In this document: piece after piece, positions 1-64,000 of the stretch
Position numbering within the stretch: the first letter of the stretch is position 1
Layout: each line of letters opens with the position of its first letter
Notes under the pieces: model-generated
What the model was told of the DNA's origin: nothing
Database searches by the model: none
Seen by the model: only the letters and a program-made list of their open reading frames with translations
Made by a program: the position numbers and the translations under genes
Sequence record: PZ386972.1
Length of the DNA: 64,000 bases
Reading direction: 5' to 3' (one strand)
Origin: a phage

Positions 1-2476
1 GCATCTTATGAAAGAATGCAGCTCTATCATTCGGTTTATCTTTGATATATTGTTCAACATGCTCAACCGTTACATCTTTAATAGACTCAAGATGATAATA
101 GCGAACAAGAAGTAGTTTAGCTTCATACGCATCTGCATGGCGGGGGGCACAATAATCAGGAGTTGAGTACAAAATGGCTTTGATTCGCTCTTCTGTATAC
201 TCTTTACCTGCACCTTCGATAGTTCCCCAGCTTTCACTGAAAATATCAATAGTTGCACCCTGATCAAGCAAGTAATAACGTAAAGTACTAGTATAGTTCC
301 TAGACTCCAGCTCCCTGCGACGTGCGTATAATTGCTGTGCTAACTCCAGCCAACCCTCATCAATGTTATATTGTTCAGAACCTGCGGAAAATCCACTCGT
401 AGATTTATCAATAAAATAATAAATGTTCTGAGCGCCACGGTCGCGCCTGATTGCTTGAAAACGCATGTTTGGCGCTTGGTTACTAGTTCTAGTAATAACG
501 AATACGTTATCAAAATAGTTGAAGTCAACACCACTCGTTACGGATGGACTACATAATAAGCAATCAATTTGTTGGTCAATTAGCTCATTAGTTGTGTAAT
601 CCAGAATACGTCGAATATCCACATCAGACGTAGAGTTTGAGTGGATTTCCTTAACTAACGCACCCGTATTACGACGCAATGCCATGCCCTTCTCATTCAG
701 TTCATCCGGACCACAGTCAGATACTAGGATAGATTTCTCACCCATCTCTAGGGAAGTCTGAAGTGCAACCCAAATACTGGATTCATCAGGGAACTCATAA
801 GCATGAGCTTTTGACAGCATTTTACGATGATGATTATAAAATGCAACCGGTTTATCAAACTCAATCAAAGAACCATATGCTTCAATTGTTTCTGCACTAA
901 TATCCCCATCAGATAATATAATGATTTTTGCAGTTGCAAGAATATCCCGAAGAACCTGAATGCACTCGCGACGTTGTTTAACAACCGGGGCGAATAATAG
1001 GTCATTCATTACTGCATCACATTCATCAATAAAGATTGCATCAATTTGACCAATAAAACTCTTGAACTTATGCAAAGAGTGAATAGTTGTGGACATACGG
1101 TCAATAGCACCACGCTTAAAATTAAGCATATCTACAGACTTATCATATTGTCCTGCGCTAAATTTCTTAGCGTTTGAAGATACCAGCGCTCTAGTATTTG
1201 TAACTGCTAAGAAATTACCTTTAATAACTCCTGAATCTAACCAACGCACAACCGCCGTGGTTTTACCTGTACCTAGACTTGCTTTTACAAAAGTCATATA
1301 ACCTTCTGGCGGTACAGTATTTAATTTCAAAAAGTTATCAGTTTCTAGGGAATTAGTTTCTAGCTTTTTAAGTGGAATACCTTTTAAAACATCAGGTATA
1401 TCACGTTTAGAATTATTAACAAACGCTTTCAGAGCCTGTTTACGACCGTTATTAAAGTAATCTTGAATATTACGACTATTATCTTTAGTTGCAATATATT
1501 CTGATAAGGCTGGACGGATTTCTTTTTCTAGCCATGCAAAATCAACACCATCCTCTAAAGCTCTGTGATAGAGTTTAGGTATGATACGTAGATACACTCC
1601 ATCCTCAGCTTCTTCTAGTTCGCTGATAGTTTCCTCTACTTTATCAGAGGCAGCTTTTTTACCTTTAATTTGATCGAGTAAAGAGTAAAACTCCTCCTTA
1701 AACTCACCTCTAGTTGTTTCATAGTCAACCAGATTATTAGGTAAATTTACTTTAGAACCCTTAACAAATACCAGACGTGAAGCACCCTCCGCCTTAAACG
1801 GATCTACTATACCATCAGTAAATAACGGATCTGCAAAATAATGGAGCTGTACGGAAGAGTAATAAGCTAAGTCGGCAATATCAAAGCCATACTTTTGTCT
1901 ACTACTTTCGTTGATAGATGTAAATAAGAATTTGATTTGACCCTGAGTTACTTTAACATTAGATTCTAGTATTAGGTGCATTCGGATACCTGGTTTTAGC
2001 CCAGCCGAAGACGATGCATGAGCGATAAACCCTGCATCGAGAGGAAACATGTCCTCACTAATACTATTTAACATTCTAATAATATGTCGAGCCATGCCAA
2101 CAAGATCAAACTTGTTACAACCACCTGTATCTACAATACCATCCACGTCCATTGCAATTATATGACTTGGATTAGATACATTAAAGTTGCCCTTCTTACG
2201 CCGCACATTATTTTTAGGTGCAAGACATCGACCTCGTACCGCAACGATATGAGGATCAGACGTTAAACGTCTCATAAGAGGGAGCATTTCTACTAGGGTT
2301 TGAGGATCAACTTCATCAATTACATCAAACTTGAAGGGCATTGAAGCTGGTTTACCTTCAGAATGCTTTGAGGAAAATCTTTTAGCAAAAAGATAGTCTT
2401 CTGCTTTAACTTCTCGCCAAATGCCTGTGGCTAAATCGCGATGAAATCCTGCATGACCTTGTAGGATTGAGAACAC
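1..2476 (-). CDS. SF2-type helicase/ATPase with large N-terminal domain (possible replication initiator or origin-binding helicase); 3' end runs past window start
   Basis: Uninterrupted minus-strand frame from GTG at about 2474-2476 (AGGAG 7 nt upstream) to position 1; translation shows Walker A GTGKTT and Walker B FIDECD; absent from ORF track because no stop lies inside the window. Confidence 0.55.
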   Translation of the reverse strand, partial: MFSILQGHAGFHRDLATGIWREVKAEDYLFAKRFSSKHSEGKPASMPFKFDVIDEVDPQTLVEMLPLMRRLTSDPHIVAVRGRCLAPKNNVRRKKGNFNVSNPSHIIAMDVDGIVDTGGCNKFDLVGMARHIIRMLNSISEDMFPLDAGFIAHASSSAGLKPGIRMHLILESNVKVTQGQIKFLFTSINESSRQKYGFDIADLAYYSSVQLHYFADPLFTDGIVDPFKAEGASRLVFVKGSKVNLPNNLVDYETTRGEFKEEFYSLLDQIKGKKAASDKVEETISELEEAEDGVYLRIIPKLYHRALEDGVDFAWLEKEIRPALSEYIATKDNSRNIQDYFNNGRKQALKAFVNNSKRDIPDVLKGIPLKKLETNSLETDNFLKLNTVPPEGYMTFVKASLGTGKTTAVVRWLDSGVIKGNFLAVTNTRALVSSNAKKFSAGQYDKSVDMLNFKRGAIDRMSTTIHSLHKFKSFIGQIDAIFIDECDAVMNDLLFAPVVKQRRECIQVLRDILATAKIIILSDGDISAETIEAYGSLIEFDKPVAFYNHHRKMLSKAHAYEFPDESSIWVALQTSLEMGEKSILVSDCGPDELNEKGMALRRNTGALVKEIHSNSTSDVDIRRILDYTTNELIDQQIDCLLCSPSVTSGVDFNYFDNVFVITRTSNQAPNMRFQAIRRDRGAQNIYYFIDKSTSGFSAGSEQYNIDEGWLELAQQLYARRRELESRNYTSTLRYYLLDQGATIDIFSESWGTIEGAGKEYTEERIKAILYSTPDYCAPRHADAYEAKLLLVRYYHLESIKDVTVEHVEQYIKDKPNDRAAFFHKM

Positions 2477-3095
2477 AACAATACTCCTGTGTTGGAAATG
2501 AAATAAGTTTTCTTTAGGACTATTCAGAAAGAATAGAACAACTGTTACTGTCAATTTCTCAACAAATTAATTGCAAATACTGAAGTGGGGTGGCAACTTC
2601 CACTTTCACGCTGCGCTGCTGCTTTGCTATATCGCACAAATCCTTGAGGATGGCCGCTAAGCCAGATTTGCTCACCTAATGCTTCATATACTAGCTCATA
2701 CTAGATGCAATATAACTTACAGAATCACGTCTCGGAGTTTTTCACTCCTCCCGTCTCACTTCACAACCACCTCTATCTAGGTTGCTTCGAGGCCTTACCA
2801 GGGTTCCTACGGGACGCAGATCGCTAAGTATTCTATTAACTATTTGTTTAAAAACTAACACGTAACAGTTAAAACAACCCTTAATGTGGCAGCCTAACTG
2901 TTCCGTATCGCGGATTGTAAACAAGAAAAATTAGCAAAATCAATTTTTACTAATGTCTCTCAATTCAATATAAATATTATACCAAGATTTTGGGCATCAT
3001 GCAAGTAAAATTTTCCGGATGGTGCTATCATTGGTCTTAAGTACGGATAAAACCGAGCCAAAATGACTCGGTAATCAGAGTTCAGCTAATAAAAA
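2477..3095. other. about 620 nt non-coding spacer, GC-richer than flanks, no ORF of 60 aa or more
   Basis: Only short ORFs in six-frame track; several local inverted repeats visible. Confidence 0.4.
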
Positions 3096-3488
3096 TCATT
3101 CATCATTTAATCCTGGAACATAGATCCCAACACGATTTAATTGTTCTTTAGCTTCTGCGAGAATATCTGGAGTGTACTCCCAAATATCGTCTTCCACCTG
3201 TAAAAGATGGGAAGAACAACCATCATGCGGCACACGACATATGGCCAAACCACGTGGATGGAACAAAGAGAAATTTAGGGCAACAATTAAACCCATAGCA
3301 GACAACTCATTCCAATCCAACTCCCATTCCCCCGCGTAGCCGGATAGGAAAACACCAACACAGGGATCATCTATTTGCTGCTCCGGAAAAGTGAAGGAGG
3401 CTTGTCTTACCCCCAACCAACGTTGTAGCAGCTTCTCCGCACGTTTCACCAAACTAGGATCAATCTGACGCCAATATACTTGTTCCAT
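3096..3488 (-). CDS. hypothetical protein, paralog of the adjacent 3498..3926 gene
   Basis: ORF track; shares DDP/EAPC-G, MGL-ALN-LF-P and PGL motifs with neighbour. Confidence 0.5.
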   Translation of the reverse strand: MEQVYWRQIDPSLVKRAEKLLQRWLGVRQASFTFPEQQIDDPCVGVFLSGYAGEWELDWNELSAMGLIVALNFSLFHPRGLAICRVPHDGCSSHLLQVEDDIWEYTPDILAEAKEQLNRVGIYVPGLNDE

Positions 3489-3497
3489 TCTGCCTCC

Positions 3498-3926
3498 TTA
3501 AGCAGTTAAACCTGGGATCATATACCCGAAACGTCGAAGTTTCTGAATCCCATCATTTACTTCTTCCGGTGAGTAAGACCAACCGTAACGTTCATTAACC
3601 TGAAAACCAGGAGATTCACTAGTTTTATAGTTAACAACAAGGCGATGCTTAGCAGGCATAAACAGCTTATAGTTTAACGCAAAAACTAAGCCCATTTCAT
3701 CTAACTCTTTCCAGCCGACAATTTCTTCAAGACCCTCCTCTACCTGAACAATTAAACCAATACAGGGAGCCTCATCAATATCATCTTTAAAAGCAAAGGA
3801 GATTTCGTTATTCTCACACCATATTTTCAAAGAGTTAATAGCCTCATTATATAGGCTAGCTGGGAGAGTACGCCAAAAGTTAACCAAAATTGGGTTAGCT
3901 TCTTTAGAGAATACATTATTGAACAT
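3498..3926 (-). CDS. hypothetical protein, paralog of 3096..3488
   Basis: ORF track; tandem arrangement with 10 nt spacing; shared motifs with neighbour. Confidence 0.5.
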   Translation of the reverse strand: MFNNVFSKEANPILVNFWRTLPASLYNEAINSLKIWCENNEISFAFKDDIDEAPCIGLIVQVEEGLEEIVGWKELDEMGLVFALNYKLFMPAKHRLVVNYKTSESPGFQVNERYGWSYSPEEVNDGIQKLRRFGYMIPGLTA

Positions 3927-3928
3927 AT

Positions 3929-4435
3929 TTACACCTTAAATTGCTGTAAGGATTTACACATTTCAAGATCCGGACTAAATTCTAGCATATAGCTAACAGC
4001 TTTTAAATCTTGAAGATTTATCCCAGTCCTACCGTTGACTATAACCGTTGGATACTGATACATCATAGCACCCGCATCATCAAGCACACACCAATGTTTG
4101 AGCTTATGCTTTTCAACGAAGCGAAGAACAGAATTACCCCTAGATAATCCACCTCCAGTAAAATCCGTTGTACCAAGAAAGCGATCGATAAGACCTAATC
4201 CGGTCATAATCTGAACGTTCTCCATCTCATTTCTAACAGAGAACCAAGATGATACCCCAACAATCATTATTGGGGAAGGACGAATAAAGTCCTGAAAAGC
4301 CTTGAGAAGTGGTTTGAAAACCCAGTCACTTCCAAAGAAAATCTTTTCATCATCAGGTGCATGATGGTGGGAGATGCTCGAATTGAGCACCCCATCAATA
4401 TCTAGAAAAATAATTGGAGTATTACTTATTTCCAT
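3929..4435 (-). CDS. HAD-superfamily phosphatase (nucleotidase-like)
   Basis: N-terminal FLDIDGVL motif (DxDxV/T) typical of HAD hydrolases. Confidence 0.5.
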   Translation of the reverse strand: MEISNTPIIFLDIDGVLNSSISHHHAPDDEKIFFGSDWVFKPLLKAFQDFIRPSPIMIVGVSSWFSVRNEMENVQIMTGLGLIDRFLGTTDFTGGGLSRGNSVLRFVEKHKLKHWCVLDDAGAMMYQYPTVIVNGRTGINLQDLKAVSYMLEFSPDLEMCKSLQQFKV

Positions 4436-4604
4436 TTTTGTTCCTTTCTAAGAACGTATCATACTCAACCGTATCAACATATATAACACCATAGTCATCG
4501 GATTTATAGTCCATTTCCCACAGCTCACAGCGATAGCACCAACTACCATCAGCCCATACAAATATATCATCGGGATGTGTATAAACAGATTTAACTATGG
4601 ACAT
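4422..4604 (-). CDS. small hypothetical protein with WCYR motif
   Basis: ORF track; motif DIFVWADGSWCYR shared with next ORF. Confidence 0.35.
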   Translation of the reverse strand: MSIVKSVYTHPDDIFVWADGSWCYRCELWEMDYKSDDYGVIYVDTVEYDTFLERNKNGNK

Positions 4605-4780
4605 ACCTGTTTCTCCTCATCTCCAGAGGAGAACCACATATTATCCGTAGTATAGATAATTTTATATGTGTATCCCAACCGTTTTCTTACACTAGGAAAC
4701 CTGTAGGCAAACCTATAACACCAAGTGCCAGACTCAGTTATAAAAATATCCCATTCATTATTTCTTGCTTCTCGACACAT
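4595..4780 (-). CDS. small hypothetical protein with WCYR motif (paralog of 4422..4604)
   Basis: ORF track; motif DIFITESGTWCYR. Confidence 0.35.
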   Translation of the reverse strand: MCREARNNEWDIFITESGTWCYRFAYRFPSVRKRLGYTYKIIYTTDNMWFSSGDEEKQVCP

Positions 4781-5576
4781 AAGGTCTACCCTCTAAATGA
4801 GCTTCTACACGAGCAATAAAATCAGGATCACTGAAAGCATCTACCGCACCCTTACTCCAATAAGGGATACTACGTTCTTCCAGCTGGTACATCTCACTAC
4901 GAGTCATACCCTGATAGCCTGGCTCCGCTGCTAGGGCACTATCATAGTAGTTAACTACCATAAATTTCGCAGCAGTCCTATTAAGAACAGGAAATAATTC
5001 CCAGTAGAAGTTAATTACTTGGTTAGAGCAACCAACCACAACGATCATATCTTGGCTGGTAATACCATCAAAAACATTGTACATTTCTGCATATGCTGGA
5101 GCATGCTCTCCAAAGAAGATTACATTAGGTTTAACCCATTTATAATCATCTGGATCAATAGAAGTATATCCTACATCAATAACCAGTTTATTGCTACTAT
5201 TGTAGCTATCAGCTACAACAACCTCTTTTAAATATCCGTGAATGTGCAGAATGTCACTATGTGGAACGCCAGCACGCTCAATAAGGTCATCGACGTTGGT
5301 AGTCAAGTTTACTACTTGACCTGGATATTGTTTATACCATTCACCAATACGCAAATGCGCAAGATTGGGTTCAACAGTTTTTAGCTCTTCACGACGCTTG
5401 TTGTAAAACATATGGGTTTTATGATAAAAATTACCACGAAAGGCATGAATATTACATACTTCTTCTAGATCATAATCATCCCACAATGCTTTACCACTAG
5501 CAGTATCAGTACGAAAAGCTCGTACACCACTTTCAACACTCAAACCTGCACCGCTAATAATAATTAATCTACGCAT
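4758..5576 (-). CDS. Sir2-family NAD-dependent deacylase/ADP-ribosyltransferase-like protein
   Basis: N-terminal IISGAGLSVESGVRAFR matches the sirtuin GAGxSxxSGIxxFR NAD-binding signature. Confidence 0.65.
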   Translation of the reverse strand: MRRLIIISGAGLSVESGVRAFRTDTASGKALWDDYDLEEVCNIHAFRGNFYHKTHMFYNKRREELKTVEPNLAHLRIGEWYKQYPGQVVNLTTNVDDLIERAGVPHSDILHIHGYLKEVVVADSYNSSNKLVIDVGYTSIDPDDYKWVKPNVIFFGEHAPAYAEMYNVFDGITSQDMIVVVGCSNQVINFYWELFPVLNRTAAKFMVVNYYDSALAAEPGYQGMTRSEMYQLEERSIPYWSKGAVDAFSDPDFIARVEAHLEGRPYVSRSKK

Positions 5577-5790
5577 TTTTCACCTGTTCTCTGAAGTTTT
5601 GCCCAATACTGTCTAATAGCTCAGCTAATTCTTTATTGCCTTTCTCCGTTAAGGTATTAGCAATAACTTCTAGCATAGTAGCGCAGGATTCAACACCGTC
5701 CTTATAGCCAGCTTCCCATTGCTGCATTAATGCGTTTTCCAAAGCAGCGTTTAAACCCTTATCTGGTAGCATCGGCTTCGAGAATGCCAT
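5569..5790 (-). CDS. hypothetical protein
   Basis: ORF track, overlaps start of Sir2 gene by 8 nt (operon-like). Confidence 0.35.
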   Translation of the reverse strand: MAFSKPMLPDKGLNAALENALMQQWEAGYKDGVESCATMLEVIANTLTEKGNKELAELLDSIGQNFREQVKNA

Positions 5791-5977
5791 AAAGTTTCTC
5801 CTCTAGTTCCATAACACGATTTTCATAAGAGGCACGCAACTTTTCAATTGCCAGCGCACGCACTGTAACCTCATTAGAGTTAATAGCTAATTGGGCCAGA
5901 TCTTCTGTTTCCATACGTCCGTTGTAAATTAAGCGATATTTAAGATGTTTTACATTCTTCATAGTTTCTCCTCTCAA
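5759..5977 (-). CDS. hypothetical protein
   Basis: ORF track, RBS-like GGAGA upstream. Confidence 0.35.
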   Translation of the reverse strand: MRGETMKNVKHLKYRLIYNGRMETEDLAQLAINSNEVTVRALAIEKLRASYENRVMELEEKLYGILEADATR

Positions 5978-6060
5978 ATTTATAAATCAATTATACATAA
6001 GTTTTAGCTCGAAAGCAAATAAAATAAAAGCCAGGTCGACTAGCAACCCGGCTGATTAGC

Positions 6061-7935
6061 TTATTTAGCTCGAATATCCTGATGTTTCACCCTACCCATA
6101 ACTTCATGTTGTTTGCCGGGGTTAAATGGACGAGCACCCGGATTTCCAAGATACCCACAAACTCGACGAGTTACTTCAAGAGTTTCTGGGTCATGATTAC
6201 CACAGATAGGGCACTTAAATCCATCTTCGGATGCTATTGTTTCACCTAAGAATCCACATTTACCACAAGAATCTACTGGAGTATTAATACCGAAGTAATG
6301 AACCTTACTAGCAGCATAATTAATAACCCATTCGAGTGCATCTGGGAATCGTTTCATATCCGGTAGTTCTACATAGGAAATACACCCACCAGAAGCAATC
6401 GGAGTAAAGTTAGATTCATAATCAAATTTCACGTTAGGAGCAACTTTACGTTCTACATCAAGGTGATGCGAGTTAGTATAGTATCCTTTGGACAGAATAT
6501 CTTCATGCTCCGGGAAATATTCACGATCTAGACGACAAAAACGGTCACATAGGGACTCTGATGGTGTAGCATACAGGCTATAACCTAACTTAGTTTCTTC
6601 CTTCTTCTGATCTACCCTATCCCGCATGTACTGCAGTACACGCTGAACAAACTTGATGCAGGTCTCGGACATTGTGTCTATATCTTTGCCAAACATGAAC
6701 TGTAGCATTTCATGGCAACCAATATACCCTAGAGATACAGAAGCACGGTTATAGAAATGATCGAATACGTATTCATCAGGCTCCAAGCGCAGTCCAAAGG
6801 CTCCTGACATATAGAGGATGGGTGCAGCTTTAGCTTGAATGTATTTTAAGCGATCAACTCTCCACTCCAATGCTTTTAACGCTGTATCCACACGTAGCTC
6901 AAGCAAATCAAAGAATAGGTCAATATTTCCTTCAGCTTCGATAGCAATTCTAGGCAAGTTTACAGAAACAACACCTAAGTTATTACGACCGGCAGTTTCA
7001 CCATCTTCTGTAGCAGCTAGGAATGAACGGCAGCCCATAGAAACTTTGTAGTCTCCAGTAACTTCTACAACTTTGTCATAGCTGATATAATCTGGATACA
7101 TACGTTCAGCAGTACATTTCATAGCTAACTTCTTGATGTCATAATTAACATCTCCTGGTTTCATATTTACGCCATCACGAAGCACAAATACCAGTTTCGG
7201 GAAGATAGCTGTACGTTTATTGATACCTAAACCATCCATGCGTACTTTCAGTATTGCTTTCTGTACTAGACGTGCTTCCCAAGAAGTTCCTAGACCAAAA
7301 CCAAAGGTAATAAATGGACTCTGACCATTAGAGTTGAACATCGTATTGATTTCATACTCTAGACCCTGACAAGCATCATAGACTTCTTTTTCAGTCATCT
7401 CCGTAGCCATTACTGATGCTTTGGCTTCATCCTTAGTCCAACGTTTTGCAAAGGCATGATTTTTGTCATAGGATTTACGAACATAAGGAGCTAATACCTC
7501 ATCTAATCGGTCTACAGAAGTACCACCATACTGATGGGAGCTAACCTGTGTGATAATCTGAGCTGTAATAGCCGCCGCAGTAGTAATAGAGTTTGGAGTA
7601 CTAATTTCAGCATTACCAACCTTCATACCATTCTTCAACATATCTTCCAGAGCTACCAGACAACAATTAGTCATGCCTAATGCAGCATAATCAGCATCAT
7701 GGAAATGAATATCCCCAATCATATGAGCATTTCGAATCTGAATTGGCATTTCTTCTAGAATCAGATACTTACTCAATTCACCTGCAAGCATATCCCTCTG
7801 TGTAGGGAAACGTTCTGAGGGTTTATTGGCATTATTAAACAGCAGCTCTTCATCTGCTGACCCTTCGATAATCTCTTTGCAGTTTCTAATTAACGCCTGC
7901 ATTTCTTTATACTTTAGTTCTTCATTGCGATTCAT
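6061..7935 (-). CDS. nrdD: anaerobic ribonucleoside-triphosphate reductase (class III RNR)
   Basis: 624 aa; C-terminal glycyl-radical motif RVCGYLG and Cys-rich CxxC...CxxC zinc ribbon; overall NrdD-like sequence. Confidence 0.85.
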   Translation of the reverse strand: MNRNEELKYKEMQALIRNCKEIIEGSADEELLFNNANKPSERFPTQRDMLAGELSKYLILEEMPIQIRNAHMIGDIHFHDADYAALGMTNCCLVALEDMLKNGMKVGNAEISTPNSITTAAAITAQIITQVSSHQYGGTSVDRLDEVLAPYVRKSYDKNHAFAKRWTKDEAKASVMATEMTEKEVYDACQGLEYEINTMFNSNGQSPFITFGFGLGTSWEARLVQKAILKVRMDGLGINKRTAIFPKLVFVLRDGVNMKPGDVNYDIKKLAMKCTAERMYPDYISYDKVVEVTGDYKVSMGCRSFLAATEDGETAGRNNLGVVSVNLPRIAIEAEGNIDLFFDLLELRVDTALKALEWRVDRLKYIQAKAAPILYMSGAFGLRLEPDEYVFDHFYNRASVSLGYIGCHEMLQFMFGKDIDTMSETCIKFVQRVLQYMRDRVDQKKEETKLGYSLYATPSESLCDRFCRLDREYFPEHEDILSKGYYTNSHHLDVERKVAPNVKFDYESNFTPIASGGCISYVELPDMKRFPDALEWVINYAASKVHYFGINTPVDSCGKCGFLGETIASEDGFKCPICGNHDPETLEVTRRVCGYLGNPGARPFNPGKQHEVMGRVKHQDIRAK

Positions 7936-7964
7936 TATACTCTCCTTCTCTAACTAAGACTACT

Positions 7965-7993
7965 ATTATAACTCATTCGAGGGCGGATGTCAA
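7965..7993 (-). promoter_or_regulatory. sigma70 consensus promoter (TTGACA-17-TATAAT on minus strand) driving nrdD
   Basis: Reverse complement of the plus strand reads TTGACA, 17 nt spacer, TATAAT. Confidence 0.6.
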
Positions 7994-8044
7994 CAATATT
8001 TTACTATAAAGTTCTGTAACATGATCTGAGTCAAAAAATTTTAT

Positions 8045-8073
8045 TTGCCAATTTCTATTAAAAATTGTATAAT
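8045..8073 (+). promoter_or_regulatory. promoter TTGCCA-17-TATAAT followed by palindrome CACGCACTCGTGCACGCG
   Basis: Seen in sequence upstream of phoH. Confidence 0.5.
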
Positions 8074-8186
8074 CACGCACTCGTGCACGCGATATAAAAT
8101 GATTATCTAGTATCACACATCTCACGTTAAAAGCAAGCAAATTTTTTATTTAAATGCAATATCATAGGCTTATTTAAAATTGTAGT

Positions 8187-8214
8187 TGCTTTTTACTGTA
8201 TATATTGGTATAAT
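8187..8214 (+). promoter_or_regulatory. T5-type early promoter (TTGCTT-16-TATAAT)
   Basis: Member of the dispersed promoter module family. Confidence 0.55.
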
Positions 8215-8287
8215 ATATTTGTAAGTTGATAAACAAGATCTTTTTGTTGATCCTCTGTTAGCGAAGTACACTATAGGAGTGTTATTT

Positions 8288-9040
8288 ATGGGAAAAGCAC
8301 GTCAAAAAAGAGAGAACCGCAATGGTTCAAGAAAGCGTGGCAACAAATATGAGAATAACGTAATTCAGGCTGATTTTTCTAATGATTACGCTAACCCAGT
8401 TGCTAAATCCCTAGTAGGTAAAAACCGCGAGCAAAAATCATATATCAATATGATCAAGAACAACACAGTGACTGTGGGTATCGGTGAGCCAGGTACTGGT
8501 AAAACCTTTATTCCGTCCGTTCTTGCAGCTCAGGAACTCGTAGACATTCACTCAGATATTGAGCAAGTGATCCTCGTACGTCCTAATGAACCTCTAGGTA
8601 AGTCTCTTGGTATGCTTCCTGGTGATCTAGCAGAAAAGCTAGAGCCTTGGTTGGAGCCAATAGCTGATGGTATGAAATGGGCCATCGGCGAACATGCCTA
8701 TAAGGGATATGTCGAACGTCAGAAAATTAAATTTTTGGCTATCGAACATGCTCGTGGCAGAACTTTCAACAACTCCTATGTAATTGTCGATGAAGCTCAG
8801 AATATTTCCGTTGAGGCAATGATTTGTCTCCTAACTCGTGTAGGACAAGACTGCCGTTTAATTATCTGCGGAGATATAGCTCAGAAAGACATTAAAGGTG
8901 ACTCAGGTCTAGCACTCCTTATGGAAGTCTATGAGAAATACGAAAATGCCCCATTCTCAATGATCGAATTGATTGATAACGTTCGTTCTGTTGAGTCTAA
9001 AGCATTCTATGACATCTTTAAAGACATGGGGAAGGTGTAA
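8288..9040 (+). CDS. phoH: PhoH-like ATPase
   Basis: Walker A GEPGTGKTF and PhoH-like body; start moved to ATG 8288 with AGGAG RBS (track gives GTG 8279). Confidence 0.8.
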   Translation: MGKARQKRENRNGSRKRGNKYENNVIQADFSNDYANPVAKSLVGKNREQKSYINMIKNNTVTVGIGEPGTGKTFIPSVLAAQELVDIHSDIEQVILVRPNEPLGKSLGMLPGDLAEKLEPWLEPIADGMKWAIGEHAYKGYVERQKIKFLAIEHARGRTFNNSYVIVDEAQNISVEAMICLLTRVGQDCRLIICGDIAQKDIKGDSGLALLMEVYEKYENAPFSMIELIDNVRSVESKAFYDIFKDMGKV

Positions 9041-9041
9041 T

Positions 9042-9263
9042 ATGGGAAACGTCGTTCATCTGAGCCGTAAAACTAAAATACATCGTACTTCACTGAGTGC
9101 TGCTAATATGATTACACGTAAGGAAGGGGAAGAAAGTCCTAAGACAACCCTAGCGTGGAAAATTGTAACCTCAAATCCAAATAAACCATTCAATTATAAC
9201 GAGCTGAGCACCTCCATAGATATTCTATTAAAAGAAGTAGCTAGAGCTAAAGTAATTGAATAA
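9042..9263 (+). CDS. hypothetical protein
   Basis: ORF track 8973..9263; internal ATG 9042 preferred because it avoids overlap with phoH. Confidence 0.35.
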   Translation: MGNVVHLSRKTKIHRTSLSAANMITRKEGEESPKTTLAWKIVTSNPNKPFNYNELSTSIDILLKEVARAKVIE

Positions 9264-9405
9264 GCTAAAAAGCTAGACTGGTAATATACAGGGCCTGGGT
9301 ATGAAAATACTCGGGCCTTTTCTATCAGAAAATTTTATTTGCCTAATGACCGATAATAAAGTAGAATATTCCTTAAATCCTGATAACTATAAAAAGGAAA
9401 GCCAA

Positions 9406-11736
9406 ATGAGCCATCGCATTGAAAAAGTAATTAAACGTGACGGTACTGTAGAAGACTTTGCTCCTGAAAAACTCAATGGTTGGGCAGAGTATGGTTGCAA
9501 AACAGTTGATGTAAGTTGGTCCGCCATTACTATGGCTGCTCAAAAAACGCTACCTAAAGGGGTTGTAGATTCCGACACTCTGATGGACGCATTAATTAAA
9601 GCTGCTGAAAGTCTTATCAAAGATAACCCAGCATACGATGTGCCAGCAAAGGAATTACGTCTTGCGCAAATGCGTAAACGCCTTTATGACTCTTTCGAAC
9701 CGCCTTCTCTACGCTTCTTCCATGACCACATGGTTAGCGTAGGTGCATGGGAAGACATGAGTGCATGGATTACCGATGAGCAATTTGAAGCTCTGAATCA
9801 GGTTATCGACCATGATCGTGACCGTCTTTTTACTAGTGGTGGGCTGAAGCAGTTCTTTGATAAGTATTCCCGTCGTAACATAGCCACTGGTGAAATTTAC
9901 GAAACTCCGCAGTTTGCCTACATGGGTATGGCAATGGCGATGCTATCTCAACCTAACTGGACAATTCTAGATGCAATCGACCTCTACAACGCAATGTCAC
10001 TCCACAAAATCAACGTTCCTACGCCGCCACTGGTTGGTCTGCGCTCTAGTGACCGTGGATTTGCTAGTTGCTGCCTCGTGGATTCCACTGACACGTTGGA
10101 TTCAATCGACACCGCCGAGCACATCGTCTTCAAAATGGTCGCAGCCAGAGCGGGAATCGGGTATCATCTTGAAAGCCGATCAATTGCTGATCCGGTGCGA
10201 AATGGGGCATTCCCGCATTCCGGAAAACTGCCATATTATCGACACATTGACCGCTCAGTAAAGGCCAATACTCAGCAAACTCGTGGTGGTTCTGCTACAG
10301 TATCTTATCCATACTTCGACCCTGAAATCATTCAATTGATGCAGGTTAAGCAACAACGTGCTACAGATGAGAATAAAATCGATAAGATGGATTATTCTCT
10401 GAGCTTTAACAACCTTTTGTTAAAACGTTATCTTAAAAACGAAGATATTACGCTAATGTCATACTTCTATGCTCCAGAAGTTCATGAAGCGTTTTATAGT
10501 GATGACGAGGCTAAATTTGAAGAAATCTACGTGGCAGCGGAGAAACGTGTGGCATCTCTTACAAAGATCGACCACGAAGGAAAAACAGTTCCTGCAGCTC
10601 CTAAAGTCTCTGCAAAAGAAATCCTAGATACTTGGCTACGTATCCGAATGGAAACAGGACGTATGTATGCTCACCACATTGGAGAATCTAATCGTCACGG
10701 TAACTTCCTTGATCCGATCCGTATGACAAACCTTTGTGTTGAAATTACTCAGCCTACACGCCCGTTCCATCACATTACAGAGCTGTACAAGACAAAAGAG
10801 CAGCTTGATCAAATGAAGCCGGAGGATATTGGTGAAGTATCTCTGTGTAACTTAGGTGGTGTTGTACTTGGACGCATGGAATCTCTGGCTGAGTGGGAAA
10901 AAACTTGCTACATCCTTCTGAAATTTGTTGACACAATTATTGAAATTCAGGATTATCCGTTCCCAACTATGGAATATACGGCTAAGAAACGTCGTAATGT
11001 TGGTATTGGCCTGATGAACGCAGCGGGTGCAATGGCAGCAGAAGGTCTGGCTTACGAAGGTATTGAAGCCCGTAACTGGATTCACCGTGAGGCTGAAAAA
11101 CTGTCTTACTTCCTGCATAAAGCCTCTGTACGCCTGGCTAAAGAACAGGGTGCATGTGAGTGGTTTGATCGTACTAAACCATCTAAAGGAATTCTAGTAA
11201 TCGACACGTATAAGAAAACTGTTGATGAACTGGTATCCGTAGGTCTAGAAATGGATTGGGAGTCTCTACGTGCAGATATTCTGAAATATGGTATGCGTAA
11301 CTCTGTTCTGACTGCTCAGATGCCGGGAGAAAGTTCTTCTGTTCTGCTAGGAGTTACTAACTCTATTGAACCGCCTCGTAAGATTGTATCTATCAAGGGT
11401 AGTGCAGTGAATAAAGTAATTGCAATTGCTCCGGGTGCAACCGATTGGGAAACGTTAATGAGCTATAAACTGGCTTATGATGTAGATCGTATCGAGTGGA
11501 TCAAATGGGTAGCAACTATGCAAAAATTCTTCAGTCAGTCTATCAGTACGAATATGTACTATGACTACACCAAGTTTGAGAATGAAATCATTCCTGGCCC
11601 AGTAGTAGTTCGTGATTTCATGACTGCTGTTAAGTATGGGTGGAAAACTTTCTACTATGCAAACTTCAATACCGCAAATGGTGGAGGTGCTGGAGAAGAA
11701 GCAGCCGGTTGTGCATCCGGTGGTTGTACTATTTAA
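9406..11736 (+). CDS. nrdA: ribonucleoside-diphosphate reductase alpha subunit (class Ia)
   Basis: ATP-cone N-terminus, NLCVEI active-site region, C-terminal CASGGC; start at ATG 9406 with AAGGAAAG RBS (track start 9301 probably too early). Confidence 0.9.
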   Translation: MSHRIEKVIKRDGTVEDFAPEKLNGWAEYGCKTVDVSWSAITMAAQKTLPKGVVDSDTLMDALIKAAESLIKDNPAYDVPAKELRLAQMRKRLYDSFEPPSLRFFHDHMVSVGAWEDMSAWITDEQFEALNQVIDHDRDRLFTSGGLKQFFDKYSRRNIATGEIYETPQFAYMGMAMAMLSQPNWTILDAIDLYNAMSLHKINVPTPPLVGLRSSDRGFASCCLVDSTDTLDSIDTAEHIVFKMVAARAGIGYHLESRSIADPVRNGAFPHSGKLPYYRHIDRSVKANTQQTRGGSATVSYPYFDPEIIQLMQVKQQRATDENKIDKMDYSLSFNNLLLKRYLKNEDITLMSYFYAPEVHEAFYSDDEAKFEEIYVAAEKRVASLTKIDHEGKTVPAAPKVSAKEILDTWLRIRMETGRMYAHHIGESNRHGNFLDPIRMTNLCVEITQPTRPFHHITELYKTKEQLDQMKPEDIGEVSLCNLGGVVLGRMESLAEWEKTCYILLKFVDTIIEIQDYPFPTMEYTAKKRRNVGIGLMNAAGAMAAEGLAYEGIEARNWIHREAEKLSYFLHKASVRLAKEQGACEWFDRTKPSKGILVIDTYKKTVDELVSVGLEMDWESLRADILKYGMRNSVLTAQMPGESSSVLLGVTNSIEPPRKIVSIKGSAVNKVIAIAPGATDWETLMSYKLAYDVDRIEWIKWVATMQKFFSQSISTNMYYDYTKFENEIIPGPVVVRDFMTAVKYGWKTFYYANFNTANGGGAGEEAAGCASGGCTI

Positions 11737-11745
11737 TAAAAACAA

Positions 11746-11769
11746 GGAGATCTTCGGGTCTCCTTTTTC
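11746..11769 (+). terminator. rho-independent terminator after nrdA
   Basis: GGAGATC-TTCG-GGTCTCC hairpin followed by TTTTTC. Confidence 0.6.
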
Positions 11770-11782
11770 TTTGAAATTTTAC

Positions 11783-11811
11783 TTGCTAATCGCTACCAGA
11801 TTTGCTATAAT
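11783..11811 (+). promoter_or_regulatory. T5-type promoter (TTGCTA-17-TATAAT) immediately upstream of HNH gene
   Basis: Seen in sequence. Confidence 0.5.
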
Positions 11812-11817
11812 ATTTAT

Positions 11818-12315
11818 ATGAAATTAACACAGAGTAGATTAAAAGAGCTAATCTCCTATGATCCTGAAACTGGTGAATTTACCTGGCTTCCAAGAAAAAA
11901 TTTAGCAAAGCATTTATGGAACGCTAAAGCAGGAACCTACGATAAGCTAGGGTATCTTCGTATAAAAGTGGAAGGAGTTCAATACTTAGCTCATCGCCTA
12001 GCCTTCTTGTATATGACTGGAGAAATACCAGAAGGAAAAATTGACCATAAAGATACTAATCCGTCCAATTGTGCCTGGAATAATCTACGTGAAGCCACGA
12101 GTTCCCAAAATTCTATGAACTCATGCGCAAGAGTGGATAACCAGCTTGGAATGAAAAATATTCGTGTAAAAGGCAATTCATTTCAGGTTAGGATAGGCAA
12201 AGACGGTAAATCTTATACAAAAACTTTAAAAACCATAGAAGAAGCTATAGAGTGGAGAGATACCAAACTACTAGAACTTCATGGGGACTTTGCAAACAAC
12301 GGAGAAGCTAAATGA
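11818..12315 (+). CDS. HNH homing endonuclease inserted between nrdA and nrdB
   Basis: 165 aa; HNH-like KDTNPSNCAWNNLREATSSQNSMN region; overlaps nrdB start by 4 nt. Confidence 0.7.
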   Translation: MKLTQSRLKELISYDPETGEFTWLPRKNLAKHLWNAKAGTYDKLGYLRIKVEGVQYLAHRLAFLYMTGEIPEGKIDHKDTNPSNCAWNNLREATSSQNSMNSCARVDNQLGMKNIRVKGNSFQVRIGKDGKSYTKTLKTIEEAIEWRDTKLLELHGDFANNGEAK

Positions 12316-13457
12316 CTACTTTACTTAACTTAGAATGGGATCATACTAACGCTGATCTTTTCCTCGGTGATTCTTTGGGTATCGCAGATTATGTGCGTGT
12401 GGCACATCCCGAACTGGAGCGATTAGCTCTGTTGCAGCGTTCCCAATTCTGGACTGAAACTGAAATTAGTCTTGAAGCTGATAAAAAGCAGTGGGGTAAT
12501 CTCCCGCGTGAAATTCAGGAAATTACACTCCTGAACTTAGCATGGCAAACTCAAACTGATTCCTTTATCAGTCGTGCCCCTGAAGCAGCTATTATGCCGC
12601 TTGTAAGTCGTCCAGAATTGGAAGGTATGCTCAAGCAGTGGAGCTACTTCGAAGATCTGCATAGCCGTGCATATAGTAATATTATTCGTAATGTGCTGAC
12701 TGATCCAGCAGAATTTATTGATTCTGTAACCAAAAACCAGGAAGCATTCGCACGCATCGCTGATTCTGTTGAACTATTCGATGAACTGTATCAGTTAGGT
12801 CAGTATTTCATCGCAGTACGCGATCATCGTGGTGACAATACATATCCAGAAACTGAGTTCCCTGAAGTTAAACGTGAAACTCAGGCTAAACTATTAGACG
12901 CTTACTTTGCGATCTATGGTCTGGAAGCAATGCAGTTTTACGCATCCTTTGCATGTACCTTTGCATTAGCAGAGAACGATATTCTGCAAGGTATTGCTAA
13001 AAATCTGCAATTAATCGCTAAAGATGAAGCTCTGCACACTCAGATGTCCAAAGCAATCATCCAGATTATGTTCCAGCAGTTTGACAAAGATCTGGTGAAT
13101 GAAGCAGTGGCTAAAGCACCAGCACAGCTCCTGAAAACTCTGAAAACTGAAATTGAATGGGGTCATTTCATTTTCAAAGGTCGTAGTCTGATTGGCTTGA
13201 ATGCAGAACTTCTAGAAGAATATCTGTACTTTGTGGGGCGTAATGCATTTATGCACATCGGTGTAGAATGGCCTAGTCATTTACCAGTAATCACCAAGAA
13301 CCCCATTCCGTGGATCATGAACTGGCTGGATACCACTTCTTTACAGCCTGCTCCACAAGAAATCCAGATTGGTGCAGCATATCGTGTAGGTCAGGTAACT
13401 GAGACCTCTACTGATACTCTGAAAGATCTGGGTAATGAATTTGGAGATTTCTTATGA
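12312..13457 (+). CDS. nrdB: ribonucleoside-diphosphate reductase beta subunit
   Basis: 381 aa ferritin-like R2 protein, position directly after nrdA. Confidence 0.85.
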   Translation: MTTLLNLEWDHTNADLFLGDSLGIADYVRVAHPELERLALLQRSQFWTETEISLEADKKQWGNLPREIQEITLLNLAWQTQTDSFISRAPEAAIMPLVSRPELEGMLKQWSYFEDLHSRAYSNIIRNVLTDPAEFIDSVTKNQEAFARIADSVELFDELYQLGQYFIAVRDHRGDNTYPETEFPEVKRETQAKLLDAYFAIYGLEAMQFYASFACTFALAENDILQGIAKNLQLIAKDEALHTQMSKAIIQIMFQQFDKDLVNEAVAKAPAQLLKTLKTEIEWGHFIFKGRSLIGLNAELLEEYLYFVGRNAFMHIGVEWPSHLPVITKNPIPWIMNWLDTTSLQPAPQEIQIGAAYRVGQVTETSTDTLKDLGNEFGDFL

Positions 13458-13987
13458 TTACAGCAATGTATGCAGTTGGGCCGAATGGAGAGTTCGGCCT
13501 CCGCGGTAAACTTCCCTGGGGTTCCTTCAAAGAAGAACTAGATGCCTTCTATTCTCAACTGGACGTGTTGAATCCAGATAACATCATCATTGGTGCTGGT
13601 ACTTATTTAGCTCTTCCATACGCCGTTAGGGAACGTATGATTGGAGCTTCTGATCTATTTATTCGTGCTGATCGTCCACTGCCAGACGATATTACGCATG
13701 ATATTTACACCCCAATTTCAAAGATTGGGGATACATTACCTACTTTTCTAAAAGATCAGCAAACAGTAGTTCTAGGTGGAGCTAATCTTCTTCTAGAAAT
13801 GTACCAACATGGGCATATAGAAAGTGCTTTTGTATCTACAATCTTTAGCGAACAGAAGCTAGAGGCAGATATACACCTAGATAGTATGATACTGGATTAT
13901 AACTATGAATCCACCCGATTAGTCTATGCAGTTGGCGCAAACAGTGATAACAGCCTGCGATTTGTACAGGAATTGGTTACTTATTAA
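13454..13987 (+). CDS. dihydrofolate reductase
   Basis: 177 aa; N-terminal AVGPNGEFGLRGKLPW matches the DHFR NADPH/folate-binding region. Confidence 0.75.
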   Translation: MITAMYAVGPNGEFGLRGKLPWGSFKEELDAFYSQLDVLNPDNIIIGAGTYLALPYAVRERMIGASDLFIRADRPLPDDITHDIYTPISKIGDTLPTFLKDQQTVVLGGANLLLEMYQHGHIESAFVSTIFSEQKLEADIHLDSMILDYNYESTRLVYAVGANSDNSLRFVQELVTY

Positions 13988-14826
13988 TGCAACAATATTT
14001 AAAAATTTTGACAGATGTAATTTTACTAGGTGAACCCCGTAATGACCGTACAGGAACAGGCACAGTTTCAATTTTTGATTCCTATGCTAAGTTCGACCTA
14101 CGTGAAGGGTTCCCGGCTGTAACTACCAAACGCCTGGCCTGGAAATCAGTAGTAGGAGAACTTTTATGGTTCTTGTCTGGTTCCACAAATCTTCATGATC
14201 TACGTGTATTCACATTCGGTCGTGACGAAGGACAGTGGACCATCTGGACTCCAAATTATGAAGACCAAGCCATAAGTATGGGGTATGATAAGGGTAATCT
14301 AGGACCAGTATATGGTAAACAGTGGCGTAACTTTGGTGGGCGAGATCAGATTCTAGAACTTATTGAAGGACTCAAGAATAATCCTCATGGCCGCAGACAT
14401 CTAGTTTCTGCATGGAACGTAGCTGAACTTGATAAAATGGCATTACCACCCTGTCACTACGGCTTCCAGTGCTATGTAAGTAACGAGGGATACCTAGACC
14501 TTAAATGGACACAACGTTCTGTAGATTGTTTCCTCGGTTTACCTTTCAATATTGCTAGTTATGCTTTATTAACGCATATATTAGCAAAACTGACAGGGTT
14601 AAAACCTCGTTATCTTATCTTTAGTGGCGGTGATACTCATATCTATAATGACCACATGGAACAGGTAGAAGAACAGGTAAAACGTAAACCTCGTGCTTTA
14701 CCTACTCTAGTAATGCCAGAGTTTGTAGATCTTTACGATTTATTAGAAAATAATACAGCAGCTTGGTCCTTCCAGCTTGAAGGATATGATCCGCATCCGG
14801 CTCTTAAAGCTAAAATGTCCTCTTAA
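13987..14826 (+). CDS. thyA: thymidylate synthase
   Basis: 279 aa; ThyA motifs WFLSG and active-site PCHYGFQCYV. Confidence 0.9.
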   Translation: MQQYLKILTDVILLGEPRNDRTGTGTVSIFDSYAKFDLREGFPAVTTKRLAWKSVVGELLWFLSGSTNLHDLRVFTFGRDEGQWTIWTPNYEDQAISMGYDKGNLGPVYGKQWRNFGGRDQILELIEGLKNNPHGRRHLVSAWNVAELDKMALPPCHYGFQCYVSNEGYLDLKWTQRSVDCFLGLPFNIASYALLTHILAKLTGLKPRYLIFSGGDTHIYNDHMEQVEEQVKRKPRALPTLVMPEFVDLYDLLENNTAAWSFQLEGYDPHPALKAKMSS

Positions 14827-14832
14827 CTTAAA

Positions 14833-14856
14833 TAGCCCTTCGGGGCTATTATATTT
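14833..14856 (+). terminator. rho-independent terminator after thyA
   Basis: AGCCC-TTCG-GGGCT hairpin followed by AT-rich run. Confidence 0.55.
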
Positions 14857-14865
14857 AAATTTCAT

Positions 14866-14894
14866 TTGCTTATTTAGTGAAATCTAAATATAAT
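14866..14894 (+). promoter_or_regulatory. T5-type early promoter
   Basis: TTGCTT-17-TATAAT inside conserved module. Confidence 0.6.
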
Positions 14895-14919
14895 ATATTT
14901 TATAAATTGGAGGTATACA

Positions 14920-15201
14920 ATGATTTCAGCCAAAGAAGCTCAAGAACTTGCAGGATTAACAGAAGTACCCGCATTTCTAAAGTTTATAGAAGAAAAGATT
15001 GTAGAAGCTGCTAAGTCTGGAAATACAGAAGTAATTATTCGAGATAATCCTTACGCTAGGTGGCTATATAATCCTAGAGAAATGCCAGGAGCAGCTAAAT
15101 CGGTACTAAAAACCTTATCGGATAAGGGGTATCATCTCTCACAATACTACCGAGAAGCCGCCTTTGTAGACATGGGTCTTAAAATTAGTTGGGAGGTATA
15201 A
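14920..15201 (+). CDS. hypothetical protein
   Basis: ORF track, RBS GGAGG upstream. Confidence 0.45.
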   Translation: MISAKEAQELAGLTEVPAFLKFIEEKIVEAAKSGNTEVIIRDNPYARWLYNPREMPGAAKSVLKTLSDKGYHLSQYYREAAFVDMGLKISWEV

Positions 15202-15677
15202 TGTCGGTTTTCCACATTTATACAGATGGTGCTTGTAAGTCTAATCCAGGTCCAGGTGCTTGGGGTTTTATTGTCTATGATGATAACGACGATCGTTTAG
15301 GTTCTAAATCTGGATATAGTCCTAAAACTACAAATAATGAGATGGAACTCACGGCTATTGTAGAAGCTCTACGTTGGTCTGTTAAAAAAGATAATAGACC
15401 AATTGCTATCTATACTGACTCTGCTTATTGCAAAAATGGCATGGAAAGTTGGATGTTTTCTTGGCAAAGGAAAGGCTGGAAGAAAGCAGATGGTGAAGTC
15501 CCTCTTAATCTAGAACTTTGGCAGGAAGCATTTAAATTAACACAGCAGTATATCAACTTTCACAATACTAATCCTACCTTTATTAAGGTTAAAGGACATT
15601 CTGGTATTAGTGGTAATGAAGCTGTAGATGCATTGTGTAACACAGTTATTACTGAGGCTGAAATGGCCGAGATGTGA
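15201..15677 (+). CDS. rnh: ribonuclease H
   Basis: HIYTDGACKSNPGPGAWGF and later DSAYC/HSG motifs typical of RNase HI; start taken at ATG 15201 with GGAGG RBS. Confidence 0.8.
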   Translation: MSVFHIYTDGACKSNPGPGAWGFIVYDDNDDRLGSKSGYSPKTTNNEMELTAIVEALRWSVKKDNRPIAIYTDSAYCKNGMESWMFSWQRKGWKKADGEVPLNLELWQEAFKLTQQYINFHNTNPTFIKVKGHSGISGNEAVDALCNTVITEAEMAEM

Positions 15678-15697
15678 TAAATAAATTAAAAATTTTC

Positions 15698-15726
15698 TTG
15701 CTTAAAGCCACCTAATTTAGTATAAT
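15698..15726 (+). promoter_or_regulatory. T5-type early promoter
   Basis: TTGCTT-17-TATAAT. Confidence 0.6.
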
Positions 15727-15753
15727 ATTCGTATTGAAAGTGAGGAGGGCTTT

Positions 15754-16038
15754 ATGCGAATTTATAACTCAAATTCATTAGGATTTAAACCATTGAGAAA
15801 ACGTGCACAATCACCTCGTCAAATAAGAAAGGCTAATATTGGTGAGCCAGAAACACGTCTTCCACCTCCTCCAGAACAACGTTTAGTTTATCTGGACGAA
15901 GAATTAGCTGAACGCGAAAGAAAAGCTCAAGAAGAGATTGAGCGTAAGAAAATGTGTACTGCCCCAGCCTACTCCAAAGGGGCTTATCAGTATATCTATA
16001 CAGCCGAAGAGGCCAAAGATGCGGGGCGTAAAAAATGA
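15754..16038 (+). CDS. hypothetical protein
   Basis: ORF track, RBS GAGGAGGG upstream. Confidence 0.45.
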   Translation: MRIYNSNSLGFKPLRKRAQSPRQIRKANIGEPETRLPPPPEQRLVYLDEELAERERKAQEEIERKKMCTAPAYSKGAYQYIYTAEEAKDAGRKK

Positions 16039-16484
16039 AGATTACTGAATTTAAAGGTGCTTATAGTTTCTTATCTAACTTTTATTTATCACCAATTACT
16101 TTCGAATATCTGAATGAAATATGGCATGCTGATACTGTAGAACATGCTTTTCAGGCTATGAAATCCGACCAAAAAGATGATGTAGCTCATGTACTACGCT
16201 CCCTAAATGCAGGAGTTGCTAAACGTAGAGGACGTAAATTAATTCTACGCTCTGACTGGGATAAGGTAAAAGATGATGTAATGTTAGAGCTTTTACGGTT
16301 AAAGTTTGCAATCCCTGATTTGAGAGACAAACTGTTAGCAACAGAAAATGCAACTTTGATTGAAGGAAATACCTGGGGGGATACATATTGGGGTGTTTGC
16401 CGAGGCATCGGGGATAATACTTTAGGAGTTCTTTTGATGCAGGTAAGGTCTGAAATTAAAAGAAGCTTACAGTTAATAAATTAA
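16035..16484 (+). CDS. NADAR-domain (YbiA-like) protein
   Basis: FLSNFY...EHAFQAMK motifs characteristic of the NADAR/DUF1768 fold. Confidence 0.55.
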   Translation: MKITEFKGAYSFLSNFYLSPITFEYLNEIWHADTVEHAFQAMKSDQKDDVAHVLRSLNAGVAKRRGRKLILRSDWDKVKDDVMLELLRLKFAIPDLRDKLLATENATLIEGNTWGDTYWGVCRGIGDNTLGVLLMQVRSEIKRSLQLIN

Positions 16485-16492
16485 AAATTCAT

Positions 16493-16521
16493 TTGCTAAA
16501 CGCTTCAAATTCTCGTATAAT
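16493..16521 (+). promoter_or_regulatory. T5-type early promoter
   Basis: AAAAATTCATTTGCTAAA...TATAAT...CATAAATTGA module. Confidence 0.65.
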
Positions 16522-16559
16522 ATACTTCATAAATTGATAAACAAAAAGGAAAATAAATA

Positions 16560-17075
16560 ATGGCTAAGCAGAAAAACGCAAAAACTCAAGCAGCTCCGGC
16601 AGTTAAAACTTTCCCCCAGACTGAGGCTAACCGCAAAGCTCGTCTGGAACGCCACCTGCGTAAGCATCCTACCGATGCTCAGGCTGCGCAAGCACTGAAT
16701 AATCCGGCTCCGATTCGTCAAAAGCCGAAGGCTAAGAACGCTACTCGTTCTGTAGCCCGCCTTGTGACCTATGTACAGGGTTACGGTCACAAATCTGTTC
16801 CCGTAGCACTGAGTTTCAATGCTGGAGCAGAATTGTTCCCTCGTAATGGCATGGCCATGAAAGATTATGAGAAAGCAGTTAACCAGAAACGCAAACCAAC
16901 GGCAGATGTATTGCGTGATACTCGTGGACAGTTTGGTTCTGTTAAGCCAAATATCTTTGGCGTAGAGTATAGTAAAGATAATGTTCGTGCTCTGTGTTAC
17001 GGTGTAGGCATTAAGTTCACGGGTGATTCTGCTCGTAAATCTGCTAAACCAGCTCGTAAACGTAAAGAGAAGTAA
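16560..17075 (+). CDS. basic hypothetical protein (possible nucleic-acid binding)
   Basis: 171 aa, Lys/Arg-rich termini. Confidence 0.45.
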   Translation: MAKQKNAKTQAAPAVKTFPQTEANRKARLERHLRKHPTDAQAAQALNNPAPIRQKPKAKNATRSVARLVTYVQGYGHKSVPVALSFNAGAELFPRNGMAMKDYEKAVNQKRKPTADVLRDTRGQFGSVKPNIFGVEYSKDNVRALCYGVGIKFTGDSARKSAKPARKRKEK

Positions 17076-17138
17076 TAGATAAATAGGGGCTTCTGCCCCT
17101 AGAATCTACTAATTCTCTAACTAATCAAGGATATTTTT

Positions 17139-17354
17139 ATGTTCTCTAAGAAACCACGTTCTGTTACTGAAATCGTTGCTTCCTTTACCACTATCACTGA
17201 TGAGCTTCAAGCTCGTATTGAGGCTGATCAAAAAATTGCTGCGGATATTCAGAAACAGCAGGAAGAACTCGCTTTAAAGTTGGCTGAAACCAACAAGAGT
17301 GAAAAATCTGCCCAAACTATTATGGAAAATATCCTTAAACTGCTGGGCAAGTGA
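17139..17354 (+). CDS. hypothetical protein
   Basis: ORF track. Confidence 0.4.
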   Translation: MFSKKPRSVTEIVASFTTITDELQARIEADQKIAADIQKQQEELALKLAETNKSEKSAQTIMENILKLLGK

Positions 17355-17363
17355 TTTAAATCA

Positions 17364-17388
17364 GGGGGCGAAAGCCCCTCTTATTTGG
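17364..17388 (+). terminator. rho-independent terminator
   Basis: AGGGGGC-GAAA-GCCCCT hairpin then CTTATTTGG. Confidence 0.55.
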
Positions 17389-17395
17389 AGAAACT

Positions 17396-17632
17396 ATGCG
17401 TAATTTTGTAGCAAAGAATGATTTTAACCGTGCTAGCACCCATAAGTCAGCTAGGGATTATACACGACTTTCTAGTCATGAGGTAATGGATGCCTGTTAT
17501 GAAGAGCTGGAAGGTAGCTGGAATGAATGGCCCGACTTCTCTATGGAAGAGAACTGGGATGTCAGTGAGGATATGCTTCCTGGTTTTAAAGACCCCAAGA
17601 AGTGGGAGTCTATTAAAGAGACAGCTCTTTAA
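17396..17632 (+). CDS. hypothetical acidic protein
   Basis: ORF track. Confidence 0.4.
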   Translation: MRNFVAKNDFNRASTHKSARDYTRLSSHEVMDACYEELEGSWNEWPDFSMEENWDVSEDMLPGFKDPKKWESIKETAL

Positions 17633-17660
17633 TAGTTTTCTACACAATAAAGGATAGATT

Positions 17661-18362
17661 ATGAAAGTAAAACCATTTGGTATGCTAGATATTGAATCTC
17701 TAGGAACTCCAGGAGATTGTGGTACTACTCATATCGCAATGCCTTCTTTCGCTTTTGTGGCTATGCATGGGATTGATAAAGACCCTGACTTAGTATTTGT
17801 TACTTTGGATGTGCAGGATCAGCTTAATTCTGGTGCCAAAGTTACAGCATCTACTCTAGCATTCTGGATGGATCAAGCTAAAAATAGCCCCTCTGCTATT
17901 CACATAATGGAAGCTATGAAGGAACGTAATCCAAAACTGATTGCCTTCCAAAATGGTAAACATCATTGCACTAATAAATTAGGCTCAAACTATGCTGCCT
18001 TCTCTATGGCGCAAAATATTATGGAGTTGGCTCTAGGCGAAAATGCTTTGTATTATGGCAATGGCCCAGAGTTTGATATGACTATCTACTCTGCAAACAC
18101 GTTCCATGCTGGAACCAATGAAGAGGTAGTTCCGTGGAAATTCTGGAATTTAGGCAATGTTCGATCTCTTCGTAATCTCTGGATGCAAGCTGGTTATAGT
18201 TACAAAGATCTAGAGGCTGAAGGTATTAGCTGGGCAAAAGCTAAAATGGAAAAGATGGACACCATTCGTTATGGGATCTATCCGGTTAAGCACGACCCAG
18301 CATTCGATGCCCTAGTTGAGGGCTATTGTGTTGCAGCTATGATCGAAAAAATGAAAATTTGA
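17661..18362 (+). CDS. DEDDh-type 3'-5' exonuclease (DnaQ-like)
   Basis: N-terminal MLDIESLG (DxE) and C-terminal HDPAFDA (H-x4-D) motifs. Confidence 0.5.
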   Translation: MKVKPFGMLDIESLGTPGDCGTTHIAMPSFAFVAMHGIDKDPDLVFVTLDVQDQLNSGAKVTASTLAFWMDQAKNSPSAIHIMEAMKERNPKLIAFQNGKHHCTNKLGSNYAAFSMAQNIMELALGENALYYGNGPEFDMTIYSANTFHAGTNEEVVPWKFWNLGNVRSLRNLWMQAGYSYKDLEAEGISWAKAKMEKMDTIRYGIYPVKHDPAFDALVEGYCVAAMIEKMKI

Positions 18363-18363
18363 T

Positions 18364-18392
18364 TTGCTTCCGGCTCCAAAATTCTGTATAAT
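18364..18392 (+). promoter_or_regulatory. T5-type early promoter
   Basis: TTGCTT-17-TATAAT. Confidence 0.6.
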
Positions 18393-18432
18393 ATATTCAT
18401 AAATTTGAGAAAACAATAAAAGGAAAACAAAT

Positions 18433-18615
18433 ATGCCAGTATCTAAAAATGTTCGTAAAAATGGTAAGAAAGCTACTCGTAATCTTGGTATCCGTCGTAT
18501 GGCTGAACGTCAATCAGGTATCCAGAAAATCTTTGATCTGCTAAATCGTGCTAATCCTAAAATTGATAACAGTAACGATACTGTTCTGCGCACTCTGCTG
18601 GCAATTGGTCTGTAA
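18433..18615 (+). CDS. small basic hypothetical protein
   Basis: ORF track, RBS AAGGAAA. Confidence 0.4.
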   Translation: MPVSKNVRKNGKKATRNLGIRRMAERQSGIQKIFDLLNRANPKIDNSNDTVLRTLLAIGL

Positions 18616-18668
18616 TAGACCAAGTTTAAACAAATTCAAATCTCAAACTTCATATAAGGAAGCAAATA

Positions 18669-19307
18669 ATGACTACTCGTATTTCTAAAACTCGTGCTCT
18701 GGCAACCATCAAATCTCTGGAAGCTAAAATCCGTAAAGCTACTGAACAACAGCTCCTGATCGCTGTTGGTGAAGGTAAGGATAAAAATAAGGTTGTAGTT
18801 GGCGCTGCAATCGAAGTAGACGATCTATCTGCTCGTATTAAGGCAGATTTCCAATCTCTCCTAGATATGATGTCCCAGCGTGATCGTATAAAAGCTGCTC
18901 TGATTAAGAGCAATGCGGAAACAGTAGTTGAGATTGGTTCTCGTAAGATGACTGTTGCGGAAGCAATTGAAGCTAAGCGTTCTATGGAACTTAAAGCTCA
19001 ACTGCTGGCTAACATGCGTAAACAGTTCCATGCCGCTACGGTTAAGTTTAATACGCAGAAAGCACAGTTTGATGCTAAATATGAGCGTCTGCAGGATAGC
19101 ATGGCTACCCGCGATAAGAAAACTTCCGAAGATGAAGTTAAAATGCAGCTCAACCTGCTGGAACTCAAGAATACTCCATTCTTGATTGATCCGCTGGAAC
19201 TGGAAAAGCTGATTAAGCAGCATGACGAGGAATATCAGGACTTTGCAACAAATGTTGACTTTGTTCTGTCCGAGTCTAACGCCTCTACCTTCATTGAAGT
19301 AGAGTAA
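18669..19307 (+). CDS. coiled-coil hypothetical protein
   Basis: ORF track; heptad-rich sequence. Confidence 0.45.
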   Translation: MTTRISKTRALATIKSLEAKIRKATEQQLLIAVGEGKDKNKVVVGAAIEVDDLSARIKADFQSLLDMMSQRDRIKAALIKSNAETVVEIGSRKMTVAEAIEAKRSMELKAQLLANMRKQFHAATVKFNTQKAQFDAKYERLQDSMATRDKKTSEDEVKMQLNLLELKNTPFLIDPLELEKLIKQHDEEYQDFATNVDFVLSESNASTFIEVE

Positions 19308-19690
19308 TAATTTAAAAGCTAGTAAATCGGTAGACGAAAGCCCAAGCATCTTACCTCGCAGCAGCGGTTGAAATACGAGGTTAAATAAGACCGCTGACCA
19401 TACTATAAAGTATAATCTATTGGAGATTATGTTTATTACACCAGCCTTTTAAGCTGACACGTAAGAACAAAGCGTCGTTGATATTACCGACACAACTTCA
19501 AAGATCAACATTTAAGTATGAAAGCTGAAAAGTTTAAAGAACTCAAACTTCTAAACTTCTAAAGCTAAAAGATGCAAAGTATTCGTTGATGATTCAAACC
19601 CTAGATCAAAGGTACATGGCTTATAAGATATGGCCTGTGGCGCCTCTAGGCTGTTTATCGGTTTACTAGTTTCACAATTTAAAAATGTAT

Positions 19691-19719
19691 TTGCTAATTT
19701 ACTAAGTTATTTGTATAAT
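19691..19719 (+). promoter_or_regulatory. T5-type early promoter
   Basis: TTGCTA-17-TATAAT. Confidence 0.6.
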
Positions 19720-19749
19720 ATATTTTTAAATTGATGAAACGAGGCTATT

Positions 19750-20067
19750 ATGACTTTTCATATTTTGATTGATGATGTGCGTAATCTTCACGGAATGGAC
19801 ATTATCATTCGAACCCCAGAAGCCGCTGTAGAGTTTCTGAATAAAACTGATACCACAGGCCACTTCGTTTATATGGATAATGACTTGGCTGTAGATGGTA
19901 TGGAAGGTTATCAAATTCTTCGTTTACTATTAGAATTTGGGCAGAGACCAAAGAAAGTGGTACTAGTAACCTCGAACCCAGTAGCTAAGCAAAATATGCG
20001 TAATGATTTGCTTGACTTAGGGTATAAAGAAAATCCCAATCGTGTTGAATATGATTGGCAGGAGTAA
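19750..20067 (+). CDS. hypothetical protein
   Basis: ORF track. Confidence 0.45.
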   Translation: MTFHILIDDVRNLHGMDIIIRTPEAAVEFLNKTDTTGHFVYMDNDLAVDGMEGYQILRLLLEFGQRPKKVVLVTSNPVAKQNMRNDLLDLGYKENPNRVEYDWQE

Positions 20068-20072
20068 AAAGA

Positions 20073-20522
20073 ATGAAGGCAGCTTTGCTTTTAGTAGCTG
20101 CCCTTACCTTCAGCTTTAGTAGTCAGGCATCGCACGATGCAAAAGAAATAGATTGCATTGCTAAAAATATCTATTTCGAGAGTCGTGGTGAGGGCATAAA
20201 GGGAATGACGGCGATAGCACATGTTACTAAAAACCGTGTAAACTCCGGTAAATTCCCAGATTCCTACTGTAAAGTAGTATATCAGTCTAACCAGTTCTCT
20301 TGGGTATCTAAGAGACCAAAAGTTGATAAAACTGATGAGGCTTGGCAAACCGCTAAGAATTTAGCTAGAGTGATATACTACGTTGATTTACCACAAGATC
20401 CTACACATGGAGCACTATACTTCCATAGTGGTAAAGATAAACCTTACTGGACAAAGAAGTTTAAGAAAACAACTAAGATTAAGGGACATACGTTTTATAA
20501 ACCTGTTGTCACTAAAACTTAA
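20073..20522 (+). CDS. secreted SleB-like cell-wall hydrolase
   Basis: Signal peptide MKAALLLVAALTFSFSSQA and NIYFESRGEG...AIAHVTKNRV resembling the SleB/Hydrolase_2 family. Confidence 0.55.
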   Translation: MKAALLLVAALTFSFSSQASHDAKEIDCIAKNIYFESRGEGIKGMTAIAHVTKNRVNSGKFPDSYCKVVYQSNQFSWVSKRPKVDKTDEAWQTAKNLARVIYYVDLPQDPTHGALYFHSGKDKPYWTKKFKKTTKIKGHTFYKPVVTKT

Positions 20523-20530
20523 AAATTTAC

Positions 20531-20559
20531 TTGCTTAAATACTTAAATTTCTGTATAAT
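20531..20559 (+). promoter_or_regulatory. T5-type early promoter
   Basis: TTGCTT-17-TATAAT. Confidence 0.6.
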
Positions 20560-20590
20560 ACTTTCATAAATTAATGAGAGGAAGCGAATT

Positions 20591-20760
20591 ATGAAATCAG
20601 TTGTAATTATTGGTGTTAACACTCGCGGTATTCGTACTACGAAAACTGTTAAAACTTCTAACGTTGCTGAAATCACTACGAACCCTAAAAAGTTTGATTT
20701 CGCCAAAGTCTCAGCAGTTATGACAGAACAATCTTTTAACCAAGCATTGGGGATGAAATA
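20591..20760 (+). CDS. small hypothetical protein (56 aa)
   Basis: ATG 20591 with GAGGAAG RBS; below ORF-track length cutoff. Confidence 0.3.
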
Positions 20761-21195
20761 ATGGGTACGAATATGCTTCGTGTGCTGCGAGAATTAATTG
20801 AAAAAGCTCGCAAACACGGTGATACTGTGTCAGTCAAGCACCTTAGTACGATTTTAGGCGACTTACAACGAATTGATAAAGATTGCGTATCTAGACTAGA
20901 GTTTACTAACTGGGTTAAATCACAGTTCAAAGCAATTGAGAATACAATGACTTCTGCTGCAAAAGCAAATATCGAATATACTCCAGATGCTGAATATCTC
21001 GACTTGTTAGCAGGTCTAGAGCATGAATATGCTCTGGAGCAGTTAACTGAAGTTCAGATTCGTGAGTATTTTGCAGAACTGGTTAAATTAAACCCAGGTA
21101 TTACCAAAGCTCTATTAATGAAAACTATTAAGGCAGAATTTCCTGGACGTTATGATGGTAAAACAACTGCTTTGATTGCTAGTGAATTTTTCTAA
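20761..21195 (+). CDS. hypothetical protein
   Basis: ORF track. Confidence 0.45.
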   Translation: MGTNMLRVLRELIEKARKHGDTVSVKHLSTILGDLQRIDKDCVSRLEFTNWVKSQFKAIENTMTSAAKANIEYTPDAEYLDLLAGLEHEYALEQLTEVQIREYFAELVKLNPGITKALLMKTIKAEFPGRYDGKTTALIASEFF

Positions 21196-21203
21196 AAATT
21201 CAT

Positions 21204-21232
21204 TTGCTAAATACTTATAAATTCTGTATAAT
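21204..21232 (+). promoter_or_regulatory. T5-type early promoter at head of tRNA region
   Basis: AAAAATTCATTTGCTAAA...TATAAT. Confidence 0.6.
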
Positions 21233-21239
21233 ATATTCA

Positions 21240-22029
21240 TAAATTAGGGAACAGCGAGCCGATTACGCTGAGTGCAGAATCCCAACCGGAGCGCATTGAA
21301 TAGAGTCGGTGGGTTAGTTGTAAAACTAGTACACAGGGGGCGGCAATCCCGGTTAGTGGCTAGAACGTGTAAAATGAGGCGTCTGAAACCTCTCCCCTAA
21401 ACTCTTCTCTGATTTATAAATAGTGGGGTGTGGAAATCACTTATGTAGTAACACTGCCGTCCTAGTATAATTGGTATTATCAAGCCGTAACTGGTGGAAG
21501 ATGTAGGTTCGAATCCTACGGTCGGTAAGAACTGGATAACTGATGCTTTTAACGTAAAAGCTTCCTAGGTTAGTTGCGCACTGCCTAAACCACGCGGTAG
21601 TTGGTTCCAGACTAACCAACCAGTCTGCTGAATAGTTTTATTACGATTTAACTATGTCCAGGCTAAAGAAGAACTTTAGAAGGTATTCTAGGATAGTGAA
21701 GTTCTTTCTCCATATCGGAGTAGTTTTTCAAGCTATCCACAAAGTGGGAAATGCTGACATGAGAGATGTCACTAATGGTGCACAATAGCACAGGTAATTC
21801 GCGATAACTCCTGTTGAGTAGCAGCAAAAGGTGGGAAGTCATGACCCCAAGCCTAACCGAGTCCTCAATATACCGCAGGACATAACCACTAAGTCACCCT
21901 GACTTAAACTGGAAAATAATAGACGTTACTGTATTTTGTCTTGAAATACTTAATGAGTGAGACTTATGACTCTCCCGGTATCGTCTGTATTTTTAAGAGT
22001 TTTTACGAGAGTTCTTAAAAATACTTAAA
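21240..22029 (+). ncRNA. about 790 nt structured non-coding transcript region (candidate stable RNAs)
   Basis: No ORF of 60 aa or more on plus strand; multiple hairpins such as AAGAACTT/AAGTTCTT and TTTTTAAGAGT/GAGTTCTTAAAAA; lies between promoter and first tRNA. Confidence 0.3.
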
Positions 22030-22101
22030 CGGGGTGTAGTCTAAGGGAGAGGCAGGAGTCTTCTAAATTCCTTTATGCAGGTTCGAATCCTGTCACCTCG
22101 G
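22030..22101 (+). tRNA. tRNA-Arg (anticodon TCT)
   Basis: Acceptor CGGGGTG/CACCTCG, anticodon loop CTTCTAA, T-arm GCAGG-TTCGAAT-CCTGT, encoded CCA. Confidence 0.7.
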
Positions 22102-22138
22102 CCAATTTTATTAACTGTAACTAAAACAAAGGAAATAT

Positions 22139-23086
22139 ATGTTTAATACTAAAAATATGAAAGAACTGACTTCTGAGCAGAAAGTAATTCGTACTATTAA
22201 ACGTTGGGGTATTGGTGCTGTAGTTGGTTTAGCAGGCTTGATTCTAGCCTTTAATTCATATACTATTGTTTCTGATGGTACGGTTAAAACTCAAACATTC
22301 CTGGGTAAAGTAGATCCTAATCCAGTATTGCCGGGTTTCCATCTTGTAAACCCGTTTGCATCTTTCGATACTTTTAGTACAAAAGATATTGCTGTAAAAT
22401 TAGATAAACTTCAGGTTCCTAGTCAGGATAAGTTTAAATCCACTGTTGACCTGACTGTTATGTTGCAATTTGATGGTTCTAAGGCACCGATTAACCGTAT
22501 TAACGCAGGTACTCAGGATCAGGCACTAGACAAGTATGTAACTGAAAAATTACTGTCTACTATTCGTGAGTTTGGTAAGTCTGTACCTAAAGCACAAGAT
22601 TTGTTTGATGCTAAAATTCAGGCTCAATTGCAAACTGCAATTCAACAGGAAGTTGAAGAGTATGCGCGCCCATATGGTTACACAGTTAAGCAGGTATTCC
22701 TTCAGGATATTACCTTGCCGCCAGTAATCATGGAACAGGTACAGAATACCAAAGTTCGTGAAGAGCAAGTTAATGCTGCGAAAGCTGAACTTGCTCGCGT
22801 TGAACAGGAAGCACAGCAAAAAGTTAAACAAGCAGAAGCAGATCGTGAAGCTCGTAACAACCAAGCTATTGCTAATGAACGTGACGCAGATGCTAAACTG
22901 TACGCAGCTAAGAAAGAAGCTGAAGCTAACGCCGCATTGCAACGTACCATTACTCCTGAAATGATTCGTTGGAAACAACTGGAAGTTGAAATGATCCGTG
23001 CTCAGAAGTATCAAGGTGGTGTACCTCAGACTGTGGTAGGTACTGGCTACGATGGTCAAATGATCATGGATATGCGTAATAAATAA
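22139..23086 (+). CDS. SPFH/band-7 (HflC/prohibitin-like) membrane protein
   Basis: N-terminal TM helix, SPFH-like core, C-terminal Ala/Glu-rich coiled coil. Confidence 0.55.
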   Translation: MFNTKNMKELTSEQKVIRTIKRWGIGAVVGLAGLILAFNSYTIVSDGTVKTQTFLGKVDPNPVLPGFHLVNPFASFDTFSTKDIAVKLDKLQVPSQDKFKSTVDLTVMLQFDGSKAPINRINAGTQDQALDKYVTEKLLSTIREFGKSVPKAQDLFDAKIQAQLQTAIQQEVEEYARPYGYTVKQVFLQDITLPPVIMEQVQNTKVREEQVNAAKAELARVEQEAQQKVKQAEADREARNNQAIANERDADAKLYAAKKEAEANAALQRTITPEMIRWKQLEVEMIRAQKYQGGVPQTVVGTGYDGQMIMDMRNK

Positions 23087-23110
23087 TACCCGCATGTAAC
23101 ATCTGAAGTA

Positions 23111-23146
23111 AGCCCTGCGTTTCCTGGAGAGCGCAGGGCTTTTCTA
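23111..23146 (+). terminator. rho-independent terminator
   Basis: AGCCCTGCG...CGCAGGGCT hairpin followed by TTTTC. Confidence 0.6.
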
Positions 23147-23182
23147 TATAATGTAATTATAAAACTAACTAGGAGATTAAAC

Positions 23183-23701
23183 ATGGGTGTTGATGAATTA
23201 ACACAGCATCTTCTATCTAGAGGATTTGATGCGGATAAATATCATTGCTGGTTAAGTCCGGAAGGATGGCTAACAGTCCCGTTGTATGATTTCTCTGGGA
23301 TGTTGAGGGGCTATCAAACTTATAATCCTTCTGCTCCAAAAGGTCATGGTAAGTGTCCCTTTGAAGCTAAATATTTTACCTATTCTACTACCCAGTGTGT
23401 ATGGGGATTAGAAACTCTCAATGGAGATGAAAAAGTAGTATTGATCGCTGAATCTGTATTTAAGGCAGTTGCGTTACATAATGCTGGTTATCCAGCCCTA
23501 GCAATGTTGGGTTCTTCTCCAGGAAAAGCGTTATTAAAGCAACTGAAATTATTACCTTTTAAATTGGTAGCTGTCGGGGATAACGATCCTGCGGGTGAAA
23601 AATTTGCTAGAAAATTAAACGGCTTTGTTTCTCCTGTAGATGTGGATGAGATGTCTACAGAAAACTTGAAAAATTTTCTTGCTATGAAGCTAAATTTCTA
23701 A
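23183..23701 (+). CDS. Toprim-domain protein
   Basis: Conserved acidic residues LIAESVFKA and VGDNDPAGEKFA resemble the Toprim E and DxD motifs. Confidence 0.4.
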   Translation: MGVDELTQHLLSRGFDADKYHCWLSPEGWLTVPLYDFSGMLRGYQTYNPSAPKGHGKCPFEAKYFTYSTTQCVWGLETLNGDEKVVLIAESVFKAVALHNAGYPALAMLGSSPGKALLKQLKLLPFKLVAVGDNDPAGEKFARKLNGFVSPVDVDEMSTENLKNFLAMKLNF

Positions 23702-23707
23702 TATAAT
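23679..23707 (+). promoter_or_regulatory. T5-type promoter overlapping the 3' end of the upstream CDS
   Basis: TTGCTA-17-TATAAT ending about 15 nt before tRNA-Ser. Confidence 0.5.
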
Positions 23708-23722
23708 ATATCTTATAAATTC

Positions 23723-23808
23723 GGAAGAATAGCATAACGGTATTGCAGCAGATTGCTAATCTGTCGGTTTGAAATATAGCCTTGTGGGTTCGATTCCCAC
23801 TTCTTCCA
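23723..23808 (+). tRNA. tRNA-Ser (anticodon GCT), class II
   Basis: Acceptor GGAAGAA/TTCTTCC, anticodon loop TTGCTAA, long variable arm, T-arm GTGGG-TTCGATT-CCCAC, CCA encoded. Confidence 0.8.
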
Positions 23809-23817
23809 CCAAATTCT

Positions 23818-23892
23818 GGTTCTCAAGCTCATATGGTATGAGCACCCGGCTCATAACCGGAAGGTACGTAGGTTCGAATCCTCGGGGAGCCA
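23818..23892 (+). tRNA. tRNA with CAT anticodon (Met or Ile2)
   Basis: Acceptor GGTTCTC/GGGAGCC with wobbles, D-arm GCTC...GAGC, anticodon loop CTCATAA, TTCGAAT T-loop (imperfect T stem), CCA encoded. Confidence 0.6.
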
Positions 23893-23914
23893 CCAAATTA
23901 AATAAGGACAACTA

Positions 23915-24103
23915 ATGGAATTATTCATAGTTTCTGTTAAATTTGCACAAGATAGAGAACGTTCGGATGAGTTTAAACAAGGGTACAGACTAGTAAAGGC
24001 TACATCTGAACTCCATGCTATGGACAAAGTAGTAGACTATATGTATAATGTAGAAGATGTTTACTACGTCAATGCTTTAGAAGCCTCAAAAGTAATTAAC
24101 TAG
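23915..24103 (+). CDS. hypothetical protein
   Basis: ORF track. Confidence 0.4.
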   Translation: MELFIVSVKFAQDRERSDEFKQGYRLVKATSELHAMDKVVDYMYNVEDVYYVNALEASKVIN

Positions 24104-24112
24104 GGAGACTAT

Positions 24113-24289
24113 ATGTCTAAGTTTCAAGAACTCAAGCAAGAGCTAGAAGAGTGTGCCTGCCCTGAGTGTAGGGGAATTGGTGAAAGTTCTGATGCAGAAG
24201 CAGGAGATACTTTTTGCAATATCTGGGTTTGCCCAAATTGCAGTGGTACAGGTATTAATCCTAACTGCGGTATTTCCCCTAGATATTGA
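24113..24289 (+). CDS. small Cys-rich (zinc-ribbon-like) protein, 58 aa
   Basis: ATG 24113; CxxC...CxxC pairs (CPECRG, CPNCSG); below track cutoff. Confidence 0.35.
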   Translation: MSKFQELKQELEECACPECRGIGESSDAEAGDTFCNIWVCPNCSGTGINPNCGISPRY

Positions 24290-24400
24290 ACGAGGGTAAC
24301 ACCTGTGAAACTAAAAGATTATTATATTGGTTGGTTTGTGGGACTAGTAGTAGGATTTTCACTAGGCTATAATATGTATCAACTAATAAACTGATTACAT

Positions 24401-24474
24401 GGGGGTGTAATCGAATTGGCATAGGTACTGGACTTAAAATTCAGGTTTTGTGGGTTCGAATCCCACCACCCCTA
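24401..24474 (+). tRNA. tRNA with TAA anticodon (Leu by anticodon) but class I architecture
   Basis: Acceptor GGGGGTG/CACCCCT, anticodon stem CTGGA/TTCAG, loop CTTAAAA, 5-nt variable loop, T-arm GTGGG-TTCGAAT-CCCAC, CCA encoded; weak D stem. Confidence 0.5.
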
Positions 24475-24652
24475 CCAACTTAAGGAAATAAGATGTATAG
24501 ACATCCACCTCCGCCAACACGTCGTTCTAGAGAAGTTATCCTCATGGAATTGACGAAAAACTTCAAGGCAACTCTTGAAGATAGAGATCTAGGCACGGAT
24601 GAAGACATTGATTTTATTTGTAGACTATTAAAGATGAAACTGGAGAAACAAC

Positions 24653-24859
24653 ATGGCTAATCCTGAAATTACCGCACAACGTTTCATGCTTAAAGGCATG
24701 ATTGCTGAGGCAGGTATGACCCAAGAGGTTGCAGACTTTCATAAGCAATTTCTTGATATTATAACTCTAGCTAAAGAGACAGGAGAAAGAGAACACGGAG
24801 CAGCAATTATGGCTATATCTCTTATTAGCCTAGACTTAGCTGAAGAATCTGGAGTTTAG
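24653..24859 (+). CDS. hypothetical protein
   Basis: ORF track. Confidence 0.4.
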   Translation: MANPEITAQRFMLKGMIAEAGMTQEVADFHKQFLDIITLAKETGEREHGAAIMAISLISLDLAEESGV

Positions 24860-24889
24860 CTCCTCCAAACAGAATTTTTAAAAATGTAC

Positions 24890-24919
24890 TTGCCTTTTGC
24901 TTTAAATTTCTGGTATAAT
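24890..24919 (+). promoter_or_regulatory. T5-type early promoter
   Basis: TTGCCT-18-TATAAT. Confidence 0.55.
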
Positions 24920-24949
24920 AGTTATATAAATTGATGAAGGAGTTAACGA

Positions 24950-25225
24950 ATGCAAAATCGTGTTATAGCAACTGGTATTGAAAGTGCAATCTGTAAATCC
25001 TGGGAAGGCTGGGAAGGTGAGATTGAATGGCTTTATTTCTACGATGTAGAACTTCTGCCGGAAGTTAAAGCTAAATGTGTTGAAGCTGGCATGGCTCCAG
25101 ATGCAAAAGCTGATATTGATATTTCAATGTCTGAACTTAAAGGTCGTGTAATTACTGTTAGTGATGAGGGCGAAGAAGTTTTCGAACTTCCATTCTCCTT
25201 AACTGTCGCTCCTAAGTTCGACTAA
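24950..25225 (+). CDS. hypothetical acidic protein
   Basis: ORF track. Confidence 0.4.
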   Translation: MQNRVIATGIESAICKSWEGWEGEIEWLYFYDVELLPEVKAKCVEAGMAPDAKADIDISMSELKGRVITVSDEGEEVFELPFSLTVAPKFD

Positions 25226-25261
25226 CTAATACAGCACTGAGCAAGTTCTTTAAAATTTGAC

Positions 25262-25290
25262 TTGCTCAGTGCCATAAAACTTGATATAAT
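25262..25290 (+). promoter_or_regulatory. T5-type promoter; its -35 lies in the 3' arm of a long terminator-like inverted repeat
   Basis: CAGCACTGAGCAAG...CTTGCTCAGTGC inverted repeat at about 25232-25273, then TTGCTC-17-TATAAT. Confidence 0.55.
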
Positions 25291-25353
25291 AGTTATCTAA
25301 TTTGGAAACATATCTAAAAGTGTTTAAACTAGTATTTGAATACTTTTAAATAT

Positions 25354-25438
25354 GGGCGTTTATTCCGTAGATGGTAGCGGAGGGGATTGTAAATCCCTGG
25401 TCATTGCGACTCGAGTGGTTCGACTCCATTAACGCCCA
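25354..25438 (+). tRNA. tRNA-Tyr (anticodon GTA), class II
   Basis: Acceptor GGGCGTT/AACGCCC, anticodon loop TTGTAAA, long variable arm, T-arm GTGG-TTCGACT-CCAT, CCA encoded. Confidence 0.8.
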
Positions 25439-25459
25439 CCAAATTTAAAGGTAAAATAT

Positions 25460-25942
25460 ATGTACACTGATAGAATTGTTCAAGAAGCTGCAAACAGAGG
25501 TCTTATTGATCTGGGATCACCAGTTGATATAACTAAAGAGCTAATAACAGAGAGCCTTACGTTTGGCACAGCTAACTTTGGCCGAGATAGTAACCGTCGG
25601 TATAGCTTGAAACTATCAGCATTATCTTTTATTAAGTACAATAAGAGTATTGGAGAAAAATCAAGTTGTGGTTTTATCTACGCGATAACTAATCCAGCTT
25701 GGACTGATTATGTAAAAATTGGCATGTCTTCTGACCCAAAAACAAGATTAGCCAATTACCAGACATATTCTCCACTACGTGACTATAAGTTAATACATTG
25801 GTCATTTTGGTTTAATGCTAGAGAAGCAGAGAAAATGCTTCATAATAGCTTTCCAAAAAGAATTAATGAATGGGTAGTTTTGGACAGAAGTGTAGATGAA
25901 ACACTTGCTGATTTTAATAAACTATCTAATAAACAATTTTAA
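25460..25942 (+). CDS. T5orf172/GIY-YIG-like domain protein (homing-endonuclease-like) embedded in tRNA cluster
   Basis: GFIYAITNPAWTDYVKIGMSSDPKTRLANYQT matches the GIY-YIG-related T5orf172 signature. Confidence 0.5.
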   Translation: MYTDRIVQEAANRGLIDLGSPVDITKELITESLTFGTANFGRDSNRRYSLKLSALSFIKYNKSIGEKSSCGFIYAITNPAWTDYVKIGMSSDPKTRLANYQTYSPLRDYKLIHWSFWFNAREAEKMLHNSFPKRINEWVVLDRSVDETLADFNKLSNKQF

Positions 25943-25943
25943 T

Positions 25944-26015
25944 GCACCTATCATCTATCGGTTAGGACATCAGGTTTTCAACCTGAGAAGCTTGGTTCGA
26001 TTCCGTGTGGGTGTA
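25944..26015 (+). tRNA. tRNA-Glu (anticodon TTC)
   Basis: Acceptor GCACCTA/TGGGTGT, anticodon stem TCAGG/CCTGA, loop TTTTCAA, TTCGATT T-loop, CCA encoded. Confidence 0.7.
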
Positions 26016-26026
26016 CCAAATTCTGC

Positions 26027-26100
26027 ATTCCTAGAGTGTTACTGGACAGCATGTCGGTCTCCAAAACCGTACGGTCTAGGTTCGAGTCCTAGTAGGTTTG
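26027..26100 (+). tRNA. tRNA-Trp (anticodon CCA)
   Basis: Anticodon loop CTCCAAA, T-arm CTAGG-TTCGAGT-CCTAG, CCA encoded; acceptor stem has two U-U mismatches. Confidence 0.55.
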
Positions 26101-26109
26101 CCAAAATTT

Positions 26110-26181
26110 GCACCTTTAGCTGAGATGGATTAGCGCTTGCCTGAAGAGCTTGAGAGGTTCGTTCGATACGAACAGGGTGCA
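26110..26181 (+). tRNA. tRNA-Phe (anticodon GAA), tentative
   Basis: Acceptor GCACCTT/AGGGTGC, loop CTGAAGA, T-arm GTTCG-TTCGATA-CGAAC, CCA encoded; anticodon stem weak. Confidence 0.5.
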
Positions 26182-26201
26182 CCAAATTGAGGGAGCTGCT
26201 G

Positions 26202-26474
26202 ATGCATCCTGAAAACTTCTTTATTTACTGCGCGGATAAGTTGCTGAAACGTAGAATTAACAAAGTCTATCATTATCGTGCTAGTCAACAGCCTTATGTA
26301 TACGCTTTTGACGGTGATCACATCCCATTAGAACAACTATCTTGTGATTACATGATATTGAAGAACTTTGACGAGACAAAGATCTCAAGCGTTCATAATC
26401 GACAGAATCCCTTAACGTGGAAATATAAGAAGAAAAAGAAAGGCATCAAATTCTTAAAAAATGTAGTTGCTTAG
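26202..26474 (+). CDS. hypothetical protein
   Basis: ORF track (TTG 26187); ATG 26202 with GAGGGAG RBS preferred. Confidence 0.4.
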   Translation: MHPENFFIYCADKLLKRRINKVYHYRASQQPYVYAFDGDHIPLEQLSCDYMILKNFDETKISSVHNRQNPLTWKYKKKKKGIKFLKNVVA

Positions 26475-26495
26475 TTTCCAAAAGTTCTGTATAAT
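26467..26495 (+). promoter_or_regulatory. T5-type early promoter
   Basis: TTGCTT-17-TATAAT. Confidence 0.6.
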
Positions 26496-26523
26496 AATTA
26501 CATAAATTGAACTGGAGAAGCAA

Positions 26524-26811
26524 ATGAAACGATTAGTTAGATTTAAGTGTTGTGGTTCTGAACATATTTTCACACATCTTCGTGAATTTAAAATGTGTGA
26601 TTGTGGTAAATCAGGCTATGACTCAGGAGATGGGTTCTACACCCGTACTCTAGGGAACTTCAATGATCTAGAATTTGAAGATCTCGAAAAACAAGAAAAA
26701 GAATTATGTATCTGTTATGAATGTGGTGATCAAGATTACTACTCTAAAACAGGTAAGAAAGTGTGTAGCAATTGTGGTTCCGATCATGTAGCTACACATT
26801 ATGAAAGATAA
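26524..26811 (+). CDS. zinc-ribbon protein with four CxxC pairs
   Basis: CCGSEH, CDCG, CICYECG, CSNCG motifs. Confidence 0.45.
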   Translation: MKRLVRFKCCGSEHIFTHLREFKMCDCGKSGYDSGDGFYTRTLGNFNDLEFEDLEKQEKELCICYECGDQDYYSKTGKKVCSNCGSDHVATHYER

Positions 26812-26816
26812 TAAAC

Positions 26817-26889
26817 CGACCGTTGGCTGAATGGCTTAGGCGAAGGATTGCAAATCCTTTTTATGTGAGTTCAAATCTCATGCGGTCGT
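26817..26889 (+). tRNA. tRNA-Cys (anticodon GCA)
   Basis: Acceptor CGACCGT/GCGGTCG, anticodon stem AAGGA/TCCTT, loop TTGCAAA, T-arm GTGAG-TTCAAAT-CTCAT, CCA encoded. Confidence 0.75.
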
Positions 26890-26892
26890 CCA

Positions 26893-27044
26893 ATTTGCTG
26901 AAAGAATTGTTAAATCAATTCAGGCACGCGTAGGAACACTGTCTCCGTAATTGAAAGATGAGACACGGTTTGGAGAGGTATGCCGCTACACGCTACGGTG
27001 CTAACTCCGTCTAGGTGAAAATCCTAGTCAGCAATATAAATTTA
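26893..27044 (+). ncRNA. about 150 nt structured spacer between tRNA-Cys and tRNA-Asn (candidate small RNA)
   Basis: Hairpins such as GTCTC...GAGAC; no ORF. Confidence 0.25.
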
Positions 27045-27124
27045 GGGTCGTTAGCCAAGCGGTTTGGCGGTGGACTGTTAATCCATGTCGAAAGACAACG
27101 TAGGTTCGAATCCTACACGGCCCG
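27045..27124 (+). tRNA. tRNA with GTT anticodon (Asn) and unusually long 13-nt variable arm
   Basis: Acceptor GGGTCGT/ACGGCCC, D-arm GCCA...TGGC, anticodon stem GTGGA/TCCAT, loop CTGTTAA, variable GTCGAAAGACAAC, TTCGAAT T-loop, CCA encoded. Confidence 0.65.
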
Positions 27125-27229
27125 CCAAATTCTGTGTAGAGTTAAGTAAACCGGTAGCCAACCAGCTATCATTGCTGACATCGAATTCAGCCACAGATAC
27201 CATTTTCATTAATAACTGAGGAAACAAGC

Positions 27230-27415
27230 ATGTCCAAGAATGTAATTGCACAGTTAGAAGTTCATCGTGATAACACAGCTAATAACATTAAGTGCCGACA
27301 AAAAGATATTGAAGCTCAAAAGGCTGATCTTTTAATGAGTATTCGAGAGCTTAATGTACGAAAAGAGTTTCTTAAAGAACTTAATGCAGCTATTGAAAAA
27401 CTCAAAGCTGAGTAA
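27230..27415 (+). CDS. small coiled-coil protein
   Basis: ORF track. Confidence 0.35.
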   Translation: MSKNVIAQLEVHRDNTANNIKCRQKDIEAQKADLLMSIRELNVRKEFLKELNAAIEKLKAE

Positions 27416-27424
27416 ATGAATTAT

Positions 27425-27498
27425 GCGACCGGGGCTGGCTTGGTAATGGTACTCCCCTGTCACGGGAGGGAATGTGGGTTCGAATCCCATCGGTCGCG
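27425..27498 (+). tRNA. tRNA-Asp (anticodon GTC)
   Basis: Acceptor GCGACCG/CGGTCGC, anticodon stem CTCCC/GGGAG, loop CTGTCAC, T-arm GTGGG-TTCGAAT-CCCAT, CCA encoded. Confidence 0.8.
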
Positions 27499-27678
27499 CC
27501 AAATAAGGTAGGTTAGCTATGGAACGTAGGGAGTTTACTCCGGAAGAGATAGAGCAGATAAAAGAATCTGCTATGAAAAATGCTAGAATATCTCTGTCAC
27601 TGGAAGGTATCATTATAAGTGATGTAAACTTTGAAAAAATCAAAGCCATAGCTGATGAACTGGAAAAAGTAATTTAAT

Positions 27679-27751
27679 ACATCCATAGCTCAATGGTTAG
27701 AGCTACCGCCTCTTAAGCGGAGGGTTCTAGGTTCAAGTCCTAGTGGGTGTA
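27679..27751 (+). tRNA. tRNA-Lys (anticodon CTT)
   Basis: Acceptor ACATCCA/TGGGTGT, D-arm GCTC...GAGC, loop CTCTTAA, T-arm CTAGG-TTCAAGT-CCTAG, CCA encoded. Confidence 0.65.
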
Positions 27752-27780
27752 CCAAACTAAACTAGCACGAGAAATATGCT

Positions 27781-28128
27781 ATGATTAATGCTAAAGAAGA
27801 GTTGTTACTTGCCCTAAAGAATACTAAGTCTGAAGTTAAGTGTATTAAGATAGAATTCGGTTATTATGGGAACAAAGAAGTTTGGATATTACCCGTAGGT
27901 TATACAGAAAAAGATATTGAAGATTTTCTAAATAATCTAGACTTCAAATATGATTCTGGTTTCGGTGGACAATTGCTTTACGGTAACGTATGGTTTACTG
28001 ATGGAACTTGGTTAGAGCGTGGTGAATATGATGGTTCTGAATGGTGGGAGTATAAGACTACACCAGCAATCCCAGAAGAATGCCGAACAATTAATGGTGA
28101 AGTAGATCGTACTTTACTATTAAATTAA
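27781..28128 (+). CDS. hypothetical protein
   Basis: ORF track. Confidence 0.45.
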   Translation: MINAKEELLLALKNTKSEVKCIKIEFGYYGNKEVWILPVGYTEKDIEDFLNNLDFKYDSGFGGQLLYGNVWFTDGTWLERGEYDGSEWWEYKTTPAIPEECRTINGEVDRTLLLN

Positions 28129-28250
28129 CAAAATTTCAGTGCAGAACACGGAGCTAGCAATTCGGAAGTGCTGACTCATGATAGGCTGCCTATGTACTTG
28201 CGAAGCGGTCGTGTCCAAGACTCGGACTCTTGCACTGAAAACAATCAAAC

Positions 28251-28368
28251 ATTCTAGCGTGGTTGATGGGGAAACCAGCTTGGCTAGGGCAGAAGCTCGT
28301 TCGATTCGAGTGAAAGAATGGTTCTCGTAAGTCCGCACAAGTGATAACAGGTTCGAGTCCTGTCTAGA
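28251..28368 (+). ncRNA. 118-nt tRNA-like RNA: perfect 7-bp acceptor-like stem and canonical T-arm, no encoded CCA
   Basis: 5' ATTCTAG pairs with 3' CTAGAAT; T-arm ACAGG-TTCGAGT-CCTGT; internal second TTCGATT hairpin. Confidence 0.35.
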
Positions 28369-28383
28369 ATGACACTATAAAGT

Positions 28384-28494
28384 TTACTTATTATGTAGGT
28401 TCCGATAGATCGGCGGGTCTATTCTGGCATTTAAGAGAGGTCTCGCAAACTTCTTTGTCAGCCGTGGGGTTGATAGCCTCCAGGTGGCCTACAC
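28384..28494 (+). ncRNA. about 110-nt structured RNA closed by terminal helix
   Basis: 5' TGTAGGT pairs with 3' GCCTACA; internal hairpins; no ORF. Confidence 0.3.
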
Positions 28495-28520
28495 AATAAG
28501 TAAATTTATTAAAAATTCAT

Positions 28521-28549
28521 TTGCTATTCTGCTTAATTATCTGTATAAT
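28521..28549 (+). promoter_or_regulatory. T5-type early promoter
   Basis: TTGCTA-17-TATAAT. Confidence 0.6.
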
Positions 28550-28579
28550 ATATTTTATAAAGTGAGTTAACAAAATTAA

Positions 28580-28652
28580 CAGTGCGTAGCGCAGTTGGTA
28601 GCGTGGGAGCCTTGGATGCTTCGGGTCGCAGGTTCGAGTCCTGCCGCACTGA
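28580..28652 (+). tRNA. tRNA-Pro (anticodon TGG)
   Basis: Acceptor CAGTGCG/CGCACTG, D-arm GCGC...GCGT, loop CTTGGAT, T-arm GCAGG-TTCGAGT-CCTGC, CCA encoded. Confidence 0.75.
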
Positions 28653-28661
28653 CCAAACAAT

Positions 28662-28736
28662 TGCGGGTTAGATCTCTGGTAGAGATCGCTAGTCTCATAA
28701 GCTAGAAAGAGGTAGGTTCGATTCCTGCACCCGCTT
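28662..28736 (+). tRNA. tRNA with CAT anticodon (Met or Ile2)
   Basis: D-arm GATC...GATC, anticodon stem CTAGT/GCTAG, loop CTCATAA, TTCGATT T-loop, CCA encoded; 1-72 U-U mismatch. Confidence 0.6.
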
Positions 28737-28759
28737 CCATTTTAATAGAGGATTTCGAA

Positions 28760-28927
28760 ATGAAAGTATTTCGATTAGTAGTAAGTGACAAACGTTTAGG
28801 TAAGAATACCTCAAAATCCTTACTTGCTCATTATGGAAAAGATGAGAAAGAAGTAATGGCGGAGTTTGGGATTAATCACCCTTACTTGAAAGTTCACTCT
28901 ATTAAAGAAGTATATAATGGTTACTAA
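28760..28927 (+). CDS. small hypothetical protein (55 aa)
   Basis: ATG with GAGGA RBS between two tRNAs; below track cutoff. Confidence 0.3.
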   Translation: MKVFRLVVSDKRLGKNTSKSLLAHYGKDEKEVMAEFGINHPYLKVHSIKEVYNGY

Positions 28928-28928
28928 T

Positions 28929-29004
28929 AGATCGCTAGCTCAATAGGTTTAGTAGCATCCGACTTTTAATCGGAAGGTTCTGGGTTCGAGTCCCAGGCGA
29001 TCTA
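28929..29004 (+). tRNA. tRNA-Lys (anticodon TTT)
   Basis: Acceptor AGATCGC/GCGATCT, anticodon stem TCCGA/TCGGA, loop CTTTTAA, T-arm CTGGG-TTCGAGT-CCCAG, CCA encoded. Confidence 0.8.
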
Positions 29005-29026
29005 CCAATTTCAAGAAAAACGCAGT

Positions 29027-29054
29027 TGCTTGATGCTTAATTTCTTGTTATAAT
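29027..29054 (+). promoter_or_regulatory. T5-type early promoter
   Basis: TTGCTT-16-TATAAT. Confidence 0.55.
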
Positions 29055-29104
29055 ATTTATATAAATTGATGAGGATTTCTCCTCATCATAGTTCACTAAG
29101 GTAT

Positions 29105-29268
29105 TAGCTCGACCTAGGACTGGCTGCCAAAAAGCACGATCCCTACGATTCGGGAGAAGTTCTAGATTAGTCCACTAGATTCAGCGGCAACTGAATAGTG
29201 TATCGGGTTTGCGAGATGACGCGGTTCCTTCCGCTCGAAGCGAAGGTGCTGTAGTTACGCCGAGCTAA
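29105..29268 (+). ncRNA. about 165-nt structured RNA closed by TAGCTCG/CGAGCTA helix
   Basis: Long-range complementary 7-mers plus internal hairpins; no ORF. Confidence 0.3.
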
Positions 29269-29292
29269 TAGCCTTAGTAAACTAAAGAATTT

Positions 29293-29368
29293 GGGGAATG
29301 GGTCTGCATGGAGTGGACACCTCGCTTGCACCGAGGACATCAGAACGGTTCGATTCCGTTATTCTCCA
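29293..29368 (+). tRNA. tRNA-Ala (anticodon TGC)
   Basis: Acceptor GGGGAAT/ATTCTCC with G3-U70 wobble, anticodon stem CCTCG/CGAGG, loop CTTGCAC, T-arm AACGG-TTCGATT-CCGTT, CCA encoded. Confidence 0.75.
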
Positions 29369-29376
29369 CCAAATAC

Positions 29377-29450
29377 GCGTGATTGATGGAATTGGCATAC
29401 ATACCGTCCTTAGAAGTCGGGTTTTGAGGGTTCGAATCCCTTGTCACGCA
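29377..29450 (+). tRNA. tRNA with TAG anticodon (Leu by anticodon) but class I architecture
   Basis: Acceptor GCGTGAT/GTCACGC, loop CTTAGAA, 5-nt variable loop, T-arm GAGGG-TTCGAAT-CCCTT, discriminator A, CCA encoded; weak D stem. Confidence 0.5.
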
Positions 29451-29453
29451 CCA

Positions 29454-29565
29454 AATTTGATGGTCAGAGTAAATTAAACCTACTATCTCGGTTGAGCTGT
29501 TTTAATGGGTTCGAATCCCAGCGAGGCGTAACTGCCTGGCGTGATAGAGGCATCATCTTATTATT
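29454..29565 (+). ncRNA. about 110-nt segment containing an orphan T-arm-like hairpin (tRNA-like fragment or small RNA)
   Basis: TGGG-TTCGAAT-CCCA hairpin with no matching acceptor stem or CCA; AGGCGTAACTGCCT hairpin. Confidence 0.25.
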
Positions 29566-29653
29566 GGAAGAGCAAATCGAATTGGCGACGAAAACCGCTT
29601 GGAAAGTGGCTGACTGGTAAAACGGCTTGAGAGTTCAAATCTCTCCTCTTCCG
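29566..29653 (+). tRNA. tRNA-Ser (anticodon GGA), class II
   Basis: Acceptor GGAAGAG/CTCTTCC, loop TTGGAAA, long variable arm, T-arm GAGAG-TTCAAAT-CTCTC, CCA encoded. Confidence 0.7.
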
Positions 29654-29668
29654 CCAAACAATTTATAT

Positions 29669-29760
29669 GGTAGGTCAATCCAATGGCTGGCGCTGGACTC
29701 CGACTTGAAATCGGTTGATCGTAGTGATACGGTGTAAGGGTTCGATCCCCTTACCTACCT
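29669..29760 (+). tRNA. tRNA-Ser (anticodon TGA), class II
   Basis: Acceptor GGTAGGT/ACCTACC, loop CTTGAAA, long variable arm, T-arm AAGGG-TTCGATC-CCCTT, CCA encoded. Confidence 0.7.
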
Positions 29761-29764
29761 CCAA

Positions 29765-29910
29765 GTCTTGAAGTATGCCGGAATCGGTAGACGGGGCTGC
29801 CTAAAAGGTTTATAGGGAACATCCACTCCCTACAACATACCTCATAAAGCGGCTGAGATAAATGGTCTATCTCGTGAAGGTTCAAGTCCTTCTGCTTCTT
29901 GATACATCTA
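29765..29910 (+). ncRNA. about 145-nt structured segment with D-arm-like and T-arm-like hairpins but no complete cloverleaf
   Basis: GAGATA-AATGGTC-TATCTC and GAAGG-TTCAAGT-CCTTC hairpins; no CCA. Confidence 0.25.
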
Positions 29911-30014
29911 TGGCTCAAAGTGTAACGGTGCTATTTGATGCTCTTAGTAAGACTTTCCCGACATGCGTTCGGGAGTAAGCTGCTAAGGCTAGAATAGAAG
30001 AGTTTCTGAGAGCC

Positions 30015-30134
30015 GCCACAATTGAAAATTCGTACTCGTCTTGAGCTGCGTGCAATAGGAGATAACTTGATTAGTATTCTAGAACATGCTAATTGAGGAT
30101 GGTTTCGCTAACCCTGCGAGTTTTCAATTGTGGC
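30015..30134 (+). ncRNA. structured element closed by a perfect 14-bp helix whose 3' strand overlaps the 5' end of tRNA-His
   Basis: GCCACAATTGAAAA at about 30015-30028 is the exact reverse complement of TTTTCAATTGTGGC at about 30121-30134. Confidence 0.4.
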
Positions 30135-30203
30135 TATATCATAATTGGTTAATGATCCTGATTGTGAATCAGGCCTATGTGGATTCGAATTCCACTAGCC
30201 ACC
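30130..30203 (+). tRNA. tRNA-His (anticodon GTG)
   Basis: Acceptor GTGGCTA/TAGCCAC, anticodon stem CCTGA/TCAGG, loop TTGTGAA, T-arm GTGGA-TTCGAAT-TCCAC, discriminator C, CCA encoded. Confidence 0.8.
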
Positions 30204-30231
30204 CCAAATTAACTTAAATAGGAAATAAAAT

Positions 30232-30429
30232 ATGGCTGATTTCTGCAAACAATGCTCCATTGATATGTGGGGCAGAGATACTGGTGATCTTTCTGGTTTG
30301 ATTACAGAAGCTGAGGTCAAAGAAGGTTATGGTGCAGTTGTGATTTGCGAAGGATGCGGAGTTATTCGAGTAGATCATGAAGGCAAACGTTTAGAAGAAC
30401 AGGAAAACTTAGGAGAAACAAATGAGTAA
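30232..30429 (+). CDS. small Cys-containing protein
   Basis: ORF track. Confidence 0.4.
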   Translation: MADFCKQCSIDMWGRDTGDLSGLITEAEVKEGYGAVVICEGCGVIRVDHEGKRLEEQENLGETNE

Positions 30430-30658
30430 TGCTTTAATTAGTGAAATTATGTTAACACGTCTTGCAGAACTGCAAACTCTTCGAGATGAATCTCAGAATA
30501 ACTTAGCCTACCATAAACAGATGGTAGATACTCTTACTACTCGTATTGATACTTACGAGCGTGATATTGCAGCATTACAAGCTCTTTTCTCTGTATCAGC
30601 ACCAGATACGTTAGAACAGCCTGCTGTATCTCAGCCAGTAGAAACAGCATCTAGCTAA
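30422..30658 (+). CDS. hypothetical coiled-coil protein
   Basis: ORF track; overlaps upstream stop. Confidence 0.4.
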   Translation: MSNALISEIMLTRLAELQTLRDESQNNLAYHKQMVDTLTTRIDTYERDIAALQALFSVSAPDTLEQPAVSQPVETASS

Positions 30659-30667
30659 TAGCATTCT

Positions 30668-30740
30668 TGGGATGTAGATCAATTGGCAGATCGTCGGCCT
30701 CTGACTCCGAAGGTTCCACGTTCGATCCGTGGCATCCCAG
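30668..30740 (+). tRNA. tRNA-Gln (anticodon CTG)
   Basis: Acceptor TGGGATG/CATCCCA, D-arm GATC...GATC, loop CTCTGAC, T-arm CCACG-TTCGATC-CGTGG, discriminator G, CCA encoded. Confidence 0.7.
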
Positions 30741-30749
30741 CCAAACAAT

Positions 30750-30822
30750 TGGAGAGTAGTGTAACGGTTAGCACAACGGCCTTTGACTCCGTTAATGGTA
30801 GGTTCGATTCCTCCTTCTCCAG
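30750..30822 (+). tRNA. tRNA-Gln (anticodon TTG)
   Basis: Acceptor TGGAGAG/TTCTCCA, loop CTTTGAC, TTCGATT T-loop, discriminator G, CCA encoded. Confidence 0.65.
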
Positions 30823-30833
30823 CCAAGTAATAA

Positions 30834-30906
30834 GCGGTTAAGCACACGGGTTGTGTCGCAGGCCTTCCAAGCCTCGCTGAGTAGGGTTCGATTCCCTCTA
30901 GCCGCT
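30834..30906 (+). tRNA. tRNA-Gly (anticodon TCC)
   Basis: Acceptor GCGGTTA/TAGCCGC, loop CTTCCAA, TTCGATT T-loop, CCA encoded. Confidence 0.6.
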
Positions 30907-30925
30907 CCAACTTTAAGGAAACATT

Positions 30926-31177
30926 ATGCACGTTTTTGAGTTTCGTAATAAAAGTACCGATAAACGAGTTATTGTTATTGGAGAAACATACCGAGCATAC
31001 GAACAAACTGACGGCTCTGTTATCCTAAACGATGAGAAAGGAGGTTTTAGCTTTTATCCAGAAGAACCTTATGAAGAGTTTCGAAAACAATTTAACCTAG
31101 ACTGGAGAAAGCATTTAAACACTGTTGCTTCATCTGTAGTATTGCCAACTACCAGTACTGTACTCTCTAATGGCTGA
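30926..31177 (+). CDS. hypothetical protein
   Basis: ORF track. Confidence 0.4.
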   Translation: MHVFEFRNKSTDKRVIVIGETYRAYEQTDGSVILNDEKGGFSFYPEEPYEEFRKQFNLDWRKHLNTVASSVVLPTTSTVLSNG

Positions 31178-31342
31178 TAACCTAAAAGTCAAGATCGATA
31201 AACAAAAGAAACGTGTAGAAGTAGAGATTGGTGAAGAACGTGTAGCCTTCACCTTTGAATTTCTACAACAAATGGCAATGGCGGTTATGACTGATAAGTC
31301 TCCTGTTATTGAAAAAGAAATCCCGTTGAAATAACGGGTTCT

Positions 31343-31426
31343 GCTGGGTTGGCAGAATGGTTGAATGCACCTGATTTGTAATCAGGAGGAGTAATCCCGT
31401 TGCAGGTTCGAATCCTGTGCCCAGCA
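31343..31426 (+). tRNA. tRNA with TGT anticodon (Thr) and long 15-nt variable arm
   Basis: Acceptor GCTGGGT/GCCCAGC, anticodon stem CCTGA/TCAGG, loop TTTGTAA, T-arm GCAGG-TTCGAAT-CCTGT, CCA encoded. Confidence 0.55.
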
Positions 31427-31611
31427 CCAACTTAAGGACTATTATGTTTAAATTATTAGTAGTTATCTGGTATAGTCAATCAAATAGAGCGAATACCTCC
31501 CACGTTATAGACTTTAATACTAAAAATGAAGCTGAAAAAGCATATTCTAATTTAATAGAACGTAATAAAGAATCTCGTAGTATAGTTTATGAAGTGACTA
31601 AACTTTATTAA
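31417..31611 (+). CDS. small hypothetical protein (track start overlaps tRNA 3' end; true start probably the internal ATG)
   Basis: ORF track. Confidence 0.3.
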   Translation: MPSTNLRTIMFKLLVVIWYSQSNRANTSHVIDFNTKNEAEKAYSNLIERNKESRSIVYEVTKLY

Positions 31612-31619
31612 AAATTCAT

Positions 31620-31648
31620 TTGCTTTCTCTCTTATTTATTGTTATAAT
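31620..31648 (+). promoter_or_regulatory. T5-type early promoter
   Basis: TTGCTT-17-TATAAT. Confidence 0.6.
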
Positions 31649-31678
31649 ATTTATATAAATTAATGAGAGGGAAGCCAA

Positions 31679-31972
31679 ATGAAACGTTATCTTTCTGTTG
31701 TGTTCCAAACTGGTGGTCAACGCTATACCTATGAATTTCCTGGCTCTTGGAAGATCAAAGAGGGTGATCAAGTAGTAGTGTTAACACCGCGTGAGGGTTT
31801 CAAGGTAGTAACGGTTAAGCAAGTATTTCCAAAAGAGCATGAACCAGCTAAAGGCATTCGCTATAAGATGATTCATGGTGTAGTTCGTCAAGTACCACGA
31901 GCGGAAGTCGAAATCAAAGTAGATAAAGATGGTAGACTTAAATATACCTCTTGCTTAGATGAGCTGCTATAA
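31679..31972 (+). CDS. hypothetical protein
   Basis: ORF track, GAGGGAAG RBS. Confidence 0.45.
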   Translation: MKRYLSVVFQTGGQRYTYEFPGSWKIKEGDQVVVLTPREGFKVVTVKQVFPKEHEPAKGIRYKMIHGVVRQVPRAEVEIKVDKDGRLKYTSCLDELL

Positions 31973-32178
31973 TGAGGATTACTTTCACAGAAAAGATCAT
32001 GAGTAATGGTGTTATGATCATTACTGCATGGGATGGCAATCAGTGGTGTAGTGTTTCAGGTATTAAGCCTGAAGAACAAACACTAGAAAATATCTCAAAG
32101 ATTAAGCGAAGAATGGCAGAACGTGCACGACTTCCAGGTGCACCTAGAAATGGCAAACGTTCTGCTGCAAAATGTTAA
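31972..32178 (+). CDS. hypothetical protein
   Basis: ORF track, ATGA start-stop overlap with upstream gene. Confidence 0.4.
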   Translation: MRITFTEKIMSNGVMIITAWDGNQWCSVSGIKPEEQTLENISKIKRRMAERARLPGAPRNGKRSAAKC

Positions 32179-32179
32179 T

Positions 32180-32253
32180 GCTTCGGTAGCTTAGCGATCT
32201 AAAGCACTCGGCTGATAACCGAGAGATCGGGGGTTTAAATCCCTCCCGGAGTA
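32180..32253 (+). tRNA. tRNA-Ile (anticodon GAT) with atypical TTTAAAT T-loop
   Basis: Acceptor GCTTCGG/CCGGAGT, anticodon stem CTCGG/CCGAG, loop CTGATAA, T-arm GGGGG-TTTAAAT-CCCTC, CCA encoded. Confidence 0.7.
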
Positions 32254-32352
32254 CCAAATTTAGGAATTAAGACTATGCGTCCAGGAAAGTTTAAAAAAGC
32301 TAATTGGTCTAAAGAGTATAAAGAATACTTACTTAGTCTAGTAAAACATAAC

Positions 32353-32425
32353 AGTTAGTTGGCAGAGTGGTTATGCACCTCCTTCATACGGAGCGACTAC
32401 AGTGGTTCAAATCCACTACTAACTA
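32353..32425 (+). tRNA. tRNA with CAT anticodon (Met or Ile2)
   Basis: Acceptor AGTTAGT/ACTAACT, loop TTCATAC, T-arm AGTGG-TTCAAAT-CCACT, CCA encoded. Confidence 0.65.
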
Positions 32426-32465
32426 CCATTAAAAGAGCTAGAGATAGCTAAATTTAGGAGCAGCT

Positions 32466-32660
32466 ATGTTAACAATTAAAATAATGTCAGCCAAGAATGG
32501 TGAACATATCCATACAGGCAAAAGTGTGAGCTTTAATCCTAGAAATAAAAGATTGGCTATAGTTGGAGTAGACCAAGCCATCTTTTTAAAAGAAGATGAA
32601 GTAGCATATGTCATGAACCAAACTGGTAAGACAGTTTCCGTATACTATGGAAAAGTATAA
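32466..32660 (+). CDS. hypothetical protein
   Basis: ORF track. Confidence 0.4.
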   Translation: MLTIKIMSAKNGEHIHTGKSVSFNPRNKRLAIVGVDQAIFLKEDEVAYVMNQTGKTVSVYYGKV

Positions 32661-32702
32661 AGAATAAATAGCTGAGCCAAATTCTAACATCTGGGAGATC
32701 TA

Positions 32703-33071
32703 ATGAAAGCATATCAAAATCTTAAATCTGGCGTAATTAACCTTGTTCATGAAAATCAGATTATTCAGCTATACTCCGACAACGGTGAACTTAAACAGAA
32801 AGTTCTAGTTGAAGATCTAGAAGGTATCACACCACAATTCGATCCCGAAGCCTTCCGTGAAGTCAAAGTGGAAGTCGCCCCTCAAATCGAAGGTGGTCAG
32901 CACCTAAATGTCAATGTGTTAAGCCGTGATCAGCTTTTGGATGCGCAGAAACATCCTGAAAAATATCCTCAGTTGACCATCCGTGTCTCTGGCTACGCTG
33001 TTCGATTTAACGCACTGACTCGTGAACAACAGAACGACGTTATTAGTCGTACATTTACTCAGGCGATGTAA
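32703..33071 (+). CDS. autonomous glycyl-radical cofactor protein (GrcA/YfiD-like)
   Basis: C-terminal [27 protein letters not shown] matches the glycyl-radical domain signature of PFL/GrcA. Confidence 0.6.
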
Positions 33072-33152
33072 TGGGGTTTGGGTACGATTTCTCCGAACTA
33101 CGTGAGGTAGTCGAGCAAACTCCATTTATCTCCCAAGTTTTAGGAGAAATGT

Positions 33153-33467
33153 GTGGATCGAGCATTAAGACGCCATCACCGGCAACGTGTGAAGAACAAC
33201 CGCAGGAAGTATTGGACAGTCTTCCCACATGAAGAAAGCCCTAAGCGGTTAGGTATTATCACTACTACTCCTTGCATCTGTTCTTGTTGGATGTGTGGGA
33301 ACCCTCGCAAATACTATAAGAATAGTAAAGCAGGCATGAAAATTTCGGAGATTAGAAAAATGGAAGCAATGATTATGGGCATCTCAAATGATGAATTTGA
33401 TGGCTTTGTAGGATTCGGAGAAGGAATCAGCTCAAGCTGTTTCGAAGATGAACGCCCCGATCTGTGA
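33153..33467 (+). CDS. hypothetical Arg-rich/Cys-rich protein (alternative overlapping small ORFs exist in the other two frames)
   Basis: ORF track (GTG start); see findings for the overlapping coupled ORFs. Confidence 0.3.
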   Translation: MDRALRRHHRQRVKNNRRKYWTVFPHEESPKRLGIITTTPCICSCWMCGNPRKYYKNSKAGMKISEIRKMEAMIMGISNDEFDGFVGFGEGISSSCFEDERPDL

Positions 33468-33476
33468 TTAATAACA

Positions 33477-33512
33477 AACCCCAGCTATTGAATAAGTAGT
33501 CTGGGGTTTTTC
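33477..33512 (+). terminator. rho-independent terminator
   Basis: AAACCCCAG...CTGGGGTTTTT hairpin. Confidence 0.65.
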
Positions 33513-33588
33513 TGTATATAGGTAAATAATTTATGTATAACAAAATTCATCCACATTAGGTTAATTTAAAAGACTTAATGGAGGTAAT

Positions 33589-33936
33589 ATGAGCCGTACT
33601 TATCGTAAACAATCTGGTGATCAGTGGTGGAAGTCTAAAGAACAATTCTCTCAAGAATATTCTTTCTTCAAAGAAAATGGCTACTGGATTCGTGTTATTT
33701 ATGCTAAATCCTGGGATGATATAAGACAGGAAATGAAGGAAGCAACCATTCGTAATGAGAAAAAGGATGGTTATAACTGGAATTCTATTAGTAAGAATGT
33801 TAAGTGGCATTCTAATAAAATGGTTCGTCAAGGGAATCGTCAAGAACTCCACCGCGTGATGAAAGATCCAGAAAATTACGACTATAATCGCGATCATGAC
33901 ATGCGTAAGCGTGGATTATGGTGGTGCTATGACTAA
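33589..33936 (+). CDS. hypothetical protein
   Basis: ORF track, GGAGG RBS. Confidence 0.45.
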   Translation: MSRTYRKQSGDQWWKSKEQFSQEYSFFKENGYWIRVIYAKSWDDIRQEMKEATIRNEKKDGYNWNSISKNVKWHSNKMVRQGNRQELHRVMKDPENYDYNRDHDMRKRGLWWCYD

Positions 33937-33953
33937 ATTCTGAAATAATTCAT

Positions 33954-33982
33954 TTGCTAAACCTCTCTTTTCTTGATATAAT
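33954..33982 (+). promoter_or_regulatory. T5-type early promoter
   Basis: TTGCTA-17-TATAAT. Confidence 0.6.
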
Positions 33983-34012
33983 ATATTTATAAATTGATGA
34001 GAGAGGTTTGAA

Positions 34013-34294
34013 ATGAAAAATCGCCTAGACTGTGCTGTTCATGTTCTTGAACATGATGTTGTGGGAACCTGTATGTCTTACCATGAAGCAGGTCGTTTAA
34101 TTAAAGAACGTGTGGCAGATGTGTGCGGGTTGAAGATTACTGCTGAGGAAGCTGATGATCTCTTAGGTCAAGCACTGGAGAAAACCGAAATGTTCCTCTG
34201 CGATTCTTGTTCTTGGTGGTGTGAAGCTCACGAACGTTCTTTCAACGATTATGATGTATGTCGTGATTGTAGCGGGGAGGATGAAGATGAATAA
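34013..34294 (+). CDS. Cys-rich hypothetical protein
   Basis: ORF track. Confidence 0.45.
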   Translation: MKNRLDCAVHVLEHDVVGTCMSYHEAGRLIKERVADVCGLKITAEEADDLLGQALEKTEMFLCDSCSWWCEAHERSFNDYDVCRDCSGEDEDE

Positions 34295-34586
34295 GTTTAT
34301 TATTGCACTGATGATCTCCGCAGTTAGTTTCGGTTCTCTGGCATCTACCAAAGTTTCTATGAAAAATGGTAATGTTAAAGTCCAACAGAACGGCATTATT
34401 ACTGAATATGGTAAAGTTCGTGATGTTAAGGAACGTAATGGTAAAGTAGAAATATATACTAATAAAAACTTCTCTACTCCAGCCGTTACTATTAGCAAAC
34501 GCGGTGAAATAACCACTCAACGTACTAATAGCTCTAGTTCTTTTACTTGTCGTTATGATTGCGACTTTGAAGGTGAAGATGAATAA
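34287..34586 (+). CDS. secreted small protein with signal peptide
   Basis: MNKFIIALMISAVSFGSLAST signal sequence; ATG 34287 with GGAGG RBS preferred over track start 34221. Confidence 0.45.
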   Translation: MNKFIIALMISAVSFGSLASTKVSMKNGNVKVQQNGIITEYGKVRDVKERNGKVEIYTNKNFSTPAVTISKRGEITTQRTNSSSSFTCRYDCDFEGEDE

Positions 34587-34998
34587 TTTAGACCCTAGAA
34601 TTAAATTTGCAATTACAGAAATCCAAGATCAAATTGATGAGGACTTCACTGTTTGGTCAAGGTCTGGTAATGGAGAATATTGCCAGCTTTATAGCATGAA
34701 AATGGGTATCTCAATTGAGCTTAATATCAACTCTGAAGGTAGAGTAGAAGCCCAACCCATGTTCAGTGTTCCAGGCTTCTCTGGATTTGTTTCAGGTATA
34801 AAATTGTGTCTACCAAATAACCATCTTCATCGAGTTATTTGTCAGCTAGAGACTATCAAGCATTTCTTGCCAGAAGATAACATTAATGACTACTACCACG
34901 AAGTTATAGCAGCTCATATGATGAAAGAATGTAAACGTCGGAGAGAAGAACGTGAAAAGGCTAAACATCAACAGCACGGTGCAGATTCCAGCAACTAA
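34555..34998 (+). CDS. hypothetical protein
   Basis: ORF track. Confidence 0.45.
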   Translation: MIATLKVKMNNLDPRIKFAITEIQDQIDEDFTVWSRSGNGEYCQLYSMKMGISIELNINSEGRVEAQPMFSVPGFSGFVSGIKLCLPNNHLHRVICQLETIKHFLPEDNINDYYHEVIAAHMMKECKRRREEREKAKHQQHGADSSN

Positions 34999-35248
34999 GG
35001 ATATTTTAACATTCCTACGTAGTGAGAATACCCAGTTTTGGCATGACTATATTCAGGAAAATAAAAATAATCCAGATATAGTTGCTTTTGCCAAGAAACG
35101 TATTGGGGAGTATAAAGATCCAGAGATTAAAGATGGGATGATTACTATGCAGTTATGGATAGCTATGAAAACCTTTGGACCCACTATGAGTCTAGGATTT
35201 ACTCCACTGTTTACTGATATTCTAATTAATGAAAAGGATCTGAAATGA
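34952..35248 (+). CDS. hypothetical protein
   Basis: ORF track. Confidence 0.4.
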   Translation: MKRLNINSTVQIPATKDILTFLRSENTQFWHDYIQENKNNPDIVAFAKKRIGEYKDPEIKDGMITMQLWIAMKTFGPTMSLGFTPLFTDILINEKDLK

Positions 35249-35529
35249 TTATCTCTCCCTTTGCTCTTTGGTTCGTCATCGGGTCTGTGGTTGCTATTTA
35301 CAGCTTGATTGATGATCTATATATTTCTAAGAATAAAGATGTAATATTATACGTTATACATAAAACCCGACCATTAGACCTACCACCTCTTGATGATAAA
35401 ACATTACTCAGGTGTGCTAGATCTATGATATTTATTATGGATATTCTTTTAGGGCCAGCATCTGTACTTTTCTTTTATAGAAAAACTCGTAATATGAAAA
35501 AGTTTAAAGCTGAAATGCGGAATATTTAA
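35245..35529 (+). CDS. small membrane protein
   Basis: ORF track; hydrophobic N-terminal helix. Confidence 0.4.
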   Translation: MIISPFALWFVIGSVVAIYSLIDDLYISKNKDVILYVIHKTRPLDLPPLDDKTLLRCARSMIFIMDILLGPASVLFFYRKTRNMKKFKAEMRNI

Positions 35530-35603
35530 AGAACTCGCGTAGGACCGAGTTGCGTCACCTGCAACTGTTACGGATAAGGGAGTCGTGCCCCTTAGTGCGG
35601 TAA

Positions 35604-35984
35604 GTGGTGAGGTGGCTGCTAGCCATAACTGGAGATGATATGACTATATTACTAATTCTTGTTACAACTTGGTTTTTAATTGGTGCTGGATATGCGATAG
35701 CTATTATTAGACATTTGGACGAATATTCTGCTGAATGGTTTGTTAAGTATCTACGTATTGATGATCAGGAACATGAATTTAAGGATGAAAAGCAGAAAAA
35801 GGCAGTAGAGAAAATGACAGGCAAAGAATGTTTATTCTACATGCGTATTGTAGGATTCTTTGGGTTATTAATTGCTGGCCCAATTGGTTCTACTATTGCT
35901 CCGTACAAAGAAACAGTTGCTGACATCAAATTATGGAGAAATGCAGGGGTACTACGCAAAGCTAGAGAAACTAATATCACATAA
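35604..35984 (+). CDS. membrane protein (2-3 TM helices)
   Basis: ORF track; hydrophobic segments. Confidence 0.4.
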   Translation: MVRWLLAITGDDMTILLILVTTWFLIGAGYAIAIIRHLDEYSAEWFVKYLRIDDQEHEFKDEKQKKAVEKMTGKECLFYMRIVGFFGLLIAGPIGSTIAPYKETVADIKLWRNAGVLRKARETNIT

Positions 35985-36028
35985 GATTGACACTAAGTCA
36001 ACTTACTAGCAAAAGCAAATAATGACAA

Positions 36029-36064
36029 AGCCCAGCCTGCACTTTTGCGACTGGGCTATTTTTG
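36029..36064 (+). terminator. rho-independent terminator
   Basis: AAGCCCAG...CTGGGCT hairpin then ATTTTTG. Confidence 0.6.
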
Positions 36065-36078
36065 TAATAAAATTTTAG

Positions 36079-36107
36079 TTGCATAGATGCCCGAACTTTT
36101 GTATAAT
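36079..36107 (+). promoter_or_regulatory. T5-type early promoter
   Basis: TTGCAT-17-TATAAT. Confidence 0.55.
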
Positions 36108-36138
36108 ATATTCATAGATTGAGGCAAGAGGATTAAAT

Positions 36139-36837
36139 ATGAGGATTATTTCTAAATTCGCAGATGTATATGATTTGCAGAACAGTTTGTTTGATCCCGA
36201 TCGTGTTTGGGAGCGTAAAACTGAAGAGTTACTGGTTAAAGTAACTGATGATGCAGAAAAGAACATCGTGCATAGTCGCCAGGTATTTCGTGAAGATTCA
36301 CTATCTTTCCGTGGAGACTTCGAATACTTTGTAAATCCATTGTTCGTTGCAGGTGAAGTTTACTGGTTACACGAGCTGTACTGCTGGCATCCAGAGTTTA
36401 GCTTCAAAACGTTCGACCTCGACACTATGTTCGATAAAATGGAAGAGATGGGATTGCATGCTCGCTCTTACTTAATGGATAAGAGTCGTGGAGATGTTCG
36501 TGAAACAATGCGTGATTTGCTCGTTGAAGCAAAACCTAAAGCAGAACGTATCTTGTCCGAACTGCGTGTACCGATTGCATATGTGAAAGGTATCAAGAAG
36601 AACGATAACGATGATGTTCGTAACTTCGTGATTCAGACTAACATTCGTTTCCATCAGTCAGGTATTCCGTGGCAGGAAATTGAAAGTAACTTATACCGTT
36701 TACACCAAGTTCTCGAACAGTATATCTTCGGTGTACTAGGAACTGGTGAGCCTGATATGATTAAAGTATCAGATAAAGATAGGTTAGCAGCGCATGGATT
36801 TGATACAAAAACTTCTTTCAGGAATATGGCATGGTAA
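36139..36837 (+). CDS. hypothetical protein
   Basis: ORF track. Confidence 0.5.
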   Translation: MRIISKFADVYDLQNSLFDPDRVWERKTEELLVKVTDDAEKNIVHSRQVFREDSLSFRGDFEYFVNPLFVAGEVYWLHELYCWHPEFSFKTFDLDTMFDKMEEMGLHARSYLMDKSRGDVRETMRDLLVEAKPKAERILSELRVPIAYVKGIKKNDNDDVRNFVIQTNIRFHQSGIPWQEIESNLYRLHQVLEQYIFGVLGTGEPDMIKVSDKDRLAAHGFDTKTSFRNMAW

Positions 36838-37243
36838 GTGGTATATCCTGGGAGCAGGTCTAGCGATAGGCATCGGATTCGGTGCTTATCACTTAGTAGA
36901 TAAAGTGGAGACTTTAGCGGGAGATCTTGCAGTAGCTACTAAAAAGATCTCTTCTCTAGAGACTTCCCTTAATAAGGTGAAAGCTGAAAGCGAACTTCGT
37001 GAGACTAGAATGAATCAGTATTTCACGATGAATAATATTTCTCAAGCAGATCTAGACAAAAAGATTAAGCAGCTAGATAAAGCTCTTAGTCGTCAAGATG
37101 TTATCGCTGCAAAACCTGGATTGGTAACATTAATTGCTAAAAAGCAGAATAAAGAGTTCGAGGAAAGATTAGCGTGTTTAACTGGAAACTTGGAGTACTG
37201 CTCGCAGCCACAATCACAATCACAGGCTGTGCAGAAGAAATAA
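36794..37243 (+). CDS. i-spanin-like protein (N-terminal TM helix plus periplasmic coiled coil)
   Basis: TM segment WYILGAGLAIGIGFGAY followed by heptad-rich region; 3' end overlapped by lipoprotein gene in another frame. Confidence 0.4.
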   Translation: MDLIQKLLSGIWHGKWYILGAGLAIGIGFGAYHLVDKVETLAGDLAVATKKISSLETSLNKVKAESELRETRMNQYFTMNNISQADLDKKIKQLDKALSRQDVIAAKPGLVTLIAKKQNKEFEERLACLTGNLEYCSQPQSQSQAVQKK

Positions 37244-37527
37244 AACCAGAGCCATCTCATGAGTTAAAGCAAGCTCATGTAGATTGGCCTAAAGGACTTC
37301 AACCTTGTAGCTTTGACTTTAAATTTGAAAAGAAATTAGCTACAAATGGGGAAGATGGCGTAGTAGTTGTTATACCATACAAAGATTGGAATGCAAAAGC
37401 AAAATGTGAGGAAGCAGTTTACTCTTACATTTCACGACTGACTGGTATGGTCTGCTTTTATCGTCAAGATTTACAAGAAAAACGTTGCTTAGTTTACTAT
37501 CCACCAATTAACAATAGGAAAGATTAA
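37174..37527 (+). CDS. outer-membrane lipoprotein (o-spanin-like), start embedded in the previous gene
   Basis: Signal peptide with lipobox LLAATITITGC; embedded/overlapping arrangement typical of Rz/Rz1 pairs. Confidence 0.4.
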   Translation: MFNWKLGVLLAATITITGCAEEIKPEPSHELKQAHVDWPKGLQPCSFDFKFEKKLATNGEDGVVVVIPYKDWNAKAKCEEAVYSYISRLTGMVCFYRQDLQEKRCLVYYPPINNRKD

Positions 37528-38279
37528 TGTCAGTATTAGTCGGTTTACATGGTGAAGCTGGTTCGGGAAAAGATACCGTTGCAAAATTAATTATCGATTG
37601 GTGTAATGACACGTATCCAACGTGTTTATCTCGTCGTTATAGTTTTGCTAAGCCCGTTTATGAACTTGCATCCGTAATCCTCGGTGTAACTCCAGAGTTT
37701 CTAGGAGAGCGCAGGGGGAAAGAGATTGACCAATGGTTTACGGTCACACAATCTCAGTTGGAACGAGCCAGGGATGTGTGGTTTAAGTACGGTATCGATA
37801 AGTTTGAAGACTTCTCGTACGTTTGGCCTATTTTTGAGGAAAAATATCTTAATCCTCAACAACTTATCTCAGAGAATAAAGAAGACGGACTTTATAGTTT
37901 ATTTATTTCTCCGAGAAAAATGTTACAGCTCGTAGGGACAGAGCTAGGAAGGCAGCTGGTGCATGAACGCATTTGGCTCATAATTCTGGAGCAATCCATC
38001 GCTAAAGACGACCCAGACGTCGCCGTAATAACAGATGTTAGATTCCCCAATGAAGGAGAGCTACTCAGAGAAACAAACCATTTAGATATGGATTCTTTGA
38101 TAGTAAATGTAGTACCCGCTGAGCAGAAGTTTACTATTAAATCAGATCATCCATCTGAAAGTGGTATTCCTGCAAAATATATTACCCACGAATTAGTTAA
38201 TAAATTCGATGGTATCAATAACCTTAAACTAGAAGTTTATAACTTCTGTGACTTAGAGCTAGAACCACTAGTTGAATAA
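37527..38279 (+). CDS. deoxynucleoside monophosphate kinase
   Basis: 250 aa; P-loop GLHGEAGSGKDT at N-terminus; T5-type dNMP kinase size and position. Confidence 0.6.
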   Translation: MSVLVGLHGEAGSGKDTVAKLIIDWCNDTYPTCLSRRYSFAKPVYELASVILGVTPEFLGERRGKEIDQWFTVTQSQLERARDVWFKYGIDKFEDFSYVWPIFEEKYLNPQQLISENKEDGLYSLFISPRKMLQLVGTELGRQLVHERIWLIILEQSIAKDDPDVAVITDVRFPNEGELLRETNHLDMDSLIVNVVPAEQKFTIKSDHPSESGIPAKYITHELVNKFDGINNLKLEVYNFCDLELEPLVE

Positions 38280-38291
38280 TCAAGGATCGCT

Positions 38292-38891
38292 ATGACTAAT
38301 AAAAAAGAAGAAAAGACTAACCTGTTTCACTCCATTCGCCAATCTAATGAGTATACCTTTTTCTTTGATGAAGAATTAGGCCCGCCGGATGAATACCGTG
38401 ATTTATCAATGGTACTTATGCAGGCAAATGAGGACGACGAAATTAATCTGATGATTAATGGCCCGGGTGGTTATGTTGATACTGCTGCACAGTTATCTAA
38501 CTTAATTGCTAATTGCCGTGGAACAGTTATAGGACATCTGGTTGGTCCTAGTGCTTCTGCTTACTGCACAATTTTCCTATCCTGTCATGGATGGGTGGTA
38601 CATCCACATGCTACGCTAATGGGACACACGTTCTCTGGCGGATTCTGTGAGAAAGGTCAAGAAATCAAGAAAGCCTATGAATCTTACAACAAGTTCGTAG
38701 AAGATATGATGCTAGATGTCTACTATCCGTTCTTCTCAATAGATGAAATCGACGAGATGGTAAAAGACAACAAAAATATCTATCTAGATAGCAAGGAAAT
38801 CCATAAGCGTATTGAAATCTTGGCAAAATATCGATCTGAGCAATATAATAAAGCCCATTTACCTAAATCCGAGAAGCACAACGAAGAGTAA
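38292..38891 (+). CDS. ClpP-like serine peptidase
   Basis: MINGPGGYVDTAAQL resembles the ClpP INSPGG motif; GPSASAY and MGHTFSGG around candidate Ser/His. Confidence 0.5.
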   Translation: MTNKKEEKTNLFHSIRQSNEYTFFFDEELGPPDEYRDLSMVLMQANEDDEINLMINGPGGYVDTAAQLSNLIANCRGTVIGHLVGPSASAYCTIFLSCHGWVVHPHATLMGHTFSGGFCEKGQEIKKAYESYNKFVEDMMLDVYYPFFSIDEIDEMVKDNKNIYLDSKEIHKRIEILAKYRSEQYNKAHLPKSEKHNEE

Positions 38892-38900
38892 GTAATTTTA

Positions 38901-38934
38901 AGCCAGGGTTTAACGACCCTGGCTTTTCTTTTAT
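38901..38934 (+). terminator. rho-independent terminator
   Basis: AGCCAGGG...CCCTGGCT hairpin then TTTCTTTT. Confidence 0.65.
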
Positions 38935-38994
38935 CTAAAATTCTTCTTGACAACGACAAAATTTTATGCTCCAGAAGTGATCTTTAAAAACACA

Positions 38995-39023
38995 TTGTAA
39001 TTTTCCTCCAAAATTAGTATAAT
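38995..39023 (+). promoter_or_regulatory. candidate promoter upstream of holin (TTGTAA-17-TATAAT)
   Basis: Seen in sequence; weaker -35. Confidence 0.35.
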
Positions 39024-39047
39024 GGTAATGGTTAGAGGAGGTTACAA

Positions 39048-39704
39048 TTGGAAAAGTTCTTACAATTATTAACAGTACTGCTCCAAGAAGCGAAAGATCC
39101 AGCATCGCTTCTTAAACGTCTGCTAACTATCTTAGTTGCTGTCATTATTTTCTTATTTGTTAGTAATACTAGCGAGGTGATGTCATTCTTAAAGACTTTC
39201 TCCACGTCTGCGGTTCTACAGGATGTTCAAACTCAAAGGATAGATAACTTTCCCAATGTAGCTAGAGAAAAGAGCATGGTACTCTTTTCTCAAACGGGTG
39301 CGGATGCTGTTTTTGTCGTCAAGTATAAACCCGATGCCATTAATGATTATTCTAACATTATTGCATGGGAAAGCAATGCGCAATTAGATAGGGCTGACTT
39401 GGCCGATAAAGCGGTAAATAAAACGTCTGAGCTATATAGACGTCACTTGGAAGGCTTTAACTACGCATCGGATTTAAGTGTAAAAGTAAATAAATACATG
39501 GGGTTAAATATACCTGCGTTTAAGAACGTTACTTTTAATTACATATACACTTGTCCGTATTTCAATCTAAACAATATCTATGCTGGATATATTGGTATTG
39601 CTTGGAAAGATAATCCTGTAGATGCGGCCGATTCTGAGAAATTTAACGAGTATTTAACAAAGCTCTGTTCTCCACAACAGAGATCTTTAGGTAGATCAAT
39701 ATGA
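39048..39704 (+). CDS. putative holin
   Basis: TTG start with GAGGAGG RBS; TM segment LLTILVAVIIFLFV; immediately upstream of and overlapping the endolysin start. Confidence 0.5.
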   Translation: MEKFLQLLTVLLQEAKDPASLLKRLLTILVAVIIFLFVSNTSEVMSFLKTFSTSAVLQDVQTQRIDNFPNVAREKSMVLFSQTGADAVFVVKYKPDAINDYSNIIAWESNAQLDRADLADKAVNKTSELYRRHLEGFNYASDLSVKVNKYMGLNIPAFKNVTFNYIYTCPYFNLNNIYAGYIGIAWKDNPVDAADSEKFNEYLTKLCSPQQRSLGRSI

Positions 39705-40114
39705 GTTTTAAATTTGGTAAAAATAGCGAAAAACAATTAGCTACCGTTAAGCCAGAGCTACAAAAAGTAGCTCGTAGAGCTTTAGAATTATCTCCATATG
39801 ATTTCACGATCGTACAGGGTATTCGTACAGTAGCACAAAGTGCCCAGAATATTGCTAATGGTACTTCATTTTTAAAAGATCCTAGTAAAAGCAAGCATAT
39901 TACTGGGGATGCCCTTGATTTTGCTCCATACATTAATGGCAAAATTGATTGGAATGATTTAGAAGCATTTTGGGCAGTTAAAAAGGCTTTTGAACAAGCT
40001 GGTAAAGAACTGGGCATTAAACTTCGTTTTGGTGCTGATTGGAATGCTTCGGGAGATTATCACGACGAAATAAAACGTGGTACCTATGATGGTGGTCATG
40101 TCGAACTAGTTTAA
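39701..40114 (+). CDS. lys: endolysin, M15-family L-alanyl-D-glutamate peptidase
   Basis: 137 aa; VanY/M15-like H...D...H zinc-binding pattern (SKHITGDALDF, DGGHVE); matches T5-type endolysin size. Confidence 0.75.
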   Translation: MSFKFGKNSEKQLATVKPELQKVARRALELSPYDFTIVQGIRTVAQSAQNIANGTSFLKDPSKSKHITGDALDFAPYINGKIDWNDLEAFWAVKKAFEQAGKELGIKLRFGADWNASGDYHDEIKRGTYDGGHVELV

Positions 40115-40124
40115 TTAATAACTG

Positions 40125-40148
40125 AGGCGGGGATATTCCCGCCTTTTT
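40125..40148 (+). terminator. rho-independent terminator after endolysin
   Basis: AGGCGGGG...CCCGCCT hairpin then TTTTT. Confidence 0.65.
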
Positions 40149-40191
40149 AGGCAAAGGGGGCTTTAATAATTTTTGAAGATAGGAGAAAGCC

Positions 40192-40608
40192 ATGTTTGCA
40201 GAACTATTCACTATGATGCTGCTAGGTATCTGGAAAATAAGTCTAGTAGTATTCGTTTTAATGATAGTCTTTACTATCATTGCATTAACTACCCGAAATA
40301 GCTTATTAATAAAGGTTATTCACGGACTAGAGTATATAATTATGGGTTCATTCGGCGTTTGTAAATGCAATTGCCATAGAGATACGAAATATTGTTGGTT
40401 ATGGATGGAACTAGAGAATCCTATATCCATAGCTTTGGCTGTTTCATTCGGTATGATTCTTATGGCCCTTACTCTAGCATTAATACCTTTGATGTTAGCT
40501 GGGGGAGTTACAGCGTATTTCACCCTTTTCTCCCCGATACTTATGTACTCAATTTACCCAATAACTATGTATCTAGTTAGGAAAAAATTTATACATACAG
40601 TAGATTAA
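40192..40608 (+). CDS. multi-pass membrane protein
   Basis: ORF track; 3-4 hydrophobic helices. Confidence 0.45.
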   Translation: MFAELFTMMLLGIWKISLVVFVLMIVFTIIALTTRNSLLIKVIHGLEYIIMGSFGVCKCNCHRDTKYCWLWMELENPISIALAVSFGMILMALTLALIPLMLAGGVTAYFTLFSPILMYSIYPITMYLVRKKFIHTVD

Positions 40609-40621
40609 GATAAAAAAGTAG

Positions 40622-40650
40622 TTGACTTTTAGCCCTAGTTATTATATAAT
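40622..40650 (+). promoter_or_regulatory. promoter TTGACT-17-TATAAT
   Basis: Seen in sequence. Confidence 0.55.
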
Positions 40651-40683
40651 ATATACATAAATTAGTTAAGAGAGGTATATATT

Positions 40684-41115
40684 ATGTCTGATCGTTTCTA
40701 TACTCAAATGGCGGAACATTTTCGTATACCACATTACGAGCTAAACATTGCACTCCGTGATCATGACTCTCCTGAGTACAAAAAGCTCGAAAAGAAAGCG
40801 GAAAAATCTATTGATACAAAGGTAGGTGCATCTATGTCTAAGGGCAAAAAGTTAACTCGTCTTGATCTTAATAAAATTTTAACTGAACTTTTGGGTACTG
40901 ATATTGAAGGTGCTAAATTACCGCTTCTTGTATTAGAGACTATGATTAAAAAGGTCAAAAATAAAGAATATAAGAAGGTAGAAGTGCCAGAAGGCAGATT
41001 AAAGGCTCCTTATCAGGAAGCATTAACCGAGTGTTTGGGTGTAAATCTTGATCTGAGCACCGCAACCGTAAAAACTATGAAAAACTTCTTAGAGGCCATT
41101 AATAACTATGAGTAA
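40684..41115 (+). CDS. hypothetical protein
   Basis: ORF track. Confidence 0.45.
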   Translation: MSDRFYTQMAEHFRIPHYELNIALRDHDSPEYKKLEKKAEKSIDTKVGASMSKGKKLTRLDLNKILTELLGTDIEGAKLPLLVLETMIKKVKNKEYKKVEVPEGRLKAPYQEALTECLGVNLDLSTATVKTMKNFLEAINNYE

Positions 41116-41398
41116 ACTAGTATATCTATTGAAAGGTTCCACTTGCAATCCTTGCAAAATGTTTGAGCCAGTATTTGATAAAGTAGTCAATGACTATAAT
41201 TTGGAAATCCATAAAGAGACTGATAACACAGAATTAATGCAGAAATTTGGTGTGCGCCAAGTTCCTGTAGTAGTTCTGGCGGATCGCTTACCTAATGGTC
41301 GAGTAGAAGCTAATCATATTCTGATTGGACGTCAGCTTCGTAAAGAAACTATGCACGAAGCTATTAAAAATTTCCTGGATGATAATCCAGAGGACTAA
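41108..41398 (+). CDS. thioredoxin/glutaredoxin-like redoxin
   Basis: CNPC active-site-like CxxC motif near N-terminus, about 96 aa. Confidence 0.5.
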   Translation: MSKLVYLLKGSTCNPCKMFEPVFDKVVNDYNLEIHKETDNTELMQKFGVRQVPVVVLADRLPNGRVEANHILIGRQLRKETMHEAIKNFLDDNPED

Positions 41399-41403
41399 TA
41401 AAC

Positions 41404-41437
41404 AAAGCCTGATCTTAGCGGATCAGGCTTTTATTTT
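41404..41437 (+). terminator. rho-independent terminator
   Basis: AAGCCTGATC...GATCAGGCTT hairpin then TTATTTT. Confidence 0.65.
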
Positions 41438-41439
41438 AC

Positions 41440-41468
41440 TTGCTTTTTGCTAAAAATTTTGGTATAAT
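41440..41468 (+). promoter_or_regulatory. T5-type early promoter
   Basis: TTGCTT-17-TATAAT. Confidence 0.6.
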
Positions 41469-41495
41469 ATTTATATAAATTGACCGGAGGATTAA

Positions 41496-41741
41496 ATGTT
41501 AGCGGAACAGGCAAAACGTTTAGCCAGAATAAATAGAGCTGCACTTCTTAAAAGCAGAAAGAAACAATATAAGTATGTTAAAAAGAGAATAGTTTCTTCT
41601 GTGGGGATTGGAGGTTCTTTTGTACAGTTTAATCGTGATGAAATTAGTTATGAAGCTATAAAAGCCCTCTATAAAGAGGGTTATACCCTCCAACTATCTA
41701 ATGATTATGGTACAACTATTTTAACTGTTATTTGGGAATAA
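41496..41741 (+). CDS. hypothetical protein
   Basis: ORF track. Confidence 0.4.
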   Translation: MLAEQAKRLARINRAALLKSRKKQYKYVKKRIVSSVGIGGSFVQFNRDEISYEAIKALYKEGYTLQLSNDYGTTILTVIWE

Positions 41742-42607
41742 TTATGAAAAAAGAATTTAATGTACATAAAACTCTAGTAGTGCCGGATGATGCCAACTTG
41801 TTTTTCGTTGGTGATATTCATGGATGCAACGATTTGCTAGAAGATGCGTTGAAATTAGCTGGGTATAATAGCAAAAAAGATTGCGTAGTATGTGTTGGTG
41901 ATTTAATTGACCGAGGCACGCAAAACCTACAAGTTTTAGCCAAATTCCTGTATAATCCACGCTTTATCAGTGTCCGTGGTAATCATGACCAATTTATGAT
42001 TGTGGGAGATTGGGCTAATTGGATGTATAATGGCGGTATGTGGGCCATGAATGAACTAGATGCAGACACCATTAAAAATATTGCCGAAGATATGGCTGAA
42101 AAAATGCCAGTATTCCTAACTGTTAGACATCGTGGTAAGAAGTTTGGTGTTGTTCATGGTGGTGTACCTTTTACATACAAAGAATGTGGTAATGAAGTAG
42201 AAACCCCAGTATGGGATAATCTTATTGCACAAGTAGAAGCAACTAAGGAAGACCCACATGACCATCCGGGATACCATGTTGAACCATATTTATGGGATCG
42301 AGATGTAATCCAAGAAATAGGCTTCTACTTGTCCAAAAATGGTGAGGAACACCCATATTTCCAGCGTTATGCAGGATTTAAAGAAAAATACATGGTAGAA
42401 GTGCCAGAAGTTAAAGGGGTAGATTTCGTATTTCACGGGCATACTGGGGTCCCTTACCCGCTTCTTTATAAAAACCGTGTTTATCTTGATACTGGCGGTG
42501 TTTTCAACGGGCAGTTGACGGTTGCGCAGGTTAATGATGAAACGGGCAAAATCACCACATTTACTACACTCCGGGAAGATAGCTGTGGTGTACAGAGGAT
42601 TCTTTAA
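41732..42607 (+). CDS. Ser/Thr protein phosphatase-like metallophosphoesterase
   Basis: GDIHG, GDLIDRG and GNHD motifs of the calcineurin-like phosphoesterase fold. Confidence 0.65.
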   Translation: MGIIMKKEFNVHKTLVVPDDANLFFVGDIHGCNDLLEDALKLAGYNSKKDCVVCVGDLIDRGTQNLQVLAKFLYNPRFISVRGNHDQFMIVGDWANWMYNGGMWAMNELDADTIKNIAEDMAEKMPVFLTVRHRGKKFGVVHGGVPFTYKECGNEVETPVWDNLIAQVEATKEDPHDHPGYHVEPYLWDRDVIQEIGFYLSKNGEEHPYFQRYAGFKEKYMVEVPEVKGVDFVFHGHTGVPYPLLYKNRVYLDTGGVFNGQLTVAQVNDETGKITTFTTLREDSCGVQRIL

Positions 42608-42906
42608 TGAATGATAGAATGAAAGAAGTACGAGAAGAATTACGAGCAATGCGTATTGATGCCCTTCGTTGGAGGGCATTAGTTAATGCTTTCGTCAAAG
42701 GAGATACTGGGGTAATATATTCTGGGATAGCAGTCAATTTTTGTTTTAATTCTCCTACTGAAATAGAGGTAGAAACAAGGCTTACTACCTATCTTAATGA
42801 GGTAGACCTTAAGGAAGGAGAGACTTCCGAGGAGTTTAAAACCAAAGTGTTAACCTCTTGGGTTGATAGTTTAATACAGAATAAGGAAAAGAGTAATGAA
42901 AGTTAA
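42607..42906 (+). CDS. hypothetical protein
   Basis: ORF track. Confidence 0.4.
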   Translation: MNDRMKEVREELRAMRIDALRWRALVNAFVKGDTGVIYSGIAVNFCFNSPTEIEVETRLTTYLNEVDLKEGETSEEFKTKVLTSWVDSLIQNKEKSNES

Positions 42907-43486
42907 ATTCTGGTCAGACTTGCACCTAGACCACCCTGGAGCGTTACGTTTCCGTCCGTGGTTTAAGAACATGAAGGAGCACGATGAGTATATTCTAGAC
43001 ACTTTGTCCAAGCATATTGGTAAACGAACAAAACTTATTTTGCTAGGGGATATTGCAGTAGGTCGTGAAGGTCTGGCCAAATTAAAGTCGGTTATCCACA
43101 ATGTTCCTAACCAACTTATAATGGGCAACCACGATGCGGAACGTCAAGGACTGAGTATTAGGGACTTAGCAGAAGTTTATGACGATATTCAGGCTCTAGG
43201 TAAACAGACTGGAGGCGGCAAAAAGTTTTGGCTATCTCACTGCCCTTTGCACCATAATGAACTTCGTGGCAAACTAAATATTCACGGACACGTACATACT
43301 ACTTCTCTACGTGATCCACGTTATATCAATGTCTCATTTGAAATGAGTAAAACTCCAATTCCACTAGAAGATATTGTGTCTGGTAAGTTTACTAGTTATG
43401 ATAGAGTAGTTAATTGTACTACCGGCGAGGTATTACAAATAGGGGAAGACGTAGCTGCTGTATTGCGTGGTGATATAAATGTCTGA
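42896..43486 (+). CDS. second calcineurin-like metallophosphoesterase
   Basis: SDLHLD, GDIAVG, GNHD and GHVH motifs. Confidence 0.55.
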   Translation: MKVKFWSDLHLDHPGALRFRPWFKNMKEHDEYILDTLSKHIGKRTKLILLGDIAVGREGLAKLKSVIHNVPNQLIMGNHDAERQGLSIRDLAEVYDDIQALGKQTGGGKKFWLSHCPLHHNELRGKLNIHGHVHTTSLRDPRYINVSFEMSKTPIPLEDIVSGKFTSYDRVVNCTTGEVLQIGEDVAAVLRGDINV

Positions 43487-43594
43487 GTATATAGCTGAGG
43501 CTATTATTAAACGAATTATACAAGCGGTAGCAATACTTATAATCATTTGTATTGCTATTGGCACAGGATTAGGCATTTTAATTAAAAGTTTTAT

Positions 43595-43623
43595 TTGCTA
43601 AAATGCTTAAGTTTCTGTATAAT
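43595..43623 (+). promoter_or_regulatory. T5-type early promoter
   Basis: TTGCTA-17-TATAAT. Confidence 0.6.
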
Positions 43624-43653
43624 TACTTTATAAATTGATGAGAAGGAATCAAA

Positions 43654-44082
43654 ATGAACAAAGTTGATAAAGCTCTAGTTTTCGCAGCAGCAGATAAGTT
43701 TGAACAAGTTAAGGCAACTTTCCGAACCTTGTTCCAGTCTTACGTTCAGGATAAGTCTAACCCTATCTCTGAACGTTTGATGGTCTGGGAATGTTACGCA
43801 ACTGATGCCCTATTAATGGCAGATTACAGAGGTGAGGCAGACGAAGAGATCGAAGAACTCTTTGCTGAAGAAGCACCACGTTACCAGGCAGTTTATTTCC
43901 AGGATCTAGCTGAACGCATCATTCCTGATGATCTTTGGGACAAATACTATGGCAATCCTGAAGATGATGGAATGACACCAGAAGCGTGTATTGAGCTGAT
44001 CTGCAAAGATCATCCTGAAATCGCAGAAAAATTTGAGCAAGTATTGGCTTCTGAGTTTTCAGGTTTCGTTAACGATTGGTAA
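43654..44082 (+). CDS. acidic hypothetical protein
   Basis: ORF track. Confidence 0.45.
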   Translation: MNKVDKALVFAAADKFEQVKATFRTLFQSYVQDKSNPISERLMVWECYATDALLMADYRGEADEEIEELFAEEAPRYQAVYFQDLAERIIPDDLWDKYYGNPEDDGMTPEACIELICKDHPEIAEKFEQVLASEFSGFVNDW

Positions 44083-44099
44083 GTAATTAAAAAATTCAG

Positions 44100-44128
44100 T
44101 TGCTTTAAGCCTTAAAATTCTGTATAAT
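44100..44128 (+). promoter_or_regulatory. T5-type early promoter
   Basis: TTGCTT-17-TATAAT. Confidence 0.6.
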
Positions 44129-44142
44129 AAGTTCATAAATTA

Positions 44143-44412
44143 ATGAGAGAGGAAATTCTAATGGAAAACATGACTAAAAATGAAATGGCTAACGTTCTGG
44201 CAATTCTCCTCGACATGCAGGGTTTTGAGGGCCAGCTCATGAAGATGTCTATTCCGGCAATGAAAAAGATGTATGATTCCCTGAATAAGAATGCTATGGC
44301 GTTCAACCTCGCAAAACAGGAAGCACGTTTTGCGAAAGAACATCAGGCGACTGCCGAACGCCGTGCAGCATCTTTTGAGCGTGAAGTTAAGCAACTGAAA
44401 GGTAAGAAATAA
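44143..44412 (+). CDS. hypothetical protein
   Basis: ORF track. Confidence 0.4.
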   Translation: MREEILMENMTKNEMANVLAILLDMQGFEGQLMKMSIPAMKKMYDSLNKNAMAFNLAKQEARFAKEHQATAERRAASFEREVKQLKGKK

Positions 44413-44575
44413 TGGAAAGAGTATCAATTTCAATACTGTCATTCCTTATAGGAGTACTAATATATAATATGGTTGCTCTTAACATACACTTAACTGAAGT
44501 AGACAAGTCTCTTCATGAGCTAAATGTAGAGATTTGCAAAGTAACTCCAAATAACGAAAAATGTAAGGGTATTTA

Positions 44576-44857
44576 ATGTTAATTGAAATTCTTATTGGAC
44601 TGCTAGTGCTTATGACACTAGCAGCGATTGGTGGAATTATTGGTATTGTAAGCATACGAAAAAATATGGAAGGTATGCTCATTACTAACAGCGGATTGCA
44701 CCACCGTTTACTAGAGCAAGAACAAGATATTGAACTGGCCCAAAGACGCTCAGATATTCTTAAAGAAAAGTTAAATAATATTGAAGTAATAGTTGGAAAT
44801 AATAAATTACCTGCTAAAGTAATGCGTGCGCAGATAATTACGGAGATTAAAAAATGA
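44576..44857 (+). CDS. membrane-anchored coiled-coil protein
   Basis: ORF track; N-terminal TM helix. Confidence 0.4.
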   Translation: MLIEILIGLLVLMTLAAIGGIIGIVSIRKNMEGMLITNSGLHHRLLEQEQDIELAQRRSDILKEKLNNIEVIVGNNKLPAKVMRAQIITEIKK

Positions 44858-45099
44858 TGATGTTTATTCTCGCATTTTATTTAGTTGTGGTTGGTGTACT
44901 AGTTACTAAATACCACACATGGACACCAAAGAATGTAGCTAAGGTAGCTTTATTTGTTATTCCAGTACCTTTTATTATCTTCTCTATGTTACTGGTAATG
45001 CTAATTGGTAAAGTAACAAAAACCGATGTTAAACGTATTGCTGATGAATTGCAACAGTCTTGTGATATGGTAGAGGATATTATTAAAGATGAAGCTTAA
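44854..45099 (+). CDS. small membrane protein (2 TM)
   Basis: ORF track. Confidence 0.4.
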   Translation: MMMFILAFYLVVVGVLVTKYHTWTPKNVAKVALFVIPVPFIIFSMLLVMLIGKVTKTDVKRIADELQQSCDMVEDIIKDEA

Positions 45100-45415
45100 T
45101 TTTAATGAATTAAATACCTTACATGAGATATTACAGTTTGTGAATAATAATATTAGTATTCCGGATGATACAGTAGAAGTTCTCAAGATAATTGAGAAAA
45201 AAGTAGGAATTGAGATTGAGGACTCCTGGAAGCCACTTTCTGTATTAACACCTCTTAATATGAAAGTGATAGTTAAAAATATTGATACTGGTGAAGAATG
45301 TGAAATGATTCGTAAAGAACTAGCTGATAGCTATTCACCAAAGTCTGTAGTAATGTACCATGATGATACCGCTAAGATTCTACAGACAGCTAATTACGTA
45401 TGGCGTCTCCCATGA
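45089..45415 (+). CDS. hypothetical protein
   Basis: ORF track. Confidence 0.4.
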   Translation: MKLNFNELNTLHEILQFVNNNISIPDDTVEVLKIIEKKVGIEIEDSWKPLSVLTPLNMKVIVKNIDTGEECEMIRKELADSYSPKSVVMYHDDTAKILQTANYVWRLP

Positions 45416-45514
45416 TTGATTTAGTACCAATTACTGCGGGGCTAATAGCACTATTAGTGCTCGCAGTTTTTATTATTGTGGAGCAGGCCAAAGTAATAAG
45501 GAGACTTAAAAACA

Positions 45515-45715
45515 ATGATTGATTTTTATAACCCTAACATTCCCACAGCAGCAACAGAGTATTGTGTATTGCTCCCTTTTGCCGCTCTGTTAGCAGCACT
45601 CTTTAATATAGTTTTTAAAACAATAGGTCTAGATGTTCCTCCATATTATATTTCTGACCTCATTCCTTATATGTATGAGATGCTTCCAGTAGCGTTTAAT
45701 GGAGTTCGTAAATGA
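45515..45715 (+). CDS. small membrane protein
   Basis: ORF track. Confidence 0.35.
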   Translation: MIDFYNPNIPTAATEYCVLLPFAALLAALFNIVFKTIGLDVPPYYISDLIPYMYEMLPVAFNGVRK

Positions 45716-46173
45716 CAGCACTACAACAACTACAGAATTACTGGTTTGATAATCAATTTAACGATCTCTTTATCCAGTTATTTGTCGAAACGAACGGACG
45801 CTTCAACTACCGATTCTTTAATAAGTTTCACGAAACAAAATTCTCTCATACAGAAATTAATGCAGCGATCCAAGACCTAACGGGTTCTAAAGTAATTCAG
45901 TATCGTGAAGTAGACTTCACACCAGATTGTTTTGGGTTTGAATTGTTTAAGAAAGCGTATAAATTTGGTAAGTTTGAGGATGCTCGTCAATGGGTTCACG
46001 ATTTCTGGTACAACACTGATATTGTTCCTAGTCGTGTACTGATTCTTAACTGGATTGCTAAACAACATCCACCTAAAATGCAGTCATCCTTCTTACCAAC
46101 TGACACAGGAAACCTCTACCATGACAGAAAAGAAAAATCCATTGCTGGAGCAGATGAAGGAATGGGAGAGTAA
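45712..46173 (+). CDS. hypothetical protein
   Basis: ORF track. Confidence 0.45.
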   Translation: MTALQQLQNYWFDNQFNDLFIQLFVETNGRFNYRFFNKFHETKFSHTEINAAIQDLTGSKVIQYREVDFTPDCFGFELFKKAYKFGKFEDARQWVHDFWYNTDIVPSRVLILNWIAKQHPPKMQSSFLPTDTGNLYHDRKEKSIAGADEGMGE

Positions 46174-46492
46174 TATTGAATCTGGTCTAGTAGACGGAGA
46201 AGATATTGTTAACTCTATGCTAGAAATAACAATAGATAATGTTAACCCTATCTTGGCCAGTGAAACCTCAGATCTTATAGGACTTTCTAGTACTTTCGAT
46301 TCTTTAGCTAAATTAGCTTTAGATAATGAAGAGATAACCAAAGAAGATCTCGCCTCAGCTATGAATATGGCTATTAACGCTTACATTGGCAAACGTACCG
46401 ATGAACTTGACAAACAAATCAAAAAGCGTGATACAACGTTAAATCTTATGGAAACGGCCACTATTTTAAGAAGTGGTAAACAACTTCATTAA
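46121..46492 (+). CDS. acidic hypothetical protein
   Basis: ORF track 46055..46492; internal ATG 46121 preferred. Confidence 0.4.
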   Translation: MTEKKNPLLEQMKEWESNIESGLVDGEDIVNSMLEITIDNVNPILASETSDLIGLSSTFDSLAKLALDNEEITKEDLASAMNMAINAYIGKRTDELDKQIKKRDTTLNLMETATILRSGKQLH

Positions 46493-46498
46493 TTTTAG

Positions 46499-46530
46499 AG
46501 GCCAGGACTTAATTGTTCTGGCCTTTTGTG
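46499..46530 (+). terminator. rho-independent terminator
   Basis: AGGCCAGGA...TCTGGCC hairpin then TTTTGTG. Confidence 0.6.
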
Positions 46531-46750
46531 TTTCAAGGAACTTCAAATGCAAGTATATGTCCTTACTAGAGATATAAATGAGTATAATCAGGATGGTGAG
46601 TATTTTGTAAAAGTATTCGCTGAAAAGCCAAGTAAACAACAATTATTAGATGCTGGAGTACCAGAAGACCAGGCTAAGTGTATACTACAAGATAAAGAGT
46701 TTACTGGTGATGCTTACGAATGTTTCTACCTTAGCTGTGAGAATATCTAA
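46526..46750 (+). CDS. hypothetical protein
   Basis: ORF track. Confidence 0.4.
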   Translation: MCFKELQMQVYVLTRDINEYNQDGEYFVKVFAEKPSKQQLLDAGVPEDQAKCILQDKEFTGDAYECFYLSCENI

Positions 46751-47192
46751 TATGAGAGAAAAAGTAAATGAATTACTAATCAAGGAAGCTAACAACTTTC
46801 CAATAAATAGATTCATCAAATCGGATGGATCTATTAATAGAACTAAGATTAAGCAGCTACATCCCGACTTTCAACAAGAAGCACTAAACCTTATATTTAT
46901 CAAGAAAGCTGTTGCAGCTCATGGAGCTTTCTTTGGGTATGAGCGTGTAAATTACAAAACAATGCAACAGCAAGTAGAAATCTATTGTCCAGATCATGAA
47001 GGATATTACTGGCAAACTGCTAGATCTCATTTAGAAGGGCACGGTTGTCGACTGTGTGCACACAAGGTTGTGCAGCGTGTCACGGATTATGGAACTTATA
47101 CCGTACCAGCATGTTATCATAAATTTGTAATTGACGATAATCACATAGTTTGGTATAATAAGTTTTCAAAGTTAAGAATGGAGATAAAATAA
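46751..47192 (+). CDS. hypothetical Cys/His-rich protein (possible nuclease or DNA-binding)
   Basis: Internal start of track ORF 46650..47192; CPDHEG...HGCRLCAH cluster. Confidence 0.35.
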
Positions 47193-47377
47193 TGGAAACT
47201 CTTTTTATTTTAATGCTAGTAGGTTCCTTGCTAGTTATACTAGCACTTCTATTTATTTGCAGTCTTCTTAATAAAGAGAACCTAGAGTTAAAGTGTGAGA
47301 ACCAAATCCTTAATCGTGAACTTGAACAATATAACCTAGCAGCCCATAAACTGTTAGACAAACTGGAGAATAAATAA
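47192..47377 (+). CDS. small membrane protein
   Basis: ORF track. Confidence 0.4.
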   Translation: METLFILMLVGSLLVILALLFICSLLNKENLELKCENQILNRELEQYNLAAHKLLDKLENK

Positions 47378-47982
47378 TGACTTTTAATGCACAACAATCT
47401 ATTCAAGTAGTACCGGATCATGAATTGAATACGTGGGATTATAGCTTTAAAGATTTAACTGCTACTGTACAATTCAAATCTATGAAGCTAACATTTGCAC
47501 ACGCTGACATTAGCGCCTGTAAAGATCTTGAAAGTAAGCTCGAAGATGCTCGTAAGATTTTTGGTACGGCTCGCATCCCCGCTGATAACCTGATTAATGC
47601 ACTGATCGATGCAGGGTACAAACTCGTGAAGACCGAGGTGAACCGCCCTAGTACTCCAGTGACTATTAGAGATCCGTGGCAATCAGGGTCAATCGCACTG
47701 TTAAATAAATCATCGGATTTGCACAATATTCCATGCGGTGGTACGCTGTCATCTAACCAATCCTATCGAGTTGGGGAAGATTATGGCCCTTCTGTACAGT
47801 TGAAACATACTCAAGAAGCTTTTGAATCTGATATGCGAAGCGTAGCACCTGCGGATGCTGGAGTTTCTAGGAGTTCTGTTTGTACTATTCATTTTAATAA
47901 TCCTGGTAAACATGGAAGTTTAGAGGATGCTATTATGGAGGCGTTGGGAGCTGCTATTAACGAGAGTAAAAAAGATCAATAA
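47377..47982 (+). CDS. hypothetical protein
   Basis: ORF track. Confidence 0.45.
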   Translation: MTFNAQQSIQVVPDHELNTWDYSFKDLTATVQFKSMKLTFAHADISACKDLESKLEDARKIFGTARIPADNLINALIDAGYKLVKTEVNRPSTPVTIRDPWQSGSIALLNKSSDLHNIPCGGTLSSNQSYRVGEDYGPSVQLKHTQEAFESDMRSVAPADAGVSRSSVCTIHFNNPGKHGSLEDAIMEALGAAINESKKDQ

Positions 47983-48054
47983 AGATCGTTAACTAATTTA
48001 TAGGTCTACGCCTCTCCAGACCTTTTATTAGGGGAGGCACATTAGGAGAATAAT

Positions 48055-48438
48055 ATGTTACATTACACAATCGCATTAAATCGTCAAATAACTAGTCAAA
48101 CTCGTGTTATCATTCGTGAGCTGGATGCAAATAGAGTCCATCCAGAAGAGGAGGGAATAATCATAGAAGTATCTTTAGTTACTAATGGAGTGGATGAAGT
48201 AATCTATGAATCTCAAGCCTTAGCTGTACATCAGGTTGAAGATGCAAAAAAGATCCTAGAGATTTTGGTAGAAGAAATCATAAAGCTCAAACCTAATCGT
48301 AAGATCTTCAAAGAGTCTTTTATTAATGAACTGCGTTATATCCAGAATACTGCTGATTACTTAAGTTTTGAGTTCTTTACTGCTCACTACAATTCACTAG
48401 AAGATTTCTATCCGGCAGACAAAGTTCAGGAGGCTTAA
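48055..48438 (+). CDS. hypothetical protein
   Basis: ORF track. Confidence 0.45.
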   Translation: MLHYTIALNRQITSQTRVIIRELDANRVHPEEEGIIIEVSLVTNGVDEVIYESQALAVHQVEDAKKILEILVEEIIKLKPNRKIFKESFINELRYIQNTADYLSFEFFTAHYNSLEDFYPADKVQEA

Positions 48439-48439
48439 T

Positions 48440-49171
48440 ATGAGTATTAGTGAGAATTTAAAGACTATTATTAAGCTGGCTAAGAATGCAGACGGCAAAT
48501 GTGTTTCTGAACTAACTCCTGATGAAGCTCATGCAGTAGCATTCTGTTCTGAGTTTCATCCCGCAGCTTATACAGAAGCTGGAATTGTTAAATATAATAA
48601 AGAAGAAAAATTCGTAACTCTATCTCCTTCTTATATTGCAATGAGAAAGATCATCAATTCTGTTGGTGATAAGATTGTAGGGTTCAAGGCAGATTCATAT
48701 CATGTCTTTGCAGATCAGGAACTTCCAGTATTTAAAGAAGGAAATGTTAGAGTTGCACTAGAATTATATCCCGAGGAAAAGTTCATTCCACCTAAACGTT
48801 GTGAATATGATCATCTTCCTAGACTCCAAAGAAAAGATACTGGATTCCCTTATACAAAAGATGAAGTGTTGCTAGGGATTGCTTCTACGATTGCGCAGGT
48901 TCATCTATGTCTCGAAAAGAACCTAGAGATGCCATTAATCTTACAGTCTGCACATAAAGCAATGTTAAATGACTGGGATCAATTCTTTAAGATTATAGGA
49001 GCTGTCGGATTAGCACGTTTACTTCCTGCATTTGAGAACTCTGAAGTATTTGGCGAAGGTTCTTTCGGAACTGTAGATTATGATGCGCTAAAATCCCCAC
49101 ACTCCTATCTTGCAACTTTTCTCTTCATGGTCTCGAAGGGTATCGTTCTCAAATACAAGCGGAAGGAATAA
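48440..49171 (+). CDS. hypothetical protein
   Basis: ORF track. Confidence 0.45.
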   Translation: MSISENLKTIIKLAKNADGKCVSELTPDEAHAVAFCSEFHPAAYTEAGIVKYNKEEKFVTLSPSYIAMRKIINSVGDKIVGFKADSYHVFADQELPVFKEGNVRVALELYPEEKFIPPKRCEYDHLPRLQRKDTGFPYTKDEVLLGIASTIAQVHLCLEKNLEMPLILQSAHKAMLNDWDQFFKIIGAVGLARLLPAFENSEVFGEGSFGTVDYDALKSPHSYLATFLFMVSKGIVLKYKRKE

Positions 49172-49188
49172 ACGTTAACAAAATCTTC

Positions 49189-49218
49189 TTGACAACTCAT
49201 TAAGGTACATGTTATAAT
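49189..49218 (+). promoter_or_regulatory. promoter TTGACA-18-TATAAT directed into the gene-poor repeat locus
   Basis: Consensus hexamers; downstream 1.3 kb has no convincing plus-strand ORF. Confidence 0.5.
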
Positions 49219-49254
49219 AATCTCATAGATTAAAAACAACTTCTGTTTTTAGCT

Positions 49255-49536
49255 CTAGGCAACAAGATTATTGCTATCCCAACTCGAAGAGTACACCAGA
49301 GCCCCTGGCGCTAGGATGTATTCTGCAGCAGTTTTCACGGGATTAGCATACAGATCTTGAACGCCTAGAGCAGCAGACTTACGAGATTGGGGGATCTTAT
49401 ATTTAAAATAAAAGTAAAACTTTTGACCACATAATTTACATTCAAGATGATACACCTGTTGCCGCTCATCTGCTAGGATGGCACAACACTTTCCTAGAAA
49501 CTCCAGAGTTCTCACGAAATAATCACGAGATACCAC
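49255..49536 (-). CDS. small hypothetical protein (possible Zn-binding regulator), doubtful
   Basis: ORF track; CKLCGQKF motif; sits antisense to a promoter-driven region, so may be spurious. Confidence 0.3.
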   Translation of the reverse strand: MVSRDYFVRTLEFLGKCCAILADERQQVYHLECKLCGQKFYFYFKYKIPQSRKSAALGVQDLYANPVKTAAEYILAPGALVYSSSWDSNNLVA

Positions 49537-49544
49537 TCTTTCTA

Positions 49545-49625
49545 GGGCGGTTCTCCTAAGTTTCTAGGAACATATACTAGGCGGTTTAATACAGGGCGGT
49601 TATTGGGAGGGCGGTTATTTCTAGG
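49545..49625 (+). repeat. short direct repeats GGGCGGTT (x4) interleaved with TTTCTAGG(A) (x3)
   Basis: Seen in sequence. Confidence 0.6.
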
Positions 49626-49660
49626 AGACATTTTTTGAAAACACATTTCCAGAAATTACT

Positions 49661-50260
49661 GTCGGATTTGCACATTGTGTTTCTAGAAATTTATGGTCGG
49701 ATTTGCACAATCGCCTAAGTTTTTAGGAACATATAATCTCTTGAAAATGGCAGCATTATTTCGGGCCGAAGGCCCATGATTGCCTGAGTTTTTAGAGCCA
49801 CAAGAATTTTCACTTGTCAAGCTATTTTGCCCCATTTTGCTAATAAAATTTTACTTTATCTGCACTTATCTCAAATTAACCCAAATCTTCTCAACTCTTC
49901 TCCAAAATCCCCGCAAATCAGGTGCTCCGCACCAAACATGCGCCCCTCCCGCAGTTCCCCCAAATTTCTCTCGCTCTCTCAACTTCTCCCCAAACTCACA
50001 CAATCACACACCCTCTAATCGAAGTCACAAAAATCTTGTCGGATTCGCACATCTTAATCCTAGAAAAACCATGTCGGATTTGCACATACCCCACAGGATT
50101 CGAACGCAGTTCGTGATTGCTGGAGTTTTTAGGAAAATTCATTGTCGGATTTGCACACTATAAAAATTTTTCGGGTCGGATTTGCACACTACCAAAAATT
50201 GTCGGATTTGCACATACACGCCCCCGCGTAATCCATGGGGGCAAATGTCGGTTTTGCACA
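49661..50260 (+). repeat. array of 8 direct copies of the 14-mer GTCGGATTTGCACA (two with single substitutions), irregular spacing
   Basis: Copies at about 49661, 49696, 50038, 50073, 50144, 50175, 50201, 50247. Confidence 0.8.
49800..50035 (+). other. G-depleted, C/A-rich low-complexity tract on the plus strand
   Basis: About 235 nt with almost no G on the plus strand. Confidence 0.6.
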
Positions 50261-50285
50261 AAAGCGCAGGGCAATTGCCCTGCCC

Positions 50286-50450
50286 ACCTGAATGCAAATA
50301 AAAATGAGAATCGTTTGCATTTAAAAAGTGAAATGAGAATGATAATGATTCGCATTTAGAAAGTGAAATGATTCTCATTTAGAAAGTGGAATGATTCTCA
50401 TTTAGATAGTGAAATACAAATGATAATGATTCGCATTTAAGAACGGAAGT
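50286..50450 (+). repeat. iteron-like repeat cluster (ATGATTCTCATTTAGAAAGTG and GATAATGATTCGCATTTA units)
   Basis: Three to four tandem or inverted copies of about 20-bp units rich in AATGAGAAT/ATTCTCATT. Confidence 0.7.
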
Positions 50451-50470
50451 GAGAAACACTATTATTTAAG

Positions 50471-50479
50471 TTATCCACA
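50471..50479 (+). promoter_or_regulatory. DnaA box TTATCCACA
   Basis: Exact consensus 9-mer. Confidence 0.6.
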
Positions 50480-50543
50480 GACTTATTAACAGCACGATTT
50501 GACTTGACAGAATCCTAGCCATTTTGAGGCGTTATTAACAGAC

Positions 50544-50552
50544 TTATCCACA
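50544..50552 (+). promoter_or_regulatory. DnaA box TTATCCACA
   Basis: Exact consensus 9-mer; adjacent CTTATCCTA variant. Confidence 0.6.
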
Positions 50553-50945
50553 GCTTATCCTACTGTATAAATATACAGTATTCCTACGCAGTGAATAATT
50601 CTAATATAGCGTTAAAACGTCCTAGATCGCATTCTAACGCGTTTAATTTTGGTGGGGATACTAAAACAAGGGCAAAATTGGAGGAGGCTTGAAAATTAGT
50701 TAGCTCGCTAACGATCACACAAGGCGACACGTAACATCCTAATCATTAGCAGGCTAACCATCGCGGGCGCGGTCAAATAAGAATGATTCTCATTTGAGAA
50801 TTGGGGCACTTCCTGATAGTTGCGCCCCGTGATTATTACAGTAGTGGGCAACCGTTACGCTTTGCCCATTCCCGCCACTCATCTTGATGTCTAGACTTGC
50901 GACGGCGTACTAAAAACCGTTTATACCAGTGATTAAACCATCGTT

Positions 50946-51179
50946 TCATAAATCCTCCTCCGGTAGTCGATGCGTGATTTTTTCCTCCTCCCCATAGGAA
51001 TCCGCCAAATGCTGATAATAACCCTCGTGATCATAAATCACTTTATCATACTCGCCACGCTCGACCGCTTGCCGATTCTCTGGCGTATCGGGCACGTAAA
51101 AAACGTCTACCATCGTAGTAGTTTTGGTCACAATAATTTTATTGCTCATAGTAACTCCTAGTAAATATATTTTTGCCAA
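50946..51179 (-). CDS. hypothetical acidic protein
   Basis: ORF track; GGAGG RBS. Confidence 0.4.
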   Translation of the reverse strand: MAKIYLLGVTMSNKIIVTKTTTMVDVFYVPDTPENRQAVERGEYDKVIYDHEGYYQHLADSYGEEEKITHRLPEEDL

Positions 51180-51249
51180 TAGTGGCGAACGTTATCGCCA
51201 CCAGCGGAATCATTAGCTGCCTCAACATTACCAACGAAAATATATAATT

Positions 51250-51609
51250 TCATTGCGCCACCTTTCGAAACGCTGTTTCAATACTATCAGCCGTGGATTG
51301 AATATACGCGCCTTTCATTATCAGGCGCTCGGTGCATACCTTGCGGAAAATATTAATAAAATCCTCTTCATTTTCTGCAATCAATGCTTCCCCCATGACC
51401 TGAATATCACAAGATGCAAAGGTCAAAAATTGAAATGCTAGTTCACGGGCAACGACCGCATTGATTTTATAATGCGCCTTGCCCTCATAAATATTAATAA
51501 CGCCCTTGTAAGCTGGGGAAAGCTGATTTAAGTAATTTGCTAGTAATGCCGGACGGCAATTAGCAACAAAGCGATTGCCTTCATAAATTATCATTTGCAT
51601 AGCTCCCAA
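51250..51609 (-). CDS. hypothetical protein
   Basis: ORF track. Confidence 0.4.
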   Translation of the reverse strand: MGAMQMIIYEGNRFVANCRPALLANYLNQLSPAYKGVINIYEGKAHYKINAVVARELAFQFLTFASCDIQVMGEALIAENEEDFINIFRKVCTERLIMKGAYIQSTADSIETAFRKVAQ

Positions 51610-51836
51610 ATAGTTCCGCCGATGATCATTAGCTGACTAATAATTATCAGAATAAAACCAATTGAAGGCAGGACGCCCCAATATTGGAACGCCCTTTTAA
51701 TTTGTTGAATCATTTGTTAGCCTCCCAATCAGATAGCCAGATAAAAGCATAAAAATCCCCAATGAAAGGGGATCATTTTTAAATAAGGTGGCGGTAAAAC
51801 CGCCAACCATTGCAAGGATAATAATAATAACGCTTT

Positions 51837-52049
51837 TCATAGTACCCCACGAAAGGCCGCGTAAAAGGTGGCAAAGTGTTTAACCGTTTCAGCGATAACG
51901 TTGCCGCGCTTATCAAATTTCTTTTCTGTAACACGGAAGGCGTTTTTATTCCGCGCTACATATTCGATTTTACAATCAGGACGCTCAAACGTGTTTACAT
52001 CCACCAGCTTAAAGCCTTTCGAACGTGCAAGGGAAACGTTGCGAATCAT
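51837..52049 (-). CDS. hypothetical basic protein
   Basis: ORF track. Confidence 0.35.
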   Translation of the reverse strand: MIRNVSLARSKGFKLVDVNTFERPDCKIEYVARNKNAFRVTEKKFDKRGNVIAETVKHFATFYAAFRGVL

Positions 52050-52248
52050 TTTTTATTCTCCTTTACTAGTCATGCAGCCCAGCAGATAAGAAAATGCAGC
52101 GATACCCGCGCCAATAATAACCGCGTGGACACCGAAAGCTATTGCAAAAAGGGATAAAATAGCGCCCAAGATACCTGCTAGAATAGCTCGAAAAATAACC
52201 ATTTTCATTCTCCTAGTTAGTGGGGCGAAAGTAACGCCCCGTTATTAA

Positions 52249-52557
52249 TTACATTAAAACAATTTTAGCGGCTTGTTTTTTAGTACAGTGTTCCGCTTTC
52301 AGGGTATCCAGCAAAAAGCCCGCCGTTTGCTGATCGATTTTATCGGCATTATATAGTTCCTGAATGGTGTTATAGGTTTTAGCAATGCCGAACTCCTGCA
52401 CCATTTCATGAATGATGACGCGATTAGATACCCAACCTTGCGCGGTGAACAGATGACTAGCAGAAGAATAAGCAACCATTTTAAGCCTCCAAATTTTTGG
52501 GAAAATTTTTAATCCACCGTTTTGGTGTAAAGGCATTATAACAAAAAAGGCCACCAT
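52249..52557 (-). CDS. hypothetical protein (start uncertain, may be an internal ATG)
   Basis: ORF track; hairpin GGGGCG...CGCCCC just downstream. Confidence 0.35.
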   Translation of the reverse strand: MVAFFVIMPLHQNGGLKIFPKIWRLKMVAYSSASHLFTAQGWVSNRVIIHEMVQEFGIAKTYNTIQELYNADKIDQQTAGFLLDTLKAEHCTKKQAAKIVLM

Positions 52558-52584
52558 AAAAGGCGACCTTTACAAAACTTTACA

Positions 52585-53079
52585 TTAAACTACCTGTAAG
52601 GATTCAATATTGAAACATCGTTTCAATTCGTCATGCAAAACAGCATATTCCTCCCATCGGGTACTATCAGGAATATAAACAAGCTGTTTTAATCGGTTTG
52701 CATATATTACCGCTTTGTTATCGACTATCTCGACGCCGCCATATTTAATAATTAATTTCATGACGGAATTAATAGGATCTCCGCCGTTTACATATGTGCC
52801 GGATTTACTTAGCTGATAATGATAAAGGCTTGCATATACGTTTTCATTTTCATACCATTCGCCAGTTTCTTCGTCTTCATAGCCATCGCTACCAAAACGA
52901 GAAGCATTATCAACAGCCATTTCATGAGCAAAAGCGTCCAGATCCGTACCAGCAGGAACAAAATATTCCTCGGTATTCCCTTCCCCGCAATAGCCAGTAT
53001 GACAATCGACCAAAATGATCATATCATGTTTTGCCGTGCTCACTTCCCCTAGCGAGAAGCCGTATTTTTCCTCAGCCAT
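52585..53079 (-). CDS. hypothetical acidic protein
   Basis: ORF track, AGGAGG RBS. Confidence 0.45.
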   Translation of the reverse strand: MAEEKYGFSLGEVSTAKHDMIILVDCHTGYCGEGNTEEYFVPAGTDLDAFAHEMAVDNASRFGSDGYEDEETGEWYENENVYASLYHYQLSKSGTYVNGGDPINSVMKLIIKYGGVEIVDNKAVIYANRLKQLVYIPDSTRWEEYAVLHDELKRCFNIESLQVV

Positions 53080-53144
53080 TTATTAGCCTCCTATTAGTTA
53101 ACAAGGGAATAGTAGAGCGGGGAAATAATCCCCGCTAGTTATTA

Positions 53145-54155
53145 TTACTCGCTTTCGGTGCTAGTGGTAAAAGTAGAAATATCAATACCTTTTACCATTT
53201 CATCAATCATTTCAGCGATGTTAAAACTTTGCACCATTTCTAGCATTGCCGCCTCCATAGCTGCACCTGCCACCGCTTTCGCCTTTTGGTTAGTCGGGGC
53301 GTACTGGTCAACCGCTACACTTAGCAGGTTAGCGATCACTACACGACCAATCGGCGTATCAATATAACCTTTAATCATGAACGGCGCTTTTTTAGCCGCT
53401 ACTTTCGTGATTTGAGTCAGTGCAATTTTACCCGCTTCCAGTTTTGCAGCATTTACAACAGCGGATTTATTGGCGGCAACGATGTTAGCAATCTTGGTCA
53501 TGGTATTTTTTCCTTTGTTTTCAGTAGTTTGAGTGTTAACGCTTTGAGTGTTAGAATTTACATCATGTTTTTCTATATTGTCAATAGGCTGATTTTCATC
53601 TTTCCAGAAAGAAAAACCAGCGCTTTCAATATCTCCGTCATAAATATACGAGTATAGTTCCGAGGGTAACAAAAAATTACCATCGCCATCAAAAGCCATT
53701 ACAGCGGTATATTGAGATCCGTCATCATCCGGCTTATGCCACCCAGCGGGTAAATACTTCCAGATAACATTTAAAAATCCCTCAATACTAGAAAGTCCAT
53801 TTATCAGATCAAGTCCAATAAGCTCAAAACCATTTATATTAAATGATTGACGGCCTGAATTGCTATGATACGCAACAATATTATTGCCCTGCGCAATAAT
53901 AAAATCGGCATCCGGCCCCGCTCCCCTGCCTGTAAAGATATGGCAATCCCGATTATATAAAACTAACGTTGCCCCTTGCTTATATAGTGGTAGAAAACTA
54001 TCAATATCATAAGCGTCATAATCATCAAAAAAGTTTTGATGAATAGTTTCAGCCTTGTTAATAAAATGTTTAATACTGGTTGTCCTGCTACCGTCCAGCA
54101 GGTTGCGCAATGCACCTTTTAAAACGGTGGCATTATCAGGTTTATAAAGCCTCAT
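53145..54155 (-). CDS. hypothetical protein (336 aa), first gene of the minus-strand pre-early block
   Basis: ORF track, GAGGGAGG RBS; terminator-like hairpin GCGGGGA...TCCCCGC downstream. Confidence 0.5.
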   Translation of the reverse strand: MRLYKPDNATVLKGALRNLLDGSRTTSIKHFINKAETIHQNFFDDYDAYDIDSFLPLYKQGATLVLYNRDCHIFTGRGAGPDADFIIAQGNNIVAYHSNSGRQSFNINGFELIGLDLINGLSSIEGFLNVIWKYLPAGWHKPDDDGSQYTAVMAFDGDGNFLLPSELYSYIYDGDIESAGFSFWKDENQPIDNIEKHDVNSNTQSVNTQTTENKGKNTMTKIANIVAANKSAVVNAAKLEAGKIALTQITKVAAKKAPFMIKGYIDTPIGRVVIANLLSVAVDQYAPTNQKAKAVAGAAMEAAMLEMVQSFNIAEMIDEMVKGIDISTFTTSTESE

Positions 54156-54456
54156 TTGTTCGGCCTCCCTCGTTAATCGGTGAGTGAATGATATAGATAT
54201 TTTCTTTCTAGGGGCAAATATTATTTTACCTTTTTACCTTTTTATTTTCCTTGCCTAGCGCCTAGTTTTATGCTAACCGCGCAGCGGTGCAATAAAGAGC
54301 AAAACACGGCGAAGCCACCAGGGCGACGGGTGAAGGCTTTACTTTAATATTACTCCACCGCATTTAGCTCGTTAGAAAGCGTTTTAGGCCGCTTAAAATT
54401 GATTGCAGTTGTTAACACTACCTTTCTACCCTGTATATTTATACAGTAGAATAACC

Positions 54457-54465
54457 TGTGGATAA
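54457..54465 (-). promoter_or_regulatory. DnaA box (TGTGGATAA on plus strand)
   Basis: Exact consensus. Confidence 0.6.
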
Positions 54466-54468
54466 GTC

Positions 54469-54477
54469 TGTGGATAA
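54469..54477 (-). promoter_or_regulatory. DnaA box (TGTGGATAA on plus strand)
   Basis: Exact consensus, 12 nt from the previous box. Confidence 0.6.
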
Positions 54478-54529
54478 GTCTTTATATCGCCGCCTATCGT
54501 GTCAAATCATTTTGTGCTGTTAATAAACT

Positions 54530-54538
54530 TGTGGATAA
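54530..54538 (-). promoter_or_regulatory. DnaA box (TGTGGATAA on plus strand)
   Basis: Exact consensus. Confidence 0.6.
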
Positions 54539-54649
54539 CTTAAATGATAGTGGTTCTCACTTAGGCCGATAGTTTCTTATAGTTATTATTTCTCATTAAT
54601 TTATATGTATATTATATATCATGAAATAGTTAGTTGGCTAATGAGATTT

Positions 54650-54830
54650 TCCGTGATTAATAGTCTGCTAATAGTTTAAGCCGTTACAATCCACCAGCAT
54701 GATTATCATCCTAGCAATTATTAGTCTGCTATCTTTCCGATGCATACTAACAAATAAAAGTCAATTAATTTATTTCATAAAATAAGTAGTTATCCACTGG
54801 AAAATAAAAGTCAAGTGGATAACTAGGAAA
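54650..54830 (+). repeat. AT-rich control region with direct repeats (ATTAnTAGTCTGCTA x2, AATAAAAGTCAA x2) and two convergent DnaA-like boxes
   Basis: TTATCCACT at about 54790 and its inverse AGTGGATAA at about 54814. Confidence 0.55.
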
Positions 54831-55280
54831 ATTTCATTTTTGCTTTTGGGGATAAGTTATCAACAAGGCTAGAATGCGCCTAAAACGCCCTAGAATGCGA
54901 TGAAAGTTTTAGTCATGCCATTGCATTGCCTACCCTCGTTTATCGCTACCACGAGCTTTTTAGGTTTTGTCAAGTAGGGCAAAGCAAATATAAATGAAAA
55001 AATTACTTGCCTATCTGCTATGTTTTGTGGTATTCGCGCGCCCGTTTCTTTTAATTTTAGTGCGCCGCGCCCAGGTCGCCGCACGCCGTCCGGTGGATCG
55101 TGTCTTTACATTTCTTTACAAAATTAAGGTTGCGCCCTTTTCGGGAATCCCCTATTATTTATCACGTAGGGCGGCAATGACGAACTACACGGCGGGAAGT
55201 TTACCGCCGCGCTCTTTAAAAATTGGGTACATCTTAAAGCCTATCGGCGGTAAACTTATACATTATAAGGAATCGACGAT

Positions 55281-55484
55281 ATGAAACAAACTTTATTGAT
55301 CACTGGTAAACCTAGCAAGGCACTGGACAGCAAAACAAAAAATTTGTTGACAGTAGCGCAAAGATCGGTAAAATATCGATTTAAGCAGTACAAGAAAGGT
55401 CGCCAGCAAGGTCTGGAAATGATCTGGCGAAATATTATGATTGACCTGAAAGAAAATCATAAAAAATCTCAAAAAATTGTTTGA
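55281..55484 (+). CDS. small basic protein
   Basis: ORF track. Confidence 0.4.
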   Translation: MKQTLLITGKPSKALDSKTKNLLTVAQRSVKYRFKQYKKGRQQGLEMIWRNIMIDLKENHKKSQKIV

Positions 55485-55711
55485 CAACCTAGCCGATAGG
55501 TTTTAAGATGTACTCAGTTCGATAAGAGCGATAACTTGATAAAATTTGACGGTCGGTGCTTACCATAATGCATCCCGCCCCCTAACTGGGATATAGCGGC
55601 CTACGTGGAGTTCTTTAAATTGAATATACTGGCGAGCGGATTGTTACTTATTACCTGCTACTTTCTAGCAGGTAATGCGGAACAATCCCCAAATAACTAG
55701 GAGTTTATATT

Positions 55712-55963
55712 ATGCAAAACGTTATCACCGCGCCGAAAGTTGGTCAGTCTGTTTTTATTCCTTTCGTTACTAAAACGGATGAACTAACCGGAAAAGCCGA
55801 ACGTATTAAAGGTGCGGCGCTTATGCCGTTTGATACAATCGACGCGGTATATGCTGAAAATGAACGCAGTAACAACGGCAAAACCGTTTTTAGCGTTCGG
55901 GTTAAATCCGGCGATGTTGTAAAGGTTGTTCAACGCAACGAAAAATGGGAAGCTGTTTTATAA
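55712..55963 (+). CDS. hypothetical protein
   Basis: ORF track, AGGAG RBS. Confidence 0.45.
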   Translation: MQNVITAPKVGQSVFIPFVTKTDELTGKAERIKGAALMPFDTIDAVYAENERSNNGKTVFSVRVKSGDVVKVVQRNEKWEAVL

Positions 55964-56061
55964 TTTAGTGTTAACTTTATATACCCCAGTAGTTAGGGGT
56001 ATATAACGATTAACATTATGTTAATCTTATCCCTTAAATTAAACTAATAGGAGTTTTTACC

Positions 56062-56469
56062 ATGACTAACGTTAAAACCGCAAAATTCGCTTGGAATGAA
56101 GAAAACACCCAGAAAGCTGTTTCTATGTACCAGCAGTTAATCAATGAAAACGGTTTAGATTTCGCAAATAGTGACGGGCTGAAAGAGATTGCAAAAGCAG
56201 TAGGCGCGGCTTCTCCCGTGTCAGTTCGCTCAAAATTGACCAGTGCAAAAGCCTACCAAAAAAGCGATAAGCCTCGTAAAGTTGGCGGCGGTAGTTCTGT
56301 ACGCAAGGCGCATTATGTGCGCGTTATCGCTAAACACGCCATTGATTCCGGCATTATCAAAGACGCTGATGATCTGGCAAGTCTGGAAAGTGCAAAACTT
56401 GAAACGCTGGATGCGGTAGCGCAACTGTTAGGCGTTGCTGATGAAGTGAAACAAGCCGCAGGAGAATAA
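56062..56469 (+). CDS. hypothetical protein
   Basis: ORF track, AGGAG RBS. Confidence 0.45.
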   Translation: MTNVKTAKFAWNEENTQKAVSMYQQLINENGLDFANSDGLKEIAKAVGAASPVSVRSKLTSAKAYQKSDKPRKVGGGSSVRKAHYVRVIAKHAIDSGIIKDADDLASLESAKLETLDAVAQLLGVADEVKQAAGE

Positions 56470-56477
56470 TTATATAC

Positions 56478-56508
56478 CTTGCCCCCTTCTAGTGAGGGGG
56501 CAATAATA
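56478..56508 (+). terminator. rho-independent terminator
   Basis: CTTGCCCCC...GGGGGCAA hairpin. Confidence 0.55.
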
Positions 56509-56558
56509 TAACTGTTTAGCGATAGTTATTTTCTTCCCTTAAATCAGGAGTTTTAAAA

Positions 56559-56756
56559 ATGATTTTCTTTCCTACTGAATCCTTAATTCTAGGCTTGTTT
56601 ATTATGGCGGCCTCGTTATTGTTCGCTTATTTTCAAAATGATTTAGATTCGTATTATTTTAAACGTAAATCTAAGTTAGCAAAACGTTTGGGCTTGCTTT
56701 GTTTTATCGCTGCCGTTGCTTGTGGTGTTAGTTCTAGCCTTATGCCTTTAAATTAA
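56559..56756 (+). CDS. small membrane protein (2 TM)
   Basis: ORF track. Confidence 0.4.
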   Translation: MIFFPTESLILGLFIMAASLLFAYFQNDLDSYYFKRKSKLAKRLGLLCFIAAVACGVSSSLMPLN

Positions 56757-56846
56757 TGTTGCAAATTATAACGCCTATTATTCGAGGCGTTATATTTGGC
56801 AATATTGCCGTTATTAATCTAATCCCTTTAATGGAGTTTTATTATT

Positions 56847-58511
56847 ATGATTATTTCCGCAGAAAAACAAACCGTTATCCTGAAAATGGCCGCTGACTTT
56901 AATTTCTATGGTAAACGTCTGCGCGCCACTAAACTGGAGGTCTGCGACGATATATCAAAAGCGGTATATGATACTACAAAACACTCGACCGCTATCTGCG
57001 ACTGGCTGGAAGCAAATAAACCAGTTAAACCGAAAGCGGCGAAAGTAGCAAAAGCCATTAAAAACGATGAGCGTCCAGAAGCGGCGGGGATTGTTTCTAG
57101 CACGGTTGAACAGTGGGAAGTAAAACAAGGCAAACGCTTTATTATTACGTCGATTCAGAATAATACTTTCCCGCATAAAAACTTTTTAGCCTCATTGGAA
57201 AAATTCGCTGAATATATCGGTGCTGATTTGCTTGTTTCTAAGTATATTTATAATAAAAACGGCTTCCAAAATGGCGAGGGTGCGGATGGAATCAAATATG
57301 ATTCCGCGTTCGATAAATATATTTGCAGCAAAAACGTGTTTTTAAATAACCGCCGTTTTGCTTTCATGGCTGAAATTAACGTGTTACCAACCGCAGACTA
57401 TCCGCTTTCTGGATTCGCTGAAACTGCAACGGCGCTTAATCTGGAAGGTCTGGCAATCGGTCACGCTAAAATCACCGCTGAAAGCGTGCCAGCTCTCAAA
57501 GGTGAAGTAGTACGCCGTATGTATTCAACGGGCACGGCAACGCTCAAAAACTACATTCAGCAAAAAGCAGGGCAAAAAGCGGAGGCGCTTCATAACTTTG
57601 GTGCGCTGATTGTCGAGTTCGATGATGATGGTGAGTTTTTTGTGCGCCAGCTTGAAACAATGGATGAAAGCGGGGTGTTTTATGATCTGAATGTTTGCGC
57701 TACTCCCGCAGGATGCTATGAAACATCGGGGCATGTGCTAGGCTTGCAATATGGTGACATACACGCCGAAAAACTGGATGATGATTGTGCCGTTGCGTCA
57801 TGGGCTGGCGAAAATAGCTTGCTTGATATTCTTAAACCAAAATATCAGTTTATCCATGACGTGCATGATTTTACATCCCGCAATCATCATAATCGTGCAT
57901 CCGGTGTATTCCTAGCTAAACAATACGCCGCCGGACGTGATAAAGTTCTGGATGATCTTATCGATACTGGTCGCGTGCTGGAATCGATGGAACGTGATTT
58001 TAGTCAAACGATTATTGTGGAATCTAACCATGATTTAGCGTTATCCCGCTGGTTGGATGATCGTAATGCTAACATTAAAGACGATCCAGCAAACGCGGAA
58101 CTATATCACCGCCTGAATGCCGCGATTTACGGAGCTATTGCAGAAAAAGACGATACTTTCAACGTGCTAGATTATGCATTGCGCAAGGTTGCAGGTTGTG
58201 AGTTTAACGCCATTTTCCTAACAACTGACCAATCATTTAAAATTGCAGGCATCGAGTGTGGCGTACACGGTCACAACGGCATTAACGGCAGCCGTGGCAA
58301 TCCTAAACAATTTAAGAAATTGGGCAAATTGAACACCGGACACACTCACACCGCCAGCATTTACGGCGGGGTATATACCGCTGGCGTTGCTGGTAGTCTC
58401 GATATGGGTTACAACGTTGGCGCGTCAAGCTGGACGCAAACGCATTTAATTACCTATGCAAACGGGCAGCGCACTTTGATCGATTTTAAGAATGGTAAAT
58501 TCTTTGCGTAA
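56847..58511 (+). CDS. A1: A1-like pre-early protein, metallophosphoesterase-fold nuclease
   Basis: 554 aa; calcineurin-like motifs GDIHAE, ESNHD, GHTHT; size and placement beside dmp-like gene match T5 A1 (from memory). Confidence 0.6.
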   Translation: MIISAEKQTVILKMAADFNFYGKRLRATKLEVCDDISKAVYDTTKHSTAICDWLEANKPVKPKAAKVAKAIKNDERPEAAGIVSSTVEQWEVKQGKRFIITSIQNNTFPHKNFLASLEKFAEYIGADLLVSKYIYNKNGFQNGEGADGIKYDSAFDKYICSKNVFLNNRRFAFMAEINVLPTADYPLSGFAETATALNLEGLAIGHAKITAESVPALKGEVVRRMYSTGTATLKNYIQQKAGQKAEALHNFGALIVEFDDDGEFFVRQLETMDESGVFYDLNVCATPAGCYETSGHVLGLQYGDIHAEKLDDDCAVASWAGENSLLDILKPKYQFIHDVHDFTSRNHHNRASGVFLAKQYAAGRDKVLDDLIDTGRVLESMERDFSQTIIVESNHDLALSRWLDDRNANIKDDPANAELYHRLNAAIYGAIAEKDDTFNVLDYALRKVAGCEFNAIFLTTDQSFKIAGIECGVHGHNGINGSRGNPKQFKKLGKLNTGHTHTASIYGGVYTAGVAGSLDMGYNVGASSWTQTHLITYANGQRTLIDFKNGKFFA

Positions 58512-58564
58512 TTAAATTATTCCCTAGCGGCTTGAAATATAGCCGCTATCACAGGAGTCAAAAA

Positions 58565-58822
58565 ATGAAAGTTACATTACCCAAAACATTGGACGAAAAA
58601 GTATTCATTTCACCGGATGAAATGGAATCTGATAAAGTTTACAGCTTCGGGCCTATCCTAGCCGCCAAAACTAATACGGATGGTATTATTTCCGTCGATT
58701 CCCGTGATAACGATATTGTCCCTTTTGATGATGATGGTGCTTTTTATGAGTGGCTAAGCGATAATAATTTACCCGTAAACGGTGAATTAACGCCATACCA
58801 GATGCAGATTATTATCAAATAA
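58565..58822 (+). CDS. hypothetical acidic protein
   Basis: Internal ATG of track ORF 58532..58822 with GGAG RBS. Confidence 0.4.
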   Translation: MKVTLPKTLDEKVFISPDEMESDKVYSFGPILAAKTNTDGIISVDSRDNDIVPFDDDGAFYEWLSDNNLPVNGELTPYQMQIIIK

Positions 58823-58860
58823 ATTAAATCCATTATCAAACTAACTGGAGTTTTATAAAT

Positions 58861-59259
58861 ATGAAAAAGCAAAATATCCCATTCGATCGCGCTCAGTCCT
58901 CAATTGTTCTGGTTTATTCTAATGGCGAACGTTACCACGTCGAGGCGGGGCACGTTATTGATGACCTATTAGATTTCAATGACGCTTTGCAGGTTACTAC
59001 CTTTGCCTATACGCAAGGCAAACTAACCAGCCATATTAAGGCAAAAGGCGTTTATGTTGACACGGTGAAACAAGAAACGGTTATCATCGATGCCGTAAAA
59101 TCCGGCCTAGCCTTTGCAGTTGTCGCGCCTTGCCTCGCTTGCCTTGATGATCAATTGATTAGTGCAAAGGTCTACACATGTGCGGGGATTCGTTCTAGCG
59201 TATCCGGTGAGGATGTTAGTTTTATCGCTGATGCTCTCGCTTTTGGTCTGGCGTTCTAA
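58861..59259 (+). CDS. hypothetical protein (132 aa; possibly A2-like)
   Basis: ORF track; position between A1-like and dmp-like genes. Confidence 0.35.
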   Translation: MKKQNIPFDRAQSSIVLVYSNGERYHVEAGHVIDDLLDFNDALQVTTFAYTQGKLTSHIKAKGVYVDTVKQETVIIDAVKSGLAFAVVAPCLACLDDQLISAKVYTCAGIRSSVSGEDVSFIADALAFGLAF

Positions 59260-59273
59260 TAGTTAATTGAACA

Positions 59274-59306
59274 TAGCCCACTAATAAAATATAATTAGTG
59301 GGCTAG
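59274..59306 (+). terminator. hairpin, possible terminator
   Basis: AGCCCACTAAT...ATTAGTGGGCT inverted repeat, no clear U-run. Confidence 0.35.
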
Positions 59307-59346
59307 ATTGAATTAATCTAATCCCTTAAATGGAGAACGTAACAAA

Positions 59347-60081
59347 ATGAATCAAGTTAAAACGAATATTACCCGTAATTTCCCGCATATTTCCCGCGTC
59401 ATGATTTGGGATTTAGACGGCACTATCGTTAATTCCTTCCATCGTGTAGCGCCTTGCTTTGATAGCGAGGGCAATTTAGATTTAAATAAGTATAAAAATG
59501 AAGCCTGCAAACATCATTTAATAATGCAAGATACTTTATTGCCATTAGTTGAATATATGCGCCAGTGCATGAATGACGCAAATACTTTAAACATTATTTG
59601 CACCGCTCGACTAATGAGCAAGTCGGACTATTATTATTTGCGCAAACAAGGCTTGCGCGGTCGTGGTAATAGTAATATTCGCGTGTTTTCCCGTGATACA
59701 CTGCATAAATATTTTGAGGCTGATAAAGTTAGCGAAATATACCACAGCAAGGACGCAGTATATAAATCTTATTATTTTGAATTATTTAAACAACTATATC
59801 CGAACGCTGATTTTACAATGATTGATGATCATAAAGGCGTGCTATCAGCGGCAGCATCATACGGATTTAAAACGCTGGACGCGCAAGCCGTTAACGATAT
59901 TCTATCAATCGGCGTGACATTAATAGGTGAAACCTTTATTGATGAATCTCTCGACGATGATAATGATTATCAATTCCTAGCTGACCGCTTAAAGCTATGC
60001 TGGGAAGGTATGACCGAGGAAGAACGCGCAGAATATAGTTGCAGCCCGCAACAATATATCGAGAAATTAAAAGTTGCGTAA
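59347..60081 (+). CDS. dmp: HAD-type 5'-deoxyribonucleotidase (dmp-like)
   Basis: 244 aa with WDLDGTI HAD motif; size matches T5 dmp (from memory). Confidence 0.6.
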   Translation: MNQVKTNITRNFPHISRVMIWDLDGTIVNSFHRVAPCFDSEGNLDLNKYKNEACKHHLIMQDTLLPLVEYMRQCMNDANTLNIICTARLMSKSDYYYLRKQGLRGRGNSNIRVFSRDTLHKYFEADKVSEIYHSKDAVYKSYYFELFKQLYPNADFTMIDDHKGVLSAAASYGFKTLDAQAVNDILSIGVTLIGETFIDESLDDDNDYQFLADRLKLCWEGMTEEERAEYSCSPQQYIEKLKVA

Positions 60082-60099
60082 TAATTAAAGTTGAAATAG

Positions 60100-60136
60100 T
60101 TTCATCCTGCAATTAAAATGATTGCAGGATGAAACA
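60100..60136. terminator. bidirectional terminator hairpin between convergent gene blocks
   Basis: GTTTCATCCTGCAAT...ATTGCAGGATGAAAC perfect 15-bp inverted repeat. Confidence 0.65.
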
Positions 60137-60245
60137 ATTACCCTGCTAATAGTAACGGGGGTGGCGGTTAGCAGACTAAGTATTTTCGCCGGAGGCAGTG
60201 GACACACCTCCATGTGTAATCTTATGAAATTTGGCAAAAGTCAGA

Positions 60246-60491
60246 TTAGCGCATAGAAGGGTCATCAAACCGATGTTCAGGTCTAAACTCACGAAATCTC
60301 TTCCGCGACGCCCGAGATCCATCCGACCACTCCCGCTCAAACTCCACACGTTTCTCGTCAAACTTCCGCTCCCTTTCCGCAATCTCCCGCGTCACTCCCG
60401 CAATATATTCCCGATGTTTATTGATTGCCGCAGTTGTCCCGAAAACTCCCGCGAGTATCCCGATAATAAAAGCAATTATAATACTAAACAT
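60246..60491 (-). CDS. small single-pass membrane protein
   Basis: ORF track; N-terminal TM helix. Confidence 0.4.
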   Translation of the reverse strand: MFSIIIAFIIGILAGVFGTTAAINKHREYIAGVTREIAERERKFDEKRVEFEREWSDGSRASRKRFREFRPEHRFDDPSMR

Positions 60492-60681
60492 CTAATTCCT
60501 TCTCAATTTGCAGAATACGGGTGCTATCACAACGTTGCAGTAGTACTAGCTTTTCTAGAATAACTTGTTGTTGTTGTTTCACCTGAGCTTCTAGAGTTTT
60601 TAGGCGGAGATACACGACACGAGAGACAATGAGGATTACCCATACTAATATTACTATTAGTGTAACTGCCGCTTCCATCAT
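60484..60681 (-). CDS. small single-pass membrane protein (paralog family)
   Basis: ORF track; TM helix plus coiled-coil tail. Confidence 0.4.
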   Translation of the reverse strand: MMEAAVTLIVILVWVILIVSRVVYLRLKTLEAQVKQQQQVILEKLVLLQRCDSTRILQIEKELDV

Positions 60682-60784
60682 TTACGTTTCCCCGATAGTA
60701 AGGTTTCGATTCTAGCTAAGTGATTATCTAAAATACACTGCCCAATAATCACAATCCCCAGTAGTGCAATAATTACCCATTCCA

Positions 60785-60970
60785 TTATTTACGCTCCTCT
60801 AATAAAGTTTCAATTCTAGATAGTCTATTGCTCAACTGCATTAATTTAATTTCTGTTTGGGTTACAGAGGTATCTATTACACGTAAGCCTATAAAGAGAA
60901 GTATCAATAAGACGAATATGCCAATAATTACCCATTCCATTAAATCCACCCCGCCATAGCTGCTAACCAA
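60785..60970 (-). CDS. small single-pass membrane protein (paralog family, MEWVII N-terminus)
   Basis: ORF track; an unlisted 34-aa sibling MEWVIIALLGIVIIG... lies at about 60690-60790. Confidence 0.4.
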   Translation of the reverse strand: MVSSYGGVDLMEWVIIGIFVLLILLFIGLRVIDTSVTQTEIKLMQLSNRLSRIETLLEERK

Positions 60971-61015
60971 AAACCTACGAAAATTAGGAATAATACAAAA
61001 CCAAATCCGTAAATA

Positions 61016-61348
61016 TTAATCCACGCTTCGTACACTTCTCCGCGCCTGTTCTTTCTTTTGTTTGACATATCTTTCATGCTCCCGTAAATGTGGTATTTGG
61101 AATATTCTAGCAATTGCACGAACCATTATAACTGTTCCTATGAGATCCATCATTTCATCAAATCCAGATTCTTCTAGAAGAAATGATGTTCCCATTACAT
61201 CTTCCATAGTGTCTTGTATGACGTCCTGAATGATTTCATTAACTGCATTGTGAACCGCTTTTGCTCTAGGAGTCATCTCAAGTGGCATAGGTTCCTGGAA
61301 GGGCTTCTCATTTTCTTGCATAGTGTTTTCTGCCAGTACACCATCCAA
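61016..61348 (-). CDS. hypothetical protein
   Basis: ORF track. Confidence 0.4.
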   Translation of the reverse strand: MDGVLAENTMQENEKPFQEPMPLEMTPRAKAVHNAVNEIIQDVIQDTMEDVMGTSFLLEESGFDEMMDLIGTVIMVRAIARIFQIPHLREHERYVKQKKEQARRSVRSVD

Positions 61349-61395
61349 GAAATAAAAAATTTAGTTTACTTGGATGTCTTTTTGTTTTATACTAA

Positions 61396-61662
61396 TTACA
61401 GGTAATTAGATTGTTCTAGTTTAAATTTACAATTACCATATTTAAGGTCAAACTGACTGAGATCCCACCATCCAAACTTAGTACGGAGCTGTACTACTGG
61501 AAAGCGATCTCCCTTAATACGAACTTTTTGAACCTTGAGACCGTAATGTTCTTCTCCCGCACCACCAAAAGATTTTACAAATCCCGTACAAAATGGTTTG
61601 GGAGCAGGTGCACAACCAGATAACATAACTGCGGCAACTAGTGCAATCACAAACTTTTTCAT
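61396..61662 (-). CDS. llp: Llp-like lipoprotein (candidate receptor-blocking superinfection-exclusion protein)
   Basis: Signal peptide with lipobox LSGC; small size; divergent from the adjacent receptor-binding-protein-like gene, as for T5 llp/oad. Confidence 0.5.
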   Translation of the reverse strand: MKKFVIALVAAVMLSGCAPAPKPFCTGFVKSFGGAGEEHYGLKVQKVRIKGDRFPVVQLRTKFGWWDLSQFDLKYGNCKFKLEQSNYL

Positions 61663-61747
61663 ATTTATCTCTCCATTTCTAATTTATGAATCTATTATAG
61701 CAAAATAGAGGGATGAAAGCAAATACATTTTTATAATAGGAGATTAT

Positions 61748-63508
61748 ATGGGTTTTTTCGCTGGAAAATATAGTGATGGTAAAACTGTATTATCACTAAA
61801 TACTGCTAGTGGTGGAGATATTAATGCTCATAAAAACCCTAGTACTAATACTATTTTTCATTCTGATATGCCCTTCGTATTAGTAGAAAGCACTTATGAG
61901 AGTGCATTAAGTAGTGCTGGGAATGGTTTCTATGTATGCCAGATGCCTTCTGCAATAGCTAACTTAAAGAGTAATGATCCTGGTAGAGTTATACTAACAG
62001 CTATAGAAGTTAATGGTACTCATCGTGGTTTTTTGAATGGTACTCAATCTCAAGTTGGGCAGTTTCTTTCTTCTACTCAGGCCGATCCTTTTAGATCATT
62101 TGCTAGCTTAAGTCAAACTGCTGGATTTGCTTTTGGTAATAGTCTAGCTTCAGGTACTTATTCCTATAATAGTTCTCTAGGGCATGAAGAATCTATAGCT
62201 AGAAGTGGTACTGGCGGTACTGTACTACATAGTACTTATCATGGTGTTGTAAGACCAGGTGGTGGTGCACCTGTAGGTGCTACTGTAGCTGAAACTTTCA
62301 AACAACTAGGGTATCCTATAGGAAGTACTTCTGTTCCTATATCTTCAGGTGATACGTACTATTGGGATCCTAACTGGATGGCTCCAATGGGGGCTGGTAA
62401 ACGTGGCCATAACTGGTTTTATGTATGTAATTCTAATATTAGGGGGTATGCTGGATACAAACAAACAATCCCTAGCAATATAGTACAGCACTTTAGTGAT
62501 GGGGGGTATAGATATGTTTGTAGAGGTTCTACTACTAAGTTAGTAAGTCAATCAGCTAATACAAAAATAGTTCAAGATGGCTACGGAGTAACCCCTACAA
62601 AAGTTATATGGTATGTACTAAACCTAAGGTATTCTAATGGTGGTATGTCTGTTTCTAGCAATCCCTTTACAGGTTCTGACATAATAATTTCTCCGTCCAA
62701 CTTTACTATTAAGGGAGTTAAGTTATCTACTACTGGTTGGAAGTTTATTAATCAGAATGCTCTAGGGAATCTAAGTTCTCGTGCTGATATGGAGTATATT
62801 GGAGTAAACGCTGCGCATGGTGGAGTGTTTGGGGATACTACTGGAAGATGTGAATTTGTATGCTCTAACAAAGGATCTATATGGGCACCAGTCAACTATA
62901 GTGGTACAAGAGCACAACTTAGTATTTATAAGTTCTCTGCTAGTAAGACCTGGTATGTAAACTCTAATAATAATACTATTGGTAATGAGAATGGTGTTGT
63001 CTGGGGACCTTCATCAATACCTTTACGCCTATTATCCGGTAATGTGGCTAGTGCCTATATTGGTAATGATATTACTCCGACCTATCCGGGCACTGGTAAT
63101 GTTTATAAATCCCTAGCAACAGTTGGATTAGGCCTACCCAATAATAACTCTACTGTTATACTAACTAGTGAAATATTATCGGGTAACCTTAATGTTGCTG
63201 GGTTACCAGTAAATACGTGGAATGGTAGTGTTTTTCAGGTGCAAGGAAGAAAATCACAAAGTTATACAGGAGGAGATGCTATATTTCACCAAATTTTAGT
63301 TCTTCCTCCCGGAAAGTTAGTACCTTTCCACACTACCTCCGCCTATAAATATACTCCAGATAGCGGAGCTTTTAGTAGAAACAGTTTTATATATACAATA
63401 AAAAATCTTGGTAATGGTAATGCAGAATTAGGTGTTATACTACACGTTAGTTTAGGTTCCGCAGTTTTCTTACCGAGACTACGAGTAACAGTTCAACGCC
63501 TTACCTAA
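61748..63508 (+). CDS. receptor-binding tail protein (pb5/Oad-like), by synteny
   Basis: 586 aa, Gly/Ser/Thr/Asn-rich; adjacent and divergent to llp-like gene. Confidence 0.45.
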
Positions 63509-63518
63509 AGGAGGAAAT

Positions 63519-64000
63519 ATGGCAAATGATGTATTAGTACCAGATCTTATGTCCCCTGAAGGGATGGATGTGATTGAAGCTTATTTACAGTGTGGCAGCG
63601 ATGTGCCTTCTGCCGCACGTAGTCTTGGAATGTCCGAAATTGCTTTCCGAGATATTATGAATCGTAGTGAAGTTAAGAACTACTTAAACGATATTTTTAT
63701 GGAAAGTGGTTTCCGTAACAGAGACCGTTTGTTCGGTGTTCTAGATGAAGTTATTAAACGTAAGCTGGAGGAACTGGAAGAAACTGGCATGGGTTCTGAC
63801 CAGGATATTATGGATATTCTCTGGAAGGCACATAAAATGAAGATGGAAGAGATGAAAATGATGGTGGAGCTAGAAAAAGCTAAAGCTGCTGTCCGAGCTC
63901 CTGCTAGTCAGACCAATATCCAGAATAATATTATTGCTGGAGCTGGGGATCAAAACTACATGGACTTAATTACTTCCCTAGCTACTGGAGGTAAGAAGTA
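63519..64000 (+). CDS. HTH-containing protein (possible terminase small subunit or DNA-binding protein), 3' end beyond window
   Basis: Reading frame from ATG 63519 with GGAGG RBS runs to window end; [16 protein letters not shown] helix-turn-helix-like segment. Confidence 0.35.

What the first reader, a model, noticed from the sequence alone, without database searches (positions are those of the whole stretch)
60246..60970. Tandem family of small single-pass membrane proteins next to llp
At least three, and probably four with the unlisted 34-aa ORF at about 60690-60790, minus-strand genes encode 35-80-aa proteins with similar N-terminal TM helices (MEWVIIGIFVLLI, MEWVIIALLGIVI, MMEAAVTLIVILVWV) and short coiled-coil tails ending in RIETLL-like motifs. 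Their position beside the Llp-like lipoprotein suggests membrane-level functions such as superinfection exclusion, holin/antiholin-like activity or receptor masking.
Basis: seen in the sequence. Interest (0 to 1): 0.5.

Follow-up and report, generated by a model that had tools for sequence, protein, structure and literature searches.

The report
T5 small membrane-protein genes after llp
This is the already-annotated run of tiny single-pass membrane-protein genes (T5.159 to T5.162, plus one extra copy) that follows the receptor-blocking lipoprotein gene in T5-like phages: the genes are real, expressed and dispensable in the laboratory, and their function is still unknown.

Summary
The window is a T5-like phage (Tequintavirus). 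The flagged ORFs exist and are real genes. Five translationally coupled minus-strand genes (42, 51, 35, 65 and 81 aa; 60246-61068) lie between the Cor/Llp-like lipoprotein gene and the terminal-repeat boundary. They are orthologues of T5.159, T5.160, T5.161 and T5.162, plus a second T5.160 copy.

All are under purifying selection in the annotated frame (dN/dS 0.12-0.33). All have Shine-Dalgarno sites and one hydrophobic helix.

Only the 51-aa and 35-aa proteins are demonstrable paralogues (MEWVII...RIETLL). The 65-, 81- and 42-aa proteins are separate families that share architecture, not sequence.

The only early-class promoter motif (TTGCTT-N17-TATAAT) in the locus sits in front of the lipoprotein gene. 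Published RNA-seq of phage Bas33 shows the genes transcribed after second-step DNA transfer. A published CRISPRi-ART screen calls T5.159-162 "Not Fit", meaning dispensable.

Gene content varies among close relatives, and all four families tested are confined to T5-like phages. Predicted topology puts every soluble tail in the cytoplasm, which argues against periplasmic receptor masking. A complete lysis cassette lies elsewhere in the window.

Best reading: accessory inner-membrane proteins co-expressed with Llp, possibly for exclusion or envelope modulation. The function remains unproven, and interest is low to moderate.

The parts
61694..61722 (-). Early-class sigma-70 promoter TTGCTT-N17-TATAAT in front of the Cor/Llp-like gene. 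It is the presumed promoter of the whole operon.
   Evidence: Exact match. The motif occurs 23 times in the window against 1.1 expected, with 20 matches on the + strand of the early-gene region at 8-44 kb. No other copy lies between here and 60246. T5 annotates a promoter at the equivalent place.
61396..61662 (-). Cor/Llp-like receptor-blocking lipoprotein gene (88 aa, lipobox LSGC). First gene of the operon.
   Evidence: phrog_1119 'Cor superinfection exclusion protein', E 5e-26. Pfam LPAM_1 above its cut-off. dN/dS 0.18.
61016..61321 (-). 101-aa acidic protein gene (phrog_16810). It overlaps the start of the 42-aa gene by 53 nt. It is intact here but reduced to a deletion remnant in most relatives, including T5.
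   Evidence: Intact only in WIN and L027, with stop-interrupted longer copies in L021 and L023. The other 22 loci with the Cor-type gene have a 165-180-bp remnant spacer. T5 also has only a partial, stop-interrupted remnant.
60940..61068 (-). 42-aa gene, T5.159 orthologue. Basic N-terminus (KRKNRR) and a C-terminal hydrophobic helix, giving a tail-anchored protein predicted N-in.
   Evidence: phrog_8596, E 6e-31. dN/dS 0.15. Topology.
60785..60940 (-). 51-aa gene, an extra paralogue of T5.160 (MEWVIIGIF...RIETLLEERK). Found in only 38 phage records.
   Evidence: phrog_6369, E 2e-16. Its first 21 nt repeat those of the next gene, TAATGGAATGGGTAATTATTG.
60678..60785 (-). 35-aa gene, T5.160 orthologue (MEWVIIALL...RIETLLSGKRK).
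   Evidence: phrog_6369, E 5e-26. dN/dS 0.12.
60484..60681 (-). 65-aa gene, T5.161 orthologue. N-terminal transmembrane helix that continues into a heptad-like helix.
   Evidence: phrog_5851, E 5e-29. dN/dS 0.30. AlphaFold2 gives one helix over residues 2-64, pLDDT 84.6. Cleanly deleted in 7 of 30 loci.
60246..60491 (-). 81-aa gene, T5.162 orthologue. Transmembrane helix with G11xxxG15xxG18, then a charged Arg/Glu-rich helix, then a variable tail after residue 67.
   Evidence: phrog_6447, E 7e-47. dN/dS 0.33. AlphaFold2 gives a helix over residues 2-69, pLDDT 69. Family limited to T5-like phages.
60099..60135 (-). Perfect 15-bp hairpin followed by UAUUUCAACUUU. The likely terminator of the operon. 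It lies just inside the terminal repeat, 18 nt after the convergent dmp gene.
   Evidence: region z = -4.8. Sequence. It narrowly misses the scanner's T-run rule.
60204..60205 (.). Approximate boundary between unique DNA and the terminal repeat, 41-42 nt after the stop codon of the 81-aa gene.
   Evidence: Transferred from the RTR annotations of phage MM-1 and T5. Not measured in this window.

Best explanation
The finding is the distal part of the early llp operon of a T5-like phage. It consists of five translationally coupled genes: orthologues of T5.159, T5.160, T5.161 and T5.162, plus a second T5.160 copy.

**Shown**
- The genes are real and under purifying selection.
- They are transcribed only after second-step DNA transfer.
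- They are individually dispensable for T5 growth on laboratory E. coli.
- They vary in copy number and content among close relatives.

**Inferred**
- Transcription starts at the early-class promoter in front of the lipoprotein gene and ends at the hairpin just inside the terminal repeat.
- Four of the proteins insert N-out/C-in and the 42-aa protein is tail-anchored N-in. All soluble parts therefore face the cytoplasm.
- The continuous transmembrane-plus-tail helices, the heptad-like pattern and the Gly-zipper-like motif suggest that the proteins act by helix-helix association in the inner membrane, either with themselves or with a partner membrane protein.

**Most likely role (speculative)**
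They are an inner-membrane complement to Llp's outer-membrane receptor block. They would exclude or hinder secondary DNA entry, or otherwise condition the envelope of the infected cell. They are encoded at the genome end that enters last, so they cannot interfere with the phage's own DNA transfer.

**Confidence.** Gene reality and identity, about 0.95. Inner-membrane location, about 0.8. Operon with llp, about 0.6. Exclusion or envelope-conditioning role, about 0.3.
For: - **Identity.** The locus matches 320 T5-like phage records. Synteny and 72-100% protein identity link it to T5.159-162.
- **Coding.** dN/dS is 0.12-0.33 in frame and about 1 in most off-frame comparisons. Start and stop codons overlap, and each start has a Shine-Dalgarno site.
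- **Membrane.** Each protein has one strongly hydrophobic segment, with K/R bias on the tail side. AlphaFold2 models are single long helices.
- **Promoter.** The only early-class promoter motif in the locus lies in front of the lipoprotein gene. No canonical terminator lies between that gene and the 81-aa gene. A strong hairpin follows the 81-aa gene.
- **Expression.** Bas33 RNA-seq at 20 min gives TPM 162/137 (51-aa gene), 462/408 (65-aa gene), 22/13 (81-aa gene) and 219/127 (Cor). Counts fall to about 0 when second-step transfer is blocked. Llp is expressed early according to the title of Decker et al. 1994, cited in PMC9586334.
- **Accessory nature.** CRISPRi-ART calls T5.159-162 'Not Fit' (PMC11879866 supplement). 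The 65-aa gene is absent from 7 of 30 loci, the 51-aa gene is present in only 38 records, and the 81-aa tail is replaced where homing endonucleases are inserted.
- **Not receptor-specific.** The same genes sit beside different Llp types.
- **Position.** Small transmembrane-protein genes occupy the same slot before the terminal repeat in Providencia phage PSTCR5, Klebsiella Sugarlandvirus and Pectobacterium phage My1.
Against: - No experiment assigns any function to these proteins.
- No homologue of known function was found in Pfam, NCBIfam, PADLOC or PHROGs, or in searches of 5.8 billion and 1.84 billion proteins.
- Topology is only a positive-inside inference, and the charge bias is weak for the 51-aa protein.
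- Co-transcription with llp is inferred from motifs. The RNA-seq counts are uneven along the array, and genes under 150 nt were not counted.
- Dispensability and variability fit many other accessory roles equally well.
Confidence: 0.35

Rival explanations
1. Host-takeover or anti-defence effectors. The small membrane proteins would bind and inhibit a host inner-membrane machine (divisome or elongasome, a transporter, FtsH, or a membrane-bound abortive-infection effector) rather than excluding other phages.
For: - Early-class promoter.
- Dispensable on a defence-poor laboratory strain.
- Presence/absence and copy-number variation typical of arms-race genes.
- Cytoplasm-facing tails.
- Precedent: an early small phage protein, Emp of Mosigvirus AV110, that binds MreB/C/D (bioRxiv 10.64898/2026.09.14.751387).
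Against: - No match to any PADLOC or known anti-defence family.
- No toxicity or partner data were found.
- The conserved position next to the receptor-blocking gene is not explained.
Confidence: 0.25
2. Lysis-timing regulators (antiholin- or holin-like helpers) acting on the T5 holin in the inner membrane.
For: - The proteins are small and bitopic with charged cytoplasmic tails.
- The T5 holin is itself a single-TM protein (annotation), so TM-TM regulation is conceivable.
Against: - Holin, endolysin and both spanins are encoded together about 20 kb away, at 36.8-40.1 kb in the window.
- No holin or antiholin family hit.
- No fitness effect of knock-down.
- The array is linked to llp, not to the lysis genes.
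Confidence: 0.08
3. Periplasmic receptor masking or help for Llp (sorting or stabilising the lipoprotein, or blocking the receptor from the periplasm).
For: Adjacency to, and probable co-transcription with, the lipoprotein gene.
Against: - The predicted periplasmic parts are only 0-4 residues long.
- The same small genes accompany non-homologous lipoproteins that serve different receptors.
- Llp alone reproduces the T5 exclusion phenotypes when expressed (PMC9586334).
Confidence: 0.05
4. Virion or tail assembly proteins, as some database records name the 65-aa family ('tail assembly protein').
For: Only the names given in several GenBank/UniRef records.
Against: - A 64-65-aa protein with an N-terminal transmembrane helix matches no tail-chaperone family.
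- The only promoter motif upstream is of the early class.
- The gene is dispensable and absent from 7 of 30 related loci.
Confidence: 0.02
5. Spurious ORFs. On this reading the hydrophobic reading frames arise by chance in AT-rich spacer DNA.
For: The ORFs are very short (35-81 codons), and two of them received almost no RNA-seq counts.
Against: - Frame-specific purifying selection.
- ORFs kept in about 30 loci.
- Coupled start and stop codons with Shine-Dalgarno sites.
- The zero counts are an artefact shared by other genes under 150 nt that lie inside highly expressed operons.
Confidence: 0.02

Closest known systems
Phage T5 genes T5.159, T5.160, T5.161 and T5.162 (NC_005859; PHROGs 8596, 6369, 5851, 6447)
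   Same: Same order, same position between llp and the right terminal repeat, and 72-91% protein identity. All are annotated 'contains single transmembrane domain'.
   Different: - The window has a second T5.160-type gene (51 aa), found in only 38 phage records.
- It also has an intact 101-aa gene upstream that is only a remnant in T5.
- The adjacent lipoprotein is Cor-type rather than the T5 FhuA-specific Llp.
Llp / Cor outer-membrane lipoproteins (superinfection exclusion, 'lytic conversion')
   Same: Same presumed operon, early expression, small size, and action on the envelope.
   Different: The small proteins have no lipobox or signal peptide. They are predicted to be inner-membrane proteins with cytoplasmic tails, and they show no sequence similarity to Llp or Cor.
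Inner-membrane superinfection-exclusion proteins of other phages, such as T4 Imm and P22 SieA (from general knowledge, not tested here)
   Same: They are small, phage-encoded inner-membrane proteins. They are made early, are non-essential, and block DNA entry by secondary phages. This is the working model proposed here.
   Different: No sequence relationship was detected, and no exclusion phenotype is known for T5.159-162.
i-spanins (lambda Rz type; T5.045 orthologue in this window at 36824-37240)
   Same: An N-terminal transmembrane helix followed by a coiled-coil-like helix.
   Different: - Spanins are N-in/C-out with a periplasmic coiled coil, and they pair with an o-spanin lipoprotein.
- Here the topology is predicted to be the reverse and the proteins are two to four times shorter.
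- The phage's real spanins are elsewhere.
Small transmembrane-protein genes at the same slot in other Demerecviridae (Providencia phage PSTCR5, Klebsiella Sugarlandvirus, Pectobacterium phage My1)
   Same: They occupy the same place, just before the terminal repeat and next to the RBP or terminase genes. All are small single-TM proteins.
- PSTCR5 has five ORFs of 29-46 aa.
- Sugarlandvirus has 74- and 148-aa proteins with a transmembrane helix plus a further helix.
- My1_149 is a transmembrane helix plus a coiled coil.

   Different: Sequence similarity is marginal at best. T5.161 against My1_149 gives hhalign P = 0.0015 with 52 columns in register, and z = 2.2-4.7. Sugarlandvirus gives nothing significant. 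The Vibrio phage examined has no such array.

Membership tests
T5.160 family (phrog_6369) | Full-length significant match to the family profile | tested here: met
   35-aa protein E 5.4e-26; 51-aa protein E 2e-16.
T5.160 family (phrog_6369) | Position between the T5.159 and T5.161 orthologues, downstream of llp | tested here: met
T5.159 (phrog_8596), T5.161 (phrog_5851) and T5.162 (phrog_6447) families | Full-length significant match to the family profile, and synteny with T5 | tested here: met
   E 6e-31, 4.8e-29 and 7.3e-47. Synteny.
   Met only for the 51-aa/35-aa pair (p<0.0005). All other pairs give p of 0.06 or higher with partition-preserving shuffles. hhalign probability is 1-4% among the 35/51-, 65- and 81-aa profiles.
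Holins | Gene sits in the lysis cassette next to the endolysin | tested here: not met
   The holin and endolysin orthologues are at 39048-40111, about 20 kb away.
Holins | Match to a holin family profile | tested here: not met
   No holin family in Pfam or PHROGs matches.
Holins | Forms lethal membrane holes at a programmed time | not testable with these tools
   Needs expression and membrane-integrity assays.
Two-component spanins (i-spanin) | N-in/C-out topology with a periplasmic coiled coil and a cognate o-spanin lipoprotein gene overlapping or adjacent | tested here: not met
   The K/R bias predicts cytoplasmic tails (an inference). The T5.044/T5.045 spanin orthologues are at 36824-37524.
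Cor/Llp receptor-blocking lipoproteins | Lipoprotein signal peptide with a lipobox cysteine | tested here: not met
   Only the neighbouring 88-aa protein hits LPAM_1 and phrog_1119. The small proteins have no lipobox (read from the sequences).
Inner-membrane superinfection-exclusion proteins (T4 Imm, P22 SieA and similar) | Sequence or profile similarity to a characterised member | tested here: not met
   No hit in PHROGs or Pfam other than their own uncharacterised families. The large-database searches found only T5-like phage proteins.
Inner-membrane superinfection-exclusion proteins (T4 Imm, P22 SieA and similar) | Expression blocks DNA entry of a secondary phage | not testable with these tools
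   Needs plating and DNA-injection assays.
LapA_dom (Pfam PF06305) | Score at or above the Pfam gathering threshold | tested here: not met
   The 81-aa protein scores 20.2 bits (E 5.7e-4) against a cut-off of 28. An exhaustive profile search found no relatives outside T5-like phages.
Tail assembly proteins (the label on some records of the 65-aa family) | Similarity to a tail assembly or chaperone family, and a requirement for tail formation | tested here: not met
   No such family matches. The gene is absent from 7 of 30 loci. The T5 knock-down is 'Not Fit'.

The most novel reading that the evidence does not exclude
The array is the inner-membrane half of a two-layer 'lytic conversion' module. 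Llp shuts the outer-membrane receptor. The small bitopic proteins would seal or guard the inner-membrane DNA-entry route, or disable membrane-based competitors and defences. The module is deliberately encoded at the genome end that enters last. Small transmembrane-protein genes at the same slot in Providencia, Klebsiella and Pectobacterium relatives would then mark an old, fast-evolving positional module of Demerecviridae.
Probability: 0.2. Interest if true: 0.55.

Novelty: already known. Interest (0 to 1): 0.25.

Why it matters
T5 is a classic model phage, and this is a small block of conserved genes in it that still has no assigned function. The genes sit next to one of the best-understood superinfection-exclusion proteins. 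If they prove to be an inner-membrane exclusion or envelope-conditioning module, they would add a second layer to T5 'lytic conversion'. They would also supply small, easily synthesised peptides that target bacterial membrane processes. As it stands, the result mainly tidies annotation. It gives five real genes, one true paralogue pair, shows the 'tail assembly protein' label to be unsupported, and makes receptor masking and holin roles unlikely.

Tried and rejected
**Family libraries.** I scanned Pfam, NCBIfam and PADLOC and found nothing above threshold. The weak LapA_dom, FtsL and SecE-like matches are what hydrophobic helices commonly give.

**Large-database searches.**
- Profile searches of the 81-, 35/51- and 65-aa families against 5.8 billion proteins found only T5-like phage proteins.
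- The exhaustive search of the 81-aa profile against 1.84 billion representatives found five proteins in all, each from the same family.

**Links between the families.** hhalign comparisons among the 35/51-aa, 65-aa and 81-aa families were negative.

**Cross-genus homology.** The result is marginal for My1_149 and negative for the Sugarlandvirus proteins. I could not build profiles for those proteins.

**Structure.** AlphaFold2 gave single long helices, so I did not run a fold search. It would be meaningless for one helix.

**RNA families.** Rfam found nothing relevant in 59800-61800.

**Internal promoters.** The sigma-70-like hits inside the array are no more frequent than in shuffled sequence.

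**Literature.**
- No searchable paper names T5.159-162 in its main text.
- The T5 two-step-injection preprint, the BF23 genome paper, the phiR2-01 proteogenomics paper and the Llp structure paper say nothing about these genes.
- HIDEN-SEQ did not include a T5-like phage.
- A search for T5 toxicity screens found nothing.
Full report
**What the window is**

The region matches 320 phage records by megablast. All that were examined are T5-like (Tequintavirus and relatives), at 80-97% identity. Annotated relatives show the same layout: A1, two small genes, the dmp phosphatase, then on the other strand a run of small genes, a 'Cor superinfection exclusion' lipoprotein gene, and the divergent receptor-binding protein gene.

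In T5 itself the same genes are T5.158 (llp), T5.159, T5.160, T5.161 and T5.162. The right terminal repeat starts 42 nt after T5.162. The finding is therefore the T5.159-T5.162 block.

**Checking the observation**

- The 61-aa TTG-start ORF is better read from the ATG at 60940, which gives the 51-aa protein annotated in relatives.
- A fifth gene, 60940-61068 (42 aa), belongs to the array.
- The genes are joined by TAATG, TAATG, ATGA and an 8-nt overlap. Each start is preceded by a Shine-Dalgarno-like motif (read).

I collected 30 related loci and extracted the orthologues. Four of the five ORFs are nearly always intact. The 65-aa gene is absent from some loci, and the 51-aa gene is present in only five of the 30.

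Nei-Gojobori counts over all pairs give dN/dS of 0.15 (42 aa), 0.19 (51 aa), 0.12 (35 aa), 0.30 (65 aa) and 0.33 (81 aa) in the annotated frame. Most comparisons in the other two frames give about 1, and the lipoprotein gene gives 0.18. The 51-aa value rests on only four distinct sequences, and its alternative frame scores almost the same (0.22), so frame-specific selection is not shown for that gene. These are real protein-coding genes.

**Is it a family?**

Only in part.
- The 51-aa and 35-aa proteins share MEWVII at the start and RIETLL near the end.
- They align with score 59 against 22-24 +/- 4.5 for shuffles, including shuffles that keep the hydrophobic head and polar tail apart (p<0.0005).
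- Both hit phrog_6369.
- The 51-aa gene is one extra gene unit. Its first 21 nt (TAATGGAATGGGTAATTATTG) repeat those of the 35-aa gene. It occurs in only 38 phage records, whereas the 81-aa family occurs in 444.

The 65-, 81- and 42-aa proteins belong to separate PHROGs. They show no significant similarity to the pair or to each other. Profile comparisons among the 35/51-, 65- and 81-aa families agree (hhalign probability 1-4%). What they share is architecture: one hydrophobic helix and a polar helical tail.

**Anatomy of the proteins**

Each has one strongly hydrophobic 19-residue segment, with mean Kyte-Doolittle 2.3-3.1.
- In the 35-, 51-, 65- and 81-aa proteins the helix is at the extreme N-terminus, preceded by 0-4 residues that carry no K or R. 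The K and R residues follow it. By the positive-inside rule this predicts N-out/C-in.
- The 42-aa protein is the reverse. It has a basic N-terminus (KRKNRR) and a C-terminal helix that ends the protein, so it is tail-anchored and N-in.

Every soluble part is therefore predicted to face the cytoplasm. This is an inference, and the charge bias is weakest for the 51-aa protein.

AlphaFold2 models the 65-aa protein as one helix over residues 2-64 (pLDDT 84.6). It models the 81-aa protein as one helix over residues 2-69 (pLDDT 69) with a disordered end. The 81-aa helix carries G11xxxG15xxG18, and its tail is rich in Arg and Glu. The tails of the 51-aa and 35-aa proteins place L/I/V/M at 75% of the a/d positions, though over few positions. 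The 65-aa tail does so at 50%.

**Expression**

The motif TTGCTT-N17-TATAAT occurs 23 times in the window (one mismatch allowed) against 1.1 expected.
- Twenty copies are on the + strand between 8 and 44 kb, which is the early-gene region in this orientation.
- None lies in the pre-early region at 45-60 kb.
- One exact copy lies on the minus strand at 61694-61722, directly upstream of the lipoprotein gene. T5 annotates a promoter at the same place.
- From memory, its core (ATTTGCTTT ... TATAATAGATTCA) closely resembles the T5 PN25 promoter used in expression vectors. I did not test this.

No further copy of the motif and no canonical terminator lies between the lipoprotein gene and the 81-aa gene. 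After the 81-aa gene comes a perfect 15-bp hairpin (60099-60135) followed by a U-rich stretch. The simplest reading is one early operon: the lipoprotein gene, the 101-aa gene, then the five small genes.

Published data agree in part.
- In Bas33 (phage HildyBeyeler) bas33_0187 to bas33_0191 are the same five genes.
- RNA-seq at 20 min gave TPM 162/137 for the 51-aa gene, 462/408 for the 65-aa gene, 22/13 for the 81-aa gene and 219/127 for the lipoprotein gene.
- Counts were essentially zero when daunorubicin blocked second-step DNA transfer (bioRxiv 10.64898/2026.01.13.699316, Table S1).
- The near-zero counts for the 129- and 108-nt genes are a counting artefact. Other genes shorter than 150 nt inside highly expressed late operons (bas33_0009, bas33_0010) also show about 0.
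- Llp is 'expressed early during infection' according to the title of Decker et al. 1994, cited in PMC9586334.

**Dispensability and variability**

In the CRISPRi-ART screen of T5, knock-down of T5.159, T5.160, T5.161 and T5.162 scored -3.86, -3.55, -4.11 and -3.60. All were classed 'Not Fit', meaning no measurable contribution to phage fitness on the laboratory host (PMC11879866, supplementary file 16).

Natural isolates agree.
- The 65-aa gene is precisely deleted in 7 of the 30 loci. Another locus carries an allele only 40% identical.
- The 35-aa protein has two alternative C-termini.
- The last 14 codons of the 81-aa gene are replaced wherever a homing-endonuclease gene has inserted behind residue 66-67.
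- The upstream 101-aa gene is intact in the window and in one other locus, is stop-interrupted in two more, and is a deletion remnant in the rest, T5 included.

**Distribution**

Profile searches with the 81-aa, 35/51-aa and 65-aa families against 5.8 billion proteins returned only proteins from T5-like phage contigs. An exhaustive HMMER search of 1.84 billion representatives with the 81-aa profile found five proteins, all of the same family. The 42-aa family was not searched beyond its PHROG match. Pfam, NCBIfam and PADLOC gave nothing above threshold.

**What it is probably not**

- *Receptor masking.* The predicted periplasmic parts are 0-4 residues long. The same small genes accompany non-homologous lipoproteins: T5's FhuA-specific Llp, and the Cor-type lipoprotein here.
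- *Holin or spanin.* The window carries orthologues of the T5 holin (39048-39701), endolysin (39701-40111) and both spanins (36824-37524).
- *Tail assembly protein*, the label on some records of the 65-aa family. Nothing supports it.
- *Known RNA element.* None is present.

**What it most likely is**

The genes encode accessory inner-membrane proteins made together with Llp. The argument for an exclusion or envelope-conditioning role is circumstantial. It rests on:
- co-expression with a proven exclusion protein;
- early timing;
- dispensability;
- rapid turnover of gene content;
- the position of the operon at the genome end that enters the cell last.

On the last point, the first-step-transfer DNA is the left end (bioRxiv 10.1101/866236), and this locus abuts the right repeat. 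Proteins that close or alter the entry route would therefore be made only once the phage's own DNA is inside. I give this role about 0.3. The main rival, inhibition of a host membrane machine or a membrane-bound defence, is about as likely.

**A positional pattern in distant relatives**

The slot just before the terminal repeat also holds small transmembrane-protein genes in three other lineages.
- Providencia phage PSTCR5 has five ORFs of 29-46 aa, each with one hydrophobic helix.
- Klebsiella Sugarlandvirus has a 74-aa protein (transmembrane helix plus coiled coil) and a 148-aa protein (transmembrane helix, a further helix and a Ser-rich tail), with no lipoprotein there. The 74-aa gene is present in 80 records.
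- Pectobacterium phage My1 has My1_149, a transmembrane helix plus coiled coil.

Sequence similarity is marginal. T5.161 against My1_149 aligns in register over 52 columns at 37% identity, with hhalign P = 0.0015 and shuffle z = 2.2-4.7. For Sugarlandvirus it is not significant. A Vibrio relative lacks such an array. This is suggestive rather than established.

**Verdict**

The 'family' reduces to one paralogue pair. Interest is low to moderate.

Noticed in passing
window 61016-61321 (-): A 101-aa acidic protein gene (phrog_16810) lies between the lipoprotein gene and the 42-aa gene and overlaps the latter by 53 nt. It is intact here and in L027. L021 and L023 keep longer, stop-interrupted copies. 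The other 22 Cor-type loci have a 165-180-bp remnant, and T5 also has only a partial remnant. Its function is unknown.
   Followed up: partly
L018, L021, L013, L024 just after residue 66-67 of the 81-aa gene; L030 1658-2197 (bas33_0186): The 3' end of the T5.162-type gene is an insertion site for homing-endonuclease genes. Each insertion replaces the last 14 or so codons, which produces at least four alternative C-terminal tails. The tail is therefore not needed for whatever the protein does.
   Followed up: partly
window 8186-44128 (+), also 2976-3004 and 5990-6018 (-): TTGCTT-N17-TATAAT (one mismatch allowed) occurs 23 times against 1.1 expected. It marks the early-gene promoters. None lies in the pre-early region at 45-60 kb. 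The generic sigma-70 scan misses these sites because TTGCTT matches TTGACA at only 3 of 6 positions.
   Followed up: partly
window about 60204, with dmp at 59347-60081 and A1 at 56847-58511: The window joins the right end of the unique region directly to terminal-repeat genes. It therefore spans the unique/repeat junction, or comes from an assembly with the repeat collapsed. The boundary position was transferred from the T5 and MM-1 annotations, not measured.
   Followed up: partly
L032 4840-5388 (-); L031 3886-4560 (-); L035 8701-9012 (+): Small single-TM protein genes occupy the same slot before the terminal repeat in Providencia phage PSTCR5 (five ORFs of 29-46 aa), Klebsiella Sugarlandvirus (74 and 148 aa) and Pectobacterium phage My1 (103 aa). 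My1_149 aligns in register with the T5.161 family at marginal significance.
   Followed up: partly
Bas33 RNA-seq table (bioRxiv 10.64898/2026.01.13.699316, Table S1): Genes shorter than about 150 nt (bas33_0009, 0010, 0189, 0191) get almost no counts even inside strongly expressed operons. This appears to be a per-gene read-assignment artefact and could make tiny phage genes look silent.
   Followed up: partly
L015 (65-aa gene) and L022 (81-aa gene): Single in-frame stop codons occur in otherwise conserved copies (IL*IE and TR*IA). They are either recent pseudogenes or sequencing errors.
   Followed up: no
window 36824-40111 (+): The complete lysis set of the phage is here: i-spanin 36824-37240, o-spanin 37174-37524, holin 39048-39701 and endolysin 39701-40111, at 89-99% identity to T5.045, T5.044, T5.041 and T5.040.
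   Followed up: yes
database records of the 65-aa family: Many UniRef and GenBank entries call this 64-aa membrane protein 'tail assembly protein'. Some records label neighbouring small ORFs 'receptor blocking protein' or 'tail fiber protein'. These names appear to be propagated errors.
   Followed up: partly

What the first reader, a model, noticed from the sequence alone, without database searches (positions are those of the whole stretch)
61396..63508. Divergent Llp-like lipoprotein and receptor-binding-protein-like gene pair
An 88-aa lipoprotein (lipobox LSGC) is transcribed divergently from a 586-aa Gly/Ser/Asn-rich protein, mirroring the T5 llp-oad arrangement in which the lipoprotein blocks the phage's own receptor. 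The pair probably defines host range, and the sequence could indicate which outer-membrane receptor is used.
Basis: partly seen in the sequence, partly recalled or inferred. Interest (0 to 1): 0.45.

Follow-up and report, generated by a model that had tools for sequence, protein, structure and literature searches.

The report
T5-like phage BtuB receptor-binding/blocking gene pair
This is the well-known pair of genes by which T5-like phages bind their outer-membrane receptor and then block it in the infected cell; here it is the BF23/DT57C version that targets the vitamin B12 transporter BtuB, so it is real but ordinary.

Summary
Both ORFs exist exactly as described: an 88-aa lipoprotein (61396..61662, minus strand, lipobox LSGC) and, 85 bp away on the other strand, a 586-aa protein (61748..63508, plus strand). 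The window is a T5-like phage (Tequintavirus). The large protein is the tail-tip receptor-binding protein (pb5/Oad/Hrs family). It is 97.4% identical to DT57C Hrs, 99% to BB1 and EASG3, 69.5% to BF23 Hrs, 31% to T5 pb5 and 27% to the FepA-type proteins of H8 and S124. The lipoprotein differs by one residue in 88 from BF23 Llp, and is 97.7% identical to DT57C Llp, which has been shown to block BF23 and DT57C infection but not T5. The receptor is therefore almost certainly BtuB. This divergent binding/blocking module is a published hallmark of T5-like phages, so the finding is already known and of low interest. One side observation: a conserved 101-aa gene next to llp (61016..61321) is labelled "receptor blocking protein" in some records. 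It is not a lipoprotein, and it occupies the llp position in FepA-type phages.

The parts
61396..61662 (-). llp: 88-aa receptor-blocking (superinfection-exclusion) lipoprotein precursor, BF23 type
   Evidence: ORF. PHROG 1119 E=5e-26. 87/88 identical to BF23 Llp, and 86/88 to both DT57C and BB1 Llp. Cys17, Cys25 and Cys78 are invariant in the homologue alignment. The AF2 model has pLDDT 82.7, and its best fold match is the phiR2-01 receptor-blocking protein (E=8.9e-9, TM 0.79).
61612..61662 (-). Lipoprotein signal peptide (aa 1-16, MKKFVIALVAAVMLSG) plus the lipidated Cys17. The lipobox L-S-G-C is encoded at 61612..61623.
   Evidence: Pfam LPAM_1 covers residues 1-18, E=5.1e-5, above the gathering score. 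The lipoprotein scan with positive controls also finds it. Coordinates were read from the sequence.
61663..61747 (.). 85-bp divergent intergenic control region. On the llp (minus) strand: -35-like TTGCTT (61722..61717), 17-nt spacer, -10 TATAAT (61699..61694), and Shine-Dalgarno GGAGAG (61674..61669). On the rbp (plus) strand: Shine-Dalgarno AGGAG (61738-61742), preceded by TATAAT (61732-61737).
   Evidence: Sequence. The alignment with DT57C, BB1, BF23 and T5 has 92% mean column identity, and AAGCAA and CTATTATA are invariant in all five. T5 and BF23 records annotate divergent promoters in the same interval. The generic promoter scan did not list this site because the -35 matches only 3 of 6 positions, and its hit count was not above shuffles. 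The promoter assignment is therefore an inference from conservation.
61748..63508 (+). rbp (hrs/oad homologue): 586-aa tail-tip receptor-binding protein of the BtuB-specific DT57C subtype
   Evidence: ORF. PHROG 4815 E=8.6e-255 over the full length. PDB T5 pb5 8b14_B/8a8c_B E~9e-51. Identity: 100% to phage PS3-1 and 99.0% to EASG3; 99.2% BB1, 97.4% DT57C, 69.5% BF23, 30.5% T5; 27% H8 and S124. It is followed directly by terS (63519 to the window end, PHROG 3802 E=2.9e-90), as in all T5-like phages.

Best explanation
The pair is the receptor-binding/receptor-blocking module of a T5-like (Tequintavirus) phage, in its BF23/DT57C form directed at the TonB-dependent vitamin B12 transporter BtuB. 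The 586-aa protein is the pb5/Hrs homologue carried at the tip of the central tail fibre. Binding it to BtuB commits the virion to irreversible adsorption and triggers DNA ejection. The 88-aa protein is made as a lipoprotein precursor and is probably expressed early from a sigma-70-type promoter in the shared 85-bp intergenic region. It is then lipidated at Cys17 and sorted to the outer membrane. There it inactivates BtuB as a phage receptor, which prevents superinfection by BtuB-dependent T5-like phages and stops progeny being lost on cell debris. By analogy with T5 Llp and FhuA, it probably binds the periplasmic face and plug of the transporter and closes extracellular loops allosterically. 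What is shown here: gene identity, family membership, the lipobox, near-identity to experimentally characterised proteins, and synteny. What is shown in the literature for near-identical proteins: BtuB dependence of DT57C, and exclusion of BF23 and DT57C but not T5 by DT57C Llp. What is inferred: that these properties carry over to this phage, the early/late timing, and the periplasmic allosteric mechanism, which has been solved only for T5 Llp-FhuA.
For: RBP: PHROG 4815 E=8.6e-255. T5 pb5 structures E~9e-51. 97.4% identical to DT57C Hrs and 69.5% to BF23 Hrs, against 27-31% to FhuA- and FepA-type RBPs. The three RBP clusters are reported to predict receptor specificity (PMC8594841). BF23 RBP is reported to cluster with EASG3/HASG4 (PMC10644984), and the EASG3 RBP is 99% identical to this one. 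Llp: one substitution against BF23 Llp and two against DT57C Llp. Cloned DT57C llp lowered plating of BF23 and DT57C-like phages more than 100-fold without affecting T5, and btuB-inactivated mutants resist DT57C (PMC4728585). Lipobox: Pfam LPAM_1. Synteny llp(-)/rbp(+)/terS(+) is identical to T5, BF23, DT57C and BB1, and the intergenic region is conserved. Mechanistic analogy: the FhuA-Llp crystal structure shows periplasmic binding and reverse allostery (PMC9586334). T5 Llp and this Llp fall in the same PHROG 1119 over their full length and share the pattern of a lipid Cys plus two further Cys.
Against: There is no experiment on this particular phage. The RBP has 15 substitutions relative to DT57C, and the Llp carries N77 where all 7 database clusters and BF23/DT57C have D, right next to the conserved Cys78. 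No identical Llp exists in the phage collection. The periplasmic-allostery mechanism is extrapolated from a protein only 23-30% identical. Foldseek against the PDB did not recover T5 Llp or any significant match, and no BtuB-Llp structure turned up in the literature search. The promoter call rests on conservation and a weak -35, and the generic scan was at chance level.
Confidence: 0.93

Rival explanations
1. The module is a T5-like binding/blocking pair, but it is directed at a different TonB-dependent transporter, either FepA as the first reader implied for 'DT57C-type' or FhuA.
For: All three receptor classes share the same gene layout and a conserved RBP N-terminus. The RBP region around aa 100-200 is mosaic and diverges strongly even from BF23 (34-60% identity per 50-aa window), so specificity could in principle drift.
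Against: The RBP is only 27% identical to the FepA-type proteins (H8, S124) and 31% to the FhuA-type (T5, S131), against 97% to DT57C, which is experimentally BtuB-dependent. The Llp is 98.9% identical to the BtuB blocker of BF23. The FepA-type loci carry no lipoprotein gene at all.
Confidence: 0.03
2. The lipoprotein is a generic Cor-type exclusion lipoprotein, or an unrelated membrane moron, and has no functional link to the adjacent RBP's receptor. The pairing would then be only positional.
For: RefSeq names such genes 'Cor superinfection exclusion protein', and PHROG 1119 merges Cor, T5 Llp and BF23-type Llp. Golomidova et al. place a recombination point between hrs and llp, which shows the two genes can be exchanged separately.
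Against: The same paper shows that the BF23-type Llp still protects against DT57C, whose RBP is 97% identical to this one. The NCBIfam lambdoid Cor model is not met: 16 bits against a cutoff of 31, and only the signal peptide aligns.
Confidence: 0.03

Closest known systems
Phage DT57C / DT571/2 hrs (rbp)-llp module (Golomidova et al. 2016, PMC4728585)
   Same: Same gene order, orientation and lengths (586 aa and 88 aa). RBP 97.4% and Llp 97.7% identical, with a nearly identical intergenic region. BtuB was shown to be the terminal receptor, and Llp was shown to exclude BF23 and DT57C.
   Different: 15 substitutions in the RBP and 2 in Llp. The window also has an extra 101-aa gene (61016..61321) just beyond llp that DT57C lacks.
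Phage BF23 hrs-llp module (Mondigler et al. 2006; genome OR083247, PMC10644984)
   Same: Llp is identical except for D77N. The layout and intergenic promoter region are the same, and the receptor is BtuB.
   Different: The RBP is only 69.5% identical, in a mosaic pattern: 88-90% in the first 100 aa, falling to 34% around aa 150-200. This is the recombinant configuration already described for DT57C.
Phage T5 oad (pb5)-llp module, with FhuA-pb5 and FhuA-Llp structures (van den Berg et al. 2022, PMC9586334)
   Same: The same divergent architecture sits next to terS. The RBP is homologous over its full length (E~9e-51 to PDB pb5). Both Llp proteins are small lipoproteins of PHROG 1119 with a lipid Cys plus two further Cys.
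   Different: The receptor is FhuA, not BtuB. The RBP is 30.5% identical and Llp 23%, and DT57C-type Llp does not protect against T5.
Phage H8 / S124 FepA-type RBP locus
   Same: The RBP is a homologue at the same genomic position upstream of terS.
   Different: The RBP is 27% identical. No lipoprotein gene lies beside it. The gene in the llp position is instead a homologue of window ORF 61016..61321.

Membership tests
T5-like receptor-binding tail protein (pb5/Oad/Hrs; PHROG 4815) | Full-length sequence homology to pb5/Hrs | tested here: met
   PHROG 4815 E=8.6e-255, protein residues 1-586 against profile positions 1-650. PDB pb5 8b14_B E=8.8e-51. 433 phage records cover at least 80% of the query.
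T5-like receptor-binding tail protein (pb5/Oad/Hrs; PHROG 4815) | [quoted passage not shown] | tested here: met
   terS starts at 63519, 10 bp after the rbp stop (PHROG 3802 E=2.9e-90). The order is the same in T5, BF23, DT57C and BB1.
T5-like receptor-binding tail protein (pb5/Oad/Hrs; PHROG 4815) | Located at the tip of the central tail fibre, where it triggers DNA ejection on receptor binding | not testable with these tools
   This needs virion proteomics or cryo-EM and in-vitro ejection assays.
BtuB-specific RBP cluster of Markadamsvirinae | Clusters by sequence with RBPs of phages shown to use BtuB (BF23, DT57C, EPS7, phiR2-01) and not with the FhuA or FepA clusters | tested here: met
   Identity is 97% to DT57C and 69% to BF23, against 31% to T5, 31% to S131, and 27% to H8 and S124. 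Cluster membership is reported as predictive of receptor (PMC8594841).
BtuB-specific RBP cluster of Markadamsvirinae | Infection depends on BtuB | not testable with these tools
   Shown for DT57C (97.4% identical RBP) using btuB mutants (PMC4728585). Not tested for this phage.
BF23-type Llp receptor-blocking lipoprotein | Lipoprotein signal peptide with a lipobox and the +1 Cys | tested here: met
   N-terminus MKKFVIALVAAVMLSG|C. Pfam LPAM_1 23.9 bits against a cutoff of 20. Also found by the lipoprotein scan.
BF23-type Llp receptor-blocking lipoprotein | Sequence identity to the characterised BF23 and DT57C Llp | tested here: met
   87/88 identical to BF23 and 86/88 to DT57C.
BF23-type Llp receptor-blocking lipoprotein | Adjacent to the RBP gene and transcribed divergently from it | tested here: met
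   The two genes are separated by 85 bp on opposite strands. This arrangement is described as the hallmark of the module (PMC8624392).
BF23-type Llp receptor-blocking lipoprotein | Expression makes cells resistant to BtuB-dependent T5-like phages | not testable with these tools
   Shown for DT57C Llp, with a more than 100-fold drop in EOP for BF23 and DT57C and none for T5 (PMC4728585).
Cor exclusion lipoprotein of lambdoid/T1-like phages (NCBIfam NF047972) | Score above the curated cutoff of the Cor equivalog model | tested here: not met
   16 bits against a cutoff of 31, and only residues 1-35 (the signal peptide region) align. The relationship is visible only at the remote-homology level: PHROG 1119, and a weak fold match to a Cor-like protein at E=5e-3, TM 0.49.
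FepA-type (H8/S124) RBP locus | RBP clusters with H8 and S124 | tested here: not met
   27% identity.

The most novel reading that the evidence does not exclude
The conserved 101-aa non-lipoprotein gene immediately beyond llp (61016..61321, PHROG 16810) occupies the llp position in FepA-type phages, which have no lipoprotein there. It could be a second, mechanistically different exclusion or receptor-masking factor. If so, this phage would carry two exclusion genes. A smaller possibility is that the unique D77N change next to Cys78 in Llp, or the 15 RBP substitutions, alter the fit between blocker and receptor.
Probability: 0.05. Interest if true: 0.5.

Novelty: already known. Interest (0 to 1): 0.08.

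Why it matters
The result assigns this phage's terminal receptor (BtuB) and its superinfection-exclusion gene with high confidence. That is useful for annotation, for designing phage cocktails (combining phages that use different receptors), and for predicting cross-resistance. It adds nothing conceptually new, because the module, its divergent layout, its recombinant BF23-Llp/DT57C-Hrs configuration and its receptor are all published.

Tried and rejected
(1) Pfam and NCBIfam give nothing for the RBP, only a chance-level DUF4678 hit. The family is captured only by PHROGs and the PDB.

(2) phmmer of Llp against PDB sequences returned only chance hits such as ovomucoid, with E of 0.2 or worse.

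(3) Foldseek of the Llp AF2 model against the PDB found nothing with E of 0.001 or better, and T5 Llp was not recovered. A fold-level link to T5 Llp could therefore not be demonstrated. The T5 paper itself notes that AF2 models of free Llp differ from the bound form.

(4) The generic promoter/terminator scan of 60900-64000 found no more sites than shuffled sequence. The llp promoter proposal rests on conservation instead.

(5) My first two lipoprotein regex scans were flawed. One search considered only ATG-type starts, and one search failed its positive controls. Only the corrected scan is used.

(6) The FepA hypothesis was rejected on identity grounds.

(7) The H8 paper (PMC1951831) is not held in the library.

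(8) The homologue search for Llp returned only 7 clusters, so the structure prediction used a shallow alignment.

Full report
OBSERVATION. One is an 88-aa ORF at 61396..61662 on the minus strand, starting MKKFVIALVAAVMLSGC. The other is a 586-aa ORF at 61748..63508 on the plus strand. They are separated by 85 bp and transcribed divergently. The lipobox is supported by Pfam LPAM_1 above its gathering score. A lipoprotein scan whose positive controls worked also picks out this ORF. The large protein contains 12.1% Gly, 11.8% Ser, 8.0% Thr and 8.0% Asn. Both are clearly real genes. PHROG 4815 'receptor binding tail protein' scores E=8.6e-255 over the full length, and PHROG 1119 'Cor superinfection exclusion protein' scores E=5e-26.

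CONTEXT. The window belongs to a T5-like phage (Demerecviridae, Tequintavirus). The 3-kb region around the finding matches 443 phage records. It is 98% identical at the nucleotide level to Salmonella phages vB_Si_CECAV_FGS009 and PS3-1 and to Escherichia phage BB1, and 95.3% identical to DT57C and DT571/2. In those records the same two genes are annotated llp/receptor-blocking protein and rbp/receptor-binding protein. Over the last 25 kb of the window, the best genomes are only about 92-94% identical. This suggests a mosaic relative rather than a re-isolate of a deposited phage. The local order is A1 (56847-58511), dmp (59347-60081), small membrane-protein genes on the minus strand, llp (-), rbp (+) and terS (63519 to the window end; PHROG 3802). 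This is the reverse complement of the right end of T5 and BF23 running into the terminal repeat.

WHAT THE LARGE PROTEIN IS. It is the pb5/Oad/Hrs-type receptor-binding protein. It matches the two PDB sequences of T5 pb5 (8b14_B, 8a8c_B) at E~9e-51. By tblastn it is 100% identical to the PS3-1 protein and 99.0% to EASG3. By global alignment it is 99.2% identical to BB1, 97.4% to DT57C, 69.5% to BF23 Hrs and 30.5% to T5 pb5. Against the remaining references it is 31% identical to S131, 27% to H8 and S124, and 29% to Gostya9. Identity to BF23 is mosaic: 88-90% in the first 100 residues, dropping to 34% around residues 150-200. Golomidova et al. describe exactly this pattern for DT57C against BF23. 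RBPs of the Markadamsvirinae fall into three clusters (BtuB, FhuA, FepA), and cluster membership is reported to predict the terminal receptor (PMC8594841). This protein is unambiguously in the BtuB cluster.

WHAT THE SMALL PROTEIN IS. It is a BF23-type Llp. It differs from BF23 Llp at one residue (N77 instead of D77) and from DT57C and BB1 Llp at two residues each. Across the 8-sequence alignment of the window protein and the 7 homologue clusters found, Cys17 (the lipidated residue), Cys25 and Cys78 are invariant. This parallels the lipid Cys plus the Cys11-Cys58 disulphide of mature T5 Llp (PMC9586334). Pairwise identity to T5 Llp is only 23-30%, and the literature calls the two non-homologous. 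Even so, both hit the same PHROG 1119 over their full length. The NCBIfam lambdoid Cor model is not met (16 bits against a cutoff of 31). An AlphaFold2 model (mean pLDDT 82.7, above 90 in the core) is a small beta-rich domain. Foldseek finds nothing significant in the PDB. In BFVD the top match is the phiR2-01 receptor-blocking protein (E=8.9e-9, TM 0.79), from another BtuB-dependent T5-like phage. A weak match to a Cor-like exclusion protein follows (E=5e-3).

FUNCTIONAL EVIDENCE FROM NEAR-IDENTICAL PROTEINS. These are literature results, not tests made here. Cloned DT57C llp reduced plating of BF23 and of the DT57C-like isolates more than 100-fold and had no effect on T5. Mutants selected for resistance to an LTF-less DT57C derivative carried inactivated btuB and were also BF23-resistant. 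The authors concluded that DT57C and DT571/2 use BtuB (PMC4728585). BF23 has long been known to use BtuB and to block it with Llp (PMC10644984). The divergent binding/blocking arrangement is described as a hallmark of these modules (PMC8624392).

REGULATORY REGION. The 85-bp spacer is almost identical in BF23, DT57C and BB1, and its core is shared with T5. Read on the llp strand it contains TTGCTT (61722..61717), a 17-nt spacer, TATAAT (61699..61694), and then GGAGAG (61674..61669) six bases before the ATG. The elements AAGCAA and CTATTATA are invariant in all five phages. T5 and BF23 records annotate divergent promoters in this interval. The generic scan did not call this site, because the -35 matches only 3 of 6 positions, and it found no excess of promoter-like sites overall. 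The promoter assignment and the early-llp/late-rbp timing are therefore inferences from conservation and from T5 literature.

MECHANISM. The RBP at the tail tip binds BtuB, which commits the phage to irreversible adsorption and DNA ejection. Llp is exported, lipidated at Cys17 and anchored in the outer membrane. It inactivates BtuB as a receptor, which blocks superinfection and prevents loss of progeny on debris. For T5, the FhuA-Llp crystal structure shows that Llp binds the periplasmic face and plug of the transporter. This drives two extracellular loops inward over the pb5 site, and the authors propose the mechanism is general for TonB-dependent transporters (PMC9586334). I adopt this as the most likely mechanism for BtuB as well, but it is extrapolated.

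'DT57C-type (FepA)' is wrong: DT57C uses BtuB, and FepA is the receptor of H8 and S124. 'Defines host range' is too strong. In DT57C and DT571/2, which share the terminal receptor, the lateral tail fibres and the O-antigen determine host range. The ltf genes are not in this window.

SIDE OBSERVATION. Between llp and the T5.159-like membrane gene lies a 101-aa ORF (61016..61321, minus strand; PHROG 16810, function unknown). DT57C, BF23 and T5 lack it, but it is full-length in about 225 T5-like records. It evolves under purifying selection, with dN/dS of about 0.17-0.24 against BB1, S124 and H8. It has no signal peptide or lipobox. Its N-terminal part is acidic, it has a moderately hydrophobic stretch (maximum Kyte-Doolittle 19-residue mean 1.46) and a basic tail, and no Pfam or NCBIfam family matches. 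In S124 and BB1 it is annotated 'receptor blocking protein' or 'T5 Llp-like'. In S124 it lies directly divergent from the FepA-type RBP, where llp would be. The S124, H8 and Gostya9 loci contain no lipoprotein ORF at all, whereas the window, T5, BF23, DT57C and S131 loci each contain exactly one, which is Llp. The 'Llp-like' label therefore appears to be purely positional. The protein is 77% identical between phages whose RBPs are only 27% identical, which argues against a receptor-specific role. Its function remains open.

VERDICT. The receptor is BtuB. The finding is a textbook, already published module with near-identical characterised relatives, so interest is low.

Noticed in passing
window 61016..61321 (-): A 101-aa conserved ORF (PHROG 16810, function unknown) lies between llp and the T5.159-like gene. 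It is absent from DT57C, BF23 and T5 but full-length in about 225 T5-like records. dN/dS is about 0.17-0.24, so it is a real gene. It is not a lipoprotein, yet S124 and BB1 annotate it as 'receptor blocking / T5 Llp-like protein'. In FepA-type S124 it occupies the llp position next to the RBP.
   Followed up: partly
L008 (S124), L009 (H8), L005 (Gostya9): The FepA-type and Gostya9-type RBP loci contain no lipoprotein ORF in the fetched regions. The same scan finds exactly one (Llp) in the window, T5, BF23, DT57C and S131 loci. How these phages achieve superinfection exclusion, if they do, is unclear.
   Followed up: partly
window 61430..61432 (Llp codon 77): Llp has Asn77 where BF23, DT57C and all 7 database homologue clusters have Asp, directly before the invariant Cys78. 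No phage record carries an identical Llp; the best is 98.9%.
   Followed up: partly
L003 (BB1) 3754-5526 compared with window 61748..63508: The BB1 RBP equals the window RBP plus a 4-aa tandem duplication (QADP) at residue 111 and a G303S change. This is a small indel polymorphism in the RBP's variable N-terminal half.
   Followed up: no
window ~56847-61400: Pre-early terminal-repeat genes (A1 at 56847-58511, dmp at 59347-60081) directly adjoin the small membrane genes, llp and rbp. This is the reverse complement of the right end of T5/BF23 entering the terminal repeat. Whether the source record is a collapsed-repeat or permuted assembly was not examined. terS (63519 onward) runs off the window end.
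   Followed up: no
literature: PMC12980165 (phage Cit2, OP745948): The paper reports the Cit2 RBP as 96.9% identical to T5 pb5 and also 73.2% identical to DT57C. These figures are mutually incompatible, because T5 and DT57C RBPs are 31% identical. Cit2 matches this window's llp-rbp region at 81% nucleotide identity, so Cit2 is probably BtuB-type rather than FhuA-type as that paper concludes.
   Followed up: partly
window 39001-64000: Over this 25-kb stretch the best phage genomes reach only about 92-94% identity at 88-92% coverage, although the llp-rbp region itself is about 98% identical to several phages. This suggests a mosaic Tequintavirus near or below the 95% species threshold.
   Followed up: no
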